Positions 1 through 64,000 of a stretch of 64,000 nt of DNA are shown here, one piece after another. How positions within the stretch are numbered: the stretch's first letter is position 1; every line of letters starts with the position of its first letter. The stretch is from the NCBI GenBank assembly GCA_046290225.1, contig JBKAGE010000034.1, positions 343,598-407,597 of the forward strand, written 5' to 3'. Both the position numbers and the translations under genes were made by a program. The notes beneath the pieces are model-generated. The model was not told the origin of the DNA, did no database searches, and saw nothing but the letters and a program-made list of their open reading frames with translations. This stretch comes from Bradymonadia bacterium. GTDB taxonomy: Bacteria > Myxococcota_A > Bradymonadia > UBA7976 > UBA1532.

Positions 1-12
1 CAGGTTCAGCAG

Positions 13-906
13 TTGCTGGCCCCCCTCGCCCACGATCACGGTGCGCGCTGGACCCCGGAGCGCAGCGCCCGGGTGTGGTCCAACATCGAAGAGCAGCGCC
101 AGAGCCGAAGCGCCTGGCGCCTGCCCGCCTTCGCGCTGCCCCTCGCCGCTGCTGCAGCCTGTGCCCTGGCGCTCTTCGTCTGGCGAGGCAGTGATCGCCC
201 CGTGGCGCCTGAGCCCACCATCGCCCAGGCGGGTGATGTCTTGTCCGGGCCGAGCACCCTGCCCTCCGGAGCACAGCTGGCCATCAGCGGTCAGGTGCAG
301 GTGGCCCGGGCCACCACAGGGGACACCACCCTGGTGCTCGAATCCGGCGAGGTCACCAACACCGTGCCGCCGGTCCCCGAAGGTGGCAGCTATGTGGTGA
401 AGACACCTGCGGCCACGGTGCACGTCGTGGGCACGGTGTTCACCGTGCGTCGCATGGACGACGGCGGCACAGCCGTCGAGGTCACTGAAGGCCGAGTGCG
501 GGTGCAGCCCACAGATGGCAGCCCCGCGGTGATGGTGAGCGCCGGCGAGCGCCACGAGGTCACCCCTGCAAGTGTTCGACTCAAGGAATCAGCCTCGGCA
601 ACGACGCCTGACTCAGCCCCCTCGAACGATGCGATGGAGGCCTCTGTCGCTGCCCAGAACGCCGCACTGGCCAGGGGGCGTACGCTCTCCAGGAACGCCC
701 CGGAGCAGGCTGTGCAACATTGGGGTGAATTCATCGCCCGATGGCCCGAGGGGGTGCACCTCGAAGAGGCCATGATGCGATACGCCTTTGCTCAGGCCGC
801 CGTGGGCAATCGACTCGCCGCCGCAGCCGCCGCCCAGCAGTGCCTCGACCGGTTCCCCGAGAGCCCCTATCAGGCCCGCTTGAAGGGTTTGCTGAGCCGC
901 CCCTGA
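13..906 (+). CDS. FecR-like anti-sigma factor / sensor protein (single TM helix, FecR domain, C-terminal TPR-like region); probably 5'-truncated by the window edge
   Basis: TM segment LPAFALPLAAAAACALALFVW; FecR-type beta region (TTLVLESGEVTNTV...VKTPAATVHVVGTVFTV); reading frame is open back to nt 1. Confidence 0.55.
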   Translation: MLAPLAHDHGARWTPERSARVWSNIEEQRQSRSAWRLPAFALPLAAAAACALALFVWRGSDRPVAPEPTIAQAGDVLSGPSTLPSGAQLAISGQVQVARATTGDTTLVLESGEVTNTVPPVPEGGSYVVKTPAATVHVVGTVFTVRRMDDGGTAVEVTEGRVRVQPTDGSPAVMVSAGERHEVTPASVRLKESASATTPDSAPSNDAMEASVAAQNAALARGRTLSRNAPEQAVQHWGEFIARWPEGVHLEEAMMRYAFAQAAVGNRLAAAAAAQQCLDRFPESPYQARLKGLLSRP

Positions 907-951
907 CGACTCGAAGTTGAACCCCCAGCCGCCCAGGACTATCGTGCGGCC

Positions 952-2553
952 ATGCCTCAGTTCACCGAGTTCCCAGTCCTGCCCCAGGGTGAGTACACCC
1001 AGGCTGTCGATGCCTTCATCCGATTGATTCGCGGGGTCCCCCCTGAGGGCGAGCCCTTCTCCAGCTTTCGAAAGCGGCTGAAGAAAGCCAGCATGTGGAG
1101 CCGAGACCGCCTGATCGGTCTGCTGAGGTTCCTGCAGATCCCGCACGCGGATCCCATCATGCCCTCCGAGTTCATGACCGCCGTCACCGAGGCGGACGGT
1201 CTCGAAGGGGCCCGTGATGTGATCACCGCGCGTCTCTGGGCCATCAACCCCCTGCTGTTCAAAGCGGTGCTCGAGCGGCTCGAGGAGCGGGTGCACTCCC
1301 CGAACGAGCTGTTCAAGTACGTCGACTCCTTCGCGTACCCTGGGGCCCGGTTGAGCCATCCCGAGATGCAGAACTGGATCAAGCTCGCTCAGGGCCTGGG
1401 TGTGCTCAAGCCCGTGGGCATTCGCGTCGCCGCCGACGTTCGGGGTGAGCAGTACCTGCCCGAAGCGCTGGACCTCGACATCGAGGACTTCCTCGAAGAA
1501 GACCAGGAGGAGATCTGGCCTCCACCTGGGAGTGACACGGGCTCTGCAGGCGCAACGAGCGCTGAAGCCGCGACGGACGAGACTGCGGCAGCCTCCGCAG
1601 CGGTTGCGACAGTTGCCCCCGCACCCACGCCGTCTGTGGTGACGACCTCAGCATCAGCGCCCGCTGCACCACAGGCAGTCCGGTCATCTGCCCATGGGGC
1701 GCCCTCTGTGGTGCCCACCGCCCTCGCGCTCCCCAGCAGCTTGTCGGATCCACATCAAGGCTCGGGCACCAAAGTTCGGCTCGACCAGATTCGGGCCAGC
1801 GAAGGCCTCAGCGCCTCTCTGCAAAGCACCCTCGCGGAGCGGATCGAAGGGTGGTGGTCCGACCAGACAGCCGTGGAAGATCCCTACCCGCTCAACGACT
1901 TCCACTTCGACGCCGAAGCCTGGATGGAAGATCCTCAGCGGGCACTCTTCCGCCTCGCAGTCGGTGCCGCCTTCGCCTTCCGGCTCGGCCGCAGTCCCGA
2001 TCAGGCACGCCAGGCCTTCGAACACCTCGACGCTGTGGGCGTACTCGACGACTTGTTCCTCGGGACCGTGCCCGATCATCCCCCCGTCGACCTCGACCCT
2101 CAGGGGCTGATGCTGGCCTCTCTGGTGGCTCGACGCCTCGCGGAGAGCCCGGATCTGGCGACAGACCTGGAGCGGCAGAAGGATGCTGAGTCTGTTCTTC
2201 AGGCTCTGGAGAAGTCTCTGGGCCGGGGGCTGTTCTCCATCGAACTCTTCTGGATGCTGAGGCGGCTCGACCAGCTCGGCGTCGTCAGGGTGCCAGGCGC
2301 TGTCGACGTACGGGCGCTGCCCACGCGCTCGCTTCGAGAAGCGCTCTTCCGATTTGGCGTGCTCGACTCCCCCTACGCCAGCAACCTCGCCGATCTCGTG
2401 AAGGCATCTCAGGCAGCTCGGGCGCTCGTGGCGGCCCCGGGTTTGCCTGATCAAGTGATCTTGTCCTTCGCTCAGGCTGCCCAATGCGCCTTCGGCTGCC
2501 CTCAGCGCAAGCGGTGTGGGCTCCCCTGCAGAGAGCGGGTGGATCTGGGGTGA
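952..2553 (+). CDS. hypothetical protein (acidic, Ala/Pro/Ser-rich central linker)
   Basis: long ORF with codon usage typical of the window; no recognisable catalytic motif; its stop is overlapped (GTGA) by the next gene. Confidence 0.5.
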   Translation: MPQFTEFPVLPQGEYTQAVDAFIRLIRGVPPEGEPFSSFRKRLKKASMWSRDRLIGLLRFLQIPHADPIMPSEFMTAVTEADGLEGARDVITARLWAINPLLFKAVLERLEERVHSPNELFKYVDSFAYPGARLSHPEMQNWIKLAQGLGVLKPVGIRVAADVRGEQYLPEALDLDIEDFLEEDQEEIWPPPGSDTGSAGATSAEAATDETAAASAAVATVAPAPTPSVVTTSASAPAAPQAVRSSAHGAPSVVPTALALPSSLSDPHQGSGTKVRLDQIRASEGLSASLQSTLAERIEGWWSDQTAVEDPYPLNDFHFDAEAWMEDPQRALFRLAVGAAFAFRLGRSPDQARQAFEHLDAVGVLDDLFLGTVPDHPPVDLDPQGLMLASLVARRLAESPDLATDLERQKDAESVLQALEKSLGRGLFSIELFWMLRRLDQLGVVRVPGAVDVRALPTRSLREALFRFGVLDSPYASNLADLVKASQAARALVAAPGLPDQVILSFAQAAQCAFGCPQRKRCGLPCRERVDLG

Positions 2554-4103
2554 AGAAGAAGACGCTCACGGGACGCATCAGCGGCTTCTTCCGCCGCGCA
2601 CCACAAGGTGAGGAGGAGCCGCCCTCCGAGCCCGCACCGAACGATGAGCCTCTGCCTCCGGCCACGGAGGGCGTCAACCTGCTCCTCATCAGTGATCTGC
2701 ACCTCGGGGAGGCGTGCAAGGATCACAGCCGAATCGAATATCTGAAGCGCAGCGCCACCCTCGACGAGGACCTCTGTCGGTTCCTCGAGCACCACACCCA
2801 CAATCGTCTCGACGGGCGGCCGTGGCGTCTGGTCCTCGCAGGTGATCTGCTCGACTTCCTGCAGGTGACCATCGTGCCCACCGGCGCCTCTGATGAGGCC
2901 AGACGATTTGGTCTGGGCACGACGGAGGAAGAGTCCGCCTGGAAGCTCTCCAGGCTGATGGAGCGTCACCGCCGTGCCTTTGTCTATCTCGCTGGCTTCG
3001 TCGGCGCCGGGCACCAGCTCGACATCATCCAGGGCAACCATGACGAAGAGCTGTTCTGGCCCAAAGTGCAGGAGACCCTCGTGGCGGGGCTCAAGCAGAT
3101 CTACTTCGGCGGCGAGGACACCGCGGAGGTCACCCCCGAGGATTTCGAATCTCGAGTGCGGTTTCATCCGTGGTGCTTGCACATTCCCGGCGTGCTCTAT
3201 GTCGAGCATGGCCATCGATATGATCCGTACTGCGCCACGCCCCCACAGCTCTGCCCCTTGCGTCCCGGTGACGAGCGCGAGCTGACCCAACCGCTCAGCG
3301 GACTGGCCATTCGTTACTTCGCCAACCTGGAGCGGGGGTTCCAGACCCACGACAAGGAGCACTGGGGCCTGAGAGAGTACAGCGCCTACTATCGCTCTCG
3401 GGGCTGGGGCCACCTGATCGACGTATGGCATCGCTATGTGCACTTCCTGAAGCAGGCCCATCAGTACTATCGGGATCATGGCAGCCTCAGCAGCGAAGCG
3501 GCACACGCGCAACATCAGGCCGCCCTCGTAGAGGTGGCCGAGGCAGAGCAGATCACCCTCGCTGATCTTCAGGCCCTCGACACCCTCGGCGCCCCCTCGG
3601 TGACCAGTGACGCCTTCGGGTTGTACGCCGGGGTGGGCATGGCCGAGTGGACCGCCATCTCCGGCGCGCTGTTCGTGGCTCTGCTGATGTTGCTGACCCC
3701 CTGGTCCTGGTGGGTCGAGTTGGGCCTCATCGGCGCAGGCATCTTTGCTGGGGTGCGCTGGGTCCGATACGCACGAGGGCGGTTCCCCCTCGCTGCCCCC
3801 ATCTACCTCAGCGATGCAGCGGAGCAGATCGGCGCCCGGTTGAAAGTCCCGGTCGTAGCCATGGGCCACACCCACAAACCCCTGCGACGACGCCAGGCCT
3901 TCGATCACCGGGCCTTCTACGTGAACACGGGCTCGTTCCTGGCGCCTCATGGACCGCACCACGGCCCCACTGAGCCCTGCACTTGTAGAACCACCTTCGT
4001 GGTGATCCCTCATGCGGGGGCGCATGACCGGCCCTCACCCAAACTGTATCGCTGGTGTGTGGTGAATCAGAAGCCTGCGCCCTTCAAGGTCAAGCGCGGC
4101 TGA
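2550..4103 (+). CDS. calcineurin-like metallophosphoesterase with C-terminal transmembrane segments
   Basis: phosphoesterase motifs LLISDLHLGE, LAGDLLDF, IQGNHDEE, GHTHKP; two hydrophobic helices near aa 390-430; GTG start overlapping the upstream stop. Confidence 0.65.
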   Translation: MKKKTLTGRISGFFRRAPQGEEEPPSEPAPNDEPLPPATEGVNLLLISDLHLGEACKDHSRIEYLKRSATLDEDLCRFLEHHTHNRLDGRPWRLVLAGDLLDFLQVTIVPTGASDEARRFGLGTTEEESAWKLSRLMERHRRAFVYLAGFVGAGHQLDIIQGNHDEELFWPKVQETLVAGLKQIYFGGEDTAEVTPEDFESRVRFHPWCLHIPGVLYVEHGHRYDPYCATPPQLCPLRPGDERELTQPLSGLAIRYFANLERGFQTHDKEHWGLREYSAYYRSRGWGHLIDVWHRYVHFLKQAHQYYRDHGSLSSEAAHAQHQAALVEVAEAEQITLADLQALDTLGAPSVTSDAFGLYAGVGMAEWTAISGALFVALLMLLTPWSWWVELGLIGAGIFAGVRWVRYARGRFPLAAPIYLSDAAEQIGARLKVPVVAMGHTHKPLRRRQAFDHRAFYVNTGSFLAPHGPHHGPTEPCTCRTTFVVIPHAGAHDRPSPKLYRWCVVNQKPAPFKVKRG

Positions 4104-4118
4104 GACTGGCCTGAGCGG

Positions 4119-4697
4119 TCACGCCTCGAAGGCCGCCCTGAGCACCCCGTCGAGTCGGCTCACGGCCTCTCTCGCCGTCTCCTTGCGCCCCATGGTCATG
4201 GGGATGCCGGCCCCAACTCGATGGGTGACGCCGGTGACCAGCGGGCCAGGACCACGACGCAGGCTGCGCCTCACGGGTACGATGGGCACATCGCACTTGA
4301 ACGCCACCTGCACCAGCCCCTCGCCCTCACCGAGTTGAGCCAGCACAGCGTGCCCGGCCATCAGCCGACGACGGATCACATAGTGGGAAGCAGGCAGCAC
4401 CCCGAGGGCGCCGAGGTGCGGGTTGAGCGCCGGCCATCGCAGCCAGCGCTCGTCGAGCACGAGGCGTGGCCAGGGTCGGCCCGCCCGGCGCAGGGCCGAG
4501 GCCATCGCCAGGGCATCGAGGGGGCTCGTCCCTGCAGGCAGGACCCAGAGGGCCCCCGCTGAGGGCCAGCGCTCAGGCCACTCCACACGATGGCGGCTCG
4601 CTCGGAGGGCGCCGGAGAGCAAGGGGCTCAGGCGATCGAGGGCGCTGGGGTCAAAAGCGTCAGGGGCGTCTGGGGGAAACAGTTCGGCAGTCTTCAT
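4119..4697 (-). CDS. hypothetical protein
   Basis: ORF starting at internal Met (MKTAELF...) 20 nt downstream of the kinase gene stop; no motif recognised. Confidence 0.4.
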   Translation of the reverse strand: MKTAELFPPDAPDAFDPSALDRLSPLLSGALRASRHRVEWPERWPSAGALWVLPAGTSPLDALAMASALRRAGRPWPRLVLDERWLRWPALNPHLGALGVLPASHYVIRRRLMAGHAVLAQLGEGEGLVQVAFKCDVPIVPVRRSLRRGPGPLVTGVTHRVGAGIPMTMGRKETAREAVSRLDGVLRAAFEA

Positions 4698-4716
4698 GGC
4701 CCGGGTGGGATGCAGT

Positions 4717-5898
4717 TCAGTTGTGTCCGGTCGCAGCGTCGGGATCGAGAAAACGACCCGTGGCCTCATTGGACTCGTGCACGCCGGTGTCTTCATCGTG
4801 CACGTGGGTCTCGTTCGTGTGGGCTGCTCTTTCGAGCGACGCGAGCGTCTCGAGACCTGGCAGAGGGCCGGTCATGTCCACGAGGCGGGTGTAATTCACC
4901 CTCAGGCCTGTGGGCGTGTCGTCATCTGAGGGGCCCACGAGATCGAACTCTTGATAGCGCTCGTCGTGCTCCATGCGCTCACGGGCGAAAATACGGCTGA
5001 GCGTACGCCCCAGGTCGAGGGGCTTGAAGCGCGGGAACCGATCCCGCCGGTAGACCTCGAGCTCGTCTGCGAAAGCCTCGGCAGTGGCGTATCGTGCCTC
5101 TGCATCCTTCGCCAGAGCCCTGGCGAGGATGCGCTCGAGGGTGGCATCGAGGCCAGGGAGATCGGCGACGCCGGGGTGAGGCTGATGGCGAATCGCCTCC
5201 ATGACCTCGACGTCTTCAGATCCCTTGAAGGGGGTCTCGCCCGTGAGGGTTTCGAAGAGCACGGCCCCTGCTGCGAAGACATCGGAGCGCCGGTCGAGCC
5301 GTCGCCCCATGGTCTGCTCCGGGCTCATGTAGCGCACCTTGCCCTTGATGACCCCCACCCGGGTCTTCACCCGGTTGAGGCGCCCCTTGGCGATGCCGAA
5401 GTCGATGAGCTTCACCTCGCCGCGGTAGCTGACCATGATGTTCGACGGGCTGAAGTCGCGGTGCACGATGTCGAGGGGCTCACCGGTGAGGTCGACCTGC
5501 TCGTGGGCACAATGCAAGCCCCTCAGCGCCTGTTCCACCGCCCACAAGCCGTACTCCACGGGCCAGGGCATCTCCCGAGCCCGGCAGCGACGCAGCGCAG
5601 ATCGTAGATCTACCCCTTCGACGTACTCCATCACCAGGAAGTACTCGTCTTCGAGGTGGCTGAACTCGTACGTGCGGGTGATGTTGGGGTGATCGAAGAG
5701 GCACGTGATCTTGGCCTCGTCAATGAGCATGTCGATGAACTCTTGATCGGCGGTGTAGAACGACAGCAACCGCTTGATGGCCACAGCCTCGAGCTCACCG
5801 TCGGCGTCGCGCCGGGCGGCACGATAGATCTCCGCCATTCCCCCAGAGGAGATCCGGTAGAGCAAACGATAGGGTCCAAGTGATCGAGCGCGGCGCAC
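4717..5898 (-). CDS. serine/threonine protein kinase
   Basis: Hanks kinase motifs: GxGxxAxIY glycine loop (SSGGMAEIYRA), AIKRL, HRDFSPSNIMV, DFGIAKG, SPE. Confidence 0.85.
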   Translation of the reverse strand: MRRARSLGPYRLLYRISSGGMAEIYRAARRDADGELEAVAIKRLLSFYTADQEFIDMLIDEAKITCLFDHPNITRTYEFSHLEDEYFLVMEYVEGVDLRSALRRCRAREMPWPVEYGLWAVEQALRGLHCAHEQVDLTGEPLDIVHRDFSPSNIMVSYRGEVKLIDFGIAKGRLNRVKTRVGVIKGKVRYMSPEQTMGRRLDRRSDVFAAGAVLFETLTGETPFKGSEDVEVMEAIRHQPHPGVADLPGLDATLERILARALAKDAEARYATAEAFADELEVYRRDRFPRFKPLDLGRTLSRIFARERMEHDERYQEFDLVGPSDDDTPTGLRVNYTRLVDMTGPLPGLETLASLERAAHTNETHVHDEDTGVHESNEATGRFLDPDAATGHN

Positions 5899-6065
5899 GA
5901 GGGAAGGCTAGCTTGCCCGGCCCGCAGTTGCAATCCACCATACCCGGTGATAAGAGCTGCTCAGGGCAGCGCCTGGGCTGATGGTGCCGCGCATAAAGCC
6001 GCTCTCAGGGGTGTTTGACGAGATCGAGCCCCCACCATCACCGCGCTGACGAAGAGGAGATCACC

Positions 6066-6629
6066 ATGACTCGCCCCCTGCTTTTCCGCACCTCGACCCT
6101 CACAGGTGCCCTCACCCAGGCCGCTCTCCTGGGGACGCTCACCCTCACCGCCTTCGGGTGCCAGGAGTCCGCCAAGGCCAAAGGTCCGGACCAGACGCCG
6201 CCCAAGGCGGCAGATGCTCCGGCGTCCCCTGATGCGGTGAAGGCTGAAGCGAAGCCCGCTGAGGCACCTGCAGCCGAGCAGGCTGAGGCCCCCATCTACG
6301 CGGTGAAGATCCGTCCTGGCGACGCCAAGGCCGGTCAGGCAGGGACTTCGGTCATCGAGGTGACCCCGGCGAAGGGCTACAAGGTCAACCTCGAGTTCCC
6401 CAGCCGTCTGAAGCTCTCGCCCGTGCAGGGTATCGCCCACACCAAGGCCGAGCTGGGCAAGGACGACGCCGAGGTCACCGAGAAGGTGTTGCGGTTCAAC
6501 GTCGGCTTCACCCCCTCTGCTGCAGGGAAGTACGCCCTTGAAGGTGTGGCCGACTTCAGCGTCTGCAATGATCGCACGTGCCGCCTGATCCGCGGCGAAA
6601 AGCTCACCTGGGAGGTGGCGGTACAGTAA
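6066..6629 (+). CDS. lipoprotein, function unknown
   Basis: GAGGAG RBS 8-13 nt upstream of the ATG; signal peptide with lipobox (LTLTAFGC); Ala/Pro/Glu-rich linker; precedes prkA on the same strand. Confidence 0.6.
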   Translation: MTRPLLFRTSTLTGALTQAALLGTLTLTAFGCQESAKAKGPDQTPPKAADAPASPDAVKAEAKPAEAPAAEQAEAPIYAVKIRPGDAKAGQAGTSVIEVTPAKGYKVNLEFPSRLKLSPVQGIAHTKAELGKDDAEVTEKVLRFNVGFTPSAAGKYALEGVADFSVCNDRTCRLIRGEKLTWEVAVQ

Positions 6630-6665
6630 GCTGCCGTCACACAGCACAACCCTCGAGGACCATCG

Positions 6666-8948
6666 GTGACCAAGACACACGACGACGCACCCGATCAGGG
6701 TGGCGCCTCCACAGGCGCCCTCGACAGCACCAGCTTGCTCGCCCAGGCGGTGGAGCACACTCGGGCGCGGTTCGAGCAGGAGAAGTCCCTGCTCAGCTTC
6801 GATGACTACCTCGCCATGGTGGCCCGCGATCCCGTGCCCCAGACCCGGGACACGGCCCGGTACATCCGGGACTGCTTCCTCTTCTACGGCACTGACGAGA
6901 TCTCGAGGCCGTACGGGCAATTCACGCGTTATCGTCTGTTCGACTGCCCCTTCGACAACGGCCGCGATCCGCTCATCGGCCAGGAAGGCGTGCAGCAGCA
7001 GGTCTTCGGCCTGCTGAGCGACTTCGTCAACGATGGCCGCGCCCAGAAGCTCATCCTGCTCCACGGCCCCAACGGCAGCGCCAAGAGCAGCTTCGTGCGG
7101 TGCCTCATGCGGGCCCTCGAGCACTACAGTCAGCAGCCCGAGGGCGCCCTCTACACCTTCAACTGGGTCTTCCCTACCAACAAGGTGTCCAAGGGTGGCA
7201 TCGGCTTCTCCGGCGGCAGCGCAGGCCCCGATCTGGCCACCTACGCCAACCTCGGCGAGTTGGAGATCGACGCCCGGCTCACCAACGAGCTGCGAGATCA
7301 CCCGCTGCTGCTGCTGCCCAAGGCAGAGCGTCGCGTGCTGCTCGACGCCCTCTACGCCAACACCGGCGCTCGCCCACCGCTCAGCCTTTACGATGGTGAG
7401 CTCAGCCCCAAGGCCCGGACCATCTTCCAGGCCCTGCTCAAGGCCTACCACGGCGACCTCTCCGAGGTCCTCAAGCACGTTCAGGTGGAGCGTTTCTACG
7501 TCTCCCGGCGCTACCGCACCGGCGCGGTGACCGTGAATCCCCAGCTCCGCGTCGACGCCTCCATGCGTCAGCTCACGGCGGATCGCAACCTCGCCTCGTT
7601 GCCCCCGAGCCTGCAGAACCTCAGCCTGTTCGAGGCCATGGGCGACCTGGTGGACGCCAACCGCGGCATGATCGAGTTCAATGATCTGCTCAAGCGGTCT
7701 CCAGAGGCCTTCAAGTACCTGTTGTCCACCTGTGAAGACGGCCGGGTCAGCCTCGACCTGATGACCTTCCAGATGGACGCGGTCTTCATCGGCAGCACCA
7801 ACGAGAAGTACCTCAACGCCTTCAAGGAGACGCCGGACTTCTCGAGCTTCAAGGCCCGCATCGAGCTGATCCAGGTGCCCTACCTTCGAGACTACACGCT
7901 CGAGGCCCGCATCTACGCCGATCAGGTGGACCCGGAGCGCATTGATCGGCCGGTGGCACCCCACACAGATCAGGTCATGGCCTTGTGGGCGGTGCTCACG
8001 CGGTTGCAGCCCCCTGCAGGGGTCGATCTGCCCAAGAACGTTCAAGACGTGGTGCAGAAGCTCACGCCGCTCCAGAAGGCCCGCCTGTACGCCTCGGGCT
8101 TCATGCCCAGCGGCCTGCCCCGCGACGTGTCCAACGCTCTGCGGAGCGGCACCCCGAGCCTGTACCGGGAGACCCTGAACCACCCCTTCTACGAAGGCCG
8201 GTTCGGCGCCAGCCCCCGGGAGCTGCGTGCGGCCCTGCTCAGCGCCAGCAGGCGCTCGGGCTATCGCTCGCTCACCCCCATGGCGGTCTTCGAAGAGCTC
8301 GAGGCGCTGTGCACCCAGACCTCGGTGTACGAGTTCCTGCGGCTCGAGTCGGAGCGCGAATACCGCGCCCCTAAGGAGGCCATCGCCACCGTGCGTCAGT
8401 GGTACCTGAGTACCGTGGAAGACGAGCTGCACGGGGCCATGGGCCTCGTGGACTCGGTGCGCACCCTGGAGCTGTTTGCCCAGTACATCGATCACGTGAC
8501 CCACTACCTGCGCAAAGAGAAGCGCCTCGATCCCGTCACTGGCAACTACCAGGATCCGGACGAGAAGCTGATGTCGGACGTAGAGAGTCGGATCGGAGTG
8601 AAAGGCAACGCCGACGATGCCCGTGCCGGGGTACTCCACCGCATCGCTGCGTGGCGGATGGACAACCCCGACGCCCCCCTCGACTACCAGATCATCTTCA
8701 GCAACGAGATCGGCAAGATCACCGACGCCTTCTACGCCGAGAAGCGCGAGGTGGCCGATCGCATCAAACGCAACCTGCTGAAGTATCTCGTGGAAGAGAG
8801 CCATGGGCTCAACGCAGACGAGGTGGCTCAGGTCGAGCACACCTTGAAGTCTCTGGAAGAAGATTACGGATACGCCCGCCCGTGCGCCATCGACGTGGTG
8901 GGTTTTGTGCTCAAGCACGGCCTCGTGAACCAGACGCGGGATCAGTGA
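6666..8948 (+). CDS. prkA: PrkA family serine protein kinase (AAA-type P-loop N-domain)
   Basis: Walker A LILLHGPNGSAKSS; overall length and architecture of PrkA/YeaG; GTG start. Confidence 0.8.
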   Translation: MTKTHDDAPDQGGASTGALDSTSLLAQAVEHTRARFEQEKSLLSFDDYLAMVARDPVPQTRDTARYIRDCFLFYGTDEISRPYGQFTRYRLFDCPFDNGRDPLIGQEGVQQQVFGLLSDFVNDGRAQKLILLHGPNGSAKSSFVRCLMRALEHYSQQPEGALYTFNWVFPTNKVSKGGIGFSGGSAGPDLATYANLGELEIDARLTNELRDHPLLLLPKAERRVLLDALYANTGARPPLSLYDGELSPKARTIFQALLKAYHGDLSEVLKHVQVERFYVSRRYRTGAVTVNPQLRVDASMRQLTADRNLASLPPSLQNLSLFEAMGDLVDANRGMIEFNDLLKRSPEAFKYLLSTCEDGRVSLDLMTFQMDAVFIGSTNEKYLNAFKETPDFSSFKARIELIQVPYLRDYTLEARIYADQVDPERIDRPVAPHTDQVMALWAVLTRLQPPAGVDLPKNVQDVVQKLTPLQKARLYASGFMPSGLPRDVSNALRSGTPSLYRETLNHPFYEGRFGASPRELRAALLSASRRSGYRSLTPMAVFEELEALCTQTSVYEFLRLESEREYRAPKEAIATVRQWYLSTVEDELHGAMGLVDSVRTLELFAQYIDHVTHYLRKEKRLDPVTGNYQDPDEKLMSDVESRIGVKGNADDARAGVLHRIAAWRMDNPDAPLDYQIIFSNEIGKITDAFYAEKREVADRIKRNLLKYLVEESHGLNADEVAQVEHTLKSLEEDYGYARPCAIDVVGFVLKHGLVNQTRDQ

Positions 8949-9009
8949 CGATCCCCCATCGACCCGTACACCGATGCGGAACGCACGACGCTGTGCCAAA
9001 GGAGAAGAC

Positions 9010-9444
9010 ATGAGGACGCTCTTCACGCGGATGACCCGCGGCCTGTCCCTGGCCGTGCTGGGCGTTGCCCTGAGCGCCGGTGTTGCCCTCGGCAACGCCA
9101 AGGTGCAGGAGCAGCTCACCCAGTACACGGTGAAGGCTCAAGAGTTCGACGCCCAGGACAAGGACAACCTCGTCGTCAAGGAGCGGGGCACCCTGCGGGC
9201 CTGGCTCAACGAGGCTCAGGGCCACCTGGCCAAGGACGACATCGACGAGTGCAAGCTGGCCCTCGATCGGGTCAAGGAGCAGACCAAGCTCATCGGCGCG
9301 CTGCTCACTCAGGCCGAGCGCCTGAACACCGCCCGGGTGACCCACGACAAGGCCGCCAACCTGGAGCAGTCGCTCCTGAAGACCAAGAACGAGGCTCTGC
9401 GCCTCGAGGCCCGCAAGGCCGAGCTCGAGCAGCAGGGGTTCTGA
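9010..9444 (+). CDS. secreted coiled-coil protein, function unknown
   Basis: AAAGGAGAAG RBS before the ATG; signal peptide MRTLFTRMTRGLSLAVLGVALSAGVALG; heptad-rich C-terminus. Confidence 0.6.
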   Translation: MRTLFTRMTRGLSLAVLGVALSAGVALGNAKVQEQLTQYTVKAQEFDAQDKDNLVVKERGTLRAWLNEAQGHLAKDDIDECKLALDRVKEQTKLIGALLTQAERLNTARVTHDKAANLEQSLLKTKNEALRLEARKAELEQQGF

Positions 9445-9445
9445 G

Positions 9446-10618
9446 ATGCACGTGAATCAGCCGAAGACCCGCAAGTTCCTGGGCCTCAAGCTCGCCAGCG
9501 CCACCGTGGCCGCCGGCGTGTTGCTGGCCTGCTCTGCCCCGCCGAAGACCAAGGCCATCCTCGACTACGAGGCCATGCGTCAGGCCGAAGAGGCCAAGAT
9601 CATCCAGGAGCGGTTTCCCGAGCTCTTCAAGAAGAGCGAGGCCAACTACCGCGAGGGGCTGGAGTACCACAACGACGGCGATGATGTTGAAGCCCTGCAC
9701 TTCACCCGCATGGCCACCATCATCTGGCGCACCGCCGCGGCCCAGAACAAGATCCGCGAGGCCGACAACTCCATCGCCGCCGGGCAGAACCGCATCCGCA
9801 ACGCCCAGGAGTCCATCGAGGTGGCCACCGCCCGCCGCGACACCGCCCAGGTGGCTGTGAACCGCATGGAGCGGTTGCAGAAGATGGAGCAGGAGATGCG
9901 GGCCCAGCAGGCGGCCCTGGAGAAGCAGGCCAAGGCCAAGAAGGCCACCGAGAAGATCAACGGTGTGCTGGTGAAGCTCAAAGAGGTGGAGGCCATGGAC
10001 GCTGAGCGTCACGCCCCCGGCGAGCTGAACCGCGCCCGGGCCAGCTTCCAGAACGCCCGCGAGGCCCTCGTGGCCAACAAGTTCCAGGAGGCCGAGGGCC
10101 TCGCCGATCTGGCCATGAAGGATGTGCTGGCCACCATGGCCGTGGCCAAGCCCAAATACGACGTGGAGCAGAAGGCCCGGGCCATCGAGGCCCGCCTGAA
10201 GGCCGTCGCCGAGTCTTCCTCCAGCGTGCCCACGGCCACCGCCCGCATCGCCAAGCGCGGCGTCGAGATCACCGTGCTCGAGGGTGAGCTCTTCAAGCGC
10301 AAGAAGACCAAGCTGCTGTCGGACGGCAAGGCCGTGCTCGGCCAAGCGGTGAAGCTCGCTCAGTCCTTCCCCGAGTTCAAGCTGCTCATCGAGGCCCACA
10401 CCGACAACCGTGGCCGCGCCCGGACCAACCTCAACATCACCACCAGCCAGTCTCAGGCTGTGATGAACCACCTCATCGAGGGTGGCATCTCCCCCGATCG
10501 CATCACCTCGATCGGTCAGGGCGAAGAGGTGCCGATCCAGGAGAACTCCACCCGCGACGGCCGATCTCAGAACCGCCGCGTGAACATCGTCTTCCTGCGC
10601 CCCTCCGCCTCGAACTGA
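9446..10618 (+). CDS. OmpA-family lipoprotein (coiled-coil N-region, C-terminal OmpA-like peptidoglycan-binding domain)
   Basis: lipobox LLACS; C-terminal OmpA_C motifs (LLIEAHTDNRG...NRRVNIVF); start is 2 nt after the upstream stop. Confidence 0.8.
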   Translation: MHVNQPKTRKFLGLKLASATVAAGVLLACSAPPKTKAILDYEAMRQAEEAKIIQERFPELFKKSEANYREGLEYHNDGDDVEALHFTRMATIIWRTAAAQNKIREADNSIAAGQNRIRNAQESIEVATARRDTAQVAVNRMERLQKMEQEMRAQQAALEKQAKAKKATEKINGVLVKLKEVEAMDAERHAPGELNRARASFQNAREALVANKFQEAEGLADLAMKDVLATMAVAKPKYDVEQKARAIEARLKAVAESSSSVPTATARIAKRGVEITVLEGELFKRKKTKLLSDGKAVLGQAVKLAQSFPEFKLLIEAHTDNRGRARTNLNITTSQSQAVMNHLIEGGISPDRITSIGQGEEVPIQENSTRDGRSQNRRVNIVFLRPSASN

Positions 10619-10832
10619 CCCCCTGCTCGGGGCAGCATCTCGCCCCTCGGCACGCCATTTCACCGTCCAGGTGTCCCCCCCTCTGCTGCGTGCAGCAGAT
10701 TGCACCTTCGTGCAGACAATCACTGTGTCATACACGAGAGTGAGGGGCCCCTCGTCGAGGGGCATCCCATCTTCGATGGGGGGCCGTGTCTTTACCCCCT
10801 CATCGACACGCTGATGCGGTAGAGTAGGCCTG

Positions 10833-12743
10833 ATGATCCCCGCCCGCCTCGGACGATATGCACTCGGTGATGAAGTCGGTCGCGGCGGCATGTCCGTCGT
10901 GTATCGCGGTCATGATCCCGTGCTCGACCGCATCGTGGCCCTCAAGGTGCTCCACCCCCACCTCACGGGTAGAGAAGAGTCCCGGGCGCGGTTCTCGCGA
11001 GAGGCCCGGGCCGCAGCCCGCCTCGAGCATCCGCACATCGTGGCGATCCATGACTTCGCCGATGCCGCTGAAGATCAGGCCTACATCGTCACCGAGTTCA
11101 TCGATGGCCCCACGCTGAGGGCCTTCATCGAAGCGCACCCGATCACCCGCCCCGAGGTGGCCGCCCTCGTGATGTTGCCCCTCTTCGAGGCGCTGGCCCA
11201 TGCCCACGAGCATGGGGTGATCCATCGCGACGTAAAGCCCGAGAACATCATGTTCCGCCCTGACGGTGGCCCGGTGCTCATGGACTTCGGGATCGCCCAG
11301 ATCGTCGACATGGAGACCCTCACCAGCACCGGCACCATCCTCGGCTCTCCGGCCCACATGGCCCCGGAGATCGTCGACGGCCAGCCTGCGGTGGAGCCCG
11401 CGGACATCTTCAGCGCCGGGACGGTGCTCTACTGGTTGGTGTGTGGCGCTTTGCCCTTTTCCGGCCCCACCCCGGCAGCGCTCTTTCGGCGCATCCTCGA
11501 GGTCCGCTTCGATCCCGTGCTTCAACGCAGGCCTCACGCCGGCCGTGCCCTGGCCCGGCTCGTGGAGCAGTGTCTCGCCCGAGAGCCCACAGATCGGCCC
11601 AGCAGTGCCGCTGAGGTGGCCCGCACGCTCAAGGGTCTGCTCGAAGAGGCAGGCCTCGTCGACCCCTCTCAGGAACTCTCGGACTTCTTCACTGATCCAG
11701 AAGTGTACCAGGAGCGCCTCGGGCATCGGGTACTGCCGGTGTACCTCACCGCTGCTCAGGATGCCTGGTCGATCAAGCAGATCCCTCGGGCCCTCGATCT
11801 GCTCGATCGCGTGCTGGCCATTGACGAGGACCATCCCGAGGCTCAAGCCCTGCTCGCCCGCATCGAGCGCGGTCAGCGCAGCGGCACCATCATCCGCATT
11901 GCGCTGGCGGCCTCGCTCTTTCTGGGGCTGGGCGCTGGCGTGTGGGCCCTCACCCTCGATGAAAGTGGGCTCGGAACACCTGACGCCGGCATCACCGCAA
12001 TCACCACGGCTCAGCGTGACGCCGTCGTCGCCGTGGCGGATGCGACGCTGGATGCCAGGGTGCCCGACGCGGTGGTACCAGACGCCGAGATCCCTGATGC
12101 CAGAATCCCTGATGCCAGAGTCCCTGATGCGGCGCCCGACGCTCGGACGCCAGACGCCACGACGACAGTGTCCACCATGGCCAGGCGCCGTCGGCGACCC
12201 TCACGGCGCGCTGACGCAAGCGTAGCCGCCAGGTTGCCCGCTGACGCCAGCGTGCCCGTGGCGAAGATCCCCGTGGAGTTCCGGGTGGGGCGCTGGCAGG
12301 GGGCCGCCATCAAGGTCGATGGTGATCTCAAAGGCTTCGGCGGCACACTCATGGGCCGACAGGCCCGTGGCAACCCGCTCACCTTGCCCCCAGGTCGCCA
12401 CCTCGTAGAGATCACAGTGCCCGGCTGTGTGCCCTTCAAGAAGACATACACGCTCCGGAGTGGACAGCCCCGCCTGCTTGTGCCCTACAACTGCACGCTG
12501 CGGCCAGCGACCCTTGTAGTGAAGACTGCCAACCAGGCAGAGCGGCTGCCTGTGCTGGCGAGCAACCGCAGCGGCACCTACCGTGGCCTGACCAATGTGC
12601 CCTTCGCCATCAAGATGAGCGATCCCGAGACCAGCACTCGTGTCTCCGTACAGCACAAAGATCGGCAGCTGTGGTCCAACATCGTGAAACTCAGAGCCGG
12701 TGGTCAGAAGTCGGTGGATTATCCCTCAGGGGGTCAGCCTTGA
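10833..12743 (+). CDS. serine/threonine protein kinase with TM segment and tandem xPDA repeats
   Basis: GRGGMSVVYRG, ALKVLHP, HRDVKPENIMF, DFGIAQ, APE; TM helix IIRIALAASLFLGLGAGVWAL; repeats DARVPDAVVPDAEIPDARIPDARVPDAAPDARTPDA. Confidence 0.85.
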   Translation: MIPARLGRYALGDEVGRGGMSVVYRGHDPVLDRIVALKVLHPHLTGREESRARFSREARAAARLEHPHIVAIHDFADAAEDQAYIVTEFIDGPTLRAFIEAHPITRPEVAALVMLPLFEALAHAHEHGVIHRDVKPENIMFRPDGGPVLMDFGIAQIVDMETLTSTGTILGSPAHMAPEIVDGQPAVEPADIFSAGTVLYWLVCGALPFSGPTPAALFRRILEVRFDPVLQRRPHAGRALARLVEQCLAREPTDRPSSAAEVARTLKGLLEEAGLVDPSQELSDFFTDPEVYQERLGHRVLPVYLTAAQDAWSIKQIPRALDLLDRVLAIDEDHPEAQALLARIERGQRSGTIIRIALAASLFLGLGAGVWALTLDESGLGTPDAGITAITTAQRDAVVAVADATLDARVPDAVVPDAEIPDARIPDARVPDAAPDARTPDATTTVSTMARRRRRPSRRADASVAARLPADASVPVAKIPVEFRVGRWQGAAIKVDGDLKGFGGTLMGRQARGNPLTLPPGRHLVEITVPGCVPFKKTYTLRSGQPRLLVPYNCTLRPATLVVKTANQAERLPVLASNRSGTYRGLTNVPFAIKMSDPETSTRVSVQHKDRQLWSNIVKLRAGGQKSVDYPSGGQP

Positions 12744-13597
12744 AGCGTGCTCTGCTCACCAGTCTCGCCCTCTGTGCCTGCGCAGGTGCTGCTCAGGCTC
12801 AAGGGCAGCCTGCTGCTGCGGCGGAAGCACCCTTCGACGCCGAGCGCGCTCTGGAGCGCGCCAACCGCGCGTACACCTTCGGGGACTACCAGACCGCCGT
12901 AAACGAGCTCACTCCCGCTGTGGAGCCCAAGATGCGGCTGGTGGGCATCGGAGAGCAGGCTCGGGCCTTCGAGCTCCTTGGGCTGAGCCACTGGTACCTC
13001 GGCCAGACCAGCCTCGCCCAGCGCTACTTCCGGCGCATGATCCTGCTCAACCCTGACAAGGCCCTCGATCCACGGCTGGTGCCACCGCCCATCATCGAGT
13101 TCTACGACGGCTTGCGGGCTGATCTCGCCGACGACATCAAGCGCTCCGAGGCAGAGCTGCGCAAACGCATCGAGGAAGAAGAGCGCCAACGCCAGGAGCG
13201 CAACGCTTTGATCCGCGAGGTGACCATCGAGAAGCGCGAGCGGCTCGTGGCGCTCCTGCCCTTTGGTGCTGGCCAGTTTCAGAACGGGGATCACAAACTC
13301 GGCTGGTTCTTCATGATCTCGGAGGGGGCCGCGGCGATGACCTCGCTGGCCTGCTTCCTCGCCATCGAGAGCCTGCGGCAGGACAATACCCGCTTTCGCC
13401 AGGACGAGACGGATCTCGCCCAGAACCTTCAGACCGTTCAGCTGACCTCGGCCTATCTGGCCATCGGCCTGGGGCTGGTGGGCATCATCGAGGCCCAGGT
13501 CAGCTTCACAGAGCAAGTCGAGACCGACCGCGGCTTCCTCCGCCCTGGCGGGCCGGACGGCTCCCCTGCTGGAGCCACGTTCATCTGGCGCTGGTAA
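12740..13597 (+). CDS. TPR-like repeat protein with signal peptide and a C-terminal membrane segment
   Basis: TTG start overlapping the kinase stop (TTGA); signal/lipobox-like LLTSLALCACAGAAQA; TPR-like helices; coiled-coil (EEEERQRQER); hydrophobic C-terminus. Confidence 0.55.
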   Translation: MKRALLTSLALCACAGAAQAQGQPAAAAEAPFDAERALERANRAYTFGDYQTAVNELTPAVEPKMRLVGIGEQARAFELLGLSHWYLGQTSLAQRYFRRMILLNPDKALDPRLVPPPIIEFYDGLRADLADDIKRSEAELRKRIEEEERQRQERNALIREVTIEKRERLVALLPFGAGQFQNGDHKLGWFFMISEGAAAMTSLACFLAIESLRQDNTRFRQDETDLAQNLQTVQLTSAYLAIGLGLVGIIEAQVSFTEQVETDRGFLRPGGPDGSPAGATFIWRW

Positions 13598-13645
13598 GCT
13601 GACCAGGCCATCGAGCAGCAGAAACATCGAGTAGAAAGAGAGGAC

Positions 13646-15430
13646 ATGCCCAGTCTGGTGCAACACGGCCGCAGCGCCCCCTCCCCGTTGGTGAGGCGGC
13701 TGACCTCCATTGGCTCTGATCCCGAGAACGACATCGTCGTCGATGCAGACGGCGTACTCAGCACCCACGCTCACGTGAAGCTCGAGAGCGGCCGCTTCCT
13801 GCTGGTGGCTCTGCATCGCAGCGCCCCGGTGATGGTGAATGGTCGCAAGATCAAGAAGCACGTGCTCGAGCATGGTGACGAGATCGCCATCGGCGCCGCG
13901 GGTCTGCGTTTCAACCTCTGGGACGAGCCCGGGACGCAGGAGCGGGATCAGGACGAGGGCCCCGGCGGAGACGTCATGGGGGCCTACAAACGGCTGGTGA
14001 TGTTCTCCACCACACTGGCCGAGCGCCTCGACGTGCCCACTCTGCTCGAAGCCCTCATGGACGAGATCATCGCCCTCACCGGGGCCGACAAGGGCTTCTT
14101 GCTGCTCATGGAAGAGGCACCGAAGGTGGTGACCGCCCGCAACCTCAAGCGGGAGAACGTCGCCGCCACCCTCAACCAGCTCTCGGACAGCATCATCAGG
14201 CGGGTCATCGAGGGTCGACAGCCCATCATCGTGAGCGATGCCCTCCACGACACCGAGTTCAAGAGCAGCGTCTCCGTGGTGCAGCTCAGGCTGTGCTCCG
14301 TGATGTGCGTGCCTCTGGTGTTCAGAGGTCAACTGCTCGGACTCATCTACGTGGGCAACGACAATGTGGTGAATCTATTCGACGAGCACTCTCTCGAGCA
14401 GCTCACGGTCTTCGCCACGCAGGCTGCGCTCCTGCTCGATCACGCCATTCAGCGCGACGCCCTTCAGCGGGACAACAAGGCGCTGCGCACAGCGCTCGAG
14501 GGCAGCCGCTTCGGATCCATCATCGGCGCCTGTGATCCGATGCGCGGTGTGTTCCGCACCTTGGAGAAGGTCGCAGTCACTGACATCAACGTGCTCGTGC
14601 TCGGTGAAACAGGCACCGGTAAAGAGCTCATCGCCCGGGAGCTGCACCGTCGCTCCGCCCGCAAGGATGGCCCTTTCGTGGCAGTGAACTGCGGAGCGCT
14701 GCCTGCGGATCTCATGGAATCCGAGCTCTTCGGCCACCGCCGCGGGGCCTTCACCGGCGCAGTGGAGGACAAAAAGGGCCGATTCCAGGCGGCACACAAG
14801 GGCACACTGTTCCTCGACGAGATCGGCGAGATGCCTGCAGCGTTGCAGGTGAAGTTGCTCCGAGCGATCCAGGATCGGACGGTGACCCGAGTGGGCGACA
14901 ACCGCCCTCAGCCGGTGGACATCCGCCTGGTGGCGGCGACCCACGTCGACCTGCAGGAGGCGATCAGAGAAGGTCGGTTCCGCGAGGATCTCTACTACCG
15001 CCTGAACGTGGTGAGCATCACGCTCCCGGCCCTGCGGGAGCGTGACGAAGATGTGGTGCTCATCGCCCGCTACCTGTTGGAGCGGTACGCCAAGGAATAC
15101 GATCGCAAGCTCAAGGGCTTCACCTCCGATGCCCTCATCGCCATGCGCAAGCACGCCTGGCCCGGCAACATCCGGGAGTTGGAGAACCGCCTGAAGAAGG
15201 CGGTGGTCCTCGCCGAGGGCACTCAGCTGGGCCCAGATGATCTCGATTTGGGCGAAGAGGCCCTTGCAGATCGCATCCTGCCCCTCGCTGAAGCCAAAGA
15301 GGCGTTTCAGCGCCGCTACATCGACCAGGTGCTGGCCCTGAACAACCACAACCGCACCAAGACCGCCCGCGATCTGGGCGTCGATCCCCGGACCATCTTC
15401 CGCCACCTGGAGAAGACCCGCGGCGAGTGA
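13646..15430 (+). CDS. sigma54-dependent transcriptional activator with N-terminal FHA domain, GAF domain, AAA+ domain and C-terminal HTH
   Basis: FHA-like N-terminus (RLTSIGSDPENDIVVD...HAHVKLESGRF); Walker A GETGTGKE; GAFTGA signature (HRRGAFTGA); Fis-type HTH at the C-terminus. Confidence 0.9.
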   Translation: MPSLVQHGRSAPSPLVRRLTSIGSDPENDIVVDADGVLSTHAHVKLESGRFLLVALHRSAPVMVNGRKIKKHVLEHGDEIAIGAAGLRFNLWDEPGTQERDQDEGPGGDVMGAYKRLVMFSTTLAERLDVPTLLEALMDEIIALTGADKGFLLLMEEAPKVVTARNLKRENVAATLNQLSDSIIRRVIEGRQPIIVSDALHDTEFKSSVSVVQLRLCSVMCVPLVFRGQLLGLIYVGNDNVVNLFDEHSLEQLTVFATQAALLLDHAIQRDALQRDNKALRTALEGSRFGSIIGACDPMRGVFRTLEKVAVTDINVLVLGETGTGKELIARELHRRSARKDGPFVAVNCGALPADLMESELFGHRRGAFTGAVEDKKGRFQAAHKGTLFLDEIGEMPAALQVKLLRAIQDRTVTRVGDNRPQPVDIRLVAATHVDLQEAIREGRFREDLYYRLNVVSITLPALRERDEDVVLIARYLLERYAKEYDRKLKGFTSDALIAMRKHAWPGNIRELENRLKKAVVLAEGTQLGPDDLDLGEEALADRILPLAEAKEAFQRRYIDQVLALNNHNRTKTARDLGVDPRTIFRHLEKTRGE

Positions 15431-15610
15431 GGGGCACACATCTCGGGCTCCGTAGGGAAAACGCCCCTCATATGGGCCCAAACATTGCTCGAAACTCGCA
15501 CGATTTGCTACAACGCCCCGGTCGACCCCAAATTGCCTATTGGTGACCGACATTCGGGCCATTCAGATGGCCTGCCCCCAGTATAGATTTCCGGAAGCGA
15601 GGAGAAGCAC

Positions 15611-16798
15611 ATGGGGAACATCAAAGACTGGATGGTGGTGGCCCTGGCCGCCGGTGCCCTGACCCTGACCGCGGGCTGTGACGACGACAGCACCAGCGAC
15701 GACGGCGCCGGTGGCGCCGGTGCCGCAGCTGGCGCAGGTGCTGCTGGCGGTGGCGCTGCTGGCGCCGGCGGTGGCGTCGGTGGTGCAGGTGGTGGTGCTG
15801 CTGGCGCCGGCGGTGGCGCAGCTGGTGCTGGCGGTATGGCCGGCGGTGGCGGCATGGGTGGTGAGGGCGGCATGGCCGGTATGCCCGGCGGTGCTGGCGG
15901 CGAAGGCGGCATGGGCGGCGATCCCGGCCCCGTCGACAAGTGCGAGGACGGCGCGGGCGACATGACCGCTCTGGGCGCCATCAACGAGTTCGGCCCCAGC
16001 AGCCGCCTCGTGGGTCTCGCCATCCCCGAGAGCGCCGAGGCCGCCACTGAGGCCAACTGTGGTCTCGTGGGCCCCTCCAACGGCTCGGGCCTCTCGGCTC
16101 TGCTCGACCTCGTGGGCGGCGAAGGCCTCGACGAGTTCGTGCAGCCCGACGAGAACGGCGACATCAGCCTCCTGATCTTCTCCCAGTTCGCTGGCATGGC
16201 CGAGGGTGACACCATCCCCGGCACCGACACTGCCGACATCAACCTGTACGTCGGTGTGCAGGCCGAGGATGGCTTCCGCTACGCCAAGTCCTCCTTCGTG
16301 GATTCGGATCCCGCCAACGGGCCCCTGATCTCCTTCGACGGCGCCAACATCTGCGACAACGGCTACCTCGAGGCCGGCCCCTCGGTCTTCACCGTGGACC
16401 TGCCCCTCGTGGAAGGTCTGCCCCTGGCCATCAGCCTGGAGCAGGCTGCCCTCCGCGGCTTCACCGCCGTGAACGGCTCCGGCCTCGACTTCAACGACGG
16501 CGTGATCGCAGGCTACCTGACCCGCGACACCCTGCTCGCCCTGGTGAACGGCATCATCACCGCCTGCGCCGCTGACGAGCCCCCCTCCCTCTGCGACACC
16601 GTCGGGCCCCTGCTCGGCAACGATCCCGAGGCAGGCCTCGACCTGCTCCTGAGCTTCATCGGCGACTTCGAGGCCGCCGTCGAGGGCAACGGCAACGTGC
16701 GCGACTGCGACGCTGGTGTGCCCGACGACTGCAACGCCATTGGCGTGTGTCTCCAGGTGGAGATGGCCGCCGAGACCGTGGTCGGCATCGAAGACTGA
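15611..16798 (+). CDS. Gly/Ala-rich lipoprotein, function unknown
   Basis: signal peptide with lipobox LTLTAGC; roughly 80-aa G/A low-complexity linker followed by a Cys-containing, Asp-rich globular part. Confidence 0.65.
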   Translation: MGNIKDWMVVALAAGALTLTAGCDDDSTSDDGAGGAGAAAGAGAAGGGAAGAGGGVGGAGGGAAGAGGGAAGAGGMAGGGGMGGEGGMAGMPGGAGGEGGMGGDPGPVDKCEDGAGDMTALGAINEFGPSSRLVGLAIPESAEAATEANCGLVGPSNGSGLSALLDLVGGEGLDEFVQPDENGDISLLIFSQFAGMAEGDTIPGTDTADINLYVGVQAEDGFRYAKSSFVDSDPANGPLISFDGANICDNGYLEAGPSVFTVDLPLVEGLPLAISLEQAALRGFTAVNGSGLDFNDGVIAGYLTRDTLLALVNGIITACAADEPPSLCDTVGPLLGNDPEAGLDLLLSFIGDFEAAVEGNGNVRDCDAGVPDDCNAIGVCLQVEMAAETVVGIED

Positions 16799-16800
16799 TC

Positions 16801-16864
16801 TTTGCTCCGACGCTCCGGCGGCGCCAGCCGCCTTTGCTCCGACGCTCCGGCGGCACCAGCCGCC
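16801..16864. repeat. tandem direct repeat, 2 x 32 bp (tttgctccgacgctccggcggcRccagccgcc)
   Basis: two adjacent copies with a single mismatch, immediately after the lipoprotein stop codon. Confidence 0.9.
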
Positions 16865-17040
16865 GTGAGCGCGGCGATTCCGCGCACAGCTGCGACCTTT
16901 CCGTCCTCGGGGTAGCGCTGCTACCCCTGCGGGTGAAAGCTCGCATCTGCACACGAACTCCCCACCCTCACGACGACTGTCGCCACCTCCGCGTCTCCGC
17001 GGGGCACGTGCATGACTGGCTCTGATTTCGTTGGGGGCAC

Positions 17041-17768
17041 CAGATGAAGCAGTGGGCAGTCGCGGAGGCTGCGCTGAGCCTTTGTAGGCAGTCATCGCTT
17101 CGCTCTGCCTGCGTAGGCGCCGAGCCTTCGGCACATCTTCGATGCGCCTCGTCTGGCGCGTACACGTTCGGGCATCCGCTTCGCGGACACCCTTCCGGGT
17201 AGGCAGGGTCGCTCAGGGCTTCGCCCTTCTTGCTCGCTCCCCTGCGTAAAGAGCTTCTTCTGTATCTTGTTGCTGATGTCTGCCGGGACTCGACCTACCG
17301 CGAACCTACAAGCCTCTGAGTGTGAATGCTCGGCGAAAGCCCCAACAGCGCCAGAATCAGTGCTAGAGCGCCATAAACAAATAAACTGTTAGGGAGCGCG
17401 CAGGATGGTGTTTTGAGATGGGCTTCGGTGGGCGCAGGCGATGCCGGCTAAAGCCTTTAAAGCATCGTCGAGTACCAGCGAAGCTCATATCGGAGCACCA
17501 GACAAGCGTTCGCAGCAGGTATTTGTTTATGGTGCTCTAAGTCACACCAGAACTGACTTTTTACGCAGGGGAGCGAGCAAACAATGCGTCAGCATTGAGC
17601 GACCTCTGCCTACCCGGAGGCCTGCTCGCCTCAGCGAGCGTGCCGACGTGTACGCAGCTCCAAGGCGGGCCGAAGGCCGGCCGTCGGCAGCTGCCTACGC
17701 AGGCAGAGCGAAGCGATGACTGCCTACAAAGGCTCAACGCAGACTCTGCGACTGCCCATTCAACTGTG
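17041..17768. repeat. long imperfect palindrome (inverted repeat arms of roughly 350 bp, about 85-90% identity) with an AT-rich centre; MITE-like or hairpin element
   Basis: 17041-17118 is the reverse complement of 17694-17768 (for example ctttgtaggcagtcatcgcttcgctctgcctgcgtagg versus cctacgcaggcagagcgaagcgatgactgcctacaaag); nested matches gctcgctcccctgcgtaaa/tttacgcaggggagcgagc and cgccataaacaaata/tatttgtttatggtg; centre near 17440 is GC-poor. Confidence 0.8.
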
Positions 17769-17807
17769 TATCAGCGTTGAGTCCGTAACGCCCAAAGCCC
17801 GTCGGCA

Positions 17808-19973
17808 TCAGGGTCGGACACACCGAAAATCGTCCGCCGCCATCACCCCATCAGCGCTCTTGTCGATCAGCTCGATCTGTACTTCCCGGCCTCGCAGTGA
17901 TCGCGTGTCGAGGCTCACCCGTCGCAGCGCTCGCCCTGAGGGCACCGGCTTGCGGTGAAGCAGCTCCCCATTGGAGAGCAGCCGCACCTCGAGGCCTGGC
18001 TTTCGATCCCCTGCAGCCATCCACGTGAGGCGATCACACTCCAGAGTAAACGGCGCAGACGTCAGGCGACCCGCTTCGTCGGCGCGGTTGCTGACCATCA
18101 CCCAGTCTCCCTGTACCCCCGAAACCCTGCCTGAGCGCAGGCGGGCCCGTCGCTTTTGAGCAGGAGCCTCGGAGAAGCCCCCCGAAGCAGTCCAGCCCGT
18201 TGTCTGTCCTGCCTCGAAGTTTCCCGTGATGCCTGGGGCGAGCTCCCGGGGCTCTGGATCTTGCGCCAGCCACAGCTCTGCCGGCCTCACCAGGAAGCCA
18301 GTCTTCGCTCGAAGCACATCTTTGTCGGGCCAGACAAGCCGATCAGCGAGGTAGTACTGGCGACCAAGGCCCGGCACTCGATTGCGCTCATCCACGACCA
18401 CGGCAGCCCACTCCTTCTTCCGCAGACGGGGGCCGAGATCTTTGAGGCCCTTCATGAAAGCGACGTCCTGGATGCCCATCTGGTGCGTGTGCACCTGCCC
18501 GTCCCGGGTGTAGGCATAGAATGGGTGTGCGGGCATGAAAACCTTGCCCTTCACCTCCGACAGCTGACGGTCGAGCTGGGCCACAGCCTCGTGATCTGCG
18601 CTGCCCGGCACTTGCTCTGCGGGGTTGTATGCCAGGGCGATGAACTGCAGGGCCAGTGCAGCGGGCACGAGGGCAGTCCACCGATGACTTGAAGGTTGAG
18701 GTGTGCCTTCGGCATCACCTGCTTGGGTCAGATCCCGGACGGCCAGCGCGATCAGGATGCTCCCGAAGACGCTCAAGGGCATGAAGCAGTTGCTGTAGGC
18801 CCATTGGGTGCTGTGATTGAGCGCGCTCGAGCCTGCACCGGCGACGAACATCCAGAGCCAGAAGCCATGGGTGCGGGGGGCGATAGCCACACCGCGTCGA
18901 GCCACACGATAGGCCACCAACATCAACACCATCACCGCGGGTGGCACCATGATGAGCCAGTGAGGCTCTACATAGAACAGCTCCCGGTAGTACATGTGAG
19001 GCATGTCCTTCCAGCCGCTGTTGGCCCGCAAGAACCACGCGTAGGTCCAGTGGGCCGACAGGAGCAGGCTCGGCAGGACGATGGGCACCTTGTATCCAAA
19101 CCACAGCAGTGGGATCAGCAGGAGCACCGGCGCCAGACACAGCACATCTCGCCAGTACTCCATCAAGATGTTCTTCCAATAGAACAAGTGCCCTTGGTGA
19201 CCCTCGAAGGTGTACACCCAGAACCAGCCATCAGTGGCCTGGTTGGCCACGTACACACCAAGAGCACCCAGCCCGAAGGCAAGTGCGCCGAACACTACGC
19301 CGTGTCGCCAGTTGCGCCACAGCAAGTACACCGCGATGGCGGGGGTGAACACGCTGGCAGTCTGCTTGGTGAAGAAACCCACCACACACAGCACAGCGGC
19401 GAGGATGACGCCTCGCCATCGCGGCATCGTGTAGGCGACGTACACCGCCCACAGCATGATGGTGATGAACAACGCGTCGGGGCGGACCAGGTCATAGAAG
19501 GCCCCGTTGAGCCGGAAGAGCGAGGCGTAGATGCCCATGGCCAGCAAGCCGAAGCGCACCCCAGCCTCCCGACGGCCGATGAGGAACAAACAGTAGAACG
19601 TCGACAACGTCGCCGCGAGGGAGACGAGCCGGCCCAACGTGAAGGATAGTCCCCCAGTGATCTGGGACAGACCCCACAACGTGATCGGATACCCCGGTGT
19701 GTAGAAAAATGGCACGAAGTCAGCGCTGGGCTCGGCGTAGATCGGCTGGCCCGAGGCGAGGCGGGCGGCGTGGGCCAGCATGCCCCCCTCCATCCACTCC
19801 ACCTCGAAGGGGTAGAACACCCTGATCAAGGCGACGACCACGAAGATCACCACATAGATCAGCCCCATGGTCACGGCGACGTCGAGCAGGCGCCGAGTGA
19901 TGGGGGGCGTGTTGAACGGCTCAGTCACGGCAGCTCGCGTCAACGGAGGCTCCAGTGAGGTTGATGTCTGCAT
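17808..19973 (-). CDS. polytopic membrane protein, putative GT-C family (PMT/ArnT-like) glycosyltransferase with C-terminal periplasmic domain
   Basis: more than 10 predicted TM helices in the N-terminal 450 aa; soluble C-terminal roughly 250 aa; start assigned to internal Met (MQTSTSLEPP) to avoid overlap with the divergent gene, so start is uncertain. Confidence 0.55.
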   Translation of the reverse strand: MQTSTSLEPPLTRAAVTEPFNTPPITRRLLDVAVTMGLIYVVIFVVVALIRVFYPFEVEWMEGGMLAHAARLASGQPIYAEPSADFVPFFYTPGYPITLWGLSQITGGLSFTLGRLVSLAATLSTFYCLFLIGRREAGVRFGLLAMGIYASLFRLNGAFYDLVRPDALFITIMLWAVYVAYTMPRWRGVILAAVLCVVGFFTKQTASVFTPAIAVYLLWRNWRHGVVFGALAFGLGALGVYVANQATDGWFWVYTFEGHQGHLFYWKNILMEYWRDVLCLAPVLLLIPLLWFGYKVPIVLPSLLLSAHWTYAWFLRANSGWKDMPHMYYRELFYVEPHWLIMVPPAVMVLMLVAYRVARRGVAIAPRTHGFWLWMFVAGAGSSALNHSTQWAYSNCFMPLSVFGSILIALAVRDLTQAGDAEGTPQPSSHRWTALVPAALALQFIALAYNPAEQVPGSADHEAVAQLDRQLSEVKGKVFMPAHPFYAYTRDGQVHTHQMGIQDVAFMKGLKDLGPRLRKKEWAAVVVDERNRVPGLGRQYYLADRLVWPDKDVLRAKTGFLVRPAELWLAQDPEPRELAPGITGNFEAGQTTGWTASGGFSEAPAQKRRARLRSGRVSGVQGDWVMVSNRADEAGRLTSAPFTLECDRLTWMAAGDRKPGLEVRLLSNGELLHRKPVPSGRALRRVSLDTRSLRGREVQIELIDKSADGVMAADDFRCVRP

Positions 19974-20055
19974 CGGCGGATGCGCTGCCTGCGCAGCGCC
20001 GAGACAGGGGGCAAAGTTTGCGGCCCGGCAGTATATAGCGTTCATTCATCTGGAG

Positions 20056-22008
20056 ATGACCAGAAACCGCCCATTGTCCTGTCTCGCTGGAGGCCTCTGC
20101 GCCGGTCTCACCGTCGCGACGCTACATCTCGTGTGGCTCCTCGAGGCGCTGCCCGATGCGCTTCTGAGCCACGAACGGGCTCTGGCAGGTGCCTATGCCC
20201 TCGTACCGCTCCTCACGGTGGCCCTGCTCGTGGGCGGCGCGCTCCAGGGGGTGTGGTGGGCTCGACACCGACTGGCTGATGGCGGGCGACGATGGTTATC
20301 CCGGCTGCTCTGGGGCGCCTCGGCTCTGGCTGTATCGACGCCCGTGGCCTTGTCTCTCGGTGACCGCCTTCAGCCTGTGCTGGCCCACCCGGGAGGCTGG
20401 CCGGCGCTTCAACTGTTGCTCATCTGCGGGCTCGCCCTGCCCTGGGCGTGGGCCCTGAGTAAAATCCCAGCCTCACTGGCTTCGATCTCGAGTGTCTACC
20501 TGAGCCGGCGTCTGCCCTTCGTCGTCGCGGGCATATGTATCGTGGGGGGCCATGGCCTTGTGCATCACCTGCACAGCGTCCCCCAGGTCCAGCGGGCCCT
20601 GCTCGAGCACGCGCCGGGCTTCTCGGGCCTCGCCCTGGCGCTTCAGCCTCTCTTCGATGGCGATGGTGACGGCTTCGCTGATCGTTTTGGCGGAGGAGAC
20701 TGTGACGATGGCGATCCGAATGTGCACCCCAGCGCCCGGGAGATCCCGGGGAATGGTGTGGACGAGGATTGCTTCGGCGGTGACGCTCCGATCCTGCGCG
20801 CTCCGGAGCCCGAGGTGGCCGCGCCAGCACACCCCGACACCTTTCCCCCCGTGGAGCAACCCAACCTCGTCCTCATCACCGTCGACACGCTGCGACCTGA
20901 TGCCCTCGGCGCCTATGGCAACACCTTGGGGCACACCCCGCACCTCGACGCCCTCGCCCACGGCGGGCTGCAGTTCGACTGGGCCTTCGCCCAGGGGCCA
21001 CAGACCAAGGCCTCCGTGCCATCGATGTTCACGGGCGTCTACTTCTCCGAAGTCGATCGAACGCCTGACGCCTGGGCCCGGACCTATGAGACGCACACCA
21101 CCATCGCCGAGCACCTGAAGTCTGCGGGGTACACCACCGCGGGCGTGCCCTGTCACCGCTTCTTCTTGCCCCGGTATGGGCTGGACCAGGGCTTCGACCA
21201 CTGGGATCTCTCTGTGGTACGCGCCCACAACCAGGATGTGGTGCATCACATCACTGGGGGGGAGATCACCGAGCGAGCTTTGACGTGGTTGGAGAGCGAT
21301 GCTGCTCGGGAGAAGCCGTTCTTCTTGTGGCTGCACTACTTCGACCCACACCACTTCTACCAGGACCACGAGACCATCGAAGGTTTTGGCGCGGATGATC
21401 AGGGTCGATACGCGGAAGAGGTGGCCTACACCGATCAGCAAATCGGTGCGTTGATGCAGGCCCTCTCAGCGCCTCCCTTCGCCGATCGCACCTATGTGAT
21501 GGTGCACAGCGATCACAGCGAGGCCTTTCACGACCATGGGTACCGCTATCATGGGGCCCACCTCTACAACGATCAGATCAGGGTGCCTCTGTTGCTGTGG
21601 GGGCCAGGCCTCCAGGGTCACGTGGTGGATCAGCCCGTGGCTCTGCTCGACGTGATGCCCACCCTGCTCGCCCTCGCAGGGGCGCCACCAGAGGTACGGG
21701 CGAGAGGTCGCTCTTTGTTGGGGCACCGCGTGGGCTCGCCTCGGCAGCCTCCGCCCCGACCGATCTTCTCGGAGATGGTCAAAGACGCCACCCACAGCGC
21801 CCGGCGAGTCATCGTCGAGTGGCCCTGGAAGCTGCACTACAGCATCACCTACGACCACTATGCGCTCTTCGACCTGAGCGCAGATCCGAAGGAGCAGACG
21901 GACGTACTCGAGGCGCACCCTGACGTCGCCGAGGCCTTGAAGCGCCGGCTACGACGTTGGATGAGTCAGGAGGTTGAGCGGGCCATGCCACGATGGCCTC
22001 AGAAGTGA
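20056..22008 (+). CDS. sulfatase-family (alkaline-phosphatase superfamily) protein with N-terminal membrane domain, LtaS/EptA-like architecture
   Basis: N-terminal TM helices; sulfatase N-domain NLVLITVDTLRPDALGAYG...SVPSMFTG; canonical C/S-x-P-x-R is replaced by S-V-P-S-M. Confidence 0.7.
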   Translation: MTRNRPLSCLAGGLCAGLTVATLHLVWLLEALPDALLSHERALAGAYALVPLLTVALLVGGALQGVWWARHRLADGGRRWLSRLLWGASALAVSTPVALSLGDRLQPVLAHPGGWPALQLLLICGLALPWAWALSKIPASLASISSVYLSRRLPFVVAGICIVGGHGLVHHLHSVPQVQRALLEHAPGFSGLALALQPLFDGDGDGFADRFGGGDCDDGDPNVHPSAREIPGNGVDEDCFGGDAPILRAPEPEVAAPAHPDTFPPVEQPNLVLITVDTLRPDALGAYGNTLGHTPHLDALAHGGLQFDWAFAQGPQTKASVPSMFTGVYFSEVDRTPDAWARTYETHTTIAEHLKSAGYTTAGVPCHRFFLPRYGLDQGFDHWDLSVVRAHNQDVVHHITGGEITERALTWLESDAAREKPFFLWLHYFDPHHFYQDHETIEGFGADDQGRYAEEVAYTDQQIGALMQALSAPPFADRTYVMVHSDHSEAFHDHGYRYHGAHLYNDQIRVPLLLWGPGLQGHVVDQPVALLDVMPTLLALAGAPPEVRARGRSLLGHRVGSPRQPPPRPIFSEMVKDATHSARRVIVEWPWKLHYSITYDHYALFDLSADPKEQTDVLEAHPDVAEALKRRLRRWMSQEVERAMPRWPQK

Positions 22009-22020
22009 CAGATGACAGCT

Positions 22021-22698
22021 CTACAGCGCCGCCGCCCTGGCAAAGAGACTCTTCCCCACTCTGTGCCACCCCAGGGGGCGCGCCTCTCGAGCGGCCGGGC
22101 GTGCCTCGATGCGGTCCACGTAGGCCTGGAGTCGGGGCCATCGCTCACCGAGGATGAGCCCTCTTCGGATTTGATATCCCAAGGCCGGATAGAAGACACA
22201 GTCGGCGAGGGTGAGTGCTGGCCCGGCGATCCAAGGGTGCTCTTCGAGATGACTGGACCAGATGCTCAGCTCCTGAGCCACCCTGGCCGGCGCCGCCCGG
22301 GCTGCCTCGATTTGCTCAGACGACAACGACGACTGTTGGAGGAACAATGCTTCCAGGGGTCGATACGCCATGCGCAGACGCTCCACCTCGTACATGCGCT
22401 GGAGCATCAGTGCCATGGCCGGGCCCTCGGGACACAACGACGTCTCCGGCCGGCTGGCCTCCAGCCAGTGCAAGATGGCCATGGACTCACACACCGTCGT
22501 GCCGTCAGGCTCCACCCAGACCGGTGCCTGTCCTCTGGGGTTGATGGCCAGAAACTCAGGGCTGCGCGTCTCCCGGGTCGAGCCCATGACTTTGAGACGC
22601 CGGCTCTCGTACTCCACCCCCCGCAGGTGGCACGCCAGCATCACCTGCCAGCTCGGGATGGAGCCGTTGATCCAGTAAAGAGTGGGTCGCTCACTCAC
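22021..22698 (-). CDS. glutathione S-transferase family protein
   Basis: GST N-domain motifs (LYWINGSIPSW..., ESMAILHWLE); GTG start chosen so the overlap with the upstream gene is only 8 nt (the ATG at 22848 would overlap by 158 nt). Confidence 0.7.
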   Translation of the reverse strand: MSERPTLYWINGSIPSWQVMLACHLRGVEYESRRLKVMGSTRETRSPEFLAINPRGQAPVWVEPDGTTVCESMAILHWLEASRPETSLCPEGPAMALMLQRMYEVERLRMAYRPLEALFLQQSSLSSEQIEAARAAPARVAQELSIWSSHLEEHPWIAGPALTLADCVFYPALGYQIRRGLILGERWPRLQAYVDRIEARPAAREARPLGWHRVGKSLFARAAAL

Positions 22699-24121
22699 GA
22701 GGGCGCCCCATATCGAGGATGTCGAACCCCTGACCGTACTCTGCGTCCCAGTCGAAGTCTGGCGTACGATTCTCAAGGCCAAAGGCACGACTGAGTTGGT
22801 CACGCTGCACCGCCCAGGGCCGGCCTTCGAAACCCGGCTTGGGGGCACCCTGGCCGGAGATCGAGCCGTCCGCCTCGATGAAGGTGGAGACGGTTCGGAA
22901 GGTGAGGCTGATGCGGGCGCCGCCCTGAATCAGGGCCGAGGCGGGGCGCTCACCTTCAGTCCGTTTGTCGGGTTTGATGCCGTGTTGAAACAGGCGGTTG
23001 GTTCGCCAGCCCAGAACAAAGAGCGAGTTGTGAGGCATTTCCACCTGACGGGTGGCACCGCTGGCCTTGTCTTTGAGCACCATCATACGTGTGGCGCCGA
23101 GGCTCAGGTTCACCACCGCGCTCCCCCGCTCGATGTCGAGGGTTTTGTCGGCGTGCACCCCGATGTGGCTGTAGCCGTCAGGGTAGAGCTGAATCAACGC
23201 GTGATTGAGCCGCTGTCCGAGACGTCGCTCAGCAGCGATCTTGAGCTTCTCCACTGTGGGCGTCCAGGGCGTGAGGACGGGCTGCTCGTCTGCAGGATGA
23301 CGGTAGAGGGGCGTACGATCGTGCTCCACAGTGGCCTGGATCGCCATACGTCGGGGGACGGGGCTGCCACGGTGCACCATGTCCTGCCAGTCGATCTCGG
23401 CCATGAGATCGTCAAAGGCCGTCTCTGCCAGATCTGACGAGAGCACCCCGTACATCACCGCACTGTCGCCGGCGCCGATCCCCGACCGATCTGCACCCCA
23501 CTGGCCGAGCAGCTCCGCGGAGGAGATCAATTGTCCATAGTGTGTGCCGATGGCAGTGAGCCCGCGATGATGCCGGTTGGGCGTCGTGGCACCGATACAG
23601 TCGGCGATCGCCACCACCTCATACCCGAGGAAGAACGCATCGGCGGCGGTGGCTTGCACGCACACGTTGGCCACCACACCGGTGATGAAGACCCGCTTCA
23701 CTCCAGCCGCTCGCAGCGCGTCGTGGAGCGTCGTTTCAGTAAAGGCAGAGTACCTGTCTTTGACGATCTGTCGGTCTTCCGGTGCGACCAGCTCTGCAGC
23801 AGGTGGCCAGAGCTCGGCCCCCTCTGAGTCGGGGCGGCAACACGGACGACCCGCATGACCGCTGGCGAGGTAGTCGTCGTTCTGCGGCACCCCTTTCGCC
23901 CACGCCTCTTCAGGCCGAGGCGGCCGAACGGGTGGAGGTGCCTCCACACGCTCAGGGTAGTGGCTGGAGACCCAGAAGATCGCCATGCCTCGGCGTCGGG
24001 CCTCAGGCAGCACGGCGCCCAGGGACTCCACGAGGGCGTCGCCAGGCACTGGCCGCTTGAACATACGCTCTGCTTCGAGAAAATCTCTTTGCAGATCAAT
24101 GATGATGATGGCGTCGCTCAT
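22691..24121 (-). CDS. fusion protein: N-terminal isochorismatase-family cysteine hydrolase plus C-terminal AlkB-like 2OG-Fe(II) oxygenase domain
   Basis: AGGAGG RBS 7 nt upstream of ATG (MSDAIIIIDLQRDF); isochorismatase motifs (VFITGVVANVCV...DC); C-terminal LYPDGYSHIGVHADKT...NLSLG...R.N..HGI (HxD...H dioxygenase motif). Confidence 0.7.
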   Translation of the reverse strand: MSDAIIIIDLQRDFLEAERMFKRPVPGDALVESLGAVLPEARRRGMAIFWVSSHYPERVEAPPPVRPPRPEEAWAKGVPQNDDYLASGHAGRPCCRPDSEGAELWPPAAELVAPEDRQIVKDRYSAFTETTLHDALRAAGVKRVFITGVVANVCVQATAADAFFLGYEVVAIADCIGATTPNRHHRGLTAIGTHYGQLISSAELLGQWGADRSGIGAGDSAVMYGVLSSDLAETAFDDLMAEIDWQDMVHRGSPVPRRMAIQATVEHDRTPLYRHPADEQPVLTPWTPTVEKLKIAAERRLGQRLNHALIQLYPDGYSHIGVHADKTLDIERGSAVVNLSLGATRMMVLKDKASGATRQVEMPHNSLFVLGWRTNRLFQHGIKPDKRTEGERPASALIQGGARISLTFRTVSTFIEADGSISGQGAPKPGFEGRPWAVQRDQLSRAFGLENRTPDFDWDAEYGQGFDILDMGRPRE

Positions 24122-24229
24122 GACTTCGTCCTCCTGGCAGCGAAAAATATCATCATTCTTTTCGAATCGGTGTCCCATGATGCGCAGCCGACGTGTCTCC
24201 ACACTGTGACCACCACGGGAGCATGGTTC

Positions 24230-25987
24230 ATGGGCCGATCACTGTTGACATCCAGCACCTCGCCAGTGGCCAGAGCATTGCCATCGACGTCGTGGCTGAG
24301 CCCACTGTCCCTGGCGCTGTGCGCCAGCCTCTGGCTGGCGTCCATGGCCCAGGCCCGTGAGGTCAACGAGGCCGCAGATCAACTGCCCATCGCTGAGCGG
24401 TATGCCCTGGTGGTGGGGCACAACCAGCCCGGCCCTGGTCAATCTGCGCTGCGCTATGCCGAGCAGGACGCCGAAGCCTTCGCTGATGTCCTCACCACGC
24501 TCGGTGGGTTCCCCGAGGATCGCGTGATGCTGTTGCGGCAGCCCACAGCGGCGAAGGTTCGAGCGGCGTTGAGCCATCTCGAAGCCGAGGTGGGCGCTCA
24601 ACACGATCGAGGGGCCCGAACTCTGGTGACGTTCTACTATTCAGGTCACGCCCGCCGTGATCGCCTCGACCTCGGGGCTGATCCCCTGCCCCTCGAGGAG
24701 CTGCGGGCCAGCCTGGAGGGCCTCGAGGCCACAGTGACGCTGGTGGTGCTCGATGCATGCCGCAGCGGTTCGTTCTCCCGGGCCAAGGGGGCCACCGCAG
24801 TGGCCGACTTCGGGTTCGACCGCGCCCGGCAGCTGGACACTCGAGGGTTGGCGGTGATGGCCTCCAGCGCGGCGGAGGAGCTGAGCCAGGAGTCCGAGCG
24901 CCTACAAGGCTCGTTCTTCACCCATCACTTGCTCGCTGCTCTCCGTGGCGCCGGCGACACCGATACAGATGGTCGAGTGTCCCTGCGAGAGGCCTACACA
25001 TATGCCTACAACCAGACCTTGGTGAGCACGGCTCAGACTGCCATCGGCCAACAGCATGTCTCCTTCGAAACAGGCCTCGAAGGCCGCGGCGCTCTGTGGC
25101 TCACTGCGCCAGGTGAGAACGGCAGTCAGCTCGTGCTCCCCTCTGACCTCGCTGGTGAAGCCCTCGTCACCCACCAGGGCCCCTCGGGCACCACAGTGAT
25201 CGCCGAGCTGCACCGGCCTCAGAATGGTGCTGTCAGCCTCGCGGTGAGCCCAGGTCGGTACCAGACGCTCCTGCGTCAGGGGGATCAAATCGGCACCTGT
25301 GTCACCACAGTGGCCCCTGGAGCGCGGCAGAGCGTCTCCCCAGCACAGTGTGCCTTCGGCCCGGTCACAGCCACCGTGGACAAGGGGGCCCTCGGCGCTG
25401 AGGGGACGGATACGCCTTCGCGCAGATGGTCCGTGGAAGTCGCCCTTGGCCTCGCCGACACCCAAGACTCGCCTTACACCGATCGACTGCGAGATTTCGA
25501 CTATCACCGACAGGACGCCCTCTTCGATCTCGTGCCCCGCTATGTGGTGGGTGCTGGCTATCAGCTCGACGATGTGTGGAGCGTGCATCTCACGGGTCGA
25601 AACCTCGGCCAGGCACGATGGCGAATTCATGCTGATGGCGCTGACGACGTCGACACCAATGGCGATACCGACTTCACGTTCAACACATTGGCTCTCACCG
25701 TACACCTGCGTCGACAGGTGAACCTCTTCGATGGGCGCCTGGTGCCCTATGTGCAAGCTGGAGCCGGACCCGCCCTGGCGTGGAGTCGCCTCGAGAACAG
25801 CCCCATCGAATATCACGGCGGTTTTGCGCTGATGGGTGGTGCGGGCGTGCAGCTGATGCCGTGGGACGTCCTCGGGGGCTTCGTGGAGTTCTCCTGGAGC
25901 TACGCGCCGGTCATGGAAAACCTCATCGGCGATACCCACGATCACGGTGGTCGCGCCTTCATCTTCGGCCTGAGAGGAGCCCTCTGA
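24230..25987 (+). CDS. caspase-family (peptidase C14) protein with signal peptide and C-terminal beta-rich domain
   Basis: signal peptide MGRSLLTSSTSPVARALPSTSWLSPLSLALCASLWLASMAQA; catalytic dyad context YYSGHA ... LVVLDACRSG; GGGAG RBS upstream. Confidence 0.75.
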   Translation: MGRSLLTSSTSPVARALPSTSWLSPLSLALCASLWLASMAQAREVNEAADQLPIAERYALVVGHNQPGPGQSALRYAEQDAEAFADVLTTLGGFPEDRVMLLRQPTAAKVRAALSHLEAEVGAQHDRGARTLVTFYYSGHARRDRLDLGADPLPLEELRASLEGLEATVTLVVLDACRSGSFSRAKGATAVADFGFDRARQLDTRGLAVMASSAAEELSQESERLQGSFFTHHLLAALRGAGDTDTDGRVSLREAYTYAYNQTLVSTAQTAIGQQHVSFETGLEGRGALWLTAPGENGSQLVLPSDLAGEALVTHQGPSGTTVIAELHRPQNGAVSLAVSPGRYQTLLRQGDQIGTCVTTVAPGARQSVSPAQCAFGPVTATVDKGALGAEGTDTPSRRWSVEVALGLADTQDSPYTDRLRDFDYHRQDALFDLVPRYVVGAGYQLDDVWSVHLTGRNLGQARWRIHADGADDVDTNGDTDFTFNTLALTVHLRRQVNLFDGRLVPYVQAGAGPALAWSRLENSPIEYHGGFALMGGAGVQLMPWDVLGGFVEFSWSYAPVMENLIGDTHDHGGRAFIFGLRGAL

Positions 25988-26520
25988 TGTGGAACAGTAC
26001 CCGTAAAATCTGCGCCCTGGCCCTCGTAGCCCCCATGTTGATGGGCAACACGTGTGATGCGCTGCTCAACGACGATCCCTTCTTCGAAGCCTGGTGCGGC
26101 GAGTCACTGTGTGACTGGACGGTGGAGGCAGGCACCGTGCGCAAGGTGTCCACCTGGCACAGCGCAGATCACGGCGTCGCCCTCGATGGACCCCAGGTGG
26201 CCATCAGCCAGATCTTTGAAGAGCGCGATGTGGACTGCCTCTTCATCGATCTGCTCACAGACGTCAGCCCAGGTGCCAATGTCGAGCTGCTCGTCGACTT
26301 CGGCCTCGATGGGGATGTCGACGTGCGGCACGCCATCGACGGACGTGATTGGAACGAGGTGAACTACTACATCACCCCTCCGGCGCCGGATGCTTCAGGG
26401 AAAACGGCCATGAAGCTGACCATCGAGAAGACCGGCGATGCCCGAGCAGTCCTCGGCCGCATCGCGCTGTACGACACCGCCCGAGAGCACTGTACGGCAC
26501 CGCCGACGGAGACTGACTGA
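25987..26520 (+). CDS. small secreted Cys-containing protein, function unknown (translationally coupled to the caspase gene)
   Basis: ATG overlaps the upstream stop (TGATG); signal peptide MWNSTRKICALALVAPMLMGNTC. Confidence 0.55.
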   Translation: MWNSTRKICALALVAPMLMGNTCDALLNDDPFFEAWCGESLCDWTVEAGTVRKVSTWHSADHGVALDGPQVAISQIFEERDVDCLFIDLLTDVSPGANVELLVDFGLDGDVDVRHAIDGRDWNEVNYYITPPAPDASGKTAMKLTIEKTGDARAVLGRIALYDTAREHCTAPPTETD

Positions 26521-26523
26521 GCC

Positions 26524-27003
26524 GTGGAGATCTACGCGCTGTACGGCCCGGCGTTGGTGCGCAAGGCCACCCGGATCCTGCACAGCGAAGACGACGCTCG
26601 AGATGTGGTGCAGGGGCTGTTCCTCGATCTGCTGAAGAAGCGAAAGACCGAGGCCACCCTGCCCTACCTCTATCAGGCCATCACGCGCCGTTGCCTGAAC
26701 CATCTGCGGGACACGCGCAATCGGCAGCGGCTGCTCGACGCCCATGGCGACATGCTCACGCCTTCAGGGGCGTCCACCCTTGAGGGGCGCACCCTCGACC
26801 GGGCCCTCATCGTGGCCCTTGCCCAACGCCTCGATCGAAAACGGTTCGAAGTGATGGTGCACCGCTACATCGACGAGATGGGGGTCGAGGAGATCGCCCA
26901 GCTCACGGGTCGCAGCCGGAAGACCATCGGCCGCTGGCTCAGCCAGATCACCCAGGAAGCCCGGCGCCTCGCCGCTGAGTCTGCAGGAGACGACCATGCA
27001 TGA
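26524..27003 (+). CDS. RNA polymerase sigma factor, ECF subfamily
   Basis: sigma-70 region 2 (DDARDVVQGLFLDLL) and region 4 (VMVHRYIDEMGVEEIAQLTGRSRKTIGRWL). Confidence 0.8.
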   Translation: MEIYALYGPALVRKATRILHSEDDARDVVQGLFLDLLKKRKTEATLPYLYQAITRRCLNHLRDTRNRQRLLDAHGDMLTPSGASTLEGRTLDRALIVALAQRLDRKRFEVMVHRYIDEMGVEEIAQLTGRSRKTIGRWLSQITQEARRLAAESAGDDHA

Positions 27004-27643
27004 GCCCATCAGCTGGCTGACCCTGGAACGGTATCACCTCGGCGAGCTCGACCCTTCAGAGGCCACGGCGCTGCAGGCGAAGATCGAGGTCGATCCGACG
27101 CTCGCTGCTCGACTCGCACAGATCGAGGCAGGCACTTCACTGAAGCCGCTCCCGGTTCAGAATGCACCACAGCCCACGTGGACGATGTGGAAGTGGGCGC
27201 TCCCCATCGCCGCAGTTGCAGCCGTCGCAGTGGCCGTGTTGCCTGGCAAGTCAGTGGTCCCACCTGGGTACATCGGTGCCAAAGGTGGAGAGCCTTTGTC
27301 TCTCACCCTGGTGGCCCAAAGGGGCGATCAGTATGTGCCCATCTCTCACCAATTTACCCCTGATGACGTGCTCAAGGTGCAGGTGACCTGCGCTCCGCCT
27401 GACCAGGAGCGCGTTCAGGTGGTGGTCTTCCAAGAGGACGGAGCCAGCTTCCCTTATCCTGAGCCGCCAGAGGTTCAATGCGGGAACGCAGTTTTGTTGC
27501 CCGGCGCTTTTAGAATCGACCCTGCCGAAGCCAGGGTGTGCGCGCTGCTCTCGGCAGACCATGTCGACCGAGCCCGTTTCCTCTCTGATGGGGTGAAGGC
27601 TCTCCCCGCCCACGCACAGTGCATAACGATCGCCCCATTGTGA
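26996..27643 (+). CDS. anti-sigma factor (N-terminal cytoplasmic anti-sigma domain, one TM helix, periplasmic domain)
   Basis: overlaps the sigma-factor gene by 8 nt; N-terminal WLTLERYHLGELDPSEATALQAKIEVDP motif; TM WKWALPIAAVAAVAVAVL. Confidence 0.7.
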   Translation: MHEPISWLTLERYHLGELDPSEATALQAKIEVDPTLAARLAQIEAGTSLKPLPVQNAPQPTWTMWKWALPIAAVAAVAVAVLPGKSVVPPGYIGAKGGEPLSLTLVAQRGDQYVPISHQFTPDDVLKVQVTCAPPDQERVQVVVFQEDGASFPYPEPPEVQCGNAVLLPGAFRIDPAEARVCALLSADHVDRARFLSDGVKALPAHAQCITIAPL

Positions 27644-27789
27644 ACCTCGACACAGTCGATGCTGTGAACCGCCGTTGACGCCCCGTCGAATCCCGCCTGA
27701 AAACTGGCCTTTTCAGATCTGGCACGGCCCCTGCTTTATCCCCTGGCGTCCGCAATCGAGACCCACACTGAGACGGGAGAGCACCTCAC

Positions 27790-29373
27790 ATGGCCCACGC
27801 GACACTCAAAGCCCTCATGCCTCTGGCCCTCGCCACCCTCACTGCCTGTGGCGCAATGGATGATGATGCCTACGACAGCGGGGATCAGGGCGGGGCCTAC
27901 TATCCCCCGGCACCGAACAACGGCTATGTCCCGCCGCAAGAGACCCCGCCCAGCGGGGATCCTCAGTCCGGGGAGCAATATGAGCACTACGGCCACAACC
28001 CCTTCGTGGACGCTGAAGAGGACAACCTCGCCACCTTCGCCATCGACGTGGACACTGCGAGCTACACGCTCACCCGCAGGAACATCAACAATGGCTGGCT
28101 GCCGGATCCTGCTTCGATCCGTGTGGAAGAGTTCATCAACTACTTCAAGTACGCCGACGAGGGCCCTGCCCCCTCCGACGCTCGCCCCTTCGCCATTCAC
28201 ATGGAGGTGGCGCCCTCGTTGTTCGGTGACAGCGCTGGCGGCCAGGCCGCGGACGATGTGGAGCGCTCGCTGATGCGGGTGAACATTCGCGGCATCGATC
28301 TCGAAAACGAAGAGCGCAAGTCCGCGAACCTCGTGTTCCTGCTCGACGTCTCCGGCTCCATGTCCAGCCCCGACAAGCTGGGTCTCGTGCAGTACAGTAT
28401 GCGACGTCTCACGGAGACATTGCGCCCCGACGACACCATCAGCATCGTGGTCTATGCGGGCGCCGACGGCGTGGTGCTCCCCCCCACCCCGGTCTCCAAC
28501 GCTGGCCGCATCATCGATGCTGTCGAGAGCCTGCGACCTGGTGGCGGGACCAACGGCGAGGCGGGCATTCGCACGGCCTACCGCCTCGCTCAGGAAGCCT
28601 ACAAGAACGACGGCATCAACCGGGTGATCCTGTGTACCGACGGCGACTTCAACGTGGGCCTCACCGGCGACGCCCTGGTGGGGCTCATCGAGGAGAAGCG
28701 CGACGAGGGTGTCACCCTCACGGTCCTCGGCTTCGGCAGCGGGAACTACAACGATCGCACGATGGAGCAGCTGGCCAACAAGGGGAACGGCAACTACGCG
28801 TACATCGACCAGATCGCCGAAGCGGAGCGGGTGCTCGTCGAAGGCATCACCGGCACACTGCAGGTCATCGCCAAGGACGTGAAGATCCAGGTGGAGCTGA
28901 ACAGCGACGCTGTGGCCCGATACCGGCTCATCGGGTACGAAAACCGCGACATCGCCGACGACCAGTTCCGCGACGACGCGGTGGACGCTGGGGAGATCGG
29001 CGCCGGCCACCAGGTGACGGCCTACCTCGAGCTGGAGCTACAGCCCAATGTGCGGGCCGACGCCACCCTCGACCTGGCCACGGTCCGGGTGCGCTACAAG
29101 GCCCCTGATGCCACGGCGGACGACGCCGCCCTCGAGGAGGTGGCCCGTACGCTGGAGATGGGGGCCCATCGACGGGACTTCGAGGACGCCAGCGACGACT
29201 TCCAGTTCGGCGCAGCCGTAGTGGAGTTCGCCGAGGTCCTCCGGGAGAGCCCGCACAGCGTCGGTCGCCGCCTCGGTGAGCTTCAGAGCGTAGCCCGCCG
29301 CGCTGCCGGCGACGACGCACGACGCGCCGAGTTCATCGAGCTCGTAGAGCGTGCCGCCACCCTCACCCGCTGA
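27790..29373 (+). CDS. von Willebrand factor A domain lipoprotein (YfbK-like, vWA plus DUF3520-type C-terminus)
   Basis: lipobox LALATLTACG; MIDAS motif LLDVSGSMS; conserved N-terminal FAIDVDTASYT and C-terminal VRVRYKAP.. regions. Confidence 0.8.
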   Translation: MAHATLKALMPLALATLTACGAMDDDAYDSGDQGGAYYPPAPNNGYVPPQETPPSGDPQSGEQYEHYGHNPFVDAEEDNLATFAIDVDTASYTLTRRNINNGWLPDPASIRVEEFINYFKYADEGPAPSDARPFAIHMEVAPSLFGDSAGGQAADDVERSLMRVNIRGIDLENEERKSANLVFLLDVSGSMSSPDKLGLVQYSMRRLTETLRPDDTISIVVYAGADGVVLPPTPVSNAGRIIDAVESLRPGGGTNGEAGIRTAYRLAQEAYKNDGINRVILCTDGDFNVGLTGDALVGLIEEKRDEGVTLTVLGFGSGNYNDRTMEQLANKGNGNYAYIDQIAEAERVLVEGITGTLQVIAKDVKIQVELNSDAVARYRLIGYENRDIADDQFRDDAVDAGEIGAGHQVTAYLELELQPNVRADATLDLATVRVRYKAPDATADDAALEEVARTLEMGAHRRDFEDASDDFQFGAAVVEFAEVLRESPHSVGRRLGELQSVARRAAGDDARRAEFIELVERAATLTR

Positions 29374-30796
29374 GTGCATACACCTCGCCCCTCACCCTCC
29401 CTACGCCACCTTCTGATTGCACAGTCAAGGTGTCGAAGGGGGCTGAGGGCATCACAAGCGCGCTCAACCCTCGCCGCCCACACAGCGAGAACACCTCGAC
29501 CGAGCCGTGATCGATGATGAGCCTGATGCCATGGCTCGCCTGCCCCGGCGCTTCGCAGAGTGTCGGGCCCTCCCGCTGAGCGAACACCGTGGAGCGGTCG
29601 AGAGACATCCCCTCAAATCCCACACGGATCACCACCCGCTCCCCCGCAACACCAGAGAGTGTCACCACCACAGTGAGATCGTCTCGCTCCGGCAGCCAAT
29701 CCACGCTCACATCAGCCACTTCGGGCAGACTCATCTTCAATGTGCTCTCGTTCAGAGGCTTCCAGGGCAGTTCCTGATGCGCACCTCGAAACGCCTCGAG
29801 CTGCTCTGCGGGCAAAGCAGACAGCCGCAAACCCTCAGGTGTCTCTTTCAGTGACAGAGTGCGCGGCGTCGCCATGGCGCCTCGCCATGTCGTGGCCGGT
29901 ACCGTCCGGGCGTACTTCCAGTTGTTCATCCAGCCCAGCATCAACACCGACGTCGATGGTGTCGGAGCCCCAGACCACGTGACGGCTGCATAGTGGTCCG
30001 GTCCGTAGTCCAACCAGAGTGGTTGCTCGATCGGCTCCGCCACGAACCGCTCACCATCAAAGTCACCTACGAAATATTGCGTGCCTGAGCCTGAGTTGGG
30101 GCCACCATCGTCCAGGCTGACCAGCATGATCCAGCGGGTGCGGCCCTCGTATTCGAGGGGGAACACATCAGGGCACTCCCACACGCCTCCATGGGCGCCG
30201 AGGCCTTCACCGAAGTCCGAGCTGTGGTGCCAGCGCCGCAGATCCCGCGAGACCCAAATCTGTACCCGATCCCCAGCGGCGAGCACCATCACCCATCGAC
30301 CCGTGGGCCGGTGCCAGCGCACCTTCGGATCTCTGAAGTCCTTCAGGCCTGGGTTGGGGATGATGGGATTGTCGGGCCATTCACACCAGGTCTGCCCCTT
30401 GTCGGTGCTGTACGCCAGGCTCTGGACCTGATGCCCCTCGGCGGTGGAGTGCGTAAACAACGCAACGATCGAAGGTGCGCCGACCCCAAGTGTGTCGTGG
30501 GCATCAAAGACAGCACACCCGGAGAAAACCATGCCCAGTTCTGGGTGAGGCTTCAGCGCCGGCGGGTGGTATTGCCACCTGACAAGATCGGTCGAAGTGG
30601 CGTGGCCCCAATGAATGTCCCCCCACGAGAGGCCGTTCGGGTTGGCTTGGTAGAAGAGGTGATACACCCCATCGACGTACACCATGCCATTGGGATCGTT
30701 CATCCACCCCACCTCAGGGGTGAAATGGATGATGGGGCGGAGGGGGATGTAGGGCATGTGCTCGCTCTGCGTGGTGAGAGACATCGGGTCTACCAC
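29363..30796 (-). CDS. glycoside hydrolase family 32 (beta-fructofuranosidase/levanase-like)
   Basis: GH32 signature HFTPEVGWMNDPNGMVY...YHLFYQ; RDPKV and EC motifs further in. Confidence 0.8.
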   Translation of the reverse strand: MVDPMSLTTQSEHMPYIPLRPIIHFTPEVGWMNDPNGMVYVDGVYHLFYQANPNGLSWGDIHWGHATSTDLVRWQYHPPALKPHPELGMVFSGCAVFDAHDTLGVGAPSIVALFTHSTAEGHQVQSLAYSTDKGQTWCEWPDNPIIPNPGLKDFRDPKVRWHRPTGRWVMVLAAGDRVQIWVSRDLRRWHHSSDFGEGLGAHGGVWECPDVFPLEYEGRTRWIMLVSLDDGGPNSGSGTQYFVGDFDGERFVAEPIEQPLWLDYGPDHYAAVTWSGAPTPSTSVLMLGWMNNWKYARTVPATTWRGAMATPRTLSLKETPEGLRLSALPAEQLEAFRGAHQELPWKPLNESTLKMSLPEVADVSVDWLPERDDLTVVVTLSGVAGERVVIRVGFEGMSLDRSTVFAQREGPTLCEAPGQASHGIRLIIDHGSVEVFSLCGRRGLSALVMPSAPFDTLTVQSEGGVGRVRGEVYALSG

Positions 30797-30971
30797 GTCC
30801 GGCTCTGCAGGCGGAGCGCCCCAGCATATCCATTCAGATAAACCAACGCGCTAAACCAATCACACCAACATAACCAACTTGAATACGCTTCTCATCCCCA
30901 GCCATCAAACACGCAACAAAGCAATTACATAACAAGCACTTGCACTAAAACAACCTCATCCCCCGGAAAAA

Positions 30972-30988
30972 CTGGCACGCCCCCTGCT
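30972..30988 (+). promoter_or_regulatory. putative sigma54 (-24/-12) promoter: CTGGCACGccccCTGCT
   Basis: matches YTGGCACG-N4-TTGCW with correct spacing and one mismatch (CTGC for TTGC); located about 45 nt upstream of the first tRNA-like gene. Confidence 0.45.
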
Positions 30989-31034
30989 CTAGCCTCAGAG
31001 CGCCGACAGAGAGGCACCTGCTCAGCGCAGACAA

Positions 31035-31151
31035 CGAGGCGTAGCTCAGCCAGGGAGAGCGCCCGCTGTTGAAAAATGGTGTCCGACTGTCTCGACGTCT
31101 TACTTCGCTTTGGGGGCGGGAGGTCGCAGGTTCGAATCCTGCCGTCTCGCA
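31035..31151 (+). ncRNA. tRNA-like RNA (tRNA-Pro-derived) with a ~43-nt insertion at the 5' side of the anticodon loop; candidate Y-RNA-like tRNA mimic
   Basis: 7-bp acceptor CGAGGCG/CGTCTCG, D arm GCTCAGCCAGGGAGAGC, T arm GCAGGTTCGAATCCTGC, anticodon stem CCCGC/GCGGG flanking the insert, then a TTTGGGG loop identical to the tRNA-Pro(UGG) loop. Confidence 0.6.
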
Positions 31152-31223
31152 GTGTGCGCTGAGCAGGTGTCTCTCTGTTGGCCATTGGAGAAACCGGAAG
31201 AAGTTGCTGTTCGGCCCATGCAT

Positions 31224-31332
31224 CGAGGTGTAGCTCAGTCTGGTAGAGCGCTTGATGATGATGTCCGACTGCCTTGATGTCTTACTTCGCTTTGGGTGCG
31301 AGAGGTCGCAGGTTCGAATCCTGCCACCTCGA
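31224..31332 (+). ncRNA. tRNA-like RNA with a ~38-nt insertion in the anticodon arm (same conserved motif); candidate Y-RNA-like tRNA mimic
   Basis: acceptor CGAGGTG/CACCTCG (perfect), D arm GCTCAGTCTGGTAGAGC, T arm GCAGGTTCGAATCCTGC; insert contains GTCCGACTG...TGTCTTACTTCGC followed by TTTGGGT. Confidence 0.6.
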
Positions 31333-31382
31333 TGGATGCGCCGAGCAGGATCTTCCTTCGGGTCGTGGGGCTGCGCCTCTTC

Positions 31383-31489
31383 GGGGGTGTAGCTCAGTGG
31401 TGAGAGCGCTATTACAGATTTCCGACTGTCTGGATGTCTTACTTCGACTGTCAATCGAGAGGTCGTGGGTTCGAATCCCACCGCCCCCG
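31383..31489 (+). ncRNA. tRNA-like RNA with a ~40-nt insertion in the anticodon arm (same conserved motif); candidate Y-RNA-like tRNA mimic
   Basis: acceptor GGGGGTG/CGCCCCC (one GU pair), D arm GCTCAGTGGTGAGAGC, T arm GTGGGTTCGAATCCCAC; insert TTCCGACTGTCTGGATGTCTTACTTCGACTG. Confidence 0.55.
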
Positions 31490-31553
31490 CTCAGCGCAGC
31501 CCCACGACATTTTCGTACGACGCAGTGACTCGAGATCGATGCGCCGTGCTCAT

Positions 31554-31627
31554 CGGAGTGTAGCTCAGCCTGGGAGAGCCGACGGTTTGGGGCCGTAAGG
31601 TCGCAGGTTCAAATCCTGCCACTCCGA
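31554..31627 (+). tRNA. tRNA-Pro (anticodon UGG)
   Basis: 74-nt cloverleaf: acceptor CGGAGTG/CACTCCG, D arm GCTCAGCCTGGGAGAGC, anticodon loop TTTGGGG, T arm GCAGGTTCAAATCCTGC; no encoded CCA. Confidence 0.8.
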
Positions 31628-31733
31628 CAGTGTTTTTCAGATCCTGCCCTTCGGGCGCCCCTCCGCTCCTACGGCTTCGCCTCCGTCGGCTGCGGGGCGT
31701 CCGGCCGCAGGCCGGACAGGATCGCGAGTGTTT
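31628..31733 (+). repeat. structured ~100-bp repeat unit A (multi-hairpin, UUCG tetraloop, GUCCGGCC-GCAG-GCCGGAC hairpin)
   Basis: three near-identical copies in the window (also 31726-31830 and 32061-32165); outer stem GATCCTG/CAGGATC. Confidence 0.75.
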
Positions 31734-31830
31734 TTAGGATCTTGCCCTTCGGGCGCCCCTCCGCTCATACGGCTTCGCCTCCGTCGGTTACGGGGCGTCC
31801 GGGCACAGGCCGGACAAGATCGCGAGCTCA
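31726..31830 (+). repeat. structured ~100-bp repeat unit B (tandem to unit A)
   Basis: about 90% identical to unit A; same hairpin layout. Confidence 0.75.
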
Positions 31831-31860
31831 CGCTCGCTGGTTCAGCCAAGGCGTTTTGAC

Positions 31861-31975
31861 TGCGCCGTGATGGTTCGGGTGAGCTCATCCACTCAGGCTT
31901 CCGACTGACTGGGTGTCTTACTTCGACTGAAACTCCAAGAATGTGGGTGGGCTCTCTCGAGCCATCACGGCGCTG
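31861..31975 (+). ncRNA. stand-alone copy of the conserved CCGACTG-N6-TGTCTTACTTCGACTG motif enclosed by a perfect 12-bp terminal stem (GCGCCGTGATGG/CCATCACGGCGC); candidate small structured RNA
   Basis: direct sequence observation; same motif as in the three tRNA-like insertions. Confidence 0.45.
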
Positions 31976-31986
31976 TCAATACTCAT

Positions 31987-32060
31987 CGGGGTGTAGCTCA
32001 GCCTGGAAGAGCGCACGGTTCGGGTCCGTGAGGCCGCAGGTTCAAATCCTGCCACCCCGA
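31987..32060 (+). tRNA. tRNA-Pro (anticodon CGG)
   Basis: 74-nt cloverleaf: acceptor CGGGGTG/CACCCCG, anticodon stem CACGG/CCGTG, loop TTCGGGT, T arm GCAGGTTCAAATCCTGC. Confidence 0.85.
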
Positions 32061-32165
32061 CAGTGTTTTTCAGATCCTGCCCTTCGGGCGCCCCTCCGCT
32101 CCTGCGGCTTTGCCTCCGTCGGCTACGGGGCGTCCGGCCACAGGCCGGACAGGATCGCAGGCTTC
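32061..32165 (+). repeat. structured ~100-bp repeat unit C (third copy, again directly 3' of a tRNA-Pro)
   Basis: about 92% identical to unit A. Confidence 0.75.
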
Positions 32166-32217
32166 GCCTGCTGCCCATTTCCGCGTGCTGTGGTGACAAC
32201 GGCACTCCACCTGACCA

Positions 32218-32340
32218 CAGATGACTGTTGGTTTGGGTGCATCAACCCGACCAGGAGTCGGCACTTTGTGTGTCAACTCTTAGATGTCCAACTGACCGGG
32301 TGTCTTACTTCGACTGATGCATTCAAACGAGCAGTCATCT
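32218..32340 (+). ncRNA. second stand-alone copy of the conserved motif (GTCCAACTGACCGGGTGTCTTACTTCGACTG) enclosed by a 9-bp terminal stem (AGATGACTG/CAGTCATCT); candidate small structured RNA immediately upstream of rsr
   Basis: direct sequence observation; internal hairpin TTGGGTGCATCAACCCGA. Confidence 0.45.
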
Positions 32341-32360
32341 GTATCGGGTGCATTTGACTC

Positions 32361-34169
32361 GTGACTGAGCGGAATACACCCGCTCGACTGGAGGATGACA
32401 TGACTCGCGTGTTGAAGACTCAGAACATGAAGCAGTGGCTGACCCAGGGCTGGATCAGCACCTACGAGGGCGCGCCTGCCTACGACTACAGCGACACGCA
32501 CCCGCTCATCCACTTGGTGTTCACCATGGGCTCGGCCCTGTTCACCGACGGCTTCTATGAGACTGAGCAGGCCCAGGTCCGCACCTTCGCACAGTCCCTG
32601 CTCCGGGCGGCCCAGGTCGACCCCAAGTTTCCCTGGCAGTACGCCGCGTGGATGCGTGACCCCAAGCGCGGCAAGGGCAACCGGATCCAGGGCTCCCTGG
32701 CGCCGGCGCTGCTCGACGCCCTGTTGCCCAAGGATCTGCGAGACGAGGCAATCGTCGCCCAGTACACCGCCCTGGCTCTGAGCCATCGGCCCGATGACGT
32801 CACCGCATGCCTGACGCACTACGAGCGGCTTGGCCTCGGCCGCCCCTCAAAGGCGGTGCGGCAGGGCATGGCGCTGGCTCTGACGAAGTTCGACGAGTAC
32901 CAGCTGCTCAAGTACACCGGCAGCCGCCAGAAGGTACGCCTGTGCGATGTGATCTTGATGGTGCGCGAAGAGCTCGAGGCCCTCAGTGATGGTGGCGCTC
33001 TGGCGCTGGCTGTCGGTCGGTACCTGCACGCCCCCACACGATCACGGAAGGATCACCCCTCCCTCGATCGCATGCACCTGACCCGAGCGCGCCGCGCGCT
33101 CTGGGCGATGCCGCCCTCTGGGGCGCTGTCGCCGGAGCTTCCGCTGCAGCTCGAGGCCTCACGGGTGACCTGGGAGCAGGTGCTCAGCCACTTCGGTGCG
33201 GGCAATGATCCGAGCGTGAAGCGCCGCCGTAAGGCAGTGTGGTCGGCGCTGCTCTCCGTGCGCGGGCTGGTACCCGACACTGCTTTGCTGCGCAACGTGC
33301 GCAACATGGTGGAGGCGGGTGTCTCTGCGGATCAACTCACCGAGGTGGTCTCTCAGCGCCGGTTCGACAAGGTCTGGCCGCACCAGGTCTACGCGGGCTA
33401 CAAGGCCGCGCCTCAGCTCGGCGCCCACTTCGAGGCGATCTTCAGCCGCACCCTCGATCGGCTCCCCCTCGGGCGCCATCTGGGCATCGCTGACGCCTCG
33501 GGCTCGATGATGGTGAAGGTGGGTGGCTCGAAGGGCTCGCTCAACGCCATGGATGTGGCGCTGTGCTTCACTGCCATCATGAGCGAGAGCTCCGGCCTCG
33601 GCGCCTCGTTCTCTGATGGCCAGTTCGCGCAGTGGTCTGGCGGCAAGTGCCTCTCGATCGCTGCCCGTGGGCAGCACGAGGGCGCCCTGAAGTTCGCTCA
33701 GAACCCGGCCCTGCGCCGAGGTATGGGCGGCACTCAGGTCTTCGGTGCCGTGATGGAGCTGATCAAGTGGCTGGTGGACCACCCAGAGGTGACCCCGCCG
33801 GACTGCTTGTGGTTCTTCTCTGATATGCAGTTCCACCCGGCGGCGGGCGCGCTCAAGAGCCAGCCCAACGTCATCACGGAGCTGTCGAAGATCCACGGCG
33901 TGTCACTGCAAGGCCCGCCCCTCGAGGCGGCCCTGAAGCTCTACCGGAAGGCCATCGGTCCGGTGGACGTGGTGCTCTGGAATCTGGCTGCCTATGCGCC
34001 TGTGCCGGTGCCCGCGGACATGGAAGGTGTGCTCTTGGTGAGCGGCTTCGACACCAACACTTTCGACACCGTCAGCCGCTGGCGACAAGGGCTGCCGATG
34101 TCCGGTGAGGGTGCGCCGTCGGTGGAGGAGAGCCAGGAGATCGTTCTGGATAAGATCCGCGCGTTCTGA
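32361..34169 (+). CDS. rsr: Ro60-like ribonucleoprotein (TROVE domain plus C-terminal vWA domain with MIDAS), Rsr homologue
   Basis: TROVE-like N-terminal block LIHLVFTMGSALFTDGFYETEQ (compare Ro60 LCFGSEGGTYYIKEQ); C-terminal vWA with MIDAS LGIADASGSM; size and architecture fit Ro60/Rsr. Confidence 0.7.
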   Translation: MTERNTPARLEDDMTRVLKTQNMKQWLTQGWISTYEGAPAYDYSDTHPLIHLVFTMGSALFTDGFYETEQAQVRTFAQSLLRAAQVDPKFPWQYAAWMRDPKRGKGNRIQGSLAPALLDALLPKDLRDEAIVAQYTALALSHRPDDVTACLTHYERLGLGRPSKAVRQGMALALTKFDEYQLLKYTGSRQKVRLCDVILMVREELEALSDGGALALAVGRYLHAPTRSRKDHPSLDRMHLTRARRALWAMPPSGALSPELPLQLEASRVTWEQVLSHFGAGNDPSVKRRRKAVWSALLSVRGLVPDTALLRNVRNMVEAGVSADQLTEVVSQRRFDKVWPHQVYAGYKAAPQLGAHFEAIFSRTLDRLPLGRHLGIADASGSMMVKVGGSKGSLNAMDVALCFTAIMSESSGLGASFSDGQFAQWSGGKCLSIAARGQHEGALKFAQNPALRRGMGGTQVFGAVMELIKWLVDHPEVTPPDCLWFFSDMQFHPAAGALKSQPNVITELSKIHGVSLQGPPLEAALKLYRKAIGPVDVVLWNLAAYAPVPVPADMEGVLLVSGFDTNTFDTVSRWRQGLPMSGEGAPSVEESQEIVLDKIRAF

Positions 34170-34319
34170 TCGCACAGTCTGATCTCACAGTACGCTCCTG
34201 GTCACGTGACGGCCACATCGCCCATCGAAGCGGTGTGGCCGTTCTCTTTTCGAAAAATGTGCCGTGAGACATGACCAAACCACGCAACCCTTCGCTTCGT
34301 TCCGGGCCGTATCCTGTGA

Positions 34320-34787
34320 ATGCCGATGCACAGCGGCGCGTCCAAGGGCCCTCAACTCACGGTCTGGAGGATTACAGCAAGTGAAGCCAAACGGCTTGCT
34401 CGCGATGTCATGCTGTCGAACATACTCAATTTTCTGTTCAACATCCTGGTATGGGTCATCGTGAAGGTGGTGCAGGCGGCCATCCTGTTCCTGCCCCTGT
34501 TCACGCTCTATGTCATCCTCATCGTCCTGTTCAGCGACACTGACCGCACCGTGGCGCTCAAGCTGGGCCGGGATTTGCCTCCTTCTACAATGGAAGCGAA
34601 CCTCAAGGCGATGACTGGCCCCTTGTACCCCCTGGCCCGTTTCATCCTTTGGGGGATCATCGTCGGGCTCGCCTACTCATTCATCGCCGCCTTCGTCCGC
34701 GCAATCAGGGGGTCCGGCCCTCACGAGGACGCCACAGCGTCTGATGTGCCTCAAGAACAACCCAACAAGCTGGACTCAGGGCTCTGA
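34320..34787 (+). CDS. small integral membrane protein, function unknown
   Basis: three hydrophobic helices; lower-GC context. Confidence 0.45.
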   Translation: MPMHSGASKGPQLTVWRITASEAKRLARDVMLSNILNFLFNILVWVIVKVVQAAILFLPLFTLYVILIVLFSDTDRTVALKLGRDLPPSTMEANLKAMTGPLYPLARFILWGIIVGLAYSFIAAFVRAIRGSGPHEDATASDVPQEQPNKLDSGL

Positions 34788-35008
34788 AGCCGTCCCGAGC
34801 CTTCAGGCTGCAGACTCTCAGACTTCGAATGTGCCGCAGGCCATCAGCTGTATTCTGGAACGCTGGAGTGCCCTTTGAAGGGGGCATCTCACCTCCAAAG
34901 CTCTGGGCTACAACGTACTGAAGAAGCTGAAGGTTTCGGAGGAGGGTGTAGCGACAAGGAGAGTATGAGGGATGGGAGTCAGTCGATGGGAGCCAAATCA
35001 GGCTGGGC

Positions 35009-35428
35009 CTAGTCGCAGGTGGGCTGGCTGTCGGACACATCAATCACGAGGCCACTGGACGCTTTGTCACGGCTCCAAACAGCCTTTACGCGTACCCATT
35101 TGTTGCGCTTCACGTTCTTTTTGGTCTTGCTGAAGCGCTTATTCTGAGCGCTGTTCTTGGCCACGATGAGCAAGTCGCACGCCCCCTTGCCCTCACCACG
35201 GCACTTGATGGTGCCCGTATCATTCTTCGCCTTGAGCCGGAGGGTTTCCTTGGCGTAGGACCGGTTCGAGTCCCGCCCGTTGAAGCTCTGAACGCGCAGG
35301 TGAGCCTGGCCGTGGAGGCAGTTGAGCACGTTGATGCGCACTGCTGAAGAGCGCTTTGCAGATGCTGTCCCGGTGAATCCGAGAGTGAAGAGAGCAGCGA
35401 AAGCACAGAGCCAGAAGGTGTGGCGCAT
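35009..35428 (-). CDS. small Lys-rich secreted protein, function unknown (low-GC island)
   Basis: signal peptide MRHTFWLCAFAALFTLGFTGTASA; conserved Cys pairs; K/R-rich mature part; local GC clearly below window average. Confidence 0.5.
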   Translation of the reverse strand: MRHTFWLCAFAALFTLGFTGTASAKRSSAVRINVLNCLHGQAHLRVQSFNGRDSNRSYAKETLRLKAKNDTGTIKCRGEGKGACDLLIVAKNSAQNKRFSKTKKNVKRNKWVRVKAVWSRDKASSGLVIDVSDSQPTCD

Positions 35429-35540
35429 GTATGTATCCTTGTGTGTCACCGAGAAAATCGTGGCGCCTTTGACGAAGCGCCAGTGAGTCCATTCAAAGTC
35501 ATTTCGCTTTTCTGCGGAAGCAACTCGAGGCAGCTCCAGC

Positions 35541-35987
35541 TCAAGAAGGCTCGACTACGACTTCCGTCGTGATCGAGTTCGCAATGAAACACCCCCGATG
35601 CGCAGACGTATGCAGCCACTCAAGTTGCTCTTCGGACGGTTGTTCTCCGGAGAAAGCAACCTTGGGCCGAAGCACGATGCGGGTCACCGCGAGTCGCCCC
35701 TTGTCGTTCTTCCCGAGGGTCCCGACCGCGTCGTCTTCGTAGGCATCCACCACCCACCCCCTCTTCGAGGCGATGGCGAGTAAAGTCAGCATGTGGCAAC
35801 TCGACACTGCTGCAACCAGGGCTTCCTCCGGGTCCACGCGATCCGCATCTCCCAGGTACGTGGTGGCGGCAGATGCTGGCACCGTGATCCCTGCGTCGAA
35901 GCCCCAGGTGTGAGACCGGTTGTAGTTTTCGTACGCGAAACCTTCGGTCTCGCGAGTCCAGCGAATCACCGCAGTATGTTCAGACAT
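35541..35987 (-). CDS. OsmC/Ohr-family protein
   Basis: size (148 aa) and OsmC-like pattern (VAAVSSCHMLTL ... RGCFIANS) with two conserved Cys. Confidence 0.55.
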   Translation of the reverse strand: MSEHTAVIRWTRETEGFAYENYNRSHTWGFDAGITVPASAATTYLGDADRVDPEEALVAAVSSCHMLTLLAIASKRGWVVDAYEDDAVGTLGKNDKGRLAVTRIVLRPKVAFSGEQPSEEQLEWLHTSAHRGCFIANSITTEVVVEPS

Positions 35988-36331
35988 TGGCCCTCCAACA
36001 GGCGTCAGCGCTCCAGCCGCACCGGGGTTCCATCGAAAACGTCCTCCGAGAGCTCAGGCTGCATCTACAGGTCCGTGACTCCTCATTGGAGTTCCGCATA
36101 AAACGGCGCCCGTGGCCAGAGACGCGATGCTCTTCGGACAAAGTAAATCGCCCCCGCTGGTCCTCACCATCTCTCGGCGCCCCATCGCAGCTCGGCACAG
36201 CATGCTCGCCCACATGCCGACGATTTAAGCGGAACCACGTGGGTTGAGTTCGACTGAACCACACAGCCCTCTCTACAATCCGCCGCTCAATCGCCAGCGA
36301 TTCATTTCATGGCGTTTTGGCAGTGCTCGAG

Positions 36332-37696
36332 ATGAGGCATCCCATGACCCGCACCTTCCTTCTGCTGTCGCTCTCCCTGCTCGCCGCTTGCGACACGGAG
36401 ACCCCATCGACAGAGAGCATTCAGGACGCGCAGGCACCCGGCCCAGGTGCTCTGGATGCTGCGATCACCGACCTGTCATTTGCTCAGGACGATGCGCTTA
36501 CACCTGAGGTGTCGCTCGTAGCAGATGCTGCTGTCGTGGAAGGCGATGCCGACGTGGAGGACGGCCTTACCCCGGACGCCGATGTGCCTCCTGAGATACC
36601 TCGCCCTGACGATCCAACGCCTCCGGACTACCTGCGTGTCCCCGACGACGCGCTCGTCATCGACTCGACGTTGTCGTGTGCAGAGGCACCGATCATCGAA
36701 GCCCCTGCCACGCTCTTCGTCCCCGGACAGCCGGAGAAATCGCCATTTGTGCGTTTGAGCGCGCCGCCGCAGACTGCCATCGGCGTCTACTTCACCCGTG
36801 GGCGTACTGAAGACGCGCTGCCCACTCTGCAGGGGATCGGGGCCTCTCCGGTCGCCTGCCATCAATGCCGGGACTTCGACCGTGACGGGTTCACCTGCCA
36901 GAGCCCGGGGATCCCACCCCAACGTTTCTACCAGGAACAATACTGGTCCACTGGCAACCCGTTGTTCGTCAATGACACTGACAGCCCGATGGAGGCGGCG
37001 CTCTCTCTGGGGCCTGGAGGCGGTGTGTTCACCCTCGTCGAGTTCCCTGTCGCGCCACCGTTCCCGGACGATGCCTGCGACGATGGCGGTCAGCTCGACC
37101 TGCCTTCGAACATGGCCTTCACAGCCCTGCCACCATGTGCAGCGATCACCATCGCCTCGCGCACTCGAGCCCAACCCTTCGGCATTACCTACCGTCTCCC
37201 CGATGTGTGGGGGCAACTCAACGACATTGAGCGCGTTCACCCTGTCGAAGGTGTGCCCTTCGCATGGCGTGAGATCCCCCTGCCCCCGTCCAGCGCCTGT
37301 GACACCGCGCCTGTGCTCGAGCCAGGCCAGCTTGAGCACGCTCGCGTTGATTTGGAGCCTTGGGAGGGAGGCGGTCTGTGCCAGTTCGACGACACCGCCA
37401 GGGGGACGGGTTACTTCCGCATCGTGATTCCGCCCAGTACCCGAGCTCACCTCACGTCGATCTCTGCGGTGGTGGCGGATGGCGGTGGATACCCCGTCAT
37501 GGTGATTGCTGATCAGTGTGATCCCGAAACCCGGTGTGACGCCGAGCATGCCCCACCTACTTGGACCGATCCCTTGCGGGTCACCTTGGAGAACCCTGGA
37601 GAGACGCCAGTCGAACACATCATCGGATTGATGCAGGGTGGAGTGGGCTACGAGGGCAACACGGTGGAGGTCTGGATGGCCACGGAGTCACTGTGA
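36332..37696 (+). CDS. lipoprotein, function unknown (Asp/Pro-rich N-region, Cys-containing globular domain)
   Basis: signal peptide with lipobox LLSLSLLAAC; start among Met1/Met6/Met10 is uncertain. Confidence 0.5.
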   Translation: MRHPMTRTFLLLSLSLLAACDTETPSTESIQDAQAPGPGALDAAITDLSFAQDDALTPEVSLVADAAVVEGDADVEDGLTPDADVPPEIPRPDDPTPPDYLRVPDDALVIDSTLSCAEAPIIEAPATLFVPGQPEKSPFVRLSAPPQTAIGVYFTRGRTEDALPTLQGIGASPVACHQCRDFDRDGFTCQSPGIPPQRFYQEQYWSTGNPLFVNDTDSPMEAALSLGPGGGVFTLVEFPVAPPFPDDACDDGGQLDLPSNMAFTALPPCAAITIASRTRAQPFGITYRLPDVWGQLNDIERVHPVEGVPFAWREIPLPPSSACDTAPVLEPGQLEHARVDLEPWEGGGLCQFDDTARGTGYFRIVIPPSTRAHLTSISAVVADGGGYPVMVIADQCDPETRCDAEHAPPTWTDPLRVTLENPGETPVEHIIGLMQGGVGYEGNTVEVWMATESL

Positions 37697-37837
37697 TCTC
37701 AGAGCCATACGGGGCCTGACTCGGGCAACCTGCTCACATGCCCCCGCTGTGGTGCGCACATGGCTCGATTCGAACACTCGACTTCGGCCTCAGGCTGATC
37801 AATAAGAGCCCGAGCCCTCGGAGTCCGGAGTCTGCCC

Positions 37838-38503
37838 ATGCACCACCTGCCCCACCTGCCTGGTTGGATCGAAGTCGTCTGCGGCAGCATGTTCTCCGGC
37901 AAGACCGAAGAGCTGATCCGCCGGCTGCGCCGCGCCGTGTACGCCCACCAGAAGGTGCAGGTCTTCAAGCCTCGTGTGGATACTCGCTACGACGACACCG
38001 CCGTGGTGAGTCACAACGATGCTCGGGTGGAAGCAGAGCCCGTCGACCACGCCAACGCCATCCCGGGGCTGGTTCGGCCCGATACCTCGGTGGTCGGCGT
38101 CGACGAGGCCCAGTTCTTCGACGAGAGCCTCGTGGCGGTGGTGAACCAGCTCGCCGACAAGGGCCTGCGGGTCATCTGCGCCGGCCTCGACATGGACTAC
38201 CTCGGGCAACCCTTCGAGCCCATGCCCCAGCTTATGGCCATCGCTGAGTACGTCACCAAGACCCGGGCCATCTGCACCGTGTGTGGTCAACCCGCGAGCC
38301 GCTCGCAGCGGCTCACCGCCAGCGAGAGTCAGGTGGAGCTCGGCGCCCACGATTCGTACGAGGCGCGCTGCCGTCATCATCATCACGACGGCGCAGGCAT
38401 GCCCGAGCAGCAGCCTCTGCCCATGTCACTTCCCGACCTGGGGCCTCGACACGGCCCCGTCCCCGAACAGATCCCATTGCGTTTGAAGAACGGAGGCCGC
38501 TGA
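37838..38503 (+). CDS. tdk: thymidine kinase
   Basis: P-loop [14 protein letters not shown]; [10 protein letters not shown]; C-terminal zinc ribbon [13 protein letters not shown]. Confidence 0.85.
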
Positions 38504-38504
38504 C

Positions 38505-39050
38505 ATGGACTTCTACAACAAGAGCTACCGCATCGAGACCATGCTCACCGAGGCCCAGCTCGACGAGCGTATCCAGGCCCTCGGCGCGCAGATCACCGAA
38601 GAGTATCGCGATCGCGGCACGGTGGTGCTCGTGGGGGTGCTCCGGGGCAGCTTCATGTTCATCGCCGATCTGGTCCGGGCCATCGATCTGCCCATCGAGG
38701 TGGATTTCATCGGGGTCTCTTCCTACGGCGACGCTCAGTCCTCCTCTGGCGTGGTCCGGCTCACCCAGGATCTGACCCGCCCCGTGGAAGACAAGCACGT
38801 GCTCCTTGTGGAAGACATCGTCGACACCGGGCTGACCATCGACTACCTCATGGCCAACCTCGCCACCCGTCGACCGGCGTCGATCAAGGTGTGCACCTTG
38901 CTCCACAAGCCCGACAACAAGAAGATCGAGGTGCCGCTCGACTATGTGGGCTTCGAAATCGAGAACAAATTCGTGGTGGGTTATGGCCTCGATCACTCCG
39001 CCAAATTGCGCAACCTCCCCTTCATCGGGGTGGTCACTGGCACGCCCTGA
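38505..39050 (+). CDS. hpt: hypoxanthine-guanine phosphoribosyltransferase
   Basis: PRPP-binding motif VLLVEDIVDTGLT; overall HGPRT pattern; start is 2 nt after the tdk stop. Confidence 0.85.
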   Translation: MDFYNKSYRIETMLTEAQLDERIQALGAQITEEYRDRGTVVLVGVLRGSFMFIADLVRAIDLPIEVDFIGVSSYGDAQSSSGVVRLTQDLTRPVEDKHVLLVEDIVDTGLTIDYLMANLATRRPASIKVCTLLHKPDNKKIEVPLDYVGFEIENKFVVGYGLDHSAKLRNLPFIGVVTGTP

Positions 39051-41259
39051 AGCACGCCTCTGGGTGCTCGCCGCCCTGTTGTGCCTCTCGGGCTGTGGCG
39101 ACAAGCCCGCCAAAAATGGCGCTGACGATGGCCATGCGTCGAAGGATGCTGTGGCGACACCGTCTCCGCAAACGCCCCCTGTCGAGCCCAACCCACCGCC
39201 ACCACCCGATGTAGACTGGCTCGCGGTAAGCCGCGCAGACGACACCTGCGCCGATTGCCATCCTGCCATTGCAGAGTCGTGGGCCAGACAGCCCATGGGG
39301 CGCAGCTGGTCCGTCGTCACCCCGACCAGCGTCGAGGGCGCCCAGCTGCCTGCCACGGTGAGACACCCCATCACGCACGAGACCTTCACCTTGCGTCTCG
39401 AAGGCGGCTCTCTGCTCTTCGAAGATGGCCATGGCCCTCCGCTCGAAGCGGTACAGATCGTCGGCAGCGGCGCCCACACACGCTCGTTCGTCGCCGAAGC
39501 TGATGGCGTCATGCGAATTCTGCCCATCACGGAATATGCCGGGAAAGGCTTCGCCCTCAGCCCCGGATATGAGGTGCCAGATCATCCGGGTGCAAGCCGT
39601 CGCGTCACGGACGATTGTCTCAACTGCCACGCCGACCAATTGCCTGTGGTGAAAGGCACACGGGACCGCTTCGCGTCGATGCCGGCCACCGCCATCGGCT
39701 GCAGTCGCTGCCATGGCGACGCCCGGGCCCATGCCAAGGCACAGACTGATGGTCAGCCCGATCCTGGCGTGCGATCTCCGGCGAAGATGCCCCCTGAGCG
39801 CGCCGCCGATGTCTGTGGTGCGTGCCATCTACAGGGACAGGTGCGGGTGCTGAGGGCGGGCCGTCGCTGGGACCATCATCGACCCGGTGCAGCTCTGAGC
39901 GACACCCTCGCGGTCTTTGACCGCACCCAGAGTGGCGAGGCCTTCAACATCGCCAGCCAGGCAGAGCGTCTGGGTCGAAGCCGCTGCGCCCAGGTGACGG
40001 GGCCCAGCCTCAACTGCACCACATGCCATGCCCCCCACCCTACTGAGGCTCAGCCTGATCGGTCTGCTCCGTGTCGGTCGTGCCATGTAGCCCCTGAGCG
40101 GGCGAAGTGCACCGCACCTGAGGGTCAGCGCGCAGAGGCAGATTGCGCCCAGTGCCACATGCCCAAAGGCAACACGGCTGACGTGATGCACGTGCAGATG
40201 ACAGATCACTTCATCCGCAAGCGCCCTGGTCAGATACCGCCCCCTCCGAAAGATGGCCCGCTCCTCTGGCTCAACCGCCCCAGTGACATCGCAGAGGATT
40301 CGGGGACGGCCCAGAGGCTGCTCGGACGTGCGTATGCCGAAGCGCACAGACTGTATGGCCGGCCCAAGGACCGTGCCCGGGCCCTCGCCGTGCTTCAGAA
40401 ACATCTGCGCCCAGGTGCGGACCCCGACGGCTGGTTCGATCTCGCCTCCATGGCCCGACTCGGGGGTGATCTCGCCGGGGCACGCACGGCCATGACCGAA
40501 GCGCTGAAGCGTGAGACCCCCTCGGCAGATGTCTACGGGGCAGCAGCAGACATCGCCCTCGCCTCGGGCGACGCCACAGGCGCCCTCACCCACCTCGAAG
40601 CGTCGCTGGCCCTGGCACCCCACGACGTCGATCGATGGACCCGCAAGGCCATGGCGCAGCTGGCTCTGGGGCAGCTCGACGCCGCGAAGGCCACCCTTGA
40701 CCACGCACAAACGCTCGACCCGCGCGATCCGACGCCCCTCATCGCCCGAGGGGCCGTGGCCCGCCTGCAGGGCAACCTCACCGAGGCCATCGCCCACTTC
40801 GAGGCCGCTGTGGCGTTGCGGCCAGGGCACGTACAGGGGTGGCTCGATCTCTGCCGGGCCCAGCTCGACGGGCGCGCCGCAGCGGCGACGCGGAACTGTG
40901 CCCGTGGATCAGGCCTCGGCCGTGGCCCTGGAGCCAAGGCGCGCTTCGATGGGGCCTTCGCCCGGGTGAGCCTCAACGAGGGCAACACCCGCAAAGCGAA
41001 GATGTTGGCGCTGAGGACCATGGTGGCCGATCAGTTCAACGCCGACGCCCAGATGGTGGCGGGGGTCCTCGCTGCGGAAGCTGGAGATGTGGCTGCCGGT
41101 CGGCAGGCCCTCGAGAAGGCCGTGTCCATCGATCCGGTCATGGCAGAGGGGTGGTGGCATCTGAGCAAGGTCAGAGCCCAAGGGGGGGACACCGCTGGGG
41201 CGACTCAGGCGAGAGATCGAGCCCTCGCACTGGGCTATCCAGCCACCAGCGAGCCGTAA
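38983..41259 (+). CDS. multiheme c-type cytochrome lipoprotein (7 CxxCH motifs) fused to a C-terminal TPR-repeat domain
   Basis: lipobox LLCLSGC; CADCH, CLNCH, CSRCH, CGACH, CTTCH, CRSCH, CAQCH; TPR-like repeats in the last 300 aa; start codon uncertain (ATG 38983 overlapping hpt, or CTG 39037). Confidence 0.7.
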   Translation: MASITPPNCATSPSSGWSLARPEARLWVLAALLCLSGCGDKPAKNGADDGHASKDAVATPSPQTPPVEPNPPPPPDVDWLAVSRADDTCADCHPAIAESWARQPMGRSWSVVTPTSVEGAQLPATVRHPITHETFTLRLEGGSLLFEDGHGPPLEAVQIVGSGAHTRSFVAEADGVMRILPITEYAGKGFALSPGYEVPDHPGASRRVTDDCLNCHADQLPVVKGTRDRFASMPATAIGCSRCHGDARAHAKAQTDGQPDPGVRSPAKMPPERAADVCGACHLQGQVRVLRAGRRWDHHRPGAALSDTLAVFDRTQSGEAFNIASQAERLGRSRCAQVTGPSLNCTTCHAPHPTEAQPDRSAPCRSCHVAPERAKCTAPEGQRAEADCAQCHMPKGNTADVMHVQMTDHFIRKRPGQIPPPPKDGPLLWLNRPSDIAEDSGTAQRLLGRAYAEAHRLYGRPKDRARALAVLQKHLRPGADPDGWFDLASMARLGGDLAGARTAMTEALKRETPSADVYGAAADIALASGDATGALTHLEASLALAPHDVDRWTRKAMAQLALGQLDAAKATLDHAQTLDPRDPTPLIARGAVARLQGNLTEAIAHFEAAVALRPGHVQGWLDLCRAQLDGRAAAATRNCARGSGLGRGPGAKARFDGAFARVSLNEGNTRKAKMLALRTMVADQFNADAQMVAGVLAAEAGDVAAGRQALEKAVSIDPVMAEGWWHLSKVRAQGGDTAGATQARDRALALGYPATSEP

Positions 41260-41279
41260 TTCATCTTCGCAGCAGGTGC

Positions 41280-43262
41280 TCAGGTGGTTGCAGGTGCCTG
41301 CTCCGCCGTCATGTACTGCTTGGCCAGCTGGAGCGCCTCCACCGCCGCTTGGGGCTGCTGCAATCTCAGGAACAGCTTGGCGAGGTGGGCCCAGAAGCTC
41401 GAGTCGGTGCAGCCCGCCTGGGCCACCCTCTCGTACCACCGCAAGGCCTCCATGTCCTCGTTGGCCTCTTCGGCGATTTGCCCGATGGCGAGGCAGAGCG
41501 ACTCTGACTCGCGGACCGCCTCGTGGGCCTCGTACAGACCCGTGAGCAGATCATAGGCGCCTTGCAGGCCTTGCGCTTGCTTGATCATCGCCGCCACCTG
41601 TACGGCCACGTCCACCTCTGAGGGCCGCACGGCGATGTAGCGATGTACGTGGCCAGGGGCCTCGTTCAGGTGACCGAGATTGCAGCCCAGCTCCACGAGG
41701 CGCGCTCTGACGACGACGTCTTCCTCACGGCCATCGCCGGGCATCGTCTCCACGATCTCGTTGTAGAGGGCATAGGCCTCGGCCCACTTCTCCTCCTCGA
41801 ATTCGATGTCGCCGAGCAGCTTCTTCGCCCGCCATTGCTGAATGGCCGGATCGTGGATCGCCAGCAGGTTGTAGCCGTCCATCTTCACCGCGAGAGAGCG
41901 CTGAAGGTTGCGTCGGGCCATCTCCAACTGGCCCTCGCCGATGTGGCCGTAGGCGGAGTGGTACCAGAGATCTACATTGTCGGGCCATCGAGTCAGGGCC
42001 CTGTCGGCCACCTCGATGGCCTCCGCCGAGCGCCCCTCACCAGTGAGCGATCGCACGAGGCCCACATAACTGTAGGGCACGGGCATGTGTCGGACTGCTG
42101 GCGGGTGGGCACCGGGATCCCGCTCGAACAACCTCACCACCTGACTGAAAGCCTCACGGGCCCGATCCACTCGACCAGCCACCCAGTGTTGGGAGCCGAG
42201 GTAGAAGTGGGTCATCAGGTCGTCAGGGCGCTCGGCGAGGCGGGCCTCGAGCAGCTCGATGTTCCGCTCGTCCTTGGCCTTCTCCTTCATGACCTCCGGA
42301 TCAGCACCATAGTGGTCGAGGATGAGATCCAGCCGGAAGTCGAGGGAGGTCTGCAGTGCAGTGCCCACCTCTTCGTGCACCCGGCCGGTGAAACGCATGC
42401 CCTCGACGTTGCGGAACAGCCGCCCGGAGAAGCCTTCTCCCATGAAGGTGCCGTCCCGAGTGAAGTTCCGAAGCCTCGGACAGACGATGAGATGCTGCGG
42501 GCCACCGGCCTCGAGGATGGACTTGAGCACGCTCCGAGACTCCGGCGCGAGACGCTCGTCGCAGTCGAGACAGAGGATCCAGTCGGATTCGGCCATGTCC
42601 AGCGAGGCGTTCCGGGCGGTGGAGAAGCTGCCGTCCCAGGGGTAGTAGCCCACCTTCACGCCGAGGGCTTCGCAGATGGCCACGGTGTCGTCGGTGCTCC
42701 CAGTGTCCACCACGATGATCTCGTCGGCCACCCCCTGCACCGACTCGATGGCGCCTGCGATGAACTCGGCCTCGTCTTTGGCGATCATGCACACCGCCAG
42801 CGTGGGCCTCTGCGCCCGCCGAGCGGCCTTCACCGTCTCTTGCACCACACGATGTACGTGCTTGGGGGCCGATTTGGAGCGGCCCAGCATCTGCCGGGCG
42901 TTCTTCTGGCTCTCCTTCGCCGCGGTGTACTCCGGATCAAGCCAAAGGCAATGCTCGAAGAGGGTGAGCGCCTCTGCGGCGTGCTGGCGGTTGAACAGCG
43001 CCACGCCGAGCAGATTGCACAGGTGGATGTTTCGCGGATGCTCGGTGAGGACCGGCGTGAGCAGCTCGATGACGTCCTTGTCCCGACCGAGGTCGAGCAG
43101 GTTCACCGAGGCATGGCCGAGGATCGTGGCGTTGCCGGGCTCGAGCTCGAGGGCCTGCTTCCAGAGGGGCTGCGCCCGCTCCGGGGCCGAGGCCCGCATG
43201 GCGATGGACTTCAGATACTCAGCGGACTGAGGATCTCGAACGGTGGCGATCTTGAAGGGCAT
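41280..43262 (-). CDS. TPR-repeat protein with central family-2 glycosyltransferase domain
   Basis: GT2 motifs LAVCMIAKDEAEFIAGAIESV...IIVVDTGSTDDT...LCLDCDERL; TPR repeats on both sides; start moved to internal Met (MPFKIATV) because the first ~124 aa of the track ORF look like translated intergenic sequence. Confidence 0.7.
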   Translation of the reverse strand: MPFKIATVRDPQSAEYLKSIAMRASAPERAQPLWKQALELEPGNATILGHASVNLLDLGRDKDVIELLTPVLTEHPRNIHLCNLLGVALFNRQHAAEALTLFEHCLWLDPEYTAAKESQKNARQMLGRSKSAPKHVHRVVQETVKAARRAQRPTLAVCMIAKDEAEFIAGAIESVQGVADEIIVVDTGSTDDTVAICEALGVKVGYYPWDGSFSTARNASLDMAESDWILCLDCDERLAPESRSVLKSILEAGGPQHLIVCPRLRNFTRDGTFMGEGFSGRLFRNVEGMRFTGRVHEEVGTALQTSLDFRLDLILDHYGADPEVMKEKAKDERNIELLEARLAERPDDLMTHFYLGSQHWVAGRVDRAREAFSQVVRLFERDPGAHPPAVRHMPVPYSYVGLVRSLTGEGRSAEAIEVADRALTRWPDNVDLWYHSAYGHIGEGQLEMARRNLQRSLAVKMDGYNLLAIHDPAIQQWRAKKLLGDIEFEEEKWAEAYALYNEIVETMPGDGREEDVVVRARLVELGCNLGHLNEAPGHVHRYIAVRPSEVDVAVQVAAMIKQAQGLQGAYDLLTGLYEAHEAVRESESLCLAIGQIAEEANEDMEALRWYERVAQAGCTDSSFWAHLAKLFLRLQQPQAAVEALQLAKQYMTAEQAPATT

Positions 43263-43359
43263 GCAGGCCTCTCGGGCGTAGACAGACTCGCACGATAGAA
43301 CGGCGCAACGACCCCCACGACTTGAGGCAGATCGAACAGAGAGAGGCTGGCTGTTTTCC

Positions 43360-45174
43360 TTGAGGCCCAGTGGGGTTATCCTCCCGGGGCACTCTGACCG
43401 CCAAAGGCCCCTCTTGAGCCAGCGACCCGTCCCTTTTGGCAAATATCTGCTCCTCGAGCGCATCAGCGTCGGCGGCATGGCCGAGGTCTTCAAGGCCCGT
43501 ACGTTCGGTGTGCAGGGCTTCAGCAAGCTGGTGGCCATCAAGAAGATCCTGCCGCACCTCGCCGAAGATGAGCAGTTCGTCGACATGTTCATCGCCGAAG
43601 CCAAGATGGCGGTGCAGCTCACCCACACCAACATCGCCCAGATCTACGATCTCGGCTGCATCGACAACGATCACTACATCGCCATGGAGTACGTGAGCGG
43701 CCGTGATCTGCTGTCGCTGCACAACCACTTCCGCAAGACCGGCCGCAAGCTGCCTGTAGAGCTGGTGGCCTACATCGGCGCCCGCATCGCCGAGGGCCTC
43801 GATTACGCCCACAACAAGAAGGGTGCCGATGGCCGGCCGATGAACCTCGTGCACCGGGACATCAGCCCCCAGAACGTGCTCATCAGCTACGACGGCGCGG
43901 TGAAGTTGATCGACTTCGGCATCGCCAAGGGCAGCCTGCAAGGTCGCCAGCAGACCCAGGCGGGGGTGCTCAAGGGCAAGTTCGGCTATATGAGCCCCGA
44001 GCTCGTCACCGGCCAGGAGATCGACCACCGCAGCGACATCTTCGCCCTGGGCACGGTGCTCTACGAGCTGCTCACCAGCGAGCGGCTGTTCCTCGGCGAG
44101 TCCGACTTTGCCACTCTGGAACAAATCAAAACCTGCGATATTCCCCCGCCCAGCGTTCGATCCCCTGAGGTGTCCCCGGCCCTCGACGACATCTTGATGA
44201 AGGCCCTCACTCGAGATCCGAACGATCGTTACAGCCGGGCCGCGGAGATGTCCGAGGCCTTTGAGCGGATGCTCCGAGAGGTGGGCCACCATCACCCCAT
44301 GAAGGCCCTCGGGCACTGGATGCAGACCAGCTTTCGCGAAGAGCGGGCCAAAGAGGTCAGCCGCAACGAAGCCTGGATGCGCATGGAGATGTACCCGGAC
44401 GACGAGGAGGAAGAAGAGACCTCGCTCTGGGACGACGCCCCCGACGTCGCCGCCGCAGCCAACCCTGAGAAGCCCACCTGGCTCTCACCAGAGGAAGCGC
44501 CGGCGCCGAACCTGCCCCTCGTGGGGACCCAGGTCGGCGACGATCCCATGGCCCTGCCCAACGCGCCGACCCCCACTCCAGATCCGCCTCCTCGGCCCAT
44601 CACCATCGATCACGCCCCCCGAGGGCAGCGGCGCCTCTTTCTGGTGGCCTCGGCCCTCGTGGTGATGGTGCTCACCGGTGTGGTGGTGGGCTGGCTGGTC
44701 CTCGAGCCCGCCCCCCCCAAGGCAAAGTCGGGGCTGGTGTTGCACATCGAACCCCCCGAAGGGGTCTCGATCTTCGTCGACAACACGCTCGCGGGCGAGG
44801 GCAGTCCATTCATCCAGAAGGGCTGGGCGCCTGGGGCCTACGCCGTGCGGGTAGAGCGCAGCGGGTACACTGCATGGAGGCGTCGATTCCTGCTCAAGCC
44901 CGGGGAGTTCGCCGAAGAGCGTGTGGTGCTCAAGCCCACCGCAGGCCTGCCGGGCAAGATCCGGTTCGTCACCGAGCCTGACGACGCACAGATCCTCATC
45001 GATGGACGACCGCTCCGTATCGATCAACGGTATGGATATGTGAGCCTCGACAGCAGCCACCCCAGCACCATCGAGATCAGAAAAACAGGCTACCTGCCCT
45101 ACCGGGAGCAGCTCACACCAGAGCCTGGGGGCAAACAGACCCGAACCTTCAGGCTCGAGCCCGCTCAGCCCTGA
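43360..45174 (+). CDS. serine/threonine protein kinase with Pro-rich linker, TM helix and C-terminal PEGA-like extracellular domain
   Basis: GGMAEVFKA, AIKKILP, HRDISPQNVLI, DFGIAKG, SPE; TM LFLVASALVVMVLTGVVVGWLVL; PEGVSIFVDN...; TTG start (alternative TTG at 43414). Confidence 0.85.
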   Translation: MRPSGVILPGHSDRQRPLLSQRPVPFGKYLLLERISVGGMAEVFKARTFGVQGFSKLVAIKKILPHLAEDEQFVDMFIAEAKMAVQLTHTNIAQIYDLGCIDNDHYIAMEYVSGRDLLSLHNHFRKTGRKLPVELVAYIGARIAEGLDYAHNKKGADGRPMNLVHRDISPQNVLISYDGAVKLIDFGIAKGSLQGRQQTQAGVLKGKFGYMSPELVTGQEIDHRSDIFALGTVLYELLTSERLFLGESDFATLEQIKTCDIPPPSVRSPEVSPALDDILMKALTRDPNDRYSRAAEMSEAFERMLREVGHHHPMKALGHWMQTSFREERAKEVSRNEAWMRMEMYPDDEEEEETSLWDDAPDVAAAANPEKPTWLSPEEAPAPNLPLVGTQVGDDPMALPNAPTPTPDPPPRPITIDHAPRGQRRLFLVASALVVMVLTGVVVGWLVLEPAPPKAKSGLVLHIEPPEGVSIFVDNTLAGEGSPFIQKGWAPGAYAVRVERSGYTAWRRRFLLKPGEFAEERVVLKPTAGLPGKIRFVTEPDDAQILIDGRPLRIDQRYGYVSLDSSHPSTIEIRKTGYLPYREQLTPEPGGKQTRTFRLEPAQP

Positions 45175-46283
45175 TCGTCGTCCGCGCCGCCCTTGAGCCG
45201 CTGAGCCACGCGCACGCGCTGACGGGCCTTGTAGAGATCGTGACGGTTCTCACCGGCTTCGTTCGCCGCCGCCGTGGCCTGATCACACAGCTGAAACTCC
45301 ACCAACATGAAGACCACCACCCCGTGCTCGGGGTTCACCGGCACGTTGTAGCGCGCGAGCAGATCATCCACTCGGATCGGCAGGTCGACGACGAAGTTGA
45401 TGATCTTGAAGGAGTGCCCGCTGAAGTGGTTCACCGGCGCCGCCGTCGCCGAGCGGGGCAGCGGGCCCTGAGCTTCGGGGAACTGCATCACCTTGAGGAA
45501 CCGCTTCATCTGCGGATCGGCGGCGATGGTCCGGTGCAGGTCGATGAGGCCATTTCGAGAGGCCCCAGGCACCACATAGTTGAAGGGGAACAGCTCGGTG
45601 CTCAAGTAGACCAGGGCTTCGAAGAGATCGTCGAGGCTGTCGGTGATCACCCTGAACCGGATGCGATCGTGCAGCTGCACCGCGTGGCTCTCGGACTGCA
45701 CGAGCAGCTTGGTGATCATCGAGTCTACGGTCTTGCGACTGCCGGCGAACTCGGCGACCCGCACACCTCGGGCCTTGAGGCCGTCGAGGGCGGTGAAGAC
45801 CTTGTTCTCGATGCGTTGGTACAGCTCTGCAGCGGAGACTGGCAGGGTGAACAACAGCTCCCTGCCCTGCAGATGATGGAACACGTGCATGACCTTGAGG
45901 ATCCGGCACGCCTGCCTCTGGGCAGGGCTGTCCGGGCCGCTGGCCATCAAAAACAGGCCCTTGACGTTCTCCAGCTGGGTGAGAGCCGCGGTGAGATCGA
46001 ACTCGAAGTAGCGATCGAGGTACTCGACGGCCTGGGTAAAGATGTGGCCCACCCGCTGTTGATCGATGGGATCACCCGGGTCGAACCCCTGCAGTCTCAG
46101 CAAGCGGTCCACCTCGGCCTCGCTGCGCAGCGAAAGCCGGCGCCAGTCCACCACGGAGTTGCCTTCGAGGAGCAATCTGAGTTGCTCGAGCTCTTGTAAC
46201 CCGGTGCTCAAGAGGCCATGCTCTTCGAAGCTCGCGTTCAGGTGCACTTCGAAATCTGCGGGGCCCTCTTCAACCTGGGTCAT
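45165..46283 (-). CDS. RelA/SpoT (nucleotidyltransferase, alarmone-synthetase-like) domain protein with an unknown ~170-aa N-terminal domain
   Basis: motifs aligned with small alarmone synthetases: GSRKTVDSMITKL (G-R-x-K), DRIRFRVIT (D..G.R.I), SGHSFKIINFVV (SGYRS.H), VVFMLVEFQLCD...HDLYK (EIQIRT...YK); RT is replaced by CD. Confidence 0.55.
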   Translation of the reverse strand: MTQVEEGPADFEVHLNASFEEHGLLSTGLQELEQLRLLLEGNSVVDWRRLSLRSEAEVDRLLRLQGFDPGDPIDQQRVGHIFTQAVEYLDRYFEFDLTAALTQLENVKGLFLMASGPDSPAQRQACRILKVMHVFHHLQGRELLFTLPVSAAELYQRIENKVFTALDGLKARGVRVAEFAGSRKTVDSMITKLLVQSESHAVQLHDRIRFRVITDSLDDLFEALVYLSTELFPFNYVVPGASRNGLIDLHRTIAADPQMKRFLKVMQFPEAQGPLPRSATAAPVNHFSGHSFKIINFVVDLPIRVDDLLARYNVPVNPEHGVVVFMLVEFQLCDQATAAANEAGENRHDLYKARQRVRVAQRLKGGADDDQG

Positions 46284-46342
46284 CGTTCACTCGCGCTGTG
46301 GGGACTGGGAAGGCGTTAACCTCGACCACAACGCCAGGAATT

Positions 46343-46501
46343 TCAACCCCTGGAAGTTCCGCGGTCGATGCCCAGTGTACCACCGAGCAGAGCAACGCTG
46401 GTGGCCATGATGGCCAGGTTGCCCAGAACGATGGCAGCGGGGGTGCCCGCGACGACGGCGGTGAGTGCCCCTGCCCCACCGAAAATGGCCAATGCCTTCA
46501 T
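46343..46501 (-). CDS. unannotated 52-aa Gly/Ala-rich hydrophobic membrane peptide (not in the ORF track, which has a 60-aa cut-off)
   Basis: AGGAGG RBS 6 nt upstream of ATG; translation MKALAIFGGAGALTAVVAGTPAAIVLGNLAIMATSVALLGGTLGIDRGTSRG; 60 nt upstream of, and co-oriented with, the RelA/SpoT-domain gene. Confidence 0.5.
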   Translation of the reverse strand: MKALAIFGGAGALTAVVAGTPAAIVLGNLAIMATSVALLGGTLGIDRGTSRG

Positions 46502-46630
46502 GTTTGCCCTCCTGAAAACGACTTACACCTACAACAGAACACCTGAAACCACCTTGTCCCCTTATGGTGCGGGCGTCAAAAAAATCGCCGACCCCTTGGA
46601 ACGACGTGTGTGTTCGCCGAGAGCCCTTTG

Positions 46631-47935
46631 ATGTCGCAGATTCTCACCGAGCCCCCCTGGGCCACCCGCGCCCTGAGCAATGGACTCACTGCCGTGGCGG
46701 TACAGCGCCCTGGCGCCCGCAGCGCCCACTTGAACGTGGCGGTCCGTCTGGGGGTGCGCTTCGAAGCTCCAGAAGACAACGGACTGTCGCACTTTCTCGA
46801 GCACGCCTTGTTCCTGGGCTGTGAGGGCTACCCGAACGCCGACGCGGTGAACGAGGCCGCGGAGCGGATGGGGGAAGTCATCGAGGCGTCCACAGGCCGT
46901 GACACAGTGCAGTTCGAGCACACTCTGGCCCCAAGCCGACTGAGGGCGGGGCTCGATCTCATGGCGGCCATGCTCACGGCGCCCCGGTTCGAAGGCCTCG
47001 AGCCCGAGCGGGCCATCATCCTCGAAGAAGCCCTGGACGAGCTCGACGATCGTGGTCGGCTCATCGACGCCGACACGCTGTCACGCATGGATCTCTGGCC
47101 AGGGATCTCCATGGGCCAGCGCATCATCGGCCCGGAGTCGAACATCGAGCGCTTCGATCTCGATGATCTCCACCGGATGCATCGCCGCCACTTCCAGGGG
47201 CCGAACATGGTGGTGACTGTGGTGGCCGACGCGGATCCGCAGATCCTGCTCGACGACATCGAGGCGGCCTTCTCGAAATTGCCCGGCGGCGACGCCCGCG
47301 CGCTCACGCCTCTGCCCGAATTCGCCGCGGGTCCCCTCCTCCGTCAGGTCCCGGACAGTGGTAGCCAAGTGGAATGCCGCCTGGCCTTTCGCACCCCAGG
47401 CTTTAGACACCCCGACGCGCCGATCATCGACATGATCAAGCGCATCCTCGATGACGGCATGGCAAGTCGGATCCAGAGGCGTCTGGGCAATGACCTGGGC
47501 CTGGCGTACGACCAGTGGGCCGCCTGGGATCGATACCCTGACACCGGGGCCTTCGAGATCGGCGCCACGGTGAGCCCGGGCAAGGCGATCACCCTCGTGA
47601 AGGAAGCTTACGCCCTGCTGGAGGGCCTCGTGACTGATCCACCCGACGATGCCGAGCTGTCACGGGTGCGGTTCAGAGCCCAGTGGGCGGCGGAGACCGG
47701 CGGTGAGCACGGGGAAGTCCTCGCAGCGCGGTACGGCACTCGACGTCTCTACTGGCCCGACGCCCGGCCAGTGGCCGAGCGCCTCGCGGCTCAACTCGAT
47801 GTCAGTGCCGAAGACATCGCCCGGGTGGCGGCTTCGCTCTTTCAGGGCAAAAACCACGTGGCCTGTGTGGTGGGCGATCTGAGCCGCCCCGCTGGGCGCA
47901 CGCTCGAACGCACGGTGGCCGCCTTTGGCCGCTGA
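46631..47935 (+). CDS. M16-family zinc peptidase (pitrilysin/insulinase-like)
   Basis: inverted zinc motif HFLEH ... E; overall M16 two-domain length; start ATG 46631 (a GTG at 46610 is also possible). Confidence 0.75.
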   Translation: MSQILTEPPWATRALSNGLTAVAVQRPGARSAHLNVAVRLGVRFEAPEDNGLSHFLEHALFLGCEGYPNADAVNEAAERMGEVIEASTGRDTVQFEHTLAPSRLRAGLDLMAAMLTAPRFEGLEPERAIILEEALDELDDRGRLIDADTLSRMDLWPGISMGQRIIGPESNIERFDLDDLHRMHRRHFQGPNMVVTVVADADPQILLDDIEAAFSKLPGGDARALTPLPEFAAGPLLRQVPDSGSQVECRLAFRTPGFRHPDAPIIDMIKRILDDGMASRIQRRLGNDLGLAYDQWAAWDRYPDTGAFEIGATVSPGKAITLVKEAYALLEGLVTDPPDDAELSRVRFRAQWAAETGGEHGEVLAARYGTRRLYWPDARPVAERLAAQLDVSAEDIARVAASLFQGKNHVACVVGDLSRPAGRTLERTVAAFGR

Positions 47936-48099
47936 CGATGGGCTCGGGCCACATCAGCGTCTCGTTTCGCTTGGCGAAGCATGATTCACCGACGCCTGTG
48001 AGCGGAGCTGAATCGACATCTGCACAAAAAAACCTGTCGTGGCTCTGCCCGCGTCGTCGCCTCTGCAGTTGAAACACCACTCAACTCGAGGAGACGATC

Positions 48100-48945
48100 A
48101 TGCACCACTTCACCCTGCTCACCACCCGCACCTGCCTCATCGCTCTGTTGGCCTCTCTGACCCTCACGGGCTGCCCCACGGGTGACGATGGTCCTGCTCC
48201 GGAGGACCAGGCTGACATGTCTGGTGAAACAGGGGGCGCCGAAGCGCCCTCTGAGAACCCTGACGGTCGAGCACCTGCAGACGGCCTCGACGAAGCCCCT
48301 GCTCAGAGCGAAGTCGACGTTCTCGACCCAGAGGGGATCTCCGCCGATGACCTCACGAGGCCCGGCCCTGAAGAGGAAAGCCCTGAAGAAGAGAGTCCTG
48401 ACGTCGAAGCTGATCCTGAAGAAGGTCCTCAAGCAAGCGAGACTCCAGAACGCGACCCTCAGGCAGGGACGCCGCGGGAGGAAGTCGATCCCCTGGCCTG
48501 TGATCAGGCCTGTGCCGACGAAGCTCAGGCGTACTACACCGACTGCATCGGCTGGGGCTTCTCAGAAGAGGTCTGCAGCGCCCGGGCTGGCTCCATGGCT
48601 CGACAGTGCATCGTCGATCAATGTCGGGACGACGAAGAGGTAGAGGAGACGCCCGAAGAAGCTGATTACGAGGCCTGTATGGATCGCTGCACTGACCGAG
48701 GCGGCTCTGCCCGCCAGTGCCATGAGATTTGCACCGAGCCTTTGGAGCGCGAGATGGCCGACCCTCGCGAAGACGAGGAGGACGGCCCCACCTGCGCCGA
48801 GACCTGTGAGGCCGAGGCCCTCGAGGTCTACGAGGCCTGTATGGATCGCCACGATGACGAGCAGGGTTGTCGGGATCGCGCTCGGCGGACTCAGCAGCGA
48901 TGCGTCGCCGAAGAGTGCACTGAGCGGGTGATCATCGCCGAGTGA
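48100..48945 (+). CDS. acidic Cys-rich lipoprotein, function unknown
   Basis: lipobox LTLTGC; about 35% Asp/Glu; repeated C-x-D/E-x-C-x...C pattern in the C-terminal half. Confidence 0.55.
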   Translation: MHHFTLLTTRTCLIALLASLTLTGCPTGDDGPAPEDQADMSGETGGAEAPSENPDGRAPADGLDEAPAQSEVDVLDPEGISADDLTRPGPEEESPEEESPDVEADPEEGPQASETPERDPQAGTPREEVDPLACDQACADEAQAYYTDCIGWGFSEEVCSARAGSMARQCIVDQCRDDEEVEETPEEADYEACMDRCTDRGGSARQCHEICTEPLEREMADPREDEEDGPTCAETCEAEALEVYEACMDRHDDEQGCRDRARRTQQRCVAEECTERVIIAE

Positions 48946-48954
48946 CACCCCAGG

Positions 48955-49617
48955 TTATGGCCCCAGGCCTACCCAGACCGACCCGTCCGCACGGATCTCC
49001 TTCTTGAAGATGGGCACGTCTTCTTTGAGCCGGTCGATGATGAACTGACAGGCCGCAAAGGCCTCACGCCGGTGCGGTGTGCTCACCGACACCACCACTG
49101 CAGCTTCACCCACGGGCAAGACACCCAGCCGATGATGCAGGGCGATGCGGGCGCCGGGCCACTGCCCCAGGGCCTCTTCACAAATGCCTTGCATCACCTT
49201 CACCGCCATGGGGCGGTAGGCCTCGTACTCCAGCCGCACCACCTGATGCTCGCCGGTGTGATCGCGCACACGGCCAGTGAACGTCACCAGACCTCCACGA
49301 TCGGGGGCATTCACGAGGTGCTCTACGCCTTGTGGATCGAGCGGCTCGTCCGTGAGCAGGACCTCGGGGCGGCCTCCAGAGACCGGTGGAATCATGGCCA
49401 CAGTGGCCTCGGCAGAGAGCCTCTGCTGATGGTCGAGGACAAAGGCCTCGTCCACCGCCCACCTCACGTGAGGGTGCAACGGCGCCAATGCAGGGTGCCG
49501 GGCATAGATCGACTCGATGAGCTCCGCGAGCGTAGCGCCCTCGGCGAGGGTGTAGGCCTCCTCGTCGAGGCCAGCCCGCTCCCGGGCGATGGCGAAGTAG
49601 AGCACGGTGATGGCCAT
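48955..49617 (-). CDS. moaDE: molybdopterin synthase MoaD-MoaE fusion protein
   Basis: MoaD-like N-terminus ending in PPVSGG (Gly-Gly); MoaE-like C-terminal part (VTFTGRVRD...LEYEAY...VVSVSTPHRREAFAACQFIID); start at internal Met (MAITVLYF). Confidence 0.7.
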   Translation of the reverse strand: MAITVLYFAIARERAGLDEEAYTLAEGATLAELIESIYARHPALAPLHPHVRWAVDEAFVLDHQQRLSAEATVAMIPPVSGGRPEVLLTDEPLDPQGVEHLVNAPDRGGLVTFTGRVRDHTGEHQVVRLEYEAYRPMAVKVMQGICEEALGQWPGARIALHHRLGVLPVGEAAVVVSVSTPHRREAFAACQFIIDRLKEDVPIFKKEIRADGSVWVGLGP

Positions 49618-49766
49618 GAAGCGCCTTCCTGGACGAGATCGCTTGAGCGAGACGAGCGCAGAAGGGTAAGAGTATCCGCTGGCCGCCAGCAACCCGCTTT
49701 GATGTCTCCACCATCGCGAGGGCATGTCGGCCCACCGATTTTCATCCACGCCCCAGGAGCCCTGCT

Positions 49767-52529
49767 TTGAGCTCGACCCTGAAACGCCTCCACCTTTATG
49801 CCCTCTGTGCCTTGTCCCCAGCTGCCTTCACTGCCTGTGACGACGGTGGCGGAAGTGGAGATCCCGGAGAGGCGGCGGACATGGCTGTGGGTGGAGCTGT
49901 GGGTGGAGCCGGTGGTGGCGCTGGCGGCGCCGGCGGCACCATGCGCGTGGGCAAGCTGCCCTGTGATGGCAGTGCCACAGGTACGGTGGGCGCCGACGGC
50001 CTTCAGCTCACGGTGGATGAAGGGGCGCTCTCCGGTGCACAGCTCAACATCCCCGAAGGGGCACTGCCCGAGGGCACCGAGATCACCTTAGGGTGTGGTG
50101 AGCAGGCGCTGCTCCGCGAGGGCTACACCCCCTTGGGGCCCAGCATCTCCATCACCACGCCAGAGCCGGGGCTGCTCACGGGCCACGCCGACATCACCCT
50201 GGTCTTCGCCCCCGAGGATCGCCCCGAGCGCATCAAGGGGCGCCATGTGCGGCTGTTCTGGCAGCCCGACAACTACCCCTACATCGCCGAGCCGCCGGTG
50301 ATGAACCCCAAGGCCGATCTTGAGGGGGGCACCTTCTCGCTGCGCACGCCCGGTCTCGGTCAGTTCCAGCTGGGCTACGACGAGGTGGCCGGTACCCCGG
50401 AGACCTTCGAGTTCACCTTCCGGGCCATTGGCGGCATCAGCATGGGCGGCGCCGGCTCGGCCTACATGGGCACCCGCTACGGCGACGTCTTCGATACGGT
50501 GCTGCCTCTCGGCGGGCCCACGGACTGGCGTTACCTGCTCTGGTACATCAGCGAGCGCCTGCTCGGCGGCTTCTGCGCCCATGATCAGGGAGACGGCCTC
50601 GGTGCCTGGTGTGGCCCCCCCGGACCTTCTGATCCCTTGGAGCACGACGGCGTGTCGATGCTCAACTGGTACTTTGATGACTCTGGGGGCTCCTTCGATC
50701 GCGACTCCTACCTGAGCATCTTCCACGATCTGGCCTACGCCTACGGGAACCCGATCCTGTACAACCCGGCGAGCCCCTACTTGCCTCCGGGCATGCCCGA
50801 AGAGTGGCTCAAGCTGCCCAACGAAGTCCGCTGCGCCCCAGAGTGTCGTGGTGACGATTGCCCCCCAGTCGATCTGCCCTTCTCCATCCCCGACGGGTTC
50901 TACGACGACGAGTTCAACCCCGACGGCACGCTCCCGGTCATCCCCTTCTGCGATGGTGAGGATGGTGAGCCTCTGGGCTTCTTCGACGGCGAGGCGGCCC
51001 ACAACGAGCCCGTCGAAGTGACCTATGCGGTGGACCTCAACGGCAACGGCCGCCGAGACGAGTTCGAGCCGGTGATCCGCAATCTGTCGGAGCCCTATGA
51101 AGATGTCGGCTGTGATGGGATCCCCAGCACCGAAGAGGCGGGCTACGATCCGGTGAGCAACCCTGATCCCGCCGGCGACGACTACCACTGGTACCGGAAC
51201 CCCACAGGCACCGAGAACAGCTGGCTGTACGACGACTGTGGCGATGAAGGCGCCGAGCCCTACGAAGACGTGGGCCTCGACGGGGTGCCCGACACGCCGA
51301 GCTTCGACGAGGGCGGCTACGACTGGGGCCAGGGCAATGGGGTCTTCGACTACAACCCCAACGTGGCCCGTATGCTCGAGCGCAACCCCGCGGCGCAGTA
51401 TCAGGCCCTGCCCGACCAGGAACGCCGCCGCATGCGCTTCTGGAACGATGGCGGTATCCGCGACATCTTCAACCTCGGCGTGGCCCACAGCCACTTCATG
51501 GGTCAGGTGCAGTCCACCGGTGAGAATGTGCGCATCTACGAAGGGTTCCCTGCCCTGCTGCCCACCGACGCCGAGACCTACACCCCCTCGGATGACTTGC
51601 CTGATCCCTTCGGTGACGCCGGCACTCACGTACTGATCCGCTACGGCAACCCCGACGCCACCCCTGCCGAGCTCGAAGAGGGCGACGGGAAGCACGTGGG
51701 CAGCGTGGCCGAGGCCCTCAACCGCTTCATCACCATGCTCGACTGGCTGCATCATCGCTGGCCTGACGGCAACTTCGACCGCGTCCGTGGCCTCGCCCGT
51801 GACGACGACCTGGTCTTCTTCGACTCCGAGCGCCTCGGGAAGCAGTACCGCTTCTCCATCAGCCTGCCCGCAGGATACTTCGCCGAGGAGAACGCCGATG
51901 TGCGCTACCCGGTCATGGTCCTGATGCACGGCTATGGCCAGTCCCCTGGTGATCTCGATATTGCAGGGCTGCTGGCTTCGACCAACGCCGCCCGGGGCCT
52001 GTGGCAGAAGTCGATTCTGCTGTACCCCGAGGGCTTCTGCGGCAAGGCCAGCCAGTATCAGTGCAATGACGGGGTGGACAACGACGGTGACGGTTTCGTG
52101 GACTCGGGGAACGACATCGCTCTCCGGGTGGCCTGTGAAGGTGATGACGACTGCAGCCGGGACTACACCTGCCGCAACGACTTCTGTTGCCCACCCGACT
52201 GGCCTGATTGTGGTCCGCCTGATCCGGAGTGTGGCGACAACAGCGAGGGCCGCAGCGAGGCCGGTGATCCCGAGATGGTGCTCTGCGCTGACGGGGTGGA
52301 CAACGATCTCGACGGCTTGATCGACCTCGACGACGCCGGGTGCATGGGCCTGACCACGCTGGACACAGAGGAAGACTGCAAACGGGGCAACTTCTACACC
52401 GACCACCCCTCGGCGAAAGATGGCTCCACCCCCGGGCCTGACTATGAGGGCGCCGTGCTCGACATGCTGGAGTACGTCGACGAGAACTACCGCACCCGCG
52501 CCCCGGAGACCCTCACCATCGTTCGATGA
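49767..52529 (+). CDS. large secreted lipoprotein with esterase-like alpha/beta-hydrolase segments, Asp-rich calcium-binding-type repeats and Cys-rich CxDGVDNDxDG repeats
   Basis: lipobox SPAAFTAC; GxSxG (GISMGGAGS) and later MVLMHGYGQSPGD block; D-rich repeats (DVGCDGIPSTEE, DVGLDGVPDTPSFDEGGYDWG); CNDGVDNDGDGFVD and CADGVDNDLDGLID. Confidence 0.65.
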   Translation: MSSTLKRLHLYALCALSPAAFTACDDGGGSGDPGEAADMAVGGAVGGAGGGAGGAGGTMRVGKLPCDGSATGTVGADGLQLTVDEGALSGAQLNIPEGALPEGTEITLGCGEQALLREGYTPLGPSISITTPEPGLLTGHADITLVFAPEDRPERIKGRHVRLFWQPDNYPYIAEPPVMNPKADLEGGTFSLRTPGLGQFQLGYDEVAGTPETFEFTFRAIGGISMGGAGSAYMGTRYGDVFDTVLPLGGPTDWRYLLWYISERLLGGFCAHDQGDGLGAWCGPPGPSDPLEHDGVSMLNWYFDDSGGSFDRDSYLSIFHDLAYAYGNPILYNPASPYLPPGMPEEWLKLPNEVRCAPECRGDDCPPVDLPFSIPDGFYDDEFNPDGTLPVIPFCDGEDGEPLGFFDGEAAHNEPVEVTYAVDLNGNGRRDEFEPVIRNLSEPYEDVGCDGIPSTEEAGYDPVSNPDPAGDDYHWYRNPTGTENSWLYDDCGDEGAEPYEDVGLDGVPDTPSFDEGGYDWGQGNGVFDYNPNVARMLERNPAAQYQALPDQERRRMRFWNDGGIRDIFNLGVAHSHFMGQVQSTGENVRIYEGFPALLPTDAETYTPSDDLPDPFGDAGTHVLIRYGNPDATPAELEEGDGKHVGSVAEALNRFITMLDWLHHRWPDGNFDRVRGLARDDDLVFFDSERLGKQYRFSISLPAGYFAEENADVRYPVMVLMHGYGQSPGDLDIAGLLASTNAARGLWQKSILLYPEGFCGKASQYQCNDGVDNDGDGFVDSGNDIALRVACEGDDDCSRDYTCRNDFCCPPDWPDCGPPDPECGDNSEGRSEAGDPEMVLCADGVDNDLDGLIDLDDAGCMGLTTLDTEEDCKRGNFYTDHPSAKDGSTPGPDYEGAVLDMLEYVDENYRTRAPETLTIVR

Positions 52530-52685
52530 CACTTTTGTGCATCGAACGATGCATAAACTGGGGCTTCTTCGATCTCGCCGTGAACCCCACCGGCATCACC
52601 TTGCCACACTGGGAGAGCCGGCTCGTACCCTCAGTCGAGATGAGCGCCGGCCGGGCATTTTGACCCAGCGTTGCAGAGTGCACGA

Positions 52686-53072
52686 TCAGTGCTGAAGCTG
52701 CTGGTGAGACCAGGCGATGATCAGCTCGGCGTCCATCATGGGGGTCAATGGCTCGGGCAGAGGCATCTTGAACCCTGCCTCGGGGCGCCCTCGAGCGGCG
52801 AGACGCCAAGCCGCCTCTCGCACAGCGACGTCTTGCACAGTCTCGTCGTCCGCGAGGGCGTTGAGGTGGTGCATGAAGTTGCGCCCGTACCCTTCGAGCG
52901 GAGCCCCGCGGTCCGCCATTGCCAGCAGCCAGCCCTTGAGAGCCATGCCCGCAGCCCGGCGCGAGCCGACTCGGGCCTTGCCGAGGTTCCCCTCGGCGTA
53001 GGCGTTGTGGGCCCCCTTGATCTCCGGCTCCACTACGGCGAACCAGCCCTCTGAAGTCTCCGGTTGTGTCAC
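52686..53072 (-). CDS. hypothetical protein (GTGA-coupled to trmL)
   Basis: GTG start overlapping the trmL stop; no motif recognised; true start uncertain (track ORF extends to 53195). Confidence 0.35.
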   Translation of the reverse strand: MTQPETSEGWFAVVEPEIKGAHNAYAEGNLGKARVGSRRAAGMALKGWLLAMADRGAPLEGYGRNFMHHLNALADDETVQDVAVREAAWRLAARGRPEAGFKMPLPEPLTPMMDAELIIAWSHQQLQH

Positions 53073-53533
53073 GACGTCTGATCTCCTCGCGTGCGTCGGT
53101 TGATCTGGCCACGGGCCTCGAAGAGGGCGATGGCGGCACACTGAGCCAGATTCAAACTGCGCACGTTGGGATTCTTGAAAGGGATCCGTACACACCGCTC
53201 CGGGTGAGCGGCGATCAGCTCTTTGGGCAGCCCCACACTCTCGCGACCCAGTACCAGGGCGTCTCCAGGCTGATACTCCACCTCGTCAAAACGCTGCTCG
53301 GTGTGGGTGGTGAACAGCCAGAACCTGCCCTCTCCGAGGGCCTCTTCCACCGACTGCACCACGCTGAGTTTGATCCAAGGCCAGTAGTCGAGGCCTGCGC
53401 GCTTCAGATATTTGTCCTCGAGGCTGAAGCCGAGGGGCTCCACGAGGGTGAGCGGGGTCTCGGTGGCGGCACAGAGCCGGCCGATGCTGCCGGTGTTGGG
53501 GGGAATCTCGGGTTCGACGAGCACAATGCGCAT
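53069..53533 (-). CDS. trmL: tRNA (cytidine/uridine-2'-O)-methyltransferase TrmL (SpoU family)
   Basis: 154 aa; SPOUT motifs MRIVLVEPEIPPNTGSIGRLC...LVLGRESVGLP...IPF..N.RSLNLAQCAAIALFE. Confidence 0.85.
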   Translation of the reverse strand: MRIVLVEPEIPPNTGSIGRLCAATETPLTLVEPLGFSLEDKYLKRAGLDYWPWIKLSVVQSVEEALGEGRFWLFTTHTEQRFDEVEYQPGDALVLGRESVGLPKELIAAHPERCVRIPFKNPNVRSLNLAQCAAIALFEARGQINRRTRGDQTS

Positions 53534-53643
53534 GGCGGCCTCCTCAGTTGAAGGCCGCCATCGTGCACCCTTTGTCTTGTCTTGGCCAGCAGGGTGAGTG
53601 GCTGTGCTGTTCAGAGGTGATGTTGCTCAGGGACTGATGTTGC

Positions 53644-54525
53644 TCAGGGGCTGACGTAGCTCGCGGGCTCGCAATCCTGACCCGCAGCGTTGAGGCCGGC
53701 GATGACGTCGGCAAACTCTTCGAGGTCCATGCCCATCTCACTGGCGAGGTGCTCACTGCCACCAAGGATCCAGTGGGCGGTGTCCGCCAGCGCACCGACG
53801 GAGTACCCCGCGAGCGGGCCAGAGGCGATCTTGATGTCGGCGAAGGGCATGGTGCCGAGCTTGCCAGCCTCGTTGAGGGCGATGTTGGTCTCAAGGACCG
53901 CGAGCTCTACAGCGAGGCGGTTGGCCTCGCTGGCCCGAGGATTCTGCACCGAGTGCCGGATCGCTTCAGACTTGCCGCCAGCAGGCATGGCCTGCATGAA
54001 GGCCTCGAAGCTGGTGAATTCGAAGTTCACCCCGCGGGTGACCTTGAAGCCGTCGGGGTAAAGCATGTCGAAGTGCTCGCTGAGCACACAGGCCGCGTTC
54101 TCGTGGCTGGAGCAGCCTTCCTTGTACTCGAACTGGGTGAACGTGCAGATGTCTCCGTAGATGAGCGACGCCGGGCCGGTGTCGTCCCCGTGAGTGGGCG
54201 GCTCGGTCTCCCAGCTGGGGTACTCCTCGATGGGCGAAAAGCCGTCACCGAGCTCGCCATTGGTGAGGCGCCACTGATGCTCGAACAGCGACTCGGGCGC
54301 TGCCTCGAAGTCGGCGGCGGTGACTGTGCGCGCTGCGATCTCCCCCTCGAACTGGCCATGGTGATCGACGACTGCCTCGAGGGTGAGGCTGGTGTCCACC
54401 TGCTCTACGAGGGTGAGATCTCCTTCGGGGTAGAGGCCGACGAGCTCTTCGTCATTGGCCTCGCCACAGGCAGTGAAGGTCAGGGCGGCGGCGCAGACGA
54501 GCAAATTGGTGTTCAGAGTGTTCAT
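53644..54525 (-). CDS. lipoprotein, function unknown
   Basis: signal peptide with lipobox MNTLNTNLLVCAAALTFTAC; start at internal Met. Confidence 0.5.
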   Translation of the reverse strand: MNTLNTNLLVCAAALTFTACGEANDEELVGLYPEGDLTLVEQVDTSLTLEAVVDHHGQFEGEIAARTVTAADFEAAPESLFEHQWRLTNGELGDGFSPIEEYPSWETEPPTHGDDTGPASLIYGDICTFTQFEYKEGCSSHENAACVLSEHFDMLYPDGFKVTRGVNFEFTSFEAFMQAMPAGGKSEAIRHSVQNPRASEANRLAVELAVLETNIALNEAGKLGTMPFADIKIASGPLAGYSVGALADTAHWILGGSEHLASEMGMDLEEFADVIAGLNAAGQDCEPASYVSP

Positions 54526-54757
54526 GATGTTCACCTTGATTTTGGGGTTGGTCTTCGCGGCCGTCTCAACCCACGACCGCTCCATGCATCCCCATCAACG
54601 GCAGAACGAGTAGAACCTTAAGAAGGCAAACCCTAGAAACCCTGGAGGCGGGTCTTTGAACACCCATGGGCATTAGAGGCAAGCCAGTGCTTCTTCATTC
54701 GAGTCATCTTGGAGTGACCGAATCTGCACCGGAAATGTGTCAGAGGAAGTTGGCGGG

Positions 54758-56047
54758 TCAGAGTTTGGCGGGGATCACCCTCAGCCCTTGGGCGTTGGGC
54801 ACATAGACCTGCCACTGTCCCTGAGCGTCCTGACCCAGAGCAGCGTTGAGCACAGGCTGCAATGTGGCGAGCTGCACCCGGCCAAAGCCTTCGGAGCCAG
54901 GTGAGACGGCGGAGACGGCCTTGTTGCCTCGGGCGAACAGCACGCGCTTGTTCCCCGCCAGCTCGATGTCGTCGATCTCGAAGAAGGTGAACTCTTCTGG
55001 CGATCGGGTCACCGCCTCCACCTTGATCTCCCCCTTCTCCACCCACGCCCGCTTCAGCTGCGCCTTGGCCTCTTTGCCGTAATTCGCCACCCAACCATCG
55101 GCGAAGTACAGGTAGGGGTGGGCATCACCGAACAGTTGAGCCACGACCACACTGCGTACGCCCTTGTCGGTGGGTACCTTCTGCAGACCCTTGCCCAGAT
55201 CGATCTTCAAATCGCCCGGCTCCCCCTTGGCGTCGCCGTAGACTCGGCCGATGGCCCGGTCCGTCGTGCCGTCTCCATCGATGTCACCAAAGGCCCAGGA
55301 CGACGCCATGCGGATCGGGGTCTCCGCAGCCTTCGCTGTGCCATCGGCTTCAATGTGGTGGGTGGTGACCATGTACTTGCTCTCGTAGTAGGTCACTGCG
55401 AGCTCAGGCTTGCCGTCTCGATCGACATCGGCGATGGACAGGTGGGCCACCTCGTTTCGAGGTCCGGCATGACGCCAGATGATCTCGCCCTTGCCCGTGG
55501 CGGGATCGAGGGCCTCGAGGGTGATGGGCGCGCCGAGATGACCCCGGCCGATGCCTCGAGCCACGTACAGCTTGCGACCCTGGCCGAAGTCACCGACGAC
55601 GACCTTCTGCACCACCCCCTGACCATCGACGGCCCAGAGGGGCTCGCCCTGACCCGATTTGCCTGGTGTTCGCGCCCACAGCCGACTGCCCTGTGCACCG
55701 AGGACGTGATCGATGCCTTCGGTGAGCTGAGCGACAAAGACCCGATCACAGGGTGGCCATGCACCACCCGCGGTCGATCCTGACGAAGCAGTGACAGGCT
55801 TTTGCGCCGCAATGGGGGTCGTCGGCGAGGTGGCCTGAGTGGTCTTGGCCGTATCCTTCGCAGTGCCAGTCTTCGCAGTACCAGTCTTCGCTGTGTCGGC
55901 CTGTGCAGCGCCCTTCTTCGAAGTCTCCTGGGCAGCAGAGGCCTTTGCCTGTGACTGAGTAGAGGGATCCGGCTTCACGTCAGAGGATTTGTCCCCCTGG
56001 CAGCCGGCCAGACCCAGAGCGACCACAGCACCCGCGATCAACTTCAT
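54758..56047 (-). CDS. FG-GAP-repeat lipoprotein
   Basis: lipobox LGLAGC; Thr/Lys-rich linker; FG-GAP-like calcium loops ([21 protein letters not shown]). Confidence 0.6.
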
Positions 56048-57189
56048 CGCTGAGACTCCATCATCTCGGTGAAGCGTGTGAAGAGGTAGTCCGCGTCATG
56101 GGGGCCGGGGCTTGCCTCGGGGTGGTACTGCACGCCGAAGATGGGCAGGCGCTCGTGGGCCAGCCCGGCCACCGTGTCGTCGTTCAGATTCACGTGACTC
56201 ACGATGGCGCCGTCCTCGAGGCCATCGGCGCTCACGGCGAAGCCGTGGTTCTGGCTGGTGATCTCCACCTTGCCGGTCTTGAGATCCTTCACGGGCTGGT
56301 TGCCGCCGCGGTGGCCGAACTTCAACTTGAAGGTCTGGGCGCCGAGGGCCCGGGAAAGCAGCTGATGCCCCAGGCAGATGCCGAAGATGGGTACCCCATT
56401 CTCGACGAGCTGCTTGATGGTGTCGACGGCGTAGTCCACCACCCCGGGATCACCAGGGCCATTGGACAAGAACACCCCATCGGGGCTGTGGGCCAGGATG
56501 GCCTCCGCCGAGGTCGTGGCAGGCACAACGGTGACGCTGCAGCCATGATCTACGAGCAGCCGCAGGATGTTGCGCTTCACCCCGAAGTCCATGGCCACCA
56601 CCTTGAAGGGGGTGTCGGGCTGAGGTGGCCGGGGCCGGGTGTGCTCCTCACCGAGCAGACGGGTCAGGCCCTCGCTCCAGGTGTAGGGCGCATCGCAGGT
56701 GACCTCGCGGACCAGATCGCGCCCCTGCATGGGGGGCTCGGCGGCCATCCGCTGCTGCAGCGCTTCGCTGGTGGTCTCGCCGGTGATGATAGACCCCTTC
56801 ATGGCGCCGTGTACGCGGATGCGTCGCACCAGGGCCCGGGTGTCGATGTCGTAGAGCCCCACGACGCCCGCGCGCCGCAAGTAGCTGTGCAGGCTGCTGG
56901 CGCTGCGCCAATTCGAGGGCGTCGGGCACGCATCGCGGACGATGAAGCCGGCCACCTGTACCTGACCACTCTCTACATCGGCGGGGTTTACCCCGTAGTT
57001 CCCGATGTGCGGGTAGGTCATGGTGACGATCTGCCCTCGATAGGACGGATCGGTCAGGATCTCCTGGTAGCCCGTCATCGAGGTGTTGAAGACCACCTCG
57101 CCAGCGGTCTCTCCAGTGGCGCCGAAGGCGTAGCCGTCGAAACGGGTGCCGTCTTCGAGGAGCAGGGCGGCAGGTTGAGGTCGGGTCAT
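56044..57189 (-). CDS. carA: carbamoyl-phosphate synthase small (glutamine amidotransferase) subunit
   Basis: CPSase small-chain N-domain plus class-I GATase motifs ([16 protein letters not shown]). Confidence 0.9.
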
Positions 57190-57236
57190 CGGTCACTCCT
57201 GGCGTTGAGTGATTCTGGGTTGTAAGGGCGATGGCC

Positions 57237-58118
57237 TCAGTTGTCATCAACGATCTGCGCGAGGTCCTCTATATCAGGCACCCCGTGCACCGCTCGGAAC
57301 ATGCGCGACCAGCGCATCGAGTCCCAGAATTCCCACATGTTCGAGGTGGACTTCACGCTCAGCCCGATGAAGAGCGCCTTGCCGATGATGTTCTCCTCGG
57401 GCACGAGTCCCCAGGCGCGAGAGTCGAGGGAGAAGTCCCGGTTGTCGCCCATGACCATCACGTACCCCTCGGGGATCTGCCACGGAAACGCCGGCATGGT
57501 GTCCGCCTCGGCCTGGCCGAGGGGATCTCCGGCTCGACAGTGGTTCACCGTGGCCCCCACGGGCCAGATGTGAGGCGCCTGCTCCGGGCGCCATCCGCGC
57601 AGCTGAGCCTGGCTGTCGCTCTCGCCGTGGTGCAGGGTCATGAAGGTCTCGTCACCGATCGTGGCCAGGTACATGTGTGGGGTGCCTCCGAGCCTGAAAG
57701 ATGCTTCGACCTCCTCCCCGGTCACGTACTGCCCCTGAGCCCGGAAATGATCGATGGCCCGCTCGCGCACAGGCTCACCGTTGATCGCGACAAACCCCTT
57801 CCCGGCGTGGGTAAAGGTCTCCGGCCCGATCACGTCGATCCGATCCCCCGGGAGGGCCATGATGCGTTTGACGAAGTGTCGTTCGGCGTTGCAGGGGTCG
57901 TCGAAGATCACCACATCGCCTCGAGCGGGGGCACCACCAAAGCTGTATGCGAATCGATTGACCAGGACGAAGTCACCGATGACGACGGTGGGGGTCATCG
58001 AGCTCGACGACACATCATAGGACTCGAGATAGACCAGCAAACCCAGCAGCAACGACAACAACCCCGAGACCCTCAGGGCTCGATAGATCGCGGCTCTGCC
58101 TCTGGATTGCCGGGCCAT
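57237..58118 (-). CDS. lepB: signal peptidase I
   Basis: SPase I boxes: SSSMTPT (Ser), FVKRIMALPGD (Lys), GDNRDFSLDSRAWG. Confidence 0.85.
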   Translation of the reverse strand: MARQSRGRAAIYRALRVSGLLSLLLGLLVYLESYDVSSSSMTPTVVIGDFVLVNRFAYSFGGAPARGDVVIFDDPCNAERHFVKRIMALPGDRIDVIGPETFTHAGKGFVAINGEPVRERAIDHFRAQGQYVTGEEVEASFRLGGTPHMYLATIGDETFMTLHHGESDSQAQLRGWRPEQAPHIWPVGATVNHCRAGDPLGQAEADTMPAFPWQIPEGYVMVMGDNRDFSLDSRAWGLVPEENIIGKALFIGLSVKSTSNMWEFWDSMRWSRMFRAVHGVPDIEDLAQIVDDN

Positions 58119-58189
58119 CGCACCTTCCAGATGAGTTCATGCGCCTTGAAAGGACTTCTCAAGGACATACCCCATCCATGGTCAGCGCA

Positions 58190-59533
58190 TCACCCTCTAT
58201 CGCTCAAGAGTTGACCGGGCATGTGCTCGACGGCCGAATAGACCACCTCACCATCGATGATGGTGCTGTGCACCACACCGGGGAGCGTCTGACCAATGAG
58301 GGGGGTGTTCTTGCTCCGGCCCACGAGGGTGTCCTTGCTCACGGACCACCGTGCGCCAGCGTCCACCACCACGACGTCGGCGCGCCTGCCCGGAGACAGC
58401 GTGCCGCTCTGCTCACCGATGATCTGCGCTGGGGCAGCGGTGAGGGCCGCGAGGGCGTGATGGAGCCCGAAGGCCCCGGCCTCCACCTGAGCCAGGGTTT
58501 GGCTGAGCAGCGTCTCCAACCCTGCGATCCCCGGCTCGGCGAGTTCGAACTCCACCTCTTTTTCTACGGGGCTCTGGGGTCGATGACCGCTGCTGATGGC
58601 GGTGATCACGCCTGAAGCGATGCCGGCGTTGAGCGCGCTGCGATCTGCCACTCCTCTGAGAGGTGGCCGCACCCGCAAGCAGCTGTCATAGCGCTCCGCG
58701 ATGGCCTCGTCGACGAGCTGCAGATGCATGGCGGTCACGGCACAGGTGACAGGCAGACCTTCACTCTGGGCTCTGCCCAAGGCTTCCACCGCGCCGGCGG
58801 TGCTGATGGGACCGATGTGGATCGGGCACCCGGTGAGGCGCGCCAGGGCGATGGCCCTGTCCACGGCGATGCGCTCGGCCGCTTCAGGCACGCCCCGCAG
58901 GCCGAGGCGAGTGGCTACAGGGCCCTCGTGCATGACCGCCGCTCGGGCGAGGCCCCGCTCTTCGGGCCATTCGAAGACCGGTCGACCGACAGCCCGGGCA
59001 TATTCCATGGCCCGCCGGAGCAGGCTGGCGTCGGCGAGGGCGGTGTCCCCTTCTCCGAACGCCACGGCACCGCCATCTCGGAGATCGAACATATCGGTGA
59101 GATGATCGCCTCGTCGCCCCCGTGTGAGGGTGGCCATGGGCAATACACGCACCGGGGTGATCTCAGCGGCTCGACGGATGATGAACTCGGTGATGGCCCG
59201 AGCATCGTTCACCGGCTCGGTGTCCGGGGCGGCCACGAGCGTGGTCACGCCGCCATGGGCAGCAGCCCGACCGGCGCTCGCCAGATCTTCTTTGTGTTCG
59301 AAGCCAGGCTCACCCAGGTGGGCGTGCAAATCGACCAGGCCGGGGATCACCAGAGATCCCGTGGCGTCGATGATCTGATCGTGATCGCCAGGTGTCGCGG
59401 GCTCGGGGCTTACCGCCTCGATGCGCCCATCCTGGATGATGAGGGTGGCATGGGCGTCGATGCCACTCGCCGGGCAAATCACCCGGCCACCGCTCACCCA
59501 GCGTCTCTCGGTGCCCGCCTCGAACTGACCCAT
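58190..59533 (-). CDS. pyrC: dihydroorotase (pyrB-associated type)
   Basis: amidohydrolase metal motifs LVDLHAHLGEPG, ...HA; positioned directly after pyrB; start at internal Met (MGQFEAG), about 23-nt overlap with pyrB. Confidence 0.75.
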   Translation of the reverse strand: MGQFEAGTERRWVSGGRVICPASGIDAHATLIIQDGRIEAVSPEPATPGDHDQIIDATGSLVIPGLVDLHAHLGEPGFEHKEDLASAGRAAAHGGVTTLVAAPDTEPVNDARAITEFIIRRAAEITPVRVLPMATLTRGRRGDHLTDMFDLRDGGAVAFGEGDTALADASLLRRAMEYARAVGRPVFEWPEERGLARAAVMHEGPVATRLGLRGVPEAAERIAVDRAIALARLTGCPIHIGPISTAGAVEALGRAQSEGLPVTCAVTAMHLQLVDEAIAERYDSCLRVRPPLRGVADRSALNAGIASGVITAISSGHRPQSPVEKEVEFELAEPGIAGLETLLSQTLAQVEAGAFGLHHALAALTAAPAQIIGEQSGTLSPGRRADVVVVDAGARWSVSKDTLVGRSKNTPLIGQTLPGVVHSTIIDGEVVYSAVEHMPGQLLSDRG

Positions 59534-59552
59534 GCAGGCTGCTCCTGTTGCC

Positions 59553-60488
59553 TCACCCGGCAAGCTCGGGGCCTCCGGCGCCGCCGCCGGCACAGTGGTA
59601 GAGCACCGCCATGCGCACAGCCAGCCCGTTGGCCACCTGGTCCAAGATGATCGACTGGTGGCCGTCGGCCACCTCGGGGGCGATTTCCACCCCGCGGTTG
59701 ATGGGCCCGGGGTGCATGACCCAACAGCCGGGCCGCGCCCGCTTGAGGGCTGCGAGGTCGAGACCATACCGCTGGCTGTACTCCCGATCGCTGGGAAACA
59801 GCTCCTCGTCGAGGCGCTCCTTCTGGATGCGCAGCATCATGATCACGTGGGCGCCATCGATGGCCTCGTCTCGATCGAAGGTGGCCGTGCAGCCGAGCTG
59901 CTCCACGCCGATGGGCACCATGGTGGGCGGTCCGCACACCACCACCTCGGCGCCGAGCTTGCTCAAAGCCGAGATGCCCGAGCGCGCCACCCGGCTATGG
60001 GCGATGTCGCCGATGATGGCCACCTTGTGGCCCTCGAAACTCTGCAACCGCTGCTTGATCGTAAGGCAGTCGAGCAGCCCCTGGGTGGGATGCTCGTGGG
60101 CGCCGTCCCCCGCGTTGACGATGGCGGCGTGCGTATGCTCTGCGAGCAACAGCGGTGCCCCGGCCTGCCGGTGACGCATGACGATGATGTCGGGGGCCAG
60201 GGCGTTGAGCGTACGGGCGGTGTCGACGAGGGTCTCCCCCTTCACCAGGCTGCTCGATCCCCCCGAGATGTTCATCGTGTCGGCGCTGAGACGTTTGGCG
60301 GCGAGTTCGAATGACGTGCGGGTCCGGGTCGATGCTTCGAGGAAGAGGTTGATCACCGTCTTGCCCCGCAGCGTGGGCACCTTCTTGATGGCCCGCTGGC
60401 TCACCTCGCCAAAGGCCTCGGCGAGGCTGAGTAGGTGCCTGATCTCGTCGGCGCTCAGAGAGGCGAGGTCGATCAGATGTCGCCGCAT
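59553..60488 (-). CDS. pyrB: aspartate carbamoyltransferase catalytic subunit
   Basis: STRTR carbamoyl-phosphate motif, HPTQ, HxLP-type aspartate-binding region. Confidence 0.9.
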
Positions 60489-60489
60489 G

Positions 60490-61077
60490 TCAGGCCTCCT
60501 GGCGCTCGGGCCACTTGTGCAACAGCACCTCGTCGGTGCCGTCGATCTCGGCGAGCTTCACCTGGATCGACTCGTCTCGCGCCGTGTCGACGGCGAGGCC
60601 AGTGTAGTCCGCAGCCACGGGCAACTCACGGTGGCCGCGATCGACGAGGACCGCGAGCTGGATCCGCCGGGGCCGGCCCCAGTCCATGAGGGCGTCCAGG
60701 GCAGCCTTCACCGTGCGGCCAGTGTAGAGCACATCGTCGACGAGCACGATTTGCCGATCACCGACCTCGAAGGGCAGATGAGTGGGCCCCACCTCGGGGG
60801 TGGCCAGGCCCGTGAACACGTCATCGCGATAGAGCGTGATGTCGAGCTCGCCCACGGGGACCTCGACGCCCTCCTGCTGTTGCAGCAGCTTTTGCAGGCG
60901 GTTGGCGAGGGGCACGCCACGGGTGCGCACGCCCACGAGGGCCACGTCTTCCACGCCATGGTTCTGTTCGATGATCTCGAAGGTGAGCCGCTGCAGCGCC
61001 CGGCGCAGGGCCACGGGATCGAGGATCACCCGCGATCGTGCCTCGCCGATGAGGGGCAGCTGATCACGATCAGACAT
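60490..61077 (-). CDS. pyrR: bifunctional pyrimidine operon regulator / uracil phosphoribosyltransferase PyrR
   Basis: PRTase motif [12 protein letters not shown]; PyrR-specific N-terminal region; start at internal Met (MSDRDQL), because the upstream ~59 aa of the track ORF are Gly/Ser/Thr-rich non-coding-looking sequence. Confidence 0.8.
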
Positions 61078-62179
61078 CGTCGGCATCCTCGTGCACGAGG
61101 TGACCCAGGCGGTGCCACCTGATCTTGTTCCAGAACTCGCCCCAGTCAGCGGTGCGATCCCAGCTGAGCCAGATGAACAAAGCCCGGCCCTTGATGTTGG
61201 CCATCGGCACCAACCCCCAGACCCGGGAGTCGCTGGAGTTGTCGCGGTTGTCACCCATGACCATCACGTGGCCCTCGGGGATCTTCCAGGGGAACGAAGG
61301 CAAGCGGGCGCCGGCCTGCACAGTGTCTTCTGGCTGATGGCAGACGTTCTTGGGTACCTCGGCGGGCCAGAGGTTCCAGTCGTAGGGCTCCTGGTTGGCC
61401 CGACGCCCGACGAGCTGCTCTTCGTCTTTGAAGGAGGTCCGGTGCAGGGTGGTGAGGGCCCAGTCCCCCATCACGCTGCGGTAGGCGTGGGTGGGGTTGC
61501 CGAACATCTGCTCTTTGGCCGTCTCGTCGGGGGTGGCGAAGGCGGGGTATGCCTCAAAAGGCCCCTGGCTGTCTTCCATCACGGGCTTGTCGTTCACCAC
61601 GAGGCTGCCAGGGATGAAGAACGGCCCACGGGGGCCGGTGATGTCCACCACGTCACCGGGCACGGCCACCACCCGCTTGATGAAGTCCTGGGGCGGGTTG
61701 CACGGATACGAGAACACGATCACGTCGCCCTTGCTGGGCTGATCCCACTCCACAAGCAGCTTGTTGGTGAAGGGCACCCGCATGCCGTACGACAGCTTGT
61801 TCACGAAGAGGAAGTCACCCACGGCGAGGGTGGGGATCATCGAGCCTGAAGGGATCGTGAAGGCCTCGATGATGAAGGCTCGCAGGATCAAGGCGATGAC
61901 GATGGCCAGACCGATGGACTCGGCATACTCGCGGGTCTGGCTCTTGCCCACCCCGGCCATGTGATCTTCCACGGCCTTGTCGAGGGCCTTGAGGGCATCC
62001 CAGATGGCCTTGACGCTCTCGCCCTCCACCGCAGTCTGGAGTGTGTCTGCGGCCCCTTTGACCTCTGCCCGGCGAGCAGGATCGATGGTGTGACCGTACT
62101 TCTTGAGGCGAGCACGGATCTCTTTGAGGGCGGGGGCGGCGCGCTTGCGCGCTTTCTTCAGGTTCGCGGTATCGGACAC
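61070..62179 (-). CDS. lepB: signal peptidase I (second copy, long N-terminal cytoplasmic/TM extension)
   Basis: TM IGLAIVIALILRAFIIEAF; SGSMIPT, FIKRVVAVPGD, GDNRDNSSDSRVWG. Confidence 0.85.
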   Translation of the reverse strand: MSDTANLKKARKRAAPALKEIRARLKKYGHTIDPARRAEVKGAADTLQTAVEGESVKAIWDALKALDKAVEDHMAGVGKSQTREYAESIGLAIVIALILRAFIIEAFTIPSGSMIPTLAVGDFLFVNKLSYGMRVPFTNKLLVEWDQPSKGDVIVFSYPCNPPQDFIKRVVAVPGDVVDITGPRGPFFIPGSLVVNDKPVMEDSQGPFEAYPAFATPDETAKEQMFGNPTHAYRSVMGDWALTTLHRTSFKDEEQLVGRRANQEPYDWNLWPAEVPKNVCHQPEDTVQAGARLPSFPWKIPEGHVMVMGDNRDNSSDSRVWGLVPMANIKGRALFIWLSWDRTADWGEFWNKIRWHRLGHLVHEDADDV

Positions 62180-62186
62180 GCTGTTG

Positions 62187-63983
62187 TCAATCCGTCTTCA
62201 AGACCGCCAAGAATGCCTCTTGGGGGATCTCGACGTTGCCCACCTGCTTCATCCGCTTCTTACCCGCCTTCTGCTTCTCGAGCAGCTTGCGCTTGCGGCT
62301 GATGTCGCCACCGTAGCACTTGGCGGTGACGTCTTTTCGCAGGGCCCGGACGGTCTCCCGGGAGATGATCTTGTTGCCGATGGCCGCCTGAATGGCCACC
62401 TCGTACTGCTGACGATCGATGACCTTGCGCAAACGCTCGCACAGGCCCTTGCCACGCTCGTAAGCCCGATCGCGGTGCACGATGATCGAGAGCGCGTCGA
62501 CATTGTCGCCGTTCACCTTCACATCGAGCTTCACGAGGTTCGAGGCCCGATAACCGGACATGGCATATTCCAAGCTGGCGTACCCCTTCGACACGCTCTT
62601 GAGGCGGTCGAAGAAGTCGAAGACCACCTCGGCGAGGGGCAACTCGTAGGTGATGAGCATGCGCCGGGTGCCTGAGTAGCCGAGCTCCTTCTGCATGCCC
62701 CGGCGCTCCTCGCACAACTTGAGCACCGGCCCGCAGTATTCGGTGGGCACGTGGATCGTCGCCGTGATGTACGGCTCTCTGATCTCACCGATGTGCTGCA
62801 CCTCGGGCAGGTGGGCGGGGTTGTCGATGCGCAGCTCTTCACCTTCGGTGGTGGTGACCTCGTACACCACCGTAGGTGCGGTGGTGATGAGATCCATGTT
62901 GAACTCGCGCTCGAGGCGCTCCTGCACGATCTCGAGGTGCAGCAGCCCGAGGAAGCCACACCGAAAGCCGAAGCCCAGGGCGGCGGAGTTCTCCATCTCG
63001 AAGGAGAAGGCGGCGTCGTTGAGGCGCAGCTTCTCGAGGGCCTCGCGGAGCATCTCGTAATCTGAAGAGATCACGGGGAACAACCCGGAGAACACCATGG
63101 GGTTCACCTCTTTGAACCCCGAGAGCGGCTCCAGCTCGTGCTTGAGCGCGGCGTCGACGATGGTGTCACCGACCTTGGCGTGGCGCACCTCTTTGATATT
63201 GGCCACCACGAAGCCCACGTCGCCGGCCACCATCTCCTTGAGGGAGACGGCGCCGGGGGTGAAGGCGCCAACCTCGAGCACGTCGTAGGTCTGGTTGGTG
63301 GCCTTCATGTGGATCTTGGAGCCCTTCTTCATGCACCCGTCAACGACGCGGACGAGCATGATCACCCCCCGGTAGTTGTCGTACCAGGAGTCGAAGATGA
63401 GGGCCCGCAGGGGCTTCTCGTCATTGTCGTCGGGCGGTGGGATCCACTCGACGATGGCCTCGAGGACCTCTTCGACGTTGAGCCCCGTCTTGGCGCTGAT
63501 GGCCACAGCGTTGCTGGTGTCGAGGCCGATGACGTCCTCGATCTCCTCGCTCACCCGCTCCACGTCGGCGGCGGGCAGGTCAACCTTGTTGAGCACCGGC
63601 ACCAGCTCGAGATCCTGATCGAGGGCCAGGTACACGTTGGCCAGCGTCTGGGCTTCGACCCCCTGAGAGGCGTCCACCACGAGCAGCGCGCCCTCACAGG
63701 CGGCGAGGCTGCGGGAGACCTCATAGGTGAAGTCCACGTGTCCAGGGGTATCGATCAAGTTGAAGGCGTATGTCTCGCCGTCCCGAGCGGTGTAGTTGAG
63801 GCGCACCGCCTGGGCCTTGATCGTGATGCCACGCTCCCGTTCGAGGTCCATGGAATCGAGCAATTGCTCACGCTCTTCTCGAGCGCTCACCGAGCCGGTG
63901 AGGCTGAGGATGCGGTCGGCCAGGGTGGACTTCCCGTGGTCGATGTGAGCAATGATCGCGAAATTACGTACTTTTTTGGCCAT
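62187..63983 (-). CDS. lepA: elongation factor 4 (LepA)
   Basis: GTPase motifs [21 protein letters not shown]; LepA-specific C-terminal domain; classic lepA-lepB arrangement. Confidence 0.95.
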
Positions 63984-64000
63984 ATGGCGGGGTGCTTTCC

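Follow-up and report, generated by a model that had tools for sequence, protein, structure and literature searches.

Upstream of a gene for a Ro60-like protein, in DNA from a Bradymonadia bacterium, lie five small RNA elements that share an internal module, three of them shaped like tRNAs. Do gene and RNAs together encode a ribonucleoprotein (RNP), with the RNAs as ligands of the protein? The locus was analysed within a 64,000-nt stretch (the window; GCA_046290225.1, JBKAGE010000034.1, forward strand 343,598-407,597), whose own coordinates are used below. It resembles an undescribed bacterial Ro/Y-RNA-type particle, and we consider it probable, on balance, that it is a sigma-54-driven operon for an RNP of this type, in which both the protein clade and the RNA family are new.

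The Ro60-like protein and its transcription unit

The reading frame 32361-34169 opens at GTG 32361 and would give the 602-residue Ro60 homologue described in an earlier note on this DNA. The TROVE and vWA assignment of that note stands, as does the MIDAS motif DASGSM (vWA, DxSGS), whereas its start codon gives way to ATG 32400, which is favoured by a Shine-Dalgarno sequence and by an identical database protein of 589 residues (P0001). Pfam detects DUF7788 and a partial TROVE domain (28.5 bits over only ~50 residues), and NCBIfam has no match to the protein. The AlphaFold2 model (pLDDT 89.7) aligns in Foldseek with Ro60 structures over its full length (E 1e-12 to 3e-13, TM 0.65/0.72), the family profile reaches Thermus phage phiRo60 (2e-22) and human Ro60 (7e-13), and the family matches PHROG 850 (4e-31). 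By profile and fold comparison, the predicted protein is thus confirmed as a full-length Ro60 fold, comprising the TROVE ring and the vWA domain. Orthology to Rsr, which had been assumed, is not sustained: with 15-17% identity to the Ro60 structures and so short a TROVE match, the protein is by sequence rare and very divergent, in a tiny clade separate from Rsr proper. This distant relationship to the proteins shown to bind Y RNAs counts against the RNP reading.

The -24/-12 element reported earlier is present, matching TGGCAC-N5-YTGC with GG-N10-GC spacing. The pattern is not exceptional in the window (2 matches against 0.48 expected, 2 being reached in 9 of 100 shuffles), and the case for a promoter is made by conservation: an equivalent element precedes the first tRNA-like RNA by 28-77 nt in at least 12 loci (L002-L011, L029, L039 and L045). 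No cognate activator gene is adjacent, the sole sigma-54 activator gene of the window being 17 kb away, which also speaks against the RNP reading. All RNA elements are co-oriented with the Ro-like gene and appear to be co-transcribed with it; between promoter and gene just one site resembles a terminator, a weak stem of 5 bp (32247-32261) inside RNA 5. We propose a single transcript that would start just past 30988, end at the terminator (34243), and contain the five module RNAs, two ordinary tRNA-Pro, three structured repeats and the Ro-like mRNA. The chromosomal surroundings are syntenic and of a housekeeping type; across the compared loci, no other neighbouring protein gene is conserved. 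Neither rtcB, rtcA nor rtcR lies near the gene, and the analogy once drawn to the Salmonella rtcBA/RtcR operon fails on this point.

Table 1. Features of the transcription unit (window coordinates; R1, covariance model of the module)
Feature	Position	Strand	Evidence or detail
Sigma-54-type -24/-12 promoter element CTGGCACGCCCCCTGCT (TGGCAC-N5-CTGC)	30972-30988	+	Read in sequence
RNA 1, around tRNA-like 1 (31035-31151, tRNA-Pro(UGG)-like)	31002-31182	+	28-bp flanking duplex (31002-31029 : 31155-31182); Rfam tRNA 47.3 bits; fold z-score -8.1
Module copy 1, UGGUGUCC-GAC-UGU-CU-CGACGUCU-UACUUCG	31072-31109	+	R1 44.8 bits; alignments A3 and A5
RNA 2, around tRNA-like 2 (31224-31332, Pro(UGG)-like)	31207-31348	+	Rfam tRNA 51.6 bits, folding
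Module copy 2	31254-31291	+	R1 43.3 bits
RNA 3, around tRNA-like 3 (31383-31489)	31362-31508	+	15-bp duplex (31362-31376 : 31494-31508); Rfam tRNA 52.5 bits; fold z-score -5.1
Module copy 3	31411-31448	+	R1 50.9 bits
Ordinary tRNA-Pro(UGG)	31554-31628	+	ARAGORN; Rfam 55.7 bits
Structured repeat of ~100 nt, two tandem copies (31628-31730, 31727-31826)	31628-31826	+	Predicted 4-way junction
RNA 4, long hairpin carrying module copy 4	31857-31978	+	Fold z-score -8.1
Module copy 4	31890-31927	+	R1 43.9 bits
Ordinary tRNA-Pro(CGG)	31987-32061	+	ARAGORN; Rfam 65 bits
Structured repeat of ~100 nt, third copy	32061-32158	+	
RNA 5, long multibranched hairpin carrying module copy 5	32217-32342	+	Fold z-score -6.9
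Module copy 5	32277-32314	+	R1 41.0 bits
Ro60-like TROVE + vWA protein gene, 589 aa from ATG	32400-34169	+	Pfam, Foldseek, profiles
Intrinsic terminator closing the unit	34208-34253	+	14-bp stem and U-rich tail

The RNA module and its carriers

Three tRNA-like genes with anticodon-arm inserts of 40-50 nt had been read from the sequence. The Rfam tRNA model bears this out, scoring 47-52 bits on 31035-31150, 31224-31332 and 31383-31489 (E 2e-8 to 6e-7; gathering score 29), with inserts of 44-48 nt in its alignment; the two normal tRNA-Pro genes and the two further motif copies in stem-closed units, here long hairpins, were recovered as well. As they stand, none of the three tRNA-likes is called by ARAGORN; with the module removed in silico, canonical tRNAs are called, tRNA-like 1 as Pro(UGG). 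In the pairing table the module leaves the 5' strand of the anticodon stem as an extra arm, and the 7-nt anticodon-like loop is kept because the 3' end of the module provides that strand, so that the module does not replace the loop, as had been supposed. The anticodon arm of tRNA-like 3, for example, reads UUCGA-CUGUCAA-UCGAG, with a GUC loop. Each tRNA-like is enclosed by a long flanking duplex, which in RNA 1 is also detected by blastn as an inverted repeat and in RNA 2 lengthens the acceptor stem by ~16 further pairs (31207-31223 : 31333-31348). The module helix is present in the minimum-free-energy fold of RNA 3 and absent from the single-sequence folds of tRNA-likes 1 and 2, the latter a point against the RNP reading. 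In RNA 4 the module is followed by an anticodon-arm-like hairpin (UUCGA-CUGAAAC-UCCAA), and RNA 5 ends ~55 nt before the start codon. The structured repeat is confined to the RNA array.

The module itself, common to all five RNAs and not in Rfam, consists of an 8-bp helix of free sequence with RAC and CY at one end and UACUUCG at the other. The R1 model finds exactly five copies in the window, every one inside the array, and gives 29-56 bits to copies left out of its building. Across 23 copies, the share of paired cells is 91% and 5 of 7 pairs are changed on both sides (0/500 shuffles as good). With the permuted copies included (28 in common register), 8 of 8 pairs are changed on both sides and the covariation score is 0.63 against 0.23 for shuffled sequences (again 0/500), a value inflated by the choice of the permuted copies' a-strands partly for pairing ability. 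The comparison with the Y_RNA and YrlA covariance models, suggested in the earlier note, gives no match for the RNAs (YrlA 16.8 bits, gathering score 69) and goes against the RNP reading. Scanning the metagenome collection with a 20-base motif gave three stretches, one of them the contig of L003, all adjoining a gene homologue, and in the composite search the motif adjoins the gene in the searched loci, with one likely false hit in ~0.9 Mb. These sequence searches support the statement that, in the loci and collections examined, the module occurs only beside the Ro-like gene family.

Permuted forms, anticodon variation and competing readings

Among the fetched loci, module and gene homologue stand side by side in Bradymonadia, other Myxococcota, Melainabacteria, Chloroflexota and one viral contig, the recurrence that the earlier note had proposed to look for. 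The hairpin form within tRNA-likes is found in Bradymonadia and other Myxococcota MAGs; in Myxococcus, Corallococcus, Pyxidicoccus and Melainabacteria a permuted, terminal-stem form immediately precedes the gene; Chloroflexota carry a permuted module on the strand opposite to the gene; and the viral contig has one AT-rich copy that is fully compensated. Outside Bradymonadia, as judged from sequence, the circularly permuted module is predicted to close a small RNA as its terminal stem, in the manner of a Y RNA. The proposed permuted arrangement, relative to YrlA and Y RNA, is upheld in that the tRNA ends are the RNA ends in the window, with the module internal, and other phyla place the module in the terminal stem.

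In Myxococcus and Melainabacteria the element has no tRNA part, stops 20-60 nt ahead of the start codon and runs from a GC-rich helix into a U-run, like a terminator or attenuator. A purely cis-acting role, as an autoregulatory operator in the Ro-like mRNA leader or a processing-RNase site, would fit there, and also the short distance from RNA 5 to the ATG and the apparent co-transcription of array and gene. We regard it as distinctly unlikely overall: Chloroflexota have the motif on the other strand, a tRNA-like of L009 (7725-7832) with a divergent, weak module copy (R1 16.6 bits) lies 3' of the gene, and up to five copies reach as far as 1.3 kb upstream. Leader control is hard to reconcile with such distant copies in complete, selectively maintained tRNA folds that have flanking stems of their own.

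This selection is seen in three loci whose genes are 95.4-96.4% identical. Their 106-nt tRNA-likes differ only in a linker indel and in a 4-nt block of anticodon plus position 37 (ACGG, GUCA, GUUA); 0 substitutions over ~102 nt of tRNA bodies, despite 4-5% divergence of the genes, argue for strong purifying selection. Across loci, the anticodon-like loops correspond to Pro, Asp, Asn, Gly, Glu, Arg, Leu, Gln, Thr and Ala, sometimes on one body. Body and anticodon sometimes agree: tRNA-likes 1 and 2 are similar to the tRNA-Pro(UGG) gene next to them, and those of L001 and L003b presumably resemble E. coli tRNA-Gly(UCC) and tRNA-Glu(UUC), respectively. The module always adjoins a 7-nt loop, even in one relative where it sits within helix 69 of a degenerate 23S-like gene with mutated catalytic nucleotides.

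That variation would suit a bait in a conflict, in which the tRNA-shaped RNAs and, in one relative, the 23S-like RNA pose as substrates of RNA-attacking toxins, anticodon nucleases for instance, fast anticodon evolution tracks toxin specificity, and the Ro-like protein, docked beside the loop, detects the damaged decoy, shields it or removes it. The constant 7-nt loop agrees with this, and in Salmonella rsr-yrlBA is part of an operon for RNA repair, under sigma-54 and responsive to damaged tRNA (PMC7790460). Yet hypervariability is known from the one trio of loci, in L029 some loops have no U33 or no purine at position 37, a tRNA part is missing altogether from the Myxococcus and Melainabacteria forms, and PADLOC gives no defence-family match; with no conserved nuclease, ligase or toxin gene nearby and a housekeeping-like context, we judge a decoy unlikely.

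Alternatively, the RNAs might be working tRNAs with a removable or tolerated insert, an intron-like element or regulated handle, for which the Ro-like protein would be a chaperone or cofactor in maturation or use. The canonical tRNAs restored in silico, the preserved anticodon stem and loop, and the occasional agreement of body and anticodon point this way. It is nevertheless very unlikely: neither group I nor any other intron family was detected and no endonuclease or ligase gene is linked, the ordinary tRNA-Pro(UGG) of the array already has the anticodon of tRNA-likes 1 and 2, close relatives put different anticodons on the same body, and module RNAs without a tRNA body exist (RNAs 4 and 5; the Myxococcus type). 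Decay of tRNA-Pro paralogues after a small mobile insertion, by chance near the gene, was the alternative offered earlier; a constant 3' end and variable 5' part of the insert, short target repeats at some junctions (CGCU in tRNA-like 1; CGUAAC in helix 69 of L020) and the different tRNA species carrying it recall such an event. This explanation is largely refuted and extremely improbable, given the array-only copies in 64 kb, the gene-adjoining metagenome matches (3/3), the covarying helix, the selected tRNA bodies and the permuted forms, which a simple insertion cannot generate.

The RNP reading is favoured by the full-length Ro60 fold with its profile match to TROVE proteins including phiRo60, by the covariation, neighbourhood specificity and phylogenetic breadth of the module, and by the conserved sigma-54-type promoter together with a strong terminator 3' of the gene and only a weak stem before it. 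The module RNAs would then be ligands of the Ro-like protein, a view drawn from sequence, and the module most likely its docking site, as exclusive co-occurrence, covariation and circular permutation suggest. Grafted onto otherwise complete cloverleafs, it would let the particle display a tRNA body and an anticodon-like loop beside the protein. The duplexes that flank RNAs 1-3 and the long stems in RNAs 4-5 probably serve for double-strand processing or for stabilisation, as stems around rRNAs do, and would allow excision of the RNAs from the transcript. If YrlA and Yrn1 are a guide, the tRNA-shaped part would bring in or mimic a substrate of tRNA-handling factors; the particle might act in RNA surveillance or repair, or in conflict with RNA-targeting toxins.

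Comparison with known systems

One of the closest known systems is Rsr with YrlA/YrlB in Salmonella Typhimurium and Mycobacterium smegmatis (Chen et al. 2014, PMC4201824; RF02553), in which a TROVE + vWA ring protein is likewise encoded beside same-strand small RNAs whose tRNA-like domain has D arm, T arm and acceptor stem. A sigma-54-type promoter is shared with the Salmonella rsr operon, and a short CGA-containing motif at a helix end with YrlA (GNCGAA there, CCGAC here). However, YrlA ends in its Ro-binding stem and its acceptor stem is closed by a loop, whereas here the RNA ends at the acceptor stem, the module is internal and the anticodon stem-loop is retained; the failed YrlA model match, the other protein clade and the missing rtcBA and rtcR set the systems further apart.

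The Rsr-Yrn1-PNPase complex of Deinococcus radiodurans (RYPER) and metazoan Ro60-Y RNA share the Ro60 fold and the combination of a conserved protein-binding helix (putative here) with a variable effector part, and the Myxococcus and Melainabacteria module, a terminal 5'/3' stem before a U-run, is built like a Y RNA. The conserved elements differ: RAC, CY and UACUUCG around a helix of free sequence here, GGUCCGA with a bulged C and UUGAC there; a PNPase partner as in RYPER is not evidenced. The phiRo60 protein of Thermus phage phiLo, the closest solved relative by sequence, binds Yrl1/Yrl2, which are encoded directly upstream (PMC12135203; PDB 9kop, 9l5y), the same place as the candidate partners here; the RNAs that it binds have a simple stem-bulge-stem structure, a CGAA motif and, unlike those here, no tRNA scaffold.

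As in tmRNA and other tRNA mimics, an acceptor/T-arm body is joined to an extra functional domain, but tmRNA has an mRNA-like domain and no anticodon arm, whereas here a whole cloverleaf carries a ~35-48-nt hairpin of putative protein-binding type. Intron-containing and permuted tRNA genes of archaea and some algae share the interruption near the anticodon arm and the theme of circular permutation. Unlike those interrupted tRNAs, the array has no evident bulge-helix-bulge motif and no linked splicing endonuclease or ligase gene, and it is the module, not the tRNA, that is permuted, in a bacterial host.

The Ro60-fold protein encoded 3′ of the RNA array

The Ro-like ORF probably starts at the ATG at 32400, which is favoured by a Shine–Dalgarno sequence and by an identical database protein from a Bradymonadia MAG (P0001), giving a product of 589 residues. 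The Pfam TROVE match is partial (28.5 bits, residues 269–318) and Pfam DUF7788 lies slightly under threshold; no match was found in NCBIfam or by PADLOC defence annotation, and a search of PDB sequences with the single protein sequence found no Ro60. The AlphaFold2 model, based on an alignment of the protein with 43 homologues (A2), is confident (pLDDT 89.7), and Foldseek aligns it along its whole length with Ro60 structures (E 1e-12 to 3e-13, TM 0.65/0.72, 15–17% identity). Like members of the Ro60/TROVE superfamily, it has a TROVE ring of HEAT repeats and, after this, a vWA domain bearing the MIDAS motif, whose residues (D365-x-S367-G-S369, T445, and D475) are invariant in the alignment. Matches of the family profile include Thermus phage phiRo60 (2e-22), human Ro60 (7e-13), and Xenopus Ro60 (7e-11); PHROG 850, annotated as ‘RNA-binding protein’, matches the protein at 4e-31. 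The full-length fold, the profile matches and the invariant MIDAS residues thus identify the modelled protein as a genuine TROVE+vWA protein.

Among 1.84 billion cluster representatives, just 28 reach E ≤ 1e-30; beyond these, scores fall to ~126 bits, which is the general superfamily level, with 4050 matches at 1e-3. By these scores, the protein is a member of a small discrete clade, which is present in four phyla and has culturable myxobacteria among its carriers; in cultured phages, the nearest ‘Ro-like RNA binding proteins’ are only 24–32% identical. The earlier note had called the gene a Ro60 homologue, rsr: the TROVE+vWA architecture and the Ro60 fold bear out the homology, whereas the name is overstated, the clade being separate, with neither a full-length Pfam TROVE match nor a grouping with Rsr.

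A hairpin module within complete tRNA cloverleafs

The promoter, three tRNA-likes, two tRNA-Pro genes, two hairpin copies of the motif and downstream ORF listed in the earlier note are all present in the window, where five RNAs lie on the + strand within 1.4 kb upstream of the Ro-like gene.

Features of the array and of two related settings (window positions unless a locus is named)
Feature	Position	Strand	Remark
Sigma-54-type element CTGGCACGCCCCCTGCT	30972–30988		Read in sequence
Inverted repeats around tRNA-like 1	31002–31029/31155–31182		
tRNA-like 1	31035–31150		Rfam tRNA model
Inverted repeats around tRNA-like 2	31207–31223/31333–31348		
tRNA-like 2	31224–31332		Rfam tRNA model
Inverted repeats around tRNA-like 3	31362–31376/31494–31508		
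tRNA-like 3	31383–31489		Rfam tRNA model
tRNA-Pro(UGG)	31554–31628		Rfam tRNA model, ARAGORN
~100-nt structured repeat, three copies	31628–31730, 31727–31826, 32061–32158		
RNA 4, long hairpin	31857–31978		z −8.1
tRNA-Pro(CGG)	31987–32061		Rfam tRNA model, ARAGORN
RNA 5, long hairpin	32217–32342		z −6.9
Ro-like ORF	32361–34169	+	Directly 3′ of RNA array
Strong terminator	34208–34243		3′ of Ro-like gene
Full-length 23S-like gene	L020, 2741–5935		Deltaproteobacteria bacterium NP119 MAG, PCBK01000136.1
Near-identical tRNA-like trio	L004, 5790–5896; L005, 2542–2647; L045, 2824–2929		

RNAs 1–3 and both long hairpins share the motif TCCGACTG-N7-GTCTTACTTCG. In alignment A3, which comprises 23 module copies of the window and of related loci, the motif forms a hairpin with a 7–8-bp helix, often with a central G–G mismatch, a GAC-N3-4-CU loop and a 3′ UACUUCG tail. 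Pairing is kept in 91% of the helix cells, with both-sided changes in 5/7 pairs (shuffles as good, 0/500), and drops to 26–60% when the register is slid. With 28 copies in a common register, all eight pairs show double changes and covariation is 0.63 against 0.23 in shuffles (0/500), the a-strands of permuted copies having been picked with a pairing criterion. The helix varies freely in sequence but has a constant length and constant flanks, the pattern expected of a protein-binding site; the module therefore fits a predicted site of this kind, and the Ro-like protein would be what binds it. By inspection, reading UACUUCG as a UUCG tetraloop or a T-loop misfits most copies.

A covariance model of the module (R1) has exactly five matches in the 64-kb window, every one of them within the array, and recovers copies outside its training set at L026/27, L029/30, and L039–45 (29–56 bits). 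A 20-base motif pattern matches three stretches of the metagenome collection, one of them the L003 contig, and all three adjoin a Ro-like homologue. This confinement to the array or to the side of a Ro-like gene speaks against a MITE-like element and against the alternative in the earlier note, by which a small mobile insertion had disrupted tRNA-Pro paralogues; mobile insertion in pseudogenes is highly improbable.

The Rfam tRNA model has five matches in the window, two ordinary tRNA-Pro genes and three long tRNA-likes, and no other Rfam family was found in the region at gathering score or at E ≤ 10. The tRNA-likes, 107–117 nt long, score 47–52 bits (RF00005, above gathering score, model positions 1–71) and have a canonical cloverleaf with the conserved D- and T-loop nucleotides. 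Their anticodon arm carries an insert of about 35–48 nt (44–48 nt by the Rfam tRNA model), and the 5-bp anticodon stem is interrupted, with the module branching from its 5′ strand. In most of 17 tRNA-likes, the 3′ end of the module (UUCGN) pairs with the 3′ strand of the anticodon stem at 4–5 of 5 positions; alternatively, UUCGN shares that strand with 2–3 upstream nucleotides. A 7-nt loop is kept under either pairing, most clearly in tRNA-like 3 (UUCGA-CUGUCAA-UCGAG). With the module end supplying the stem and the loop retained, the tRNA-likes are predicted to form a complete cloverleaf to which one more arm is added, placed between the D arm and the anticodon stem. The module thus lies outside the anticodon loop in the 17 tRNA-likes, contrary to the earlier proposal that a protein-binding module replaces it.

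ARAGORN calls the tRNA-likes only after deletion of the module in silico, RNAs 1 and 2 then being Pro(UGG) and RNA 3 Asp(GUC), and the calls at other loci being Gly, Glu, Arg, Leu, Gln, Thr, Ala, and Asn. As for a tRNA intron, Rfam scans found no group I/II or other intron family, and no endonuclease or ligase gene is a conserved neighbour; that these are working tRNAs with a removable handle is decidedly unlikely.

Long duplexes of 28, ~16, and 15 bp surround RNAs 1–3 (fold z −8.1, −2.8, and −5.1), resembling rRNA processing stems; by this analogy, they would serve processing or stability. RNAs 4 and 5 are without a tRNA-like domain, RNA 4 keeping an anticodon-arm-like hairpin after the module. 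The ~100-nt repeats, each copy described as directly after a tRNA-Pro gene, are predicted to form a four-way junction with a 7-bp closing stem; they are without the module, and no further copy occurs in the window or in any fetched locus.

The transcription unit and its relatives

The sigma-54-type element has one mismatch to the consensus (GG-N10-GC within TGGCAC-N5-TTGC), and its position is conserved. On their own, the two pattern matches within the window are unexceptional, so that the real support for a promoter is conservation: TGGCAC-N5-NNGC lies 28–77 nt 5′ of the first RNA in the window, L002–L011, L029, L039, and L045 (at least 12 loci). The sigma-54 promoter claimed in the earlier note is thereby strengthened, and expression of the locus would depend on sigma-54. 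The element was also considered as a degenerate permuted module (CU-GGC...GCUCU/AGAGCGCC-GAC), a reading dropped because many loci have the element conserved in the same place. A GAFTGA scan found a sole sigma-54 enhancer-binding protein in the window (13598–15430, FHA-GAF-AAA+-HTH_8), 17 kb from the array, and none is encoded within 6 kb of the Ro-like gene at other loci. The stretch from promoter to gene contains a single terminator-like site, a weak 5-bp stem (32247–32261) inside RNA 5. We note a second, near-identical sigma-54-type element (TGGCACGGCCCCTGC, 27720–27734) ~56 nt 5′ of a YfbK-type vWA gene (27790–29373), whose synteny with the Ro-like locus is shared by L029; with a similar promoter and shared synteny, the two may be co-regulated.

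A protein-profile scan of the genome collection yielded 24 loci. In Bradymonadales and other Myxococcota MAGs, one to four long module tRNA-likes lie just upstream of the gene on the same strand, giving the recurrence for which the earlier note had proposed to look; one locus has an additional tRNA-like with a divergent module copy 3′ of the gene. The closest relative, L029 (68% identity), is syntenic (YfbK-vWA, PfkB, GH32, RNAs, gene) and has two module tRNA-likes. It also has a shorter counterpart of the flanking inverted repeats and, at 5875–5975, a third tRNA-like with an acceptor stem and T arm, unrelated sequence in the D/anticodon region and no module. Clustering of ORFs from 26 loci gave no conserved partner protein gene; rtcB, rtcR, nucleases, and enhancer-binding proteins were sought and none was found.

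Leaders in Myxococcus, Corallococcus, and Pyxidicoccus (alignment A4) and in Melainabacteria carry CU-GGCRCCCC-UACUUCG...hairpin...GGGGYGCC-GAC, followed in the Myxococcus-type leaders by a U-run. This permuted form has the same flanks (CU, UACUUCG, and GAC) and an 8-bp helix, open at the side where the window module has its loop and closed at the other. With the open and closed sides swapped, the helix occupies the outer end of the conserved element and is predicted to be a terminal stem like that of Y RNAs. Chloroflexota have a permuted CC-GUUACUCC-UACUUCU...GGAGUGAC-AAC just upstream of the gene on the opposite strand (minus strand; L033 ~4890–4945, L022 ~3990–4045, L023 ~5835–5885), and a viral metagenome contig has an AT-rich hairpin copy, AGGGAAUA-GAC...CU-UAUUCUCU-UACUUCA, with 8/8 pairs, in a tRNA-like RNA. 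The permuted elements have no Rfam match at gathering score or at E ≤ 10. The RNAs are oriented as the gene in all loci examined except in Chloroflexota, where the motif is adjacent on the opposite strand; a role of the module in cis regulation or processing is unlikely.

Several loci have further features of their own. In L033–35, the motif lies between the Ro-like gene and a divergent operon (LRV/HEAT-repeat protein, MoxR-like AAA_5 ATPase, and DUF2201), and Melainabacteria-type loci have a conserved stretch, AGUGGUUCAGUAAG, upstream of the permuted element (L018 ~5800–5830, L036 ~4805–4830). A second GC-rich hairpin lies between tRNA-like and gene in L004 (~5920–5950) and its L005/L045 equivalents; its loop, GACCCGAC, resembles the module loop, without the UACUUCG tail. 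In L021 (5953–7687), the Ro-like gene is split into several reading frames downstream of an intact module tRNA-like, and is either a pseudogene or the product of assembly errors. One of three otherwise identical loci, L044, has a phage-type integrase gene (4750–5901) directly 3′ of the Ro-like gene, which suggests an integration hotspot beside the tRNA-like array.

At L020, a 23S-like gene that ends 66 nt before the Ro-like gene has a 41-nt insertion, 5′ of its helix-69 loop, in which the module resides. The 23S-like gene is 68% identical to E. coli 23S, has several expansion segments and keeps the overall 23S fold (2188 bits). Universally conserved peptidyl-transferase positions are changed (the A2058–A2062 region, A2451C/C2452A, U2584, and A2602), as is the sarcin–ricin loop (G2655A and G2661A); no 16S or 5S gene is present in the fetched locus. 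By its sequence, it could not function as a 23S rRNA and resembles an rRNA paralogue that is catalytically dead but has been maintained. At L004, L005, and L045, the one trio of loci (the L004/L005 pair plus L045) that samples hypervariability, the Ro-like genes are 95.4–96.4% identical, and the 106-nt tRNA-likes differ only by a linker indel and a 4-nt block of the anticodon plus position 37 (ACGG, GUCA, and GUUA). In this trio, the tRNA body appears strongly constrained, with the anticodon changing faster than the gene. Two contig sets with identical proteins also have identical RNAs and are uninformative on anticodon variability.

There is a small but real chance that the Ro-like protein and its RNAs are a bait system that serves as decoy or sensor in conflicts involving RNA toxins. 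In such a system, complete tRNA mimics, and in one lineage a catalytically dead 23S mimic, would show a rapidly diversifying anticodon-like or helix-69 loop beside the docked protein, and would detect or absorb attack by toxins that target RNA sequence-specifically, or would trap complementary RNAs. Such a principle, if true, would be new among Ro-type particles. A tRNA with an extra arm and a block-changing anticodon makes a link of RNA surveillance with translation or toxin defence possible; to our knowledge, neither a full tRNA cloverleaf with an extra anticodon-stem arm in bacteria, nor the block-wise replacement of an anticodon among nearly identical strains, has been described.

Comparison with Ro60–Y RNA particles

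Conservation of Ro60 and its Y RNAs extends from bacteria to humans. The sequences examined contain a conserved transcription-unit layout and a covarying module that is linked exclusively to a Ro60-fold gene and grafted into tRNA- and rRNA-like scaffolds. What is new is one RNA family, absent from Rfam, and one discrete clade of Ro60-fold proteins; in the literature, with incomplete coverage and an earlier description possible, we found no description of the clade, the motif or tRNAs with such an arm. The covariance search suggested in the earlier note, with the Y_RNA and YrlA models (RF00019 and RF02553), left the window RNAs below gathering threshold (best YrlA 16.8 bits versus 69, E 3.1). 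The window motif, (U/G)CCGAC, is partly paired, in comparison with GGUCCGA, GNCGAA, and CGAA, the Y RNA/YrlA motifs contacted by Ro60 (PMC4201824, PMC12135203). The likeness of (G)UCCGAC to them is a lead only, the structural context being different and the Chloroflexota copies lacking CGA.

The putative docking module in three settings, as a terminal stem, in complete tRNAs, and in a 23S-like RNA, would amount to a natural ligand series, which separates what the protein binds from the cargo of the RNA and so makes the effector question testable; the locus thereby bears on the role of the variable part of Y RNAs. The tRNA-like part of YrlA has been proposed as an effector or mimic domain (PMC4201824), and by analogy the tRNA body would act in the same way here. 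In kind, the locus is similar to Ro60–Y RNA particles, with Rsr–YrlA as the closest known system: the module of the window RNAs is an internal hairpin rather than a motif-bearing Ro stem formed by paired ends, whereas, as for Y RNAs and YrlA, the RNAs lie within a few kb of a Ro gene and RNAs 1–3 have a tRNA-like domain.

Follow-up and report, generated by a model that had tools for sequence, protein, structure and literature searches.

This locus raises the question of what a short motif, repeated five times upstream of a gene for a Ro60-like protein, contributes to the RNAs that carry it. The pattern CCRACTG-N7-GTCTTACTTCG was matched exactly five times in the 64-kb window (the whole stretch of DNA analysed), always on the + strand, at 31083, 31265, 31422, 31901 and 32288, and never in shuffled sequence, in agreement with the initial annotation, which had placed five copies within 1.3 kb at coordinates correct to 2 nt or less. 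A covariance model trained only on the copies of other organisms returned exactly these five sites in the window, with scores of 23.7–38.8 bits against 8.8 bits for the next best match, and no further copy was found on either strand of the 64 kb. The five copies span 31078–32312, about 1.3 kb, on the + strand, which is the coding strand of the TROVE gene. The motif had been put at about 30 nt with a variable spacer. Its conservation was confirmed, but the conserved block is longer, at 36 nt with 75–89% identity among the copies (repeat family D2), and the supposed spacer proved to be the loop and 3′ strand of a covarying hairpin. The module itself, of about 30 nt, is composed of the 8-bp hairpin P2 (5′ strand GRGNNCCG, loop ACYRNC, 3′ strand UGGNNGYC) followed by the invariant tail UUACUUCG, the most invariant segment of the module. 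In copy 1 (31078–31107, +), the 5′ strand of P2 occupies 31078–31085, the loop 31086–31091, the 3′ strand 31092–31099, and the tail UUACUUCG 31100–31107. Copies 2 (31260–31289, tail 31282–31289), 3 (31417–31446, tail 31439–31446), 4 (31896–31925, tail 31918–31925), and 5 (32283–32312, tail 32305–32312; a CCAAC variant) follow on the same strand.

The covariation check that had been proposed for homologues bore out the hairpin, with six of the eight P2 pairs changed on both sides and 86.7% of cells paired, compared with 20–62% in slid controls. The tail, by contrast, showed neither covariation nor a covarying internal partner. The suggested likeness to Y RNAs held in part: several homologous loci have exactly GGUCCGA as the 5′ strand, with UGUCCGA or UUUCCGA occurring in the window (consensus here RUCCGAC), but the partner of this strand is UGGAYGUC in a local hairpin rather than UUGACU, the second C is paired and not bulged according to the covariation, and the tail is an equal part of the motif. 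A bulged-C, Y-RNA-like pairing of UCCGA with UCGA was the first idea and was dropped, as covariation favours the local hairpin P2. A pseudoknot joining the loop GAC to GUC or to the tail was also discarded, given that GUC varies (CUC, GCC, CCC) and GAC shows no compensating change, and single-sequence minimum free energy (MFE) folds of the module were set aside because the local structures they gave were inconsistent.

The module is carried by five RNA units, three of which are tRNA-like. Unit A (31002–31182, +) consists of a leader-trailer duplex, 31002–31041/31143–31182 (inverted repeat I2, 40 nt, 85%), around a tRNA-like body at 31035–31150 that scored 47.3 bits with the Rfam tRNA model and contains a 48-nt insert. 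Unit B (31194–31361, +) has the duplex 31194–31230/31325–31361 (I3) around a body at 31224–31332, and unit C (31362–31508, +) a perfect 15-bp duplex, 31362–31376/31494–31508 (I5), with its body at 31383–31489. Across the three units, the tRNA score was 47–52 bits with an insertion of 44–48 nt, and both the D arm and the T arm were kept. Copies 1–3 had been assigned to the space between the halves of a tRNA anticodon stem; they do lie inside tRNA-like elements, but more exactly within the 5′ strand of the anticodon stem, at nt 29/30, with the complete anticodon loop 3′ of the insert. Removal of the module yields a canonical anticodon stem-loop, perfect in unit A (CCC|GC-UUUGGGG-GCGGG, Pro UGG; tRNA-Pro UGG also in the intron mode of ARAGORN) and in unit B (CUU|GC-UUUGGGU-GCGAG, Pro UGG, with C1-G72 and A73), and with one mismatch or a 1-nt shift in unit C, whose anticodon loop CUGUCAA (Asp GUC) is located at 31448–31454. 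Units A–C differ from ordinary pre-tRNAs in that leader-trailer inverted repeats of 15–40 nt close off the acceptor end, a feature lacking in the tRNA-Pro genes of the same array. Units D and E are devoid of a tRNA body. Unit D (31846–31989, +) is a rod-like RNA with 47-nt arms, 31846–31892/31943–31989 (I1), that are 79% complementary and bear the module at the tip (MFE −76.9 kcal/mol, z −9.6); Rfam matches of unit D to miRNA families were spurious, a long-hairpin effect. In unit E (32217–32342, +), 28-nt arms, 32217–32244/32315–32342 (I4), 86% complementary, form a basal stem above which a side hairpin and the module meet in a multi-way junction (z −5.8). The perfect 12-bp and 9-bp terminal stems reported earlier for these two units are present, but they are only the tops of the imperfect 47-nt and 28-nt repeats.

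The five units and two ordinary tRNA-Pro genes stand between a sigma-54-type promoter and the gene for a 589-aa TROVE and vWA protein. The promoter-like element TGGCACGCCCCCTGCT (−24 GG/−12 GC) is situated at 30973–30988 (+), and in 12 of the 17 loci of this type the same TGGCAY-N7-GC element precedes the first module-bearing unit by 26–98 nt, against a background rate of 0.047 per kb. A search of 30700–34400 yielded no sigma-70-like promoter. The tRNA-Pro genes, with anticodons UGG (31554–31628, +; without module or leader-trailer duplex) and CGG (31987–32061, +), are apparently co-transcribed with the units, 57 nt separate the end of unit E from the ATG of the TROVE gene, and an intrinsic-terminator-like hairpin with a 14-bp stem and a U-rich tail closes the operon at 34208–34252 (+). 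The whole array appears to be transcribed as a single RNA from a single promoter. The sole sigma-54 activator in the window is encoded 16 kb away (13646–15430) and is of the FHA-GAF type, not RtcR-like. The window and the homologous loci contained no linked rtcBA, PNPase, nuclease, endonuclease, or ligase genes and no known defence systems, PADLOC giving no matches, and their protein-gene neighbours differ from locus to locus, the TROVE gene being the only one that consistently co-occurs.

The TROVE gene lies at 32400–34169 (+), preceded by a GGAGG ribosome-binding site at 32390–32394, and its product is identical to a ‘TROVE domain-containing protein’ of a Bradymonadia metagenome-assembled genome (MAG) at NCBI. 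The protein matched Pfam TROVE with 28.4 bits (cut-off 23) as well as DUF7788, and the MIDAS motif DxSxS of the vWA domain (D365, S367, S369) is invariant in the family. The family profile matched Ro60 proteins in the PDB at 1e-9 to 1e-10 and a phage Ro60 homologue at 4e-21. In Foldseek, the ten best matches of the AlphaFold model (pLDDT 84) were all Ro60/TROVE structures, with TM scores of 0.6–0.7 to 1yvp, 2i91, 9nep, and 9kop over about 590 columns, i.e., the full length. The predicted structure is thus that of a Ro60/TROVE family member, with a HEAT-repeat ring and a vWA domain with MIDAS.

To follow the linkage between module and gene, the covariance model was run over 520 kb comprising the window and 58 homologous loci. 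All 37 strong matches (39–58 bits) were on the gene strand and no more than about 2.6 kb upstream of a TROVE homologue, in both Bradymonadales and Myxococcota MAGs, with up to five copies per locus; the linkage was kept in all type-1 loci, and no strong match occurred at an unrelated site on either strand of the 520 kb. These data bear on the possibility that the module is a functionless dispersed repeat of the REP/MITE type, or mere shared ancestry of duplicated tRNA genes. Part of the similarity within the window does stem from recent duplication, with 86% identity between units A and B over 92 nt and a 93% duplication of the tRNA-Pro blocks. However, the scattered copies that a dispersed repeat would leave were absent from the 64 kb and the 520 kb alike, the module is kept with compensatory changes across phyla and on otherwise unrelated scaffolds (tRNA bodies of several types, rods, and a 23S-like RNA), and 18 exact-pattern matches in a viral collection were all chance occurrences inside coding sequence. 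This explanation is already largely refuted, and we regard it as extremely improbable. A protein-based scan of the viral collection gave one real locus (L079), identical to L041 of our set, and a phage BLAST search with the region returned only tRNA-Pro similarity.

More distant homologues of the protein (35–40% identity), from Myxococcus, Corallococcus, Pyxidicoccus, Melainabacteria, and others, are preceded by a circularly permuted form of the motif located about 50 nt before the start codon. Its helix shows strong covariation, being 97.3% paired with double changes in six of eight pairs, and in Myxococcus-type loci the closing helix is followed by GAC and a U-run, an arrangement that resembles a terminator. 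The motif has survived both permutation and a change of scaffold, which is what a protein recognition site predicts. With both gathering and E-value thresholds, Rfam searches covering the window plus 19 loci identified only tRNA and, in locus L020, LSU rRNA; neither the hairpin form nor the permuted form matched any family.

The reading we favour, and hold to be fairly probable, is that the motif is the docking site of the Ro60-like TROVE/vWA protein encoded downstream; the carrier RNAs would then be Y-RNA analogues, serving a divergent Ro60 clade as Y-RNA equivalents, and they are most likely an undescribed type of bacterial Y RNA. The early proposal of a protein- or RNA-binding module with a tentative tie to Ro gains support from the adjacent TROVE gene, the predicted Ro60-like fold, and the joint travel of module and gene, and we infer physical binding, processing, and a downstream function of these RNAs. 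The element recognised would be a helix of 8–9 bp, one strand of which reads RGRGNNCC and continues into GAC, the other strand, GGNNSYCY, being preceded by YCU and followed by the single-stranded tail UACUUCG. In the window, this helix would be closed as a hairpin and grafted on three tRNA-derived RNAs at nt 29/30 or on two rod tips, and one sigma-54-type promoter appears to drive the five handle RNAs, the two normal tRNA-Pro genes, and the protein gene. The long leader-trailer duplexes around each unit are probably processing sites or Y-RNA-like closing stems. By analogy with the modelled placement of Rsr on YrlA, the protein would be located at the anticodon end of an L-shaped tRNA mimic, an arrangement that could leave the elbow, acceptor end, and anticodon loop free for tRNA-binding factors or place the ring beside them. 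Counting against the docking site, the bacterial Y-RNA signature GNCGAAN0-1G is absent from the units.

Considered by itself, the tail UUACUUCG could equally be an RNA–RNA pairing site or a site for another factor. On that account the hairpin would present the tail to a second RNA or a different protein, and the TROVE gene would be a co-regulated partner whose product is not itself the binder. Single-stranded stretches rich in pyrimidines commonly serve as seed regions of sRNAs, and the high invariance of the tail together with its lack of a covarying internal partner fits such a role. Yet an unsystematic look through the loci noticed no conserved complementary sequence, and the TROVE gene is the only consistent companion of the module. 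Moreover, conserved features occur at both ends of the helix (GAC and YCU) and withstand circular permutation, so that a three-dimensional protein footprint fits better than a linear seed; we consider the pairing or other-factor account quite improbable.

The position of the motif relative to the gene also allows for action in cis, with the TROVE protein or some other factor binding the motif as an operator or attenuator that mainly regulates the downstream gene, in which case the upstream RNAs would be leader structures instead of stable trans-acting RNAs. The permuted form in the mRNA leader might indeed be mainly an autoregulatory operator, in view of its distance from the start codon and the terminator-like arrangement in Myxococcus-type loci, and the short spacing between unit E and the ATG in what is apparently one transcript from one promoter points in the same direction. 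A single operator would suffice, however, and loci have up to five copies on elaborate, conserved hosts, namely tRNA-like RNAs with intact D and T arms and a 3.2-kb 23S-like RNA. The modules of locus L007 are 1.7–2.5 kb upstream of the gene, and in L009 a candidate copy, weak and divergent (16.7 bits, E 0.05), is located downstream of it, in an element that resembles a tRNA (Rfam tRNA 54 bits). Although an operator is compatible with the Y-RNA reading, as a replacement for it we judge it unlikely.

The insertion site in the tRNA-like units brings up another possibility, that real tRNA (and 23S) genes are interrupted by the module as an intron-like or mobile element, whose excision yields functional RNAs, the TROVE protein perhaps acting as maturase or chaperone. 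Since ARAGORN was too permissive, and hence uninformative, on the full set of deletion variants, numbering was anchored on the T arm. In this frame, 16 of 27 tRNA-like units (17 by eye, counting L005) have a 7-nt loop, U33, R37, and closing pairs 30-40 and 31-39, with the cut at nt 29/30 or 30/31. That removal of the module restores a perfect anticodon stem-loop in most tRNA-like units is also expected of an insertion or intron, and it counts against the docking site. In its intron mode, ARAGORN read units A and B as tRNA-Pro(UGG) with introns of 42 nt and 35 nt, respectively. Classic intron sites include tRNA anticodon arms and, in 23S rRNA, the helix-69 region, and in one lineage, represented by L020, the module lies in helix 69 of a full-length 3.2-kb 23S-like RNA, as a 41-nt insert at the 5′ edge of the helix-69 loop.

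Several observations speak against excision. The motif is also carried by rods D and E and by the permuted leader form, where there are no exons to join. Body identity agrees with the anticodon in unit B and in L024b (Gly), but L004 and L005 combine one shared Pro-like body with the anticodon loops ACG and GUC, and L006a has a Leu anticodon on a class-I body, so spliced products of these loci would not be normal tRNAs. The 23S-like RNA of L020 carries the changes G2251A, G2252A, A2451C, G2061C, A2602U, and G2655A, and from these substitutions its peptidyl-transferase centre is predicted to be catalytically dead. An archaeal-type intron was rejected as a geometric misfit, as inspection by eye showed no bulge-helix-bulge and no complementarity between the first 4 nt past the 3′ boundary and the beginning of the insert; at 32–45 nt, the insert is far too small for group I or II, and no Rfam intron or ribozyme family was detected at the window or the loci. 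In addition, the leader-trailer duplexes block a free CCA end, and there is no linked gene for an endonuclease or ligase. Excision from functional genes is, in our estimate, very improbable.

Returning to the docking site, its possible significance extends beyond this operon. Ro60 and its Y RNAs constitute a conserved module for RNA surveillance. The docking site offers a candidate RNA partner for a Ro60-like clade that is both divergent and widespread (Bradymonadales, Myxococcota, Melainabacteria, and others), for which our literature search found no described RNA partner, and the recognition element would be sharply defined at only about 30 nt; if binding is confirmed, the module could be used as a compact natural RNA tag. 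A bolder proposal, which we consider rather unlikely, is that the module is a portable handle on mimic or spare translation RNAs in a sigma-54-induced decoy, sensor, or repair system, or alternatively a removable handle. If the former were true, the tagged RNAs would be tRNAs with intact anticodon loops that are swappable between bodies and, in one lineage, a dead full-length 23S RNA tagged at helix 69, and the handle would station a Ro60-like ring beside loops attacked by anticodon nucleases and ribotoxins. Exchangeable-looking intact loops and a dead 23S RNA could link Ro60-like proteins to tRNA or rRNA damage or to decoy strategies. A removable handle would constitute the first protein-dependent mini-intron system in bacteria.

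When compared to known systems, the tRNA-like units have in common with intron-containing tRNA genes that their anticodon arm is interrupted by an insertion and becomes a canonical stem-loop once this is removed. Archaeal non-canonical introns occur at 29/30 or 30/31, and bacterial group I introns in anticodon loops. In contrast to these genes, the units lack a bulge-helix-bulge by eye, their insert falls well below the size of a group I intron, the element also exists without exons, and several hosts would not be expected to work as tRNAs or rRNA. Metazoan and Deinococcus Y RNAs have a conserved Ro-binding helix, GGUCCGA/UUGACU, and the GGUCCGA strand is the main contact of Xenopus Ro60 (PMC4201824). 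The module resembles this helix in its 5′ strand and in the G-U pair after CC, and the permuted form, like Y RNAs, builds its helix from 5′-proximal and 3′-proximal strands; unlike them, it has the second C paired, the partner UGGAYGUC, and an extra invariant single-stranded tail. An E-value scan of 30800–32500 with all Rfam families gave no match to the Y RNA models. In Thermus phage phiLo, the Y-like RNAs Yrl1 and Yrl2 are encoded just upstream of a divergent Ro60 homologue, phiRo60 (PDB 9KOP, 9L5Y; PMC12135203), which among solved structures was the best sequence match of our family profile. Those RNAs differ from the units described here in having a stem-bulge-stem with a CGAA motif and no tRNA body.

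The closest parallels are with YrlA (Y RNA-like A; Rfam RF02553), known from the sigma-54-dependent rsr-yrlBA-rtcBA operon of Salmonella and its relatives (PMC4201824; bioRxiv 10.1101/312249; PMC7790460). The Ro60 site of YrlA forms a continuation of the anticodon stem in a tRNA mimic (bioRxiv 10.1101/312249). As in YrlA, a noncoding RNA is found beside a Ro60 orthologue, mimics a tRNA with D and T arms, and has its candidate protein site at the end of the anticodon stem, and a sigma-54-type promoter is present as in the Salmonella operon. [quoted passage not shown] The units of the window follow the normal order (acceptor, D, anticodon, T) with an intact anticodon loop, bear an internal hairpin-plus-tail at nt 29/30 with the consensus RUCCGAC ... 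UUACUUCG, and are not linked to rtcBA; the best match of the Rfam YrlA model was 16.8 bits, against a gathering threshold of 69, on the D-arm half of unit B. The same helix-plus-flanks motif appears as a hairpin, as a permuted helix of distant strands, in tRNA anticodon stems, and in a 23S-like RNA. Its occurrence in all these contexts suggests that the task of bringing a Ro60 ring to the anticodon end of tRNA mimics was solved here independently of YrlA, and it strengthens the case for tRNA mimicry as central to the function of bacterial Ro60.

The pattern CCRACTG-N7-GTCTTACTTCG had exactly five matches in the 64-kb window, all on the forward strand (31083, 31265, 31422, 31901, and 32288), and none in shuffled sequence. 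Repeat analysis (family D2) delimited a conserved block of 36 nt (75–89% identity). A covariance model trained on copies from other organisms only, with the window copies left out, recovered the five sites at 23.7–38.8 bits (runner-up in the window, 8.8 bits), and a model including the window copies scored them at 42–50 bits (runner-up, 8.5 bits). The five copies within about 1.3 kb reported in the initial annotation are thus confirmed, far beyond chance. With default settings, ARAGORN identified just two genes in this region, ordinary tRNA-Pro (UGG) at 31554–31628 and tRNA-Pro (CGG) at 31987–32061. The Rfam tRNA model detected three tRNA-like elements at 47–52 bits, located at 31035–31150, 31224–31332, and 31383–31489 (units A–C), in which 44–48 nt stand in place of the anticodon loop. 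Copies 1–3 lie in these insertions, in agreement with their proposed placement within a tRNA anticodon arm, and copies 4 and 5 occupy the tips of long hairpins (the rod-like units D and E; MFE z-scores -9.6 and -5.8). A long inverted repeat brackets each of the five units, with arms of 40, 37, 15, 47, and 28 nt that are 79–100% complementary; the terminal stems already noticed around copies 4 and 5 are the tops of the last two. In units A–C, the acceptor stem is therefore prolonged by leader and trailer as one long duplex, which both real tRNA-Pro genes lack.

No sigma-70-type promoter was predicted between 30700 and 34400. A sigma-54-type element (TGGCACGCCCCCTGCT) is situated upstream of unit A at 30973–30988, and a strong terminator-like hairpin at 34208–34252, 3' of the downstream ORF. 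The array reads as one putative operon composed of the promoter, five module RNAs with two interspersed tRNA-Pro genes, the protein gene, and the terminator. Behind each tRNA-Pro gene is a GC-rich element, roughly 100 nt long, present as a tandem pair behind the first (31629–31830) and singly behind the second (32062–32172). It has a branched fold (z down to -4.4) and no Rfam match, and the block of tRNA-Pro and GC-rich element occurs twice, at 93% identity. A second sigma-54-type element (TGGCACGGCCCCTGCT, 27720–27735, forward strand), nearly identical to the one before unit A, lies upstream of the ORF 27790–29373, a vWA/YfbK-like gene syntenic in locus L025, so the operon and this gene may be co-regulated. 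The only sigma-54 activator in the window (13646–15430, forward strand; FHA-GAF-AAA+-HTH type) is 16 kb from the operon and, having no CARF domain, is not RtcR-like.

The ORF directly downstream of the units (32400–34169, with a GGAGG site 6 nt upstream) encodes a 589-aa product identical to an NCBI "TROVE domain-containing protein" of a Bradymonadia MAG, matching Pfam TROVE at 28.4 bits (cut-off 23) and also DUF7788. A family profile built from 26 members and searched against solved structures matched a Thermus-phage Ro60 homologue (9KOP/9L5Y; E = 3.6e-21), human Ro60 (E = 1.8e-10), and Xenopus Ro60 (E = 1.7e-9). For the AlphaFold model (mean pLDDT 84, pTM 0.79), the ten best Foldseek matches were all Ro60/TROVE proteins (about 590 columns, TM 0.56–0.70, 15–17% identity), and DxSxS, the vWA MIDAS motif, is invariant across the family. 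The product is a ring protein of the Ro60-like kind, though a very divergent one.

Scans of genomes and metagenomes guided by the protein sequence yielded at least 57 homologous loci. In Bradymonadales and other Myxococcota MAGs with proteins at least 50% identical, one to four modules were found upstream of the TROVE homologue, always on the same strand as the gene. Searching the window and 58 loci on both strands (520,580 bases), the module covariance model R1 gave 37 matches at 39–58 bits, every one within about 2.6 kb upstream of a TROVE homologue. Copies scattered at unrelated loci, which the initial annotation had associated with a REP/MITE-type repeat, numbered zero in this search, and a dispersed repeat is highly improbable. 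Neighbouring protein genes vary from locus to locus; in the loci examined, no rtcBA, PNPase, or nuclease genes adjoined the TROVE homologues, and PADLOC gave no hits. Since module and gene stay constant among variable neighbours, the conserved unit is the promoter, the module RNAs, and the TROVE gene. Of 17 module-bearing loci, 12 have the promoter pattern TGGCAY-N7-GC at 26–98 nt before the first unit (background 0.047 per kb), and two more have one-position variants, seen by eye. Given the Ro60-like neighbour and this linkage, we favour the first half of the earlier suggestion of a protein- or RNA-binding module: the motif is probably the docking site of the adjacent protein, to which we infer binding, and the five units, including the three tRNA mimics, would be the Y-RNA equivalents of that protein, with putative processing and a putative biological role. 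An autoregulatory operator, which would be compatible with docking, is rather unlikely.

Other loci provided further observations. As with the two tRNA-Pro genes of the window, ordinary tRNA genes are interspersed with module units in L007 (3600–3966; Asn, Pro-CGG, and Lys-CUU), L003 (1057–1129; Asn), and L053 (726–797; untyped). In L025 (5870–5980; also L026), a degenerate tRNA-Pro-like element without module, downstream of two module-bearing units, keeps the acceptor and T arms and has an unrelated GC-rich segment for the D and anticodon arms. Exact-pattern matches on viral contigs were rejected as chance matches within coding sequence. A TROVE homologue (33% identity) is present on an AT-rich, viral-classed contig (L041, the same as L079; IMG/VR UViG_3300025323_000511) with a module-bearing tRNA-like RNA 425 nt upstream (L041 4546–4588, L079 2546–2588); the Ro60-like system may be phage-borne too.

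In the alignment of 31 module copies, the module comprises an 8-bp hairpin, P2 (5' G-R-G-N-N-C-C-G, a 6–7-nt loop A-C-Y-R-N-C, and 3' U-G-G-N-N-G-Y-C), and, directly 3' of it, the invariant tail UUACUUCG, varying at its third base only. The covariation test proposed earlier supports P2, with both-side changes in six of eight pairs and 86.7% of cells paired vs. 20–62% with the partner slid; the third pair is mostly a conserved G.G opposition, with a minority of G-C. Y-RNA-style UC(C)GA/UCGA pairing with a bulged C was rejected, as the covariation lies elsewhere. In homologues at 30–40% identity (Myxococcus, Corallococcus, Pyxidicoccus, Melainabacteria/Obscuribacter, and several unbinned contigs), YUACUUCG is located about 50 nt before the start codon, in the context 5'-AYCU-[8 nt]-UACUUCR-(17–39 nt, often hairpin)-[8 nt]-RAC. 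The 8-mers are complementary in every case and vary with the lineage (e.g., GGCGCCCC/GGGGCGCC, GGCACCCC/GGGGUGCC, GAGACUCU/AGAGUCUC, UAAACUCU/AGAGUUUU); their helix, with the 3' strand located by complementarity, is 97.3% paired vs. 42–54% when slid, and six of eight pairs show double changes. In both forms, GAC comes after strand a (RGRGNNCC), and strand b has YCU on its 5' side and UACUUCG on its 3' side. Position by position, this permuted form is the window motif, except that its hairpin loop is open and the helix is closed at the opposite end. Neither form is covered by an Rfam family. A helix and four single-stranded flanks that survive circular permutation and a change of host are what a protein footprint predicts; that the module serves another binder, or is an RNA-pairing seed, is quite unlikely. 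In Ktedonobacter-type loci (L023, L043–L047), a forward-strand hairpin with GAAGUAGGAG lies about 100–150 nt upstream of the TROVE homologue. Its reverse complement gives the permuted motif, an 8-bp helix between UACUUCU and AAC, whose transcription apparently diverges from that of the gene.

With numbering anchored on the T arm, the tail ends in a G (or C) that corresponds to tRNA nt 30 (or 31), and the full 7-nt loop and 3' stem strand come next. The anticodon arms are CCC/GC-UUUGGGG-GCGGG in unit A, CUU/GC-UUUGGGU-GCGAG in unit B, and CUA/GA-CUGUCAA-UCGAG in unit C (Asp GUC, discriminator G). Over all loci, U33, R37, and both closing pairs are kept in 16 of 27 tRNA-like units (17 by eye, counting L005), with the anticodons UGG, GUC, UCC, UUC, ACG, UAG, UUG, CGU, and GUU. 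As the loop is complete after the tail, the module is a side branch or insertion in the 5' strand of the anticodon stem and does not replace the loop. Such an intact stem-loop raises the alternative of an excisable insertion (intron or mobile insertion), as does the ARAGORN intron mode, which called units A and B tRNA-Pro(UGG) with 42-nt and 35-nt "introns". However, the module also occurs without exons, in rods D and E and the permuted leader form, and leader–trailer duplexes close off the acceptor end. Moreover, one nearly identical Pro-like body carries ACG in L004 (5790–5895) and GUC in L005 (2541–2650), and L006 (5697–5803) combines a class-I body with a Leu anticodon (UAG); the anticodon arm with its module seems to be a cassette whose movement or evolution is independent of the tRNA body. 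By eye there was no bulge-helix-bulge geometry, 32–45 nt is far under ribozyme-intron size, and no endonuclease or ligase gene was found linked to the loci. Excision is accordingly decidedly improbable, and docking of the Ro60-like protein remains preferred.

The module is also hosted by a 23S-like RNA. The TROVE gene of L020 is preceded by a full-length RNA resembling LSU rRNA (2741–5935, 3195 nt, Rfam 2188 bits), whose 3' end is 65 nt short of the ATG; no 5S gene accompanies it. The same arrangement is found in a second MAG (L084, one difference in 12.5 kb), to which the metagenome contig L031 corresponds as well. At its 5' edge, the helix-69 loop carries the module as an insertion of 41 nt (4914–4955). 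Universally conserved functional bases are replaced (G2251A, G2252A, G2061C, A2451C, C2452A, U2584A, A2602U, U2554A, U2555A, G2655A, G2661A, and A1067G), including bases of the peptidyl-transferase centre, P-loop, A-loop, and sarcin-ricin loop. Judging from these replacements, the RNA cannot be a working 23S rRNA and looks like a catalytically dead, rRNA-derived mimic that hosts the module.

We found no prior description of these RNAs in Rfam or the searched literature. Bacterial Y RNAs are encoded beside rsr and bear the Ro60 site GNCGAAN0-1G in the stem of the 5' and 3' ends (PMC4201824; bioRxiv 10.1101/312249); the tRNA mimic of YrlA is circularly permuted, its acceptor stem is closed, and its "anticodon stem" is continuous with the stem of the Ro60 site (bioRxiv 10.1101/312249). 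The window RNAs resemble YrlA in the Ro60-like gene alongside, the tRNA mimicry, and the candidate protein site at the anticodon end, and resemble the Salmonella operon in the sigma-54-type promoter (PMC7790460). In contrast to YrlA, they have the normal tRNA order, an intact anticodon loop, and another recognition motif, and they fall short of the Rfam YrlA model (16.8 vs. 69 bits). The likeness to metazoan Y RNAs noted earlier holds for the 5' strand, GGUCCGA in L003, L006, L020, and L030, which is the strand mainly contacted by Ro60 (PMC4201824), but not for the partner strand or the bulge. Because the logic is shared while topology, motif, and strand differ, we regard these RNAs as working like Y RNAs rather than as members of the YrlA or metazoan families.

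Follow-up and report, generated by a model that had tools for sequence, protein, structure and literature searches.

A three-copy structured repeat behind tRNA-Pro genes within an array of Y-like RNAs upstream of a divergent Ro60-like gene

In this study, we found that three direct repeats of approximately 98 nt each (units A, B, and C) in a Bradymonadia bacterium lie within an array of approximately 1.4 kb that runs from a predicted sigma-54-type promoter through five Y-like RNAs, two tRNA-Pro genes, and the units to a Ro60-like gene, with all elements co-oriented. The Ro60-like gene and the five Y-like RNAs are the decisive context of the repeats and were missed by the initial annotation. 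This RNA cluster had not been noticed previously and is more interesting than the repeats themselves. The units share one fold, belong to a cassette with sharp boundaries, and are confined to this locus within the 64 kb. With a confidence that falls a little short of even, we interpret them from their sequence and surroundings as co-transcribed structured 3′ trailers or spacers of tRNA-Pro within a polycistronic precursor of the Y RNA type; processing at the linker that begins each unit, and any role of the RNA so released, would be part of this proposal. The features of the locus, numbered within the window (the whole 64-kb stretch of DNA that was analyzed), are as follows.

30973..30987, + strand: predicted sigma-54-type promoter (TGGCACGCCCCCTGC; −24 GG, −12 GC), one of two exact TGGCAC-N6-TGC matches in 64 kb
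31002..31182, + strand: Y-like RNA 1, tRNA-like cloverleaf at 31035–31150 (Rfam tRNA 47.3 bits, 48-nt insert); inverted repeat I2, motif family D2
31194..31361, + strand: Y-like RNA 2, tRNA-like part at 31224–31332 (Rfam tRNA 51.6 bits); inverted repeat I3
31362..31508, + strand: Y-like RNA 3, tRNA-like part at 31383–31489 (Rfam tRNA 52.5 bits); inverted repeat I5
31554..31628, + strand: tRNA-Pro(UGG), by ARAGORN; Rfam 55.7 bits; canonical, CCA not encoded
31629..31726, + strand: unit A, linker AGUGUUUUUCA at 31629–31639 and four-way junction at 31640–31723
31727..31824, + strand: unit B, tandem copy of A, the most divergent unit; junction at 31738–31821, outer stem with a compensatory C-G to U-A change
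31822..31837, + strand: small GC hairpin closing the A-B block (GCGAGC-UCAC-GCUCGC), read from the sequence
31846..31989, + strand: Y-like RNA 4, long hairpin with the module at its tip (31894–31929); inverted repeat I1, motif D2; z = −7.9
31987..32061, + strand: tRNA-Pro(CGG), by ARAGORN; Rfam 65 bits; canonical, CCA not encoded
32062..32159, + strand: unit C, junction at 32073–32156; 95% identity to unit A
32157..32171, + strand: small GC hairpin after unit C (GCAGGC-UUC-GCCUGC), read from the sequence; counterpart of the hairpin after B
32217..32342, + strand: Y-like RNA 5, long hairpin or three-way junction, module at 32281–32316; inverted repeat I4, motif D2; z = −8.3
32400..34169, + strand: predicted divergent Ro60 ortholog with a TROVE ring and a vWA domain (Pfam TROVE 28.5 bits, DUF7788)

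The presence of a repeat of about 100 bp in three copies was confirmed by a profile search (E-values from 1e-29 to 3e-30) and by a covariance model (110–115 bits). Mean column identity is 93%, and the pairwise values are 93/98 for A and C, 89/98 for A and B, and 88/98 for B and C (90–95%). The GC content of the unit sequence is 70–76%. Each unit begins with a U-rich linker of 11 nt (AGUGUUUUUNN), which is single-stranded and leads into a GC-rich four-way junction of 84 nt; the linkers (AGUGUUUUU) sit 5′ of the junction and 3′ of the tRNA or of the preceding unit. The linker AGTGTTTTT occurs three times in 64 kb, always at a unit start, against 0.01 expected occurrences. The description of every copy as lying immediately 3′ of a tRNA-Pro gene holds for A and C, whose first base directly follows the tRNA discriminator, and fails for B, which adjoins A. 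The units, the tRNAs, the Y-like RNAs, and the Ro60-like gene share the + strand. We rejected a coding reading of the units, since their + strand has no start codon, and Pfam matches none of the ORFs on the − strand, which run across a tRNA gene and are antisense to it. These ORFs are artefacts of the repeat, as had been proposed; the position of the first ORF (31637..31888) is correct, while the second spans 31918..32205 rather than 32070..32276. The small hairpins after B and after C occupy the same position and differ, as read from the sequence, in two compensatory pairs.

All the helices described in the initial annotation were found again: the outer stem GAUCCU/AGGAUC, the GCCC-UUC-GGGC hairpin, the GCCCC/GGGGC stem, and the GUCCGGCC/GGCCGGAC hairpin. 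These four helices form a four-way junction with zero unpaired bases at the junction. The minimum free energy of a unit is −42 to −49 kcal/mol (z = −2.0 to −3.4), and an equally good fold was obtained in 0–6 of 200 shuffles. Shuffled controls of the units fold to −35 to −40 kcal/mol, and the z-scores are modest. The earlier statement that stem substitutions keep the pairing stands for four of the five helix changes, although the events are few and one pair is broken; they include two changes to G-U and a single compensatory replacement, in which an outer-stem C-G pair of B became U-A. Covariation among the units was not significant (171 of 500 shuffles), in a test that has no power with only three sequences. 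Two single-sided stem changes yield G-U pairs on the + strand and would yield A-C mismatches on the − strand, which supports the + strand as the RNA strand of the units.

Both tRNA-Pro genes form a cloverleaf with a 7-nt anticodon loop and carry, as read from the sequence, C1-G72, A73, G35, G36, and G37, which we take to be tRNA-Pro identity elements in line with recognition by E. coli ProRS. The repeated block comprises a tRNA together with a unit (31549–31725 versus 31982–32158, 93% identity). Identity is 88% between the tRNA bodies, 95% between units A and C, and about 25%, the random level, in the 40-nt flanks on each side, and this drop marks the boundaries of the cassette (tRNA-Pro plus unit) as sharp. 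Among the Ro60-like loci whose sequences were compared, the cassette is unique to this genome. That A and C are more similar to each other than the tRNAs to which they are attached speaks against free drift and in favor of constraint or gene conversion; the high identity could also simply reflect recent duplication or gene conversion. We propose that the tRNA-Pro and unit block was duplicated once, which would have produced the UGG/A and CGG/C pairs, and that a lone unit was duplicated again in tandem to yield B, with the A/B junction arising from unequal crossing-over of the 98-nt unit.

Such duplications might have been neutral, with the units representing a young, lineage-specific, GC-rich sequence that hitch-hiked with a duplicated tRNA-Pro gene, inherited its fold from a single ancestral copy, and has no function of its own. 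We regard this as possible but not probable. The unit is missing from all related Ro60-like loci and public collections that were scanned (see below), there are only three copies with 90–95% identity and no significant covariation, and a sequence of this GC content folds well by default, as the energies reached by the shuffles illustrate. However, the junction is unusually tidy, with four helices and not a single unpaired base between them, and pairing is preserved in most of the helix substitutions. Furthermore, A and C have diverged less than the functional tRNAs that precede them, and the hairpins after B and C hold their position while their sequence changes, as read, are compensatory.

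No fourth copy was detected on either strand of the 64 kb using nhmmer without filters or a filter-free covariance model, for which the next best match after the three units was antisense of the same units (24 bits). A search of the GTDB representative genomes (185,579 species, with the source MAG not among them) for an exact 20-mer common to all units retrieved no unit; the 20 loci matching the 20-mer were rejected because the matches end at 20–23 nt and represent coding-sequence coincidences or an unrelated small repeat. A two-anchor pattern matched 45 loci in the JGI metagenomes, none of which was a unit, and had no matches in IMG/VR. The plasmid collection gave two weak partial matches inside Streptomyces coding sequences, and the phages gave none. 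An Rfam scan of the whole window at gathering thresholds and a permissive scan (E ≤ 5) of 30800–32450 assigned the units to no family on either strand.

The REP-like element that had been offered as one explanation is not supported, since no extra copy was found in the 64 kb, the GTDB representatives, the JGI metagenomes, or IMG/VR. More broadly, it is very unlikely that the units are a dispersed REP- or MITE-type or otherwise mobile repeat that landed beside tRNA-Pro genes by chance. They do have 7-nt terminal inverted repeats (GATCCTG/CAGGATC) and strong palindromic content, hairpins of the GCCCTTCGGGC type are common in unrelated small repeats of other genomes, and a second, independent assembly of this organism is interrupted precisely at unit C, as assemblies are at repeats. 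However, this break is explained by the three local copies, and at one copy per ~17 kb about four copies would be expected in the window. All copies are direct, the repeated block includes the tRNA itself, and no target-site duplication is present; we rejected a mobile-element origin on the last point and because the tandem junction is explained by unequal crossing-over. REP and BIME elements resemble the units in being GC-rich, palindromic, intergenic, and tandem. REPs are, however, single hairpins of 20–40 nt that are dispersed, number tens to hundreds, and often form inverted pairs, whereas the units are 98 nt long with four helices and occur as three direct copies at one locus, tied to the tRNA-Pro cassette.

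The protein encoded downstream of the array barely reaches the Pfam TROVE threshold and shares 15–17% identity with solved Ro60 structures. A sequence search of PDB chains returned no match, so a fold search was needed for the assignment. The AlphaFold2 model (pLDDT 87.7) had Ro60 structures as its best Foldseek matches (TM 0.64–0.74, E about 1e-12), and on this model the protein is a structural Ro60. All aligned homologs retain the MIDAS motif DxSxS (D365/S367/S369) unchanged. Conservation of the protein, the promoter, and the tRNA-like RNAs extends to seven other loci. Neither the unit nor a true tRNA is present in any of the ten other Ro60-like loci (10/10), which indicates that the Ro60/Y-like system works without the unit. 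The unit covariance model returned only coding-region noise on nine homologous loci.

All five Y-like RNAs carry a module of family D2; the first three are tRNA-Pro-like and the last two are hairpins, with Y-like RNA 4 lacking a tRNA-like domain. The acceptor stem of Y-like RNA 1 is extended by a 40-nt flanking inverted repeat, and in this RNA, as in Y-like RNAs 2 and 3, the conserved module takes the place of the anticodon loop. Y-like RNA 2 is about 88% identical to tRNA-Pro(CGG) outside the insert by manual count, and Y-like RNA 3 is enclosed by a perfect 15-bp flanking stem (fold z = −5.6). The module consists of a helix followed by GACUG and UUACUUCG and, apart from the units, is common to every RNA of this protein family. 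The tRNA-like RNA family covaries, with 93% of cells paired, both-sided changes in 19 of 27 pairs, and 0 of 500 shuffles reaching the score. We dropped an equation of GUCCGA in the module with the metazoan Ro-binding motif GGUCCGA, since the UCC is part of a helix that covaries across loci. Rfam YrlA was not matched; the only YrlA match in the region scored 16.8 bits at 31198–31257, against a cutoff of 69.

It is quite unlikely that the unit RNAs are additional partners of the Ro60-like protein, either a further class of Y RNA or a substrate or decoy of the RNP. Their location 240–770 nt upstream of the Ro60-like gene on the same strand corresponds to the criterion used for bacterial Y RNAs (PMC4201824). 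Ro60 loci typically encode several small RNAs, some unlike canonical Y RNAs, and the interior of the unit, which is rich in pyrimidines, bears a loose likeness to Y RNA loops. However, the units lack the helix, GACUG, and UUACUUCG of the family module, their + strand contains neither GGUCCGA nor GNCGAAN0-1G (GGCGAAG is on the − strand only), and they have no Rfam match and occur at none of the family's other loci. The unit weakly resembles the Myxococcus upstream RNA (L077; p about 0.03, uncorrected), but this is not significant after correction for nine tests and was rejected. The comparisons also took in the third element of another locus (L001), Y-like RNAs 1, 4, and 5, and the Obscuribacterales RNAs, none of which reached this level.

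The sigma-54-type site probably drives the array, judging from its sequence and position. The predicted start at about 31000 is the first base of the long stem of Y-like RNA 1, and in six homologous loci the element recurs 28–91 nt ahead of the first RNA element; locus L006 has a variant ending in TAGCA. No sigma-70-like site and no internal promoter were found across 30700–32500. A consensus scan of the same interval revealed no canonical terminator at the units and a single site at 32247–32261, inside Y-like RNA 5. The array is thus probably co-transcribed as a polycistronic precursor, because its elements share one strand and a single upstream promoter, and no canonical terminator was found between them.

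The initial annotation had also offered a terminator, which is not supported, as the consensus scan gave no match at any unit. That the units terminate or attenuate transcription behind each tRNA-Pro, and so adjust how much short RNA is made relative to Ro60 mRNA, is in our view unlikely. The 8-bp GC hairpin GUCCGGCC/GGCCGGAC is very stable, the tandem of A and B resembles double terminators, and at one homologous locus (L076) seven consecutive U come immediately after the tRNA-like RNA, right in front of the gene. Unit A is followed by a U run (GUGUUUUU) 6 nt past the stem, but B and C have no 3′ U tract, and a U5 tract lies 5′ of every junction, not 3′. Rho-independent terminators share with the units a stable GC hairpin and a nearby U run, but their consensus is a hairpin with a U tract within 0–2 nt, whereas in the units the U run precedes the junction. 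Moreover, three stops would separate the Ro60 gene and Y-like RNAs 4 and 5 from the only recognizable promoter. The third option in the annotation, a small RNA processed from a co-transcript with the tRNA, fits best because of the single strand, the one sigma-54-type promoter, the lack of an internal promoter or terminator, and the precedent in Deinococcus radiodurans.

We propose a pathway in which the units act as trailers or spacers of tRNA-Pro. They would be transcribed within a polycistronic precursor running from the sigma-54-type promoter to the Ro60 gene. The cassette would travel with the tRNA-Pro gene as a block whose 84-nt RNA folds by itself and which the small hairpin closes after B and after C. 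The U-rich linker could give access to an endonuclease of the RNase E or RNase Z type, which would free the CCA-less 3′ end of the tRNA, and the self-contained junction may keep the long stems of the neighboring Y-like RNAs from pairing wrongly with the tRNA. The junction would also resist 3′-to-5′ exonucleases, and because of linker cleavage and this resistance a discrete RNA of ~85–100 nt would be expected to be released.

The E. coli 3′ETS-leuZ, a spacer without a four-way junction, is a sponge for small RNAs by base-pairing. The units and such tRNA 3′ETS are both structured and directly 3′ of a tRNA, with an A/U-rich linker that could be cleaved for release; in contrast to 3′ETS-leuZ, no target complementarity was identified for the units.

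A single D. radiodurans precursor contains tRNA-Asp along with Yrn2 and Yrn1, the rsr locus has further small RNAs, and one precursor also gives rise to both YrlA and YrlB in M. smegmatis (PMC4201824). The Salmonella rsr-yrlBA-rtcBA operon is reported to be sigma-54-dependent (PMC9879122), to which the promoter predicted here is similar. The present locus resembles the bacterial rsr loci (D. radiodurans Yrn2-tRNA-Asp-Yrn1, S. Typhimurium rsr-yrlBA-rtcBA, and M. smegmatis yrlA-yrlB-rsr) in having several structured RNAs on the same strand within about 1.5 kb of a Ro60-type gene, in the genuine tRNA embedded among them, and in at least one RNA with a tRNA-like domain. It differs from them in the low identity of its protein to solved Ro60, in RNAs without an Rfam YrlA match, and in the four-way-junction trailer, nothing like which is described at those loci. 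No rtcB or rtcA was noticed among the ORFs translated at 27–38 kb.

The neighboring Y-like RNAs, not the units, are comparable with YrlA (RF02553). Both have a D arm, a T arm, and an acceptor stem joined via the position of the anticodon stem to a presumed protein-binding helix. YrlA is circularly permuted, with the Ro site at its termini, the T arm before the D arm, and a loop closing the acceptor stem. In contrast, the tRNA-like RNAs here have the normal order, with termini at the acceptor stem, and their presumed binding helix caps the anticodon arm as a closed hairpin. Neither D-loop nor T-loop sequence occurs in the units, which also have no RF02553 match at E ≤ 5. Unpermuted tRNA-Pro-shaped RNAs with a presumed protein-binding helix in place of the anticodon loop are a plausible intermediate between tRNA genes and the permuted YrlA mimics.

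Taken by themselves, the units are of modest interest as a structured, lineage-specific trailer downstream of tRNA-Pro genes; should they turn out to be processed and stable, they would illustrate cleanly how a modular trailer can insulate a tRNA within a polycistronic RNA that is densely structured. They also flag a locus that extends knowledge of bacterial Ro60 RNPs, with a divergent Ro60 family that is nearly invisible to Pfam and yet has its own conserved RNAs. A speculative and improbable extension is that the units are a third class of Ro60 partner or decoy RNA and that the sigma-54-driven array is a stress-induced module for tRNA-Pro and ribosome surveillance. Its link to the ribosome is drawn because the module is also inserted at the base of helix 69 in a 23S rRNA gene directly upstream of a homologous Ro60-like gene. 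Together with the two real tRNA-Pro genes in the array, this insertion provides leads on the targets of bacterial Ro60-type RNPs.

Three direct repeats of about 98 nt lie beside the two tRNA genes, both tRNA-Pro, that ARAGORN calls across the 64-kb window.

31554-31628, + strand: tRNA-Pro(UGG) (ARAGORN; Rfam 55.7 bits)
31629-31726, + strand: unit A, directly 3' of tRNA-Pro(UGG)
31727-31824, + strand: unit B, in tandem behind unit A
31822-31837: 6-bp GC hairpin after unit B, by reading of the sequence
31987-32061, + strand: tRNA-Pro(CGG) (ARAGORN; Rfam 65 bits)
32062-32159, + strand: unit C, directly 3' of tRNA-Pro(CGG)
32157-32171: 6-bp GC hairpin after unit C, by reading of the sequence

The repeats are real; the function of the units is putative. 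Pairwise identities are 93/98 (A/C), 89/98 (A/B), and 88/98 (B/C), and every unit opens with the 9-mer AGTGTTTTT, which occurs three times in the window (0.01 expected) and nowhere else in it. In the predicted fold, a U-rich linker precedes an 84-nt four-way junction that leaves no base unpaired where its helices meet; it is formed by an outer stem (GAUCCU/AGGAUC), a GCCC-UUC-GGGC hairpin, a GCCCC/GGGGC stem around a pyrimidine-rich interior and a small ACGG/CCGU hairpin, and an 8-bp hairpin (GUCCGGCC/GGCCGGAC). Fold energies are -42 to -49 kcal/mol (z = -2.0 to -3.4). The three copies and the helices proposed in the initial annotation were thus borne out; its statement that each copy immediately follows a tRNA-Pro gene holds for A and C and fails for B, which follows A. 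The GC hairpins behind units B and C occupy equivalent positions and, as read from the sequence, differ in two compensatory pairs.

The repeated block comprises a tRNA and its unit (31549-31725 and 31982-32158, 93% identical), and identity falls to the random level of ~25% in the 40 nt before the tRNAs and the 40 nt after units B and C. The tRNA-Pro bodies are 66/75 (88%) identical, with compensatory differences in the acceptor stem, and the figure for units A and C is 95%. Given these sharp boundaries and identities, we therefore conclude that a tRNA-Pro-unit cassette was duplicated. Judged from the alignment, unit B is the product of one extra tandem duplication of the unit alone. The units could be neutral passengers of such duplications, a reading that we consider possible but unlikely. 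The substitution pattern among them is compatible with a constrained RNA fold: differences outside the helices are confined to loops or the linker, and the two changes to G-U are pairing-compatible solely with the + strand as RNA. The earlier claim that stem substitutions keep pairing stands for these two and for one compensatory C-G to U-A change, and does not stand for one loop-proximal pair, which is broken; covariation among the three sequences is not significant (171/500 shuffles).

The cassettes are embedded in an array of five Y-like RNAs upstream of a Ro60-like gene.

30973-30987, + strand: predicted sigma-54-type promoter, TGGCACGCCCCCTGC
31035-31150, + strand: Y-like RNA 1, tRNA-like part (Rfam tRNA model)
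31224-31332, + strand: Y-like RNA 2, tRNA-like part (Rfam tRNA model)
31383-31489, + strand: Y-like RNA 3, tRNA-like part (Rfam tRNA model)
31846-31989, + strand: Y-like RNA 4, long hairpin (z = -7.9)
32217-32342, + strand: Y-like RNA 5, long hairpin (z = -8.3)
32400-34169, + strand (that of the units): Ro60-like gene, 240 nt past unit C (weak Pfam TROVE match, 28.5 bits; DUF7788)

The three tRNA-like elements (107-116 nt; Rfam tRNA 47-52 bits) have a 44-48-nt insert instead of the anticodon loop, and their acceptor stems are lengthened by long flanking inverted repeats. Outside its insert, Y-like RNA 2 is about 88% identical to tRNA-Pro(CGG) by manual count, matching the identity between the two real tRNA-Pro genes. 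A 36-nt motif is found five times, once in each insert and once at the tip of each long hairpin; it consists of a helix that has GACUGnCU as its loop, and then UCUUACUUCG. The predicted sigma-54 site would place the transcription start around 31000, at the beginning of the first long stem. A consensus scan found neither a sigma-70-like promoter nor a canonical terminator at the units; the terminator option of the initial annotation loses ground with the latter result, and a role as terminator or attenuator appears improbable. The promoter is one of two exact matches in the window, the other (27720-27734) lying just before a vWA/YfbK-like gene (27790-29373). An ORF around 14744 (+ strand), 16 kb before the array, carries a GAFTGA signature (…RGAFTGAVEDKKG…), a mark of sigma-54 enhancer-binding proteins.

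The AlphaFold2 model of the 32400-34169 product (pLDDT 87.7, pTM 0.87) can be superposed along its entire length on the Ro60 structures of human and Xenopus (TM 0.64-0.74, E about 1e-12) and matches Deinococcus radiodurans Rsr (E 5e-9), at 15-17% sequence identity to the Ro60/Rsr structures. The MIDAS residues of its vWA domain do not vary within the family; the protein has about 75 relatives. On the predicted structure, the protein is a divergent Ro60.

Loci were retrieved for ten relatives, giving seven distinct loci with proteins 53-68% identical to that of the window (L001/L002, L003/L004, L006/L007, L073, L074, L075, and L076). In all seven, one to three long tRNA-like RNAs lie directly upstream on the strand of the gene. 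TGGCAC-N5-TGC is found 28-91 nt ahead of the first RNA in six of the seven, and the variant in L006 ends in TAGCA.

Window: long tRNA-like RNAs 31002-31508
L001: RNAs 5589-5839; sigma-54-type promoter (TGGCAC-N5-TGC) 5498
L003: RNAs 5490-5949; sigma-54-type promoter 5428
L006: RNAs 5682-5890
L073: RNAs 3731-3944; sigma-54-type promoter 3697
L074: RNAs 3620-3958; sigma-54-type promoter 3579
L075: RNAs 3237-3341; sigma-54-type promoter 3203
L076: RNAs 2766-2868; sigma-54-type promoter 2738

When 14 of these RNAs were aligned, 93% of cells were paired and both sides had changed in 19 of 27 pairs, a covariation that none of 500 shuffles equaled; six of the seven pairs of the module helix covary. 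C1-G72 and A73 are acceptor-end marks of bacterial tRNA-Pro, and the former occurs in half of the RNAs and, by our reading of the alignment, the latter in most. The family, which has no entry in Rfam 15, consists of tRNA-Pro-like, normal-order cloverleaves with an extended arm for the anticodon loop, a covarying hairpin tip (loop GACUGnCU), and then UCUUACUUCG, always directly 5' of a divergent Ro60 (TROVE/DUF7788) gene. Neither a unit nor a true tRNA was found in any of ten homologous loci (the seven closer and three more distant ones). At the syntenic position of tRNA-Pro(CGG), L001 has a tRNA-Pro-derived element (5870-5978) followed directly by the gene; it retains the CTCAT leader, the initial ~12 nt, the 3' strand of the acceptor stem, and the T arm, has unrelated sequence instead of the D and anticodon region, and is not called as a tRNA by ARAGORN or Rfam.

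As in YrlA, the neighboring tRNA-like RNAs link a tRNA mimic to a helix presumed to bind Ro60, through the position of the anticodon stem. The topologies differ: YrlA has a permuted order in which the T arm precedes the D arm, a loop closes the acceptor stem, and the termini hold the Ro site. The RNAs in the window keep the normal tRNA order, and their helix is closed where the anticodon arm ends. Membership in the YrlA family is ruled out by the Rfam YrlA model, which scores 16.8 bits in the array region against a cutoff of 69. The long tRNA-like RNAs look like an unpermuted counterpart of YrlA.

Homologs from Myxococcus and Obscuribacterales (36-39% identical proteins) are preceded by a short RNA (L077 3918-3985, L078 3914-3984, L081 2913-2985) reading 5'-GGCRCCCC-UACUUCG-[hairpin]-GGGGYGCC-GACUU-3', in which the R/Y change is compensatory. 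Its helix and flanking motifs are those of the module, but its termini are open, making it a circularly permuted form of the hairpin version. This signature supports the idea that the helix and its two 3' flanking motifs form the protein-binding module. The module is a mark of all other RNAs in this Ro60 system and is missing from the units, whose faint likeness to the Myxococcus RNA was lost on multiple-test correction; that the units are a genuine additional Ro60 partner RNA is quite improbable.

In L005, the Ro60-like gene (6001-7749) is preceded, at a distance of 66 nt, by a 23S rRNA gene (2741-5935) that has a processing stem of its own. A 41-nt insertion (4907-4950) in this 23S, at the 5' base of helix 69 (E. 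coli position ~1907), is the module found in the Y-like RNAs (GGUCC-GACUGUCU-GGAC-GUCUUCCUUCG). Over aligned positions the gene shares only 67% identity with the 23S of E. coli; it has several other insertions, and the 2.7 kb examined before it contains no 16S gene.

Known bacterial Ro60 loci produce several small RNAs from one precursor, and the D. radiodurans precursor Yrn2-tRNA-Asp-Yrn1 contains a real tRNA, with additional, less Y-like RNAs also present (PMC4201824). Because of this analogy and the anatomy of the units, we tentatively favor their being co-transcribed 3' trailers or spacers, an assignment just short of an even chance. The U-rich single-stranded linker would offer an obvious endonuclease entry, freeing the CCA-less tRNA 3' end, and the self-contained junction may fold independently and guard against both exonucleases and mispairing with the neighboring long stems. 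The locus that holds the units represents a novel variation on the Ro60/Y RNA system and merits follow-up; the units alone are of modest interest.

Searches of the window without filters found units A, B, and C alone, both with an nhmmer profile and with a covariance model (units 110-115 bits, their antisense 24 bits, noise ≤20 bits). An exact 20-mer common to the units hit 20 loci in representative genomes of 185,579 species, a collection that excludes the source MAG, and none matched beyond 23 nt. A two-anchor pattern matched 45 contigs in JGI metagenomes, none with a unit; IMG/VR and phages gave zero matches, and plasmids two partial ones, both inside Streptomyces coding sequences. The repeats are locus-specific within searchable sequence, and orphan. 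The REP-like element suggested initially is not supported there, and with three local copies alone in the window a dispersed mobile repeat is very improbable.

The sole other assembly of the organism found, an independent short-read assembly (L080, Logan SRR22269038_526), has a contig end at unit C, its position 1 corresponding to window ~32074, within a few bases of where the unit begins; a break of this kind is expected at a repeat. The unit 20-mer also occurs in an unrelated small repeat, …CCACCCC-GCCCTTCGGGC-GCCCCTCCG-GAGG-AGGGG…, present in five contigs of one MAG (CALGMT01; L008, L013, L014, L019, L022) and in two unrelated taxa, Prevotellaceae (L027), where it contrasts with AT-rich flanks, and Bacillota (L011). 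Among the JGI contigs, two recurrent GC-rich contexts surround GCCCTTCGGGCGCCCC (L028, L029, L041, L050, and L062; L036, L037, L038, L049, and L056), namely …GCCCACCCCCTAC-GCCCTTCGGGCGCCCC…CCCCTCAAGGGGCG and …ATTCCGGG(T/C)TC-GCCCTTCGGGCGCCCCGGAATGA…, and both resemble REP-type elements from other organisms.
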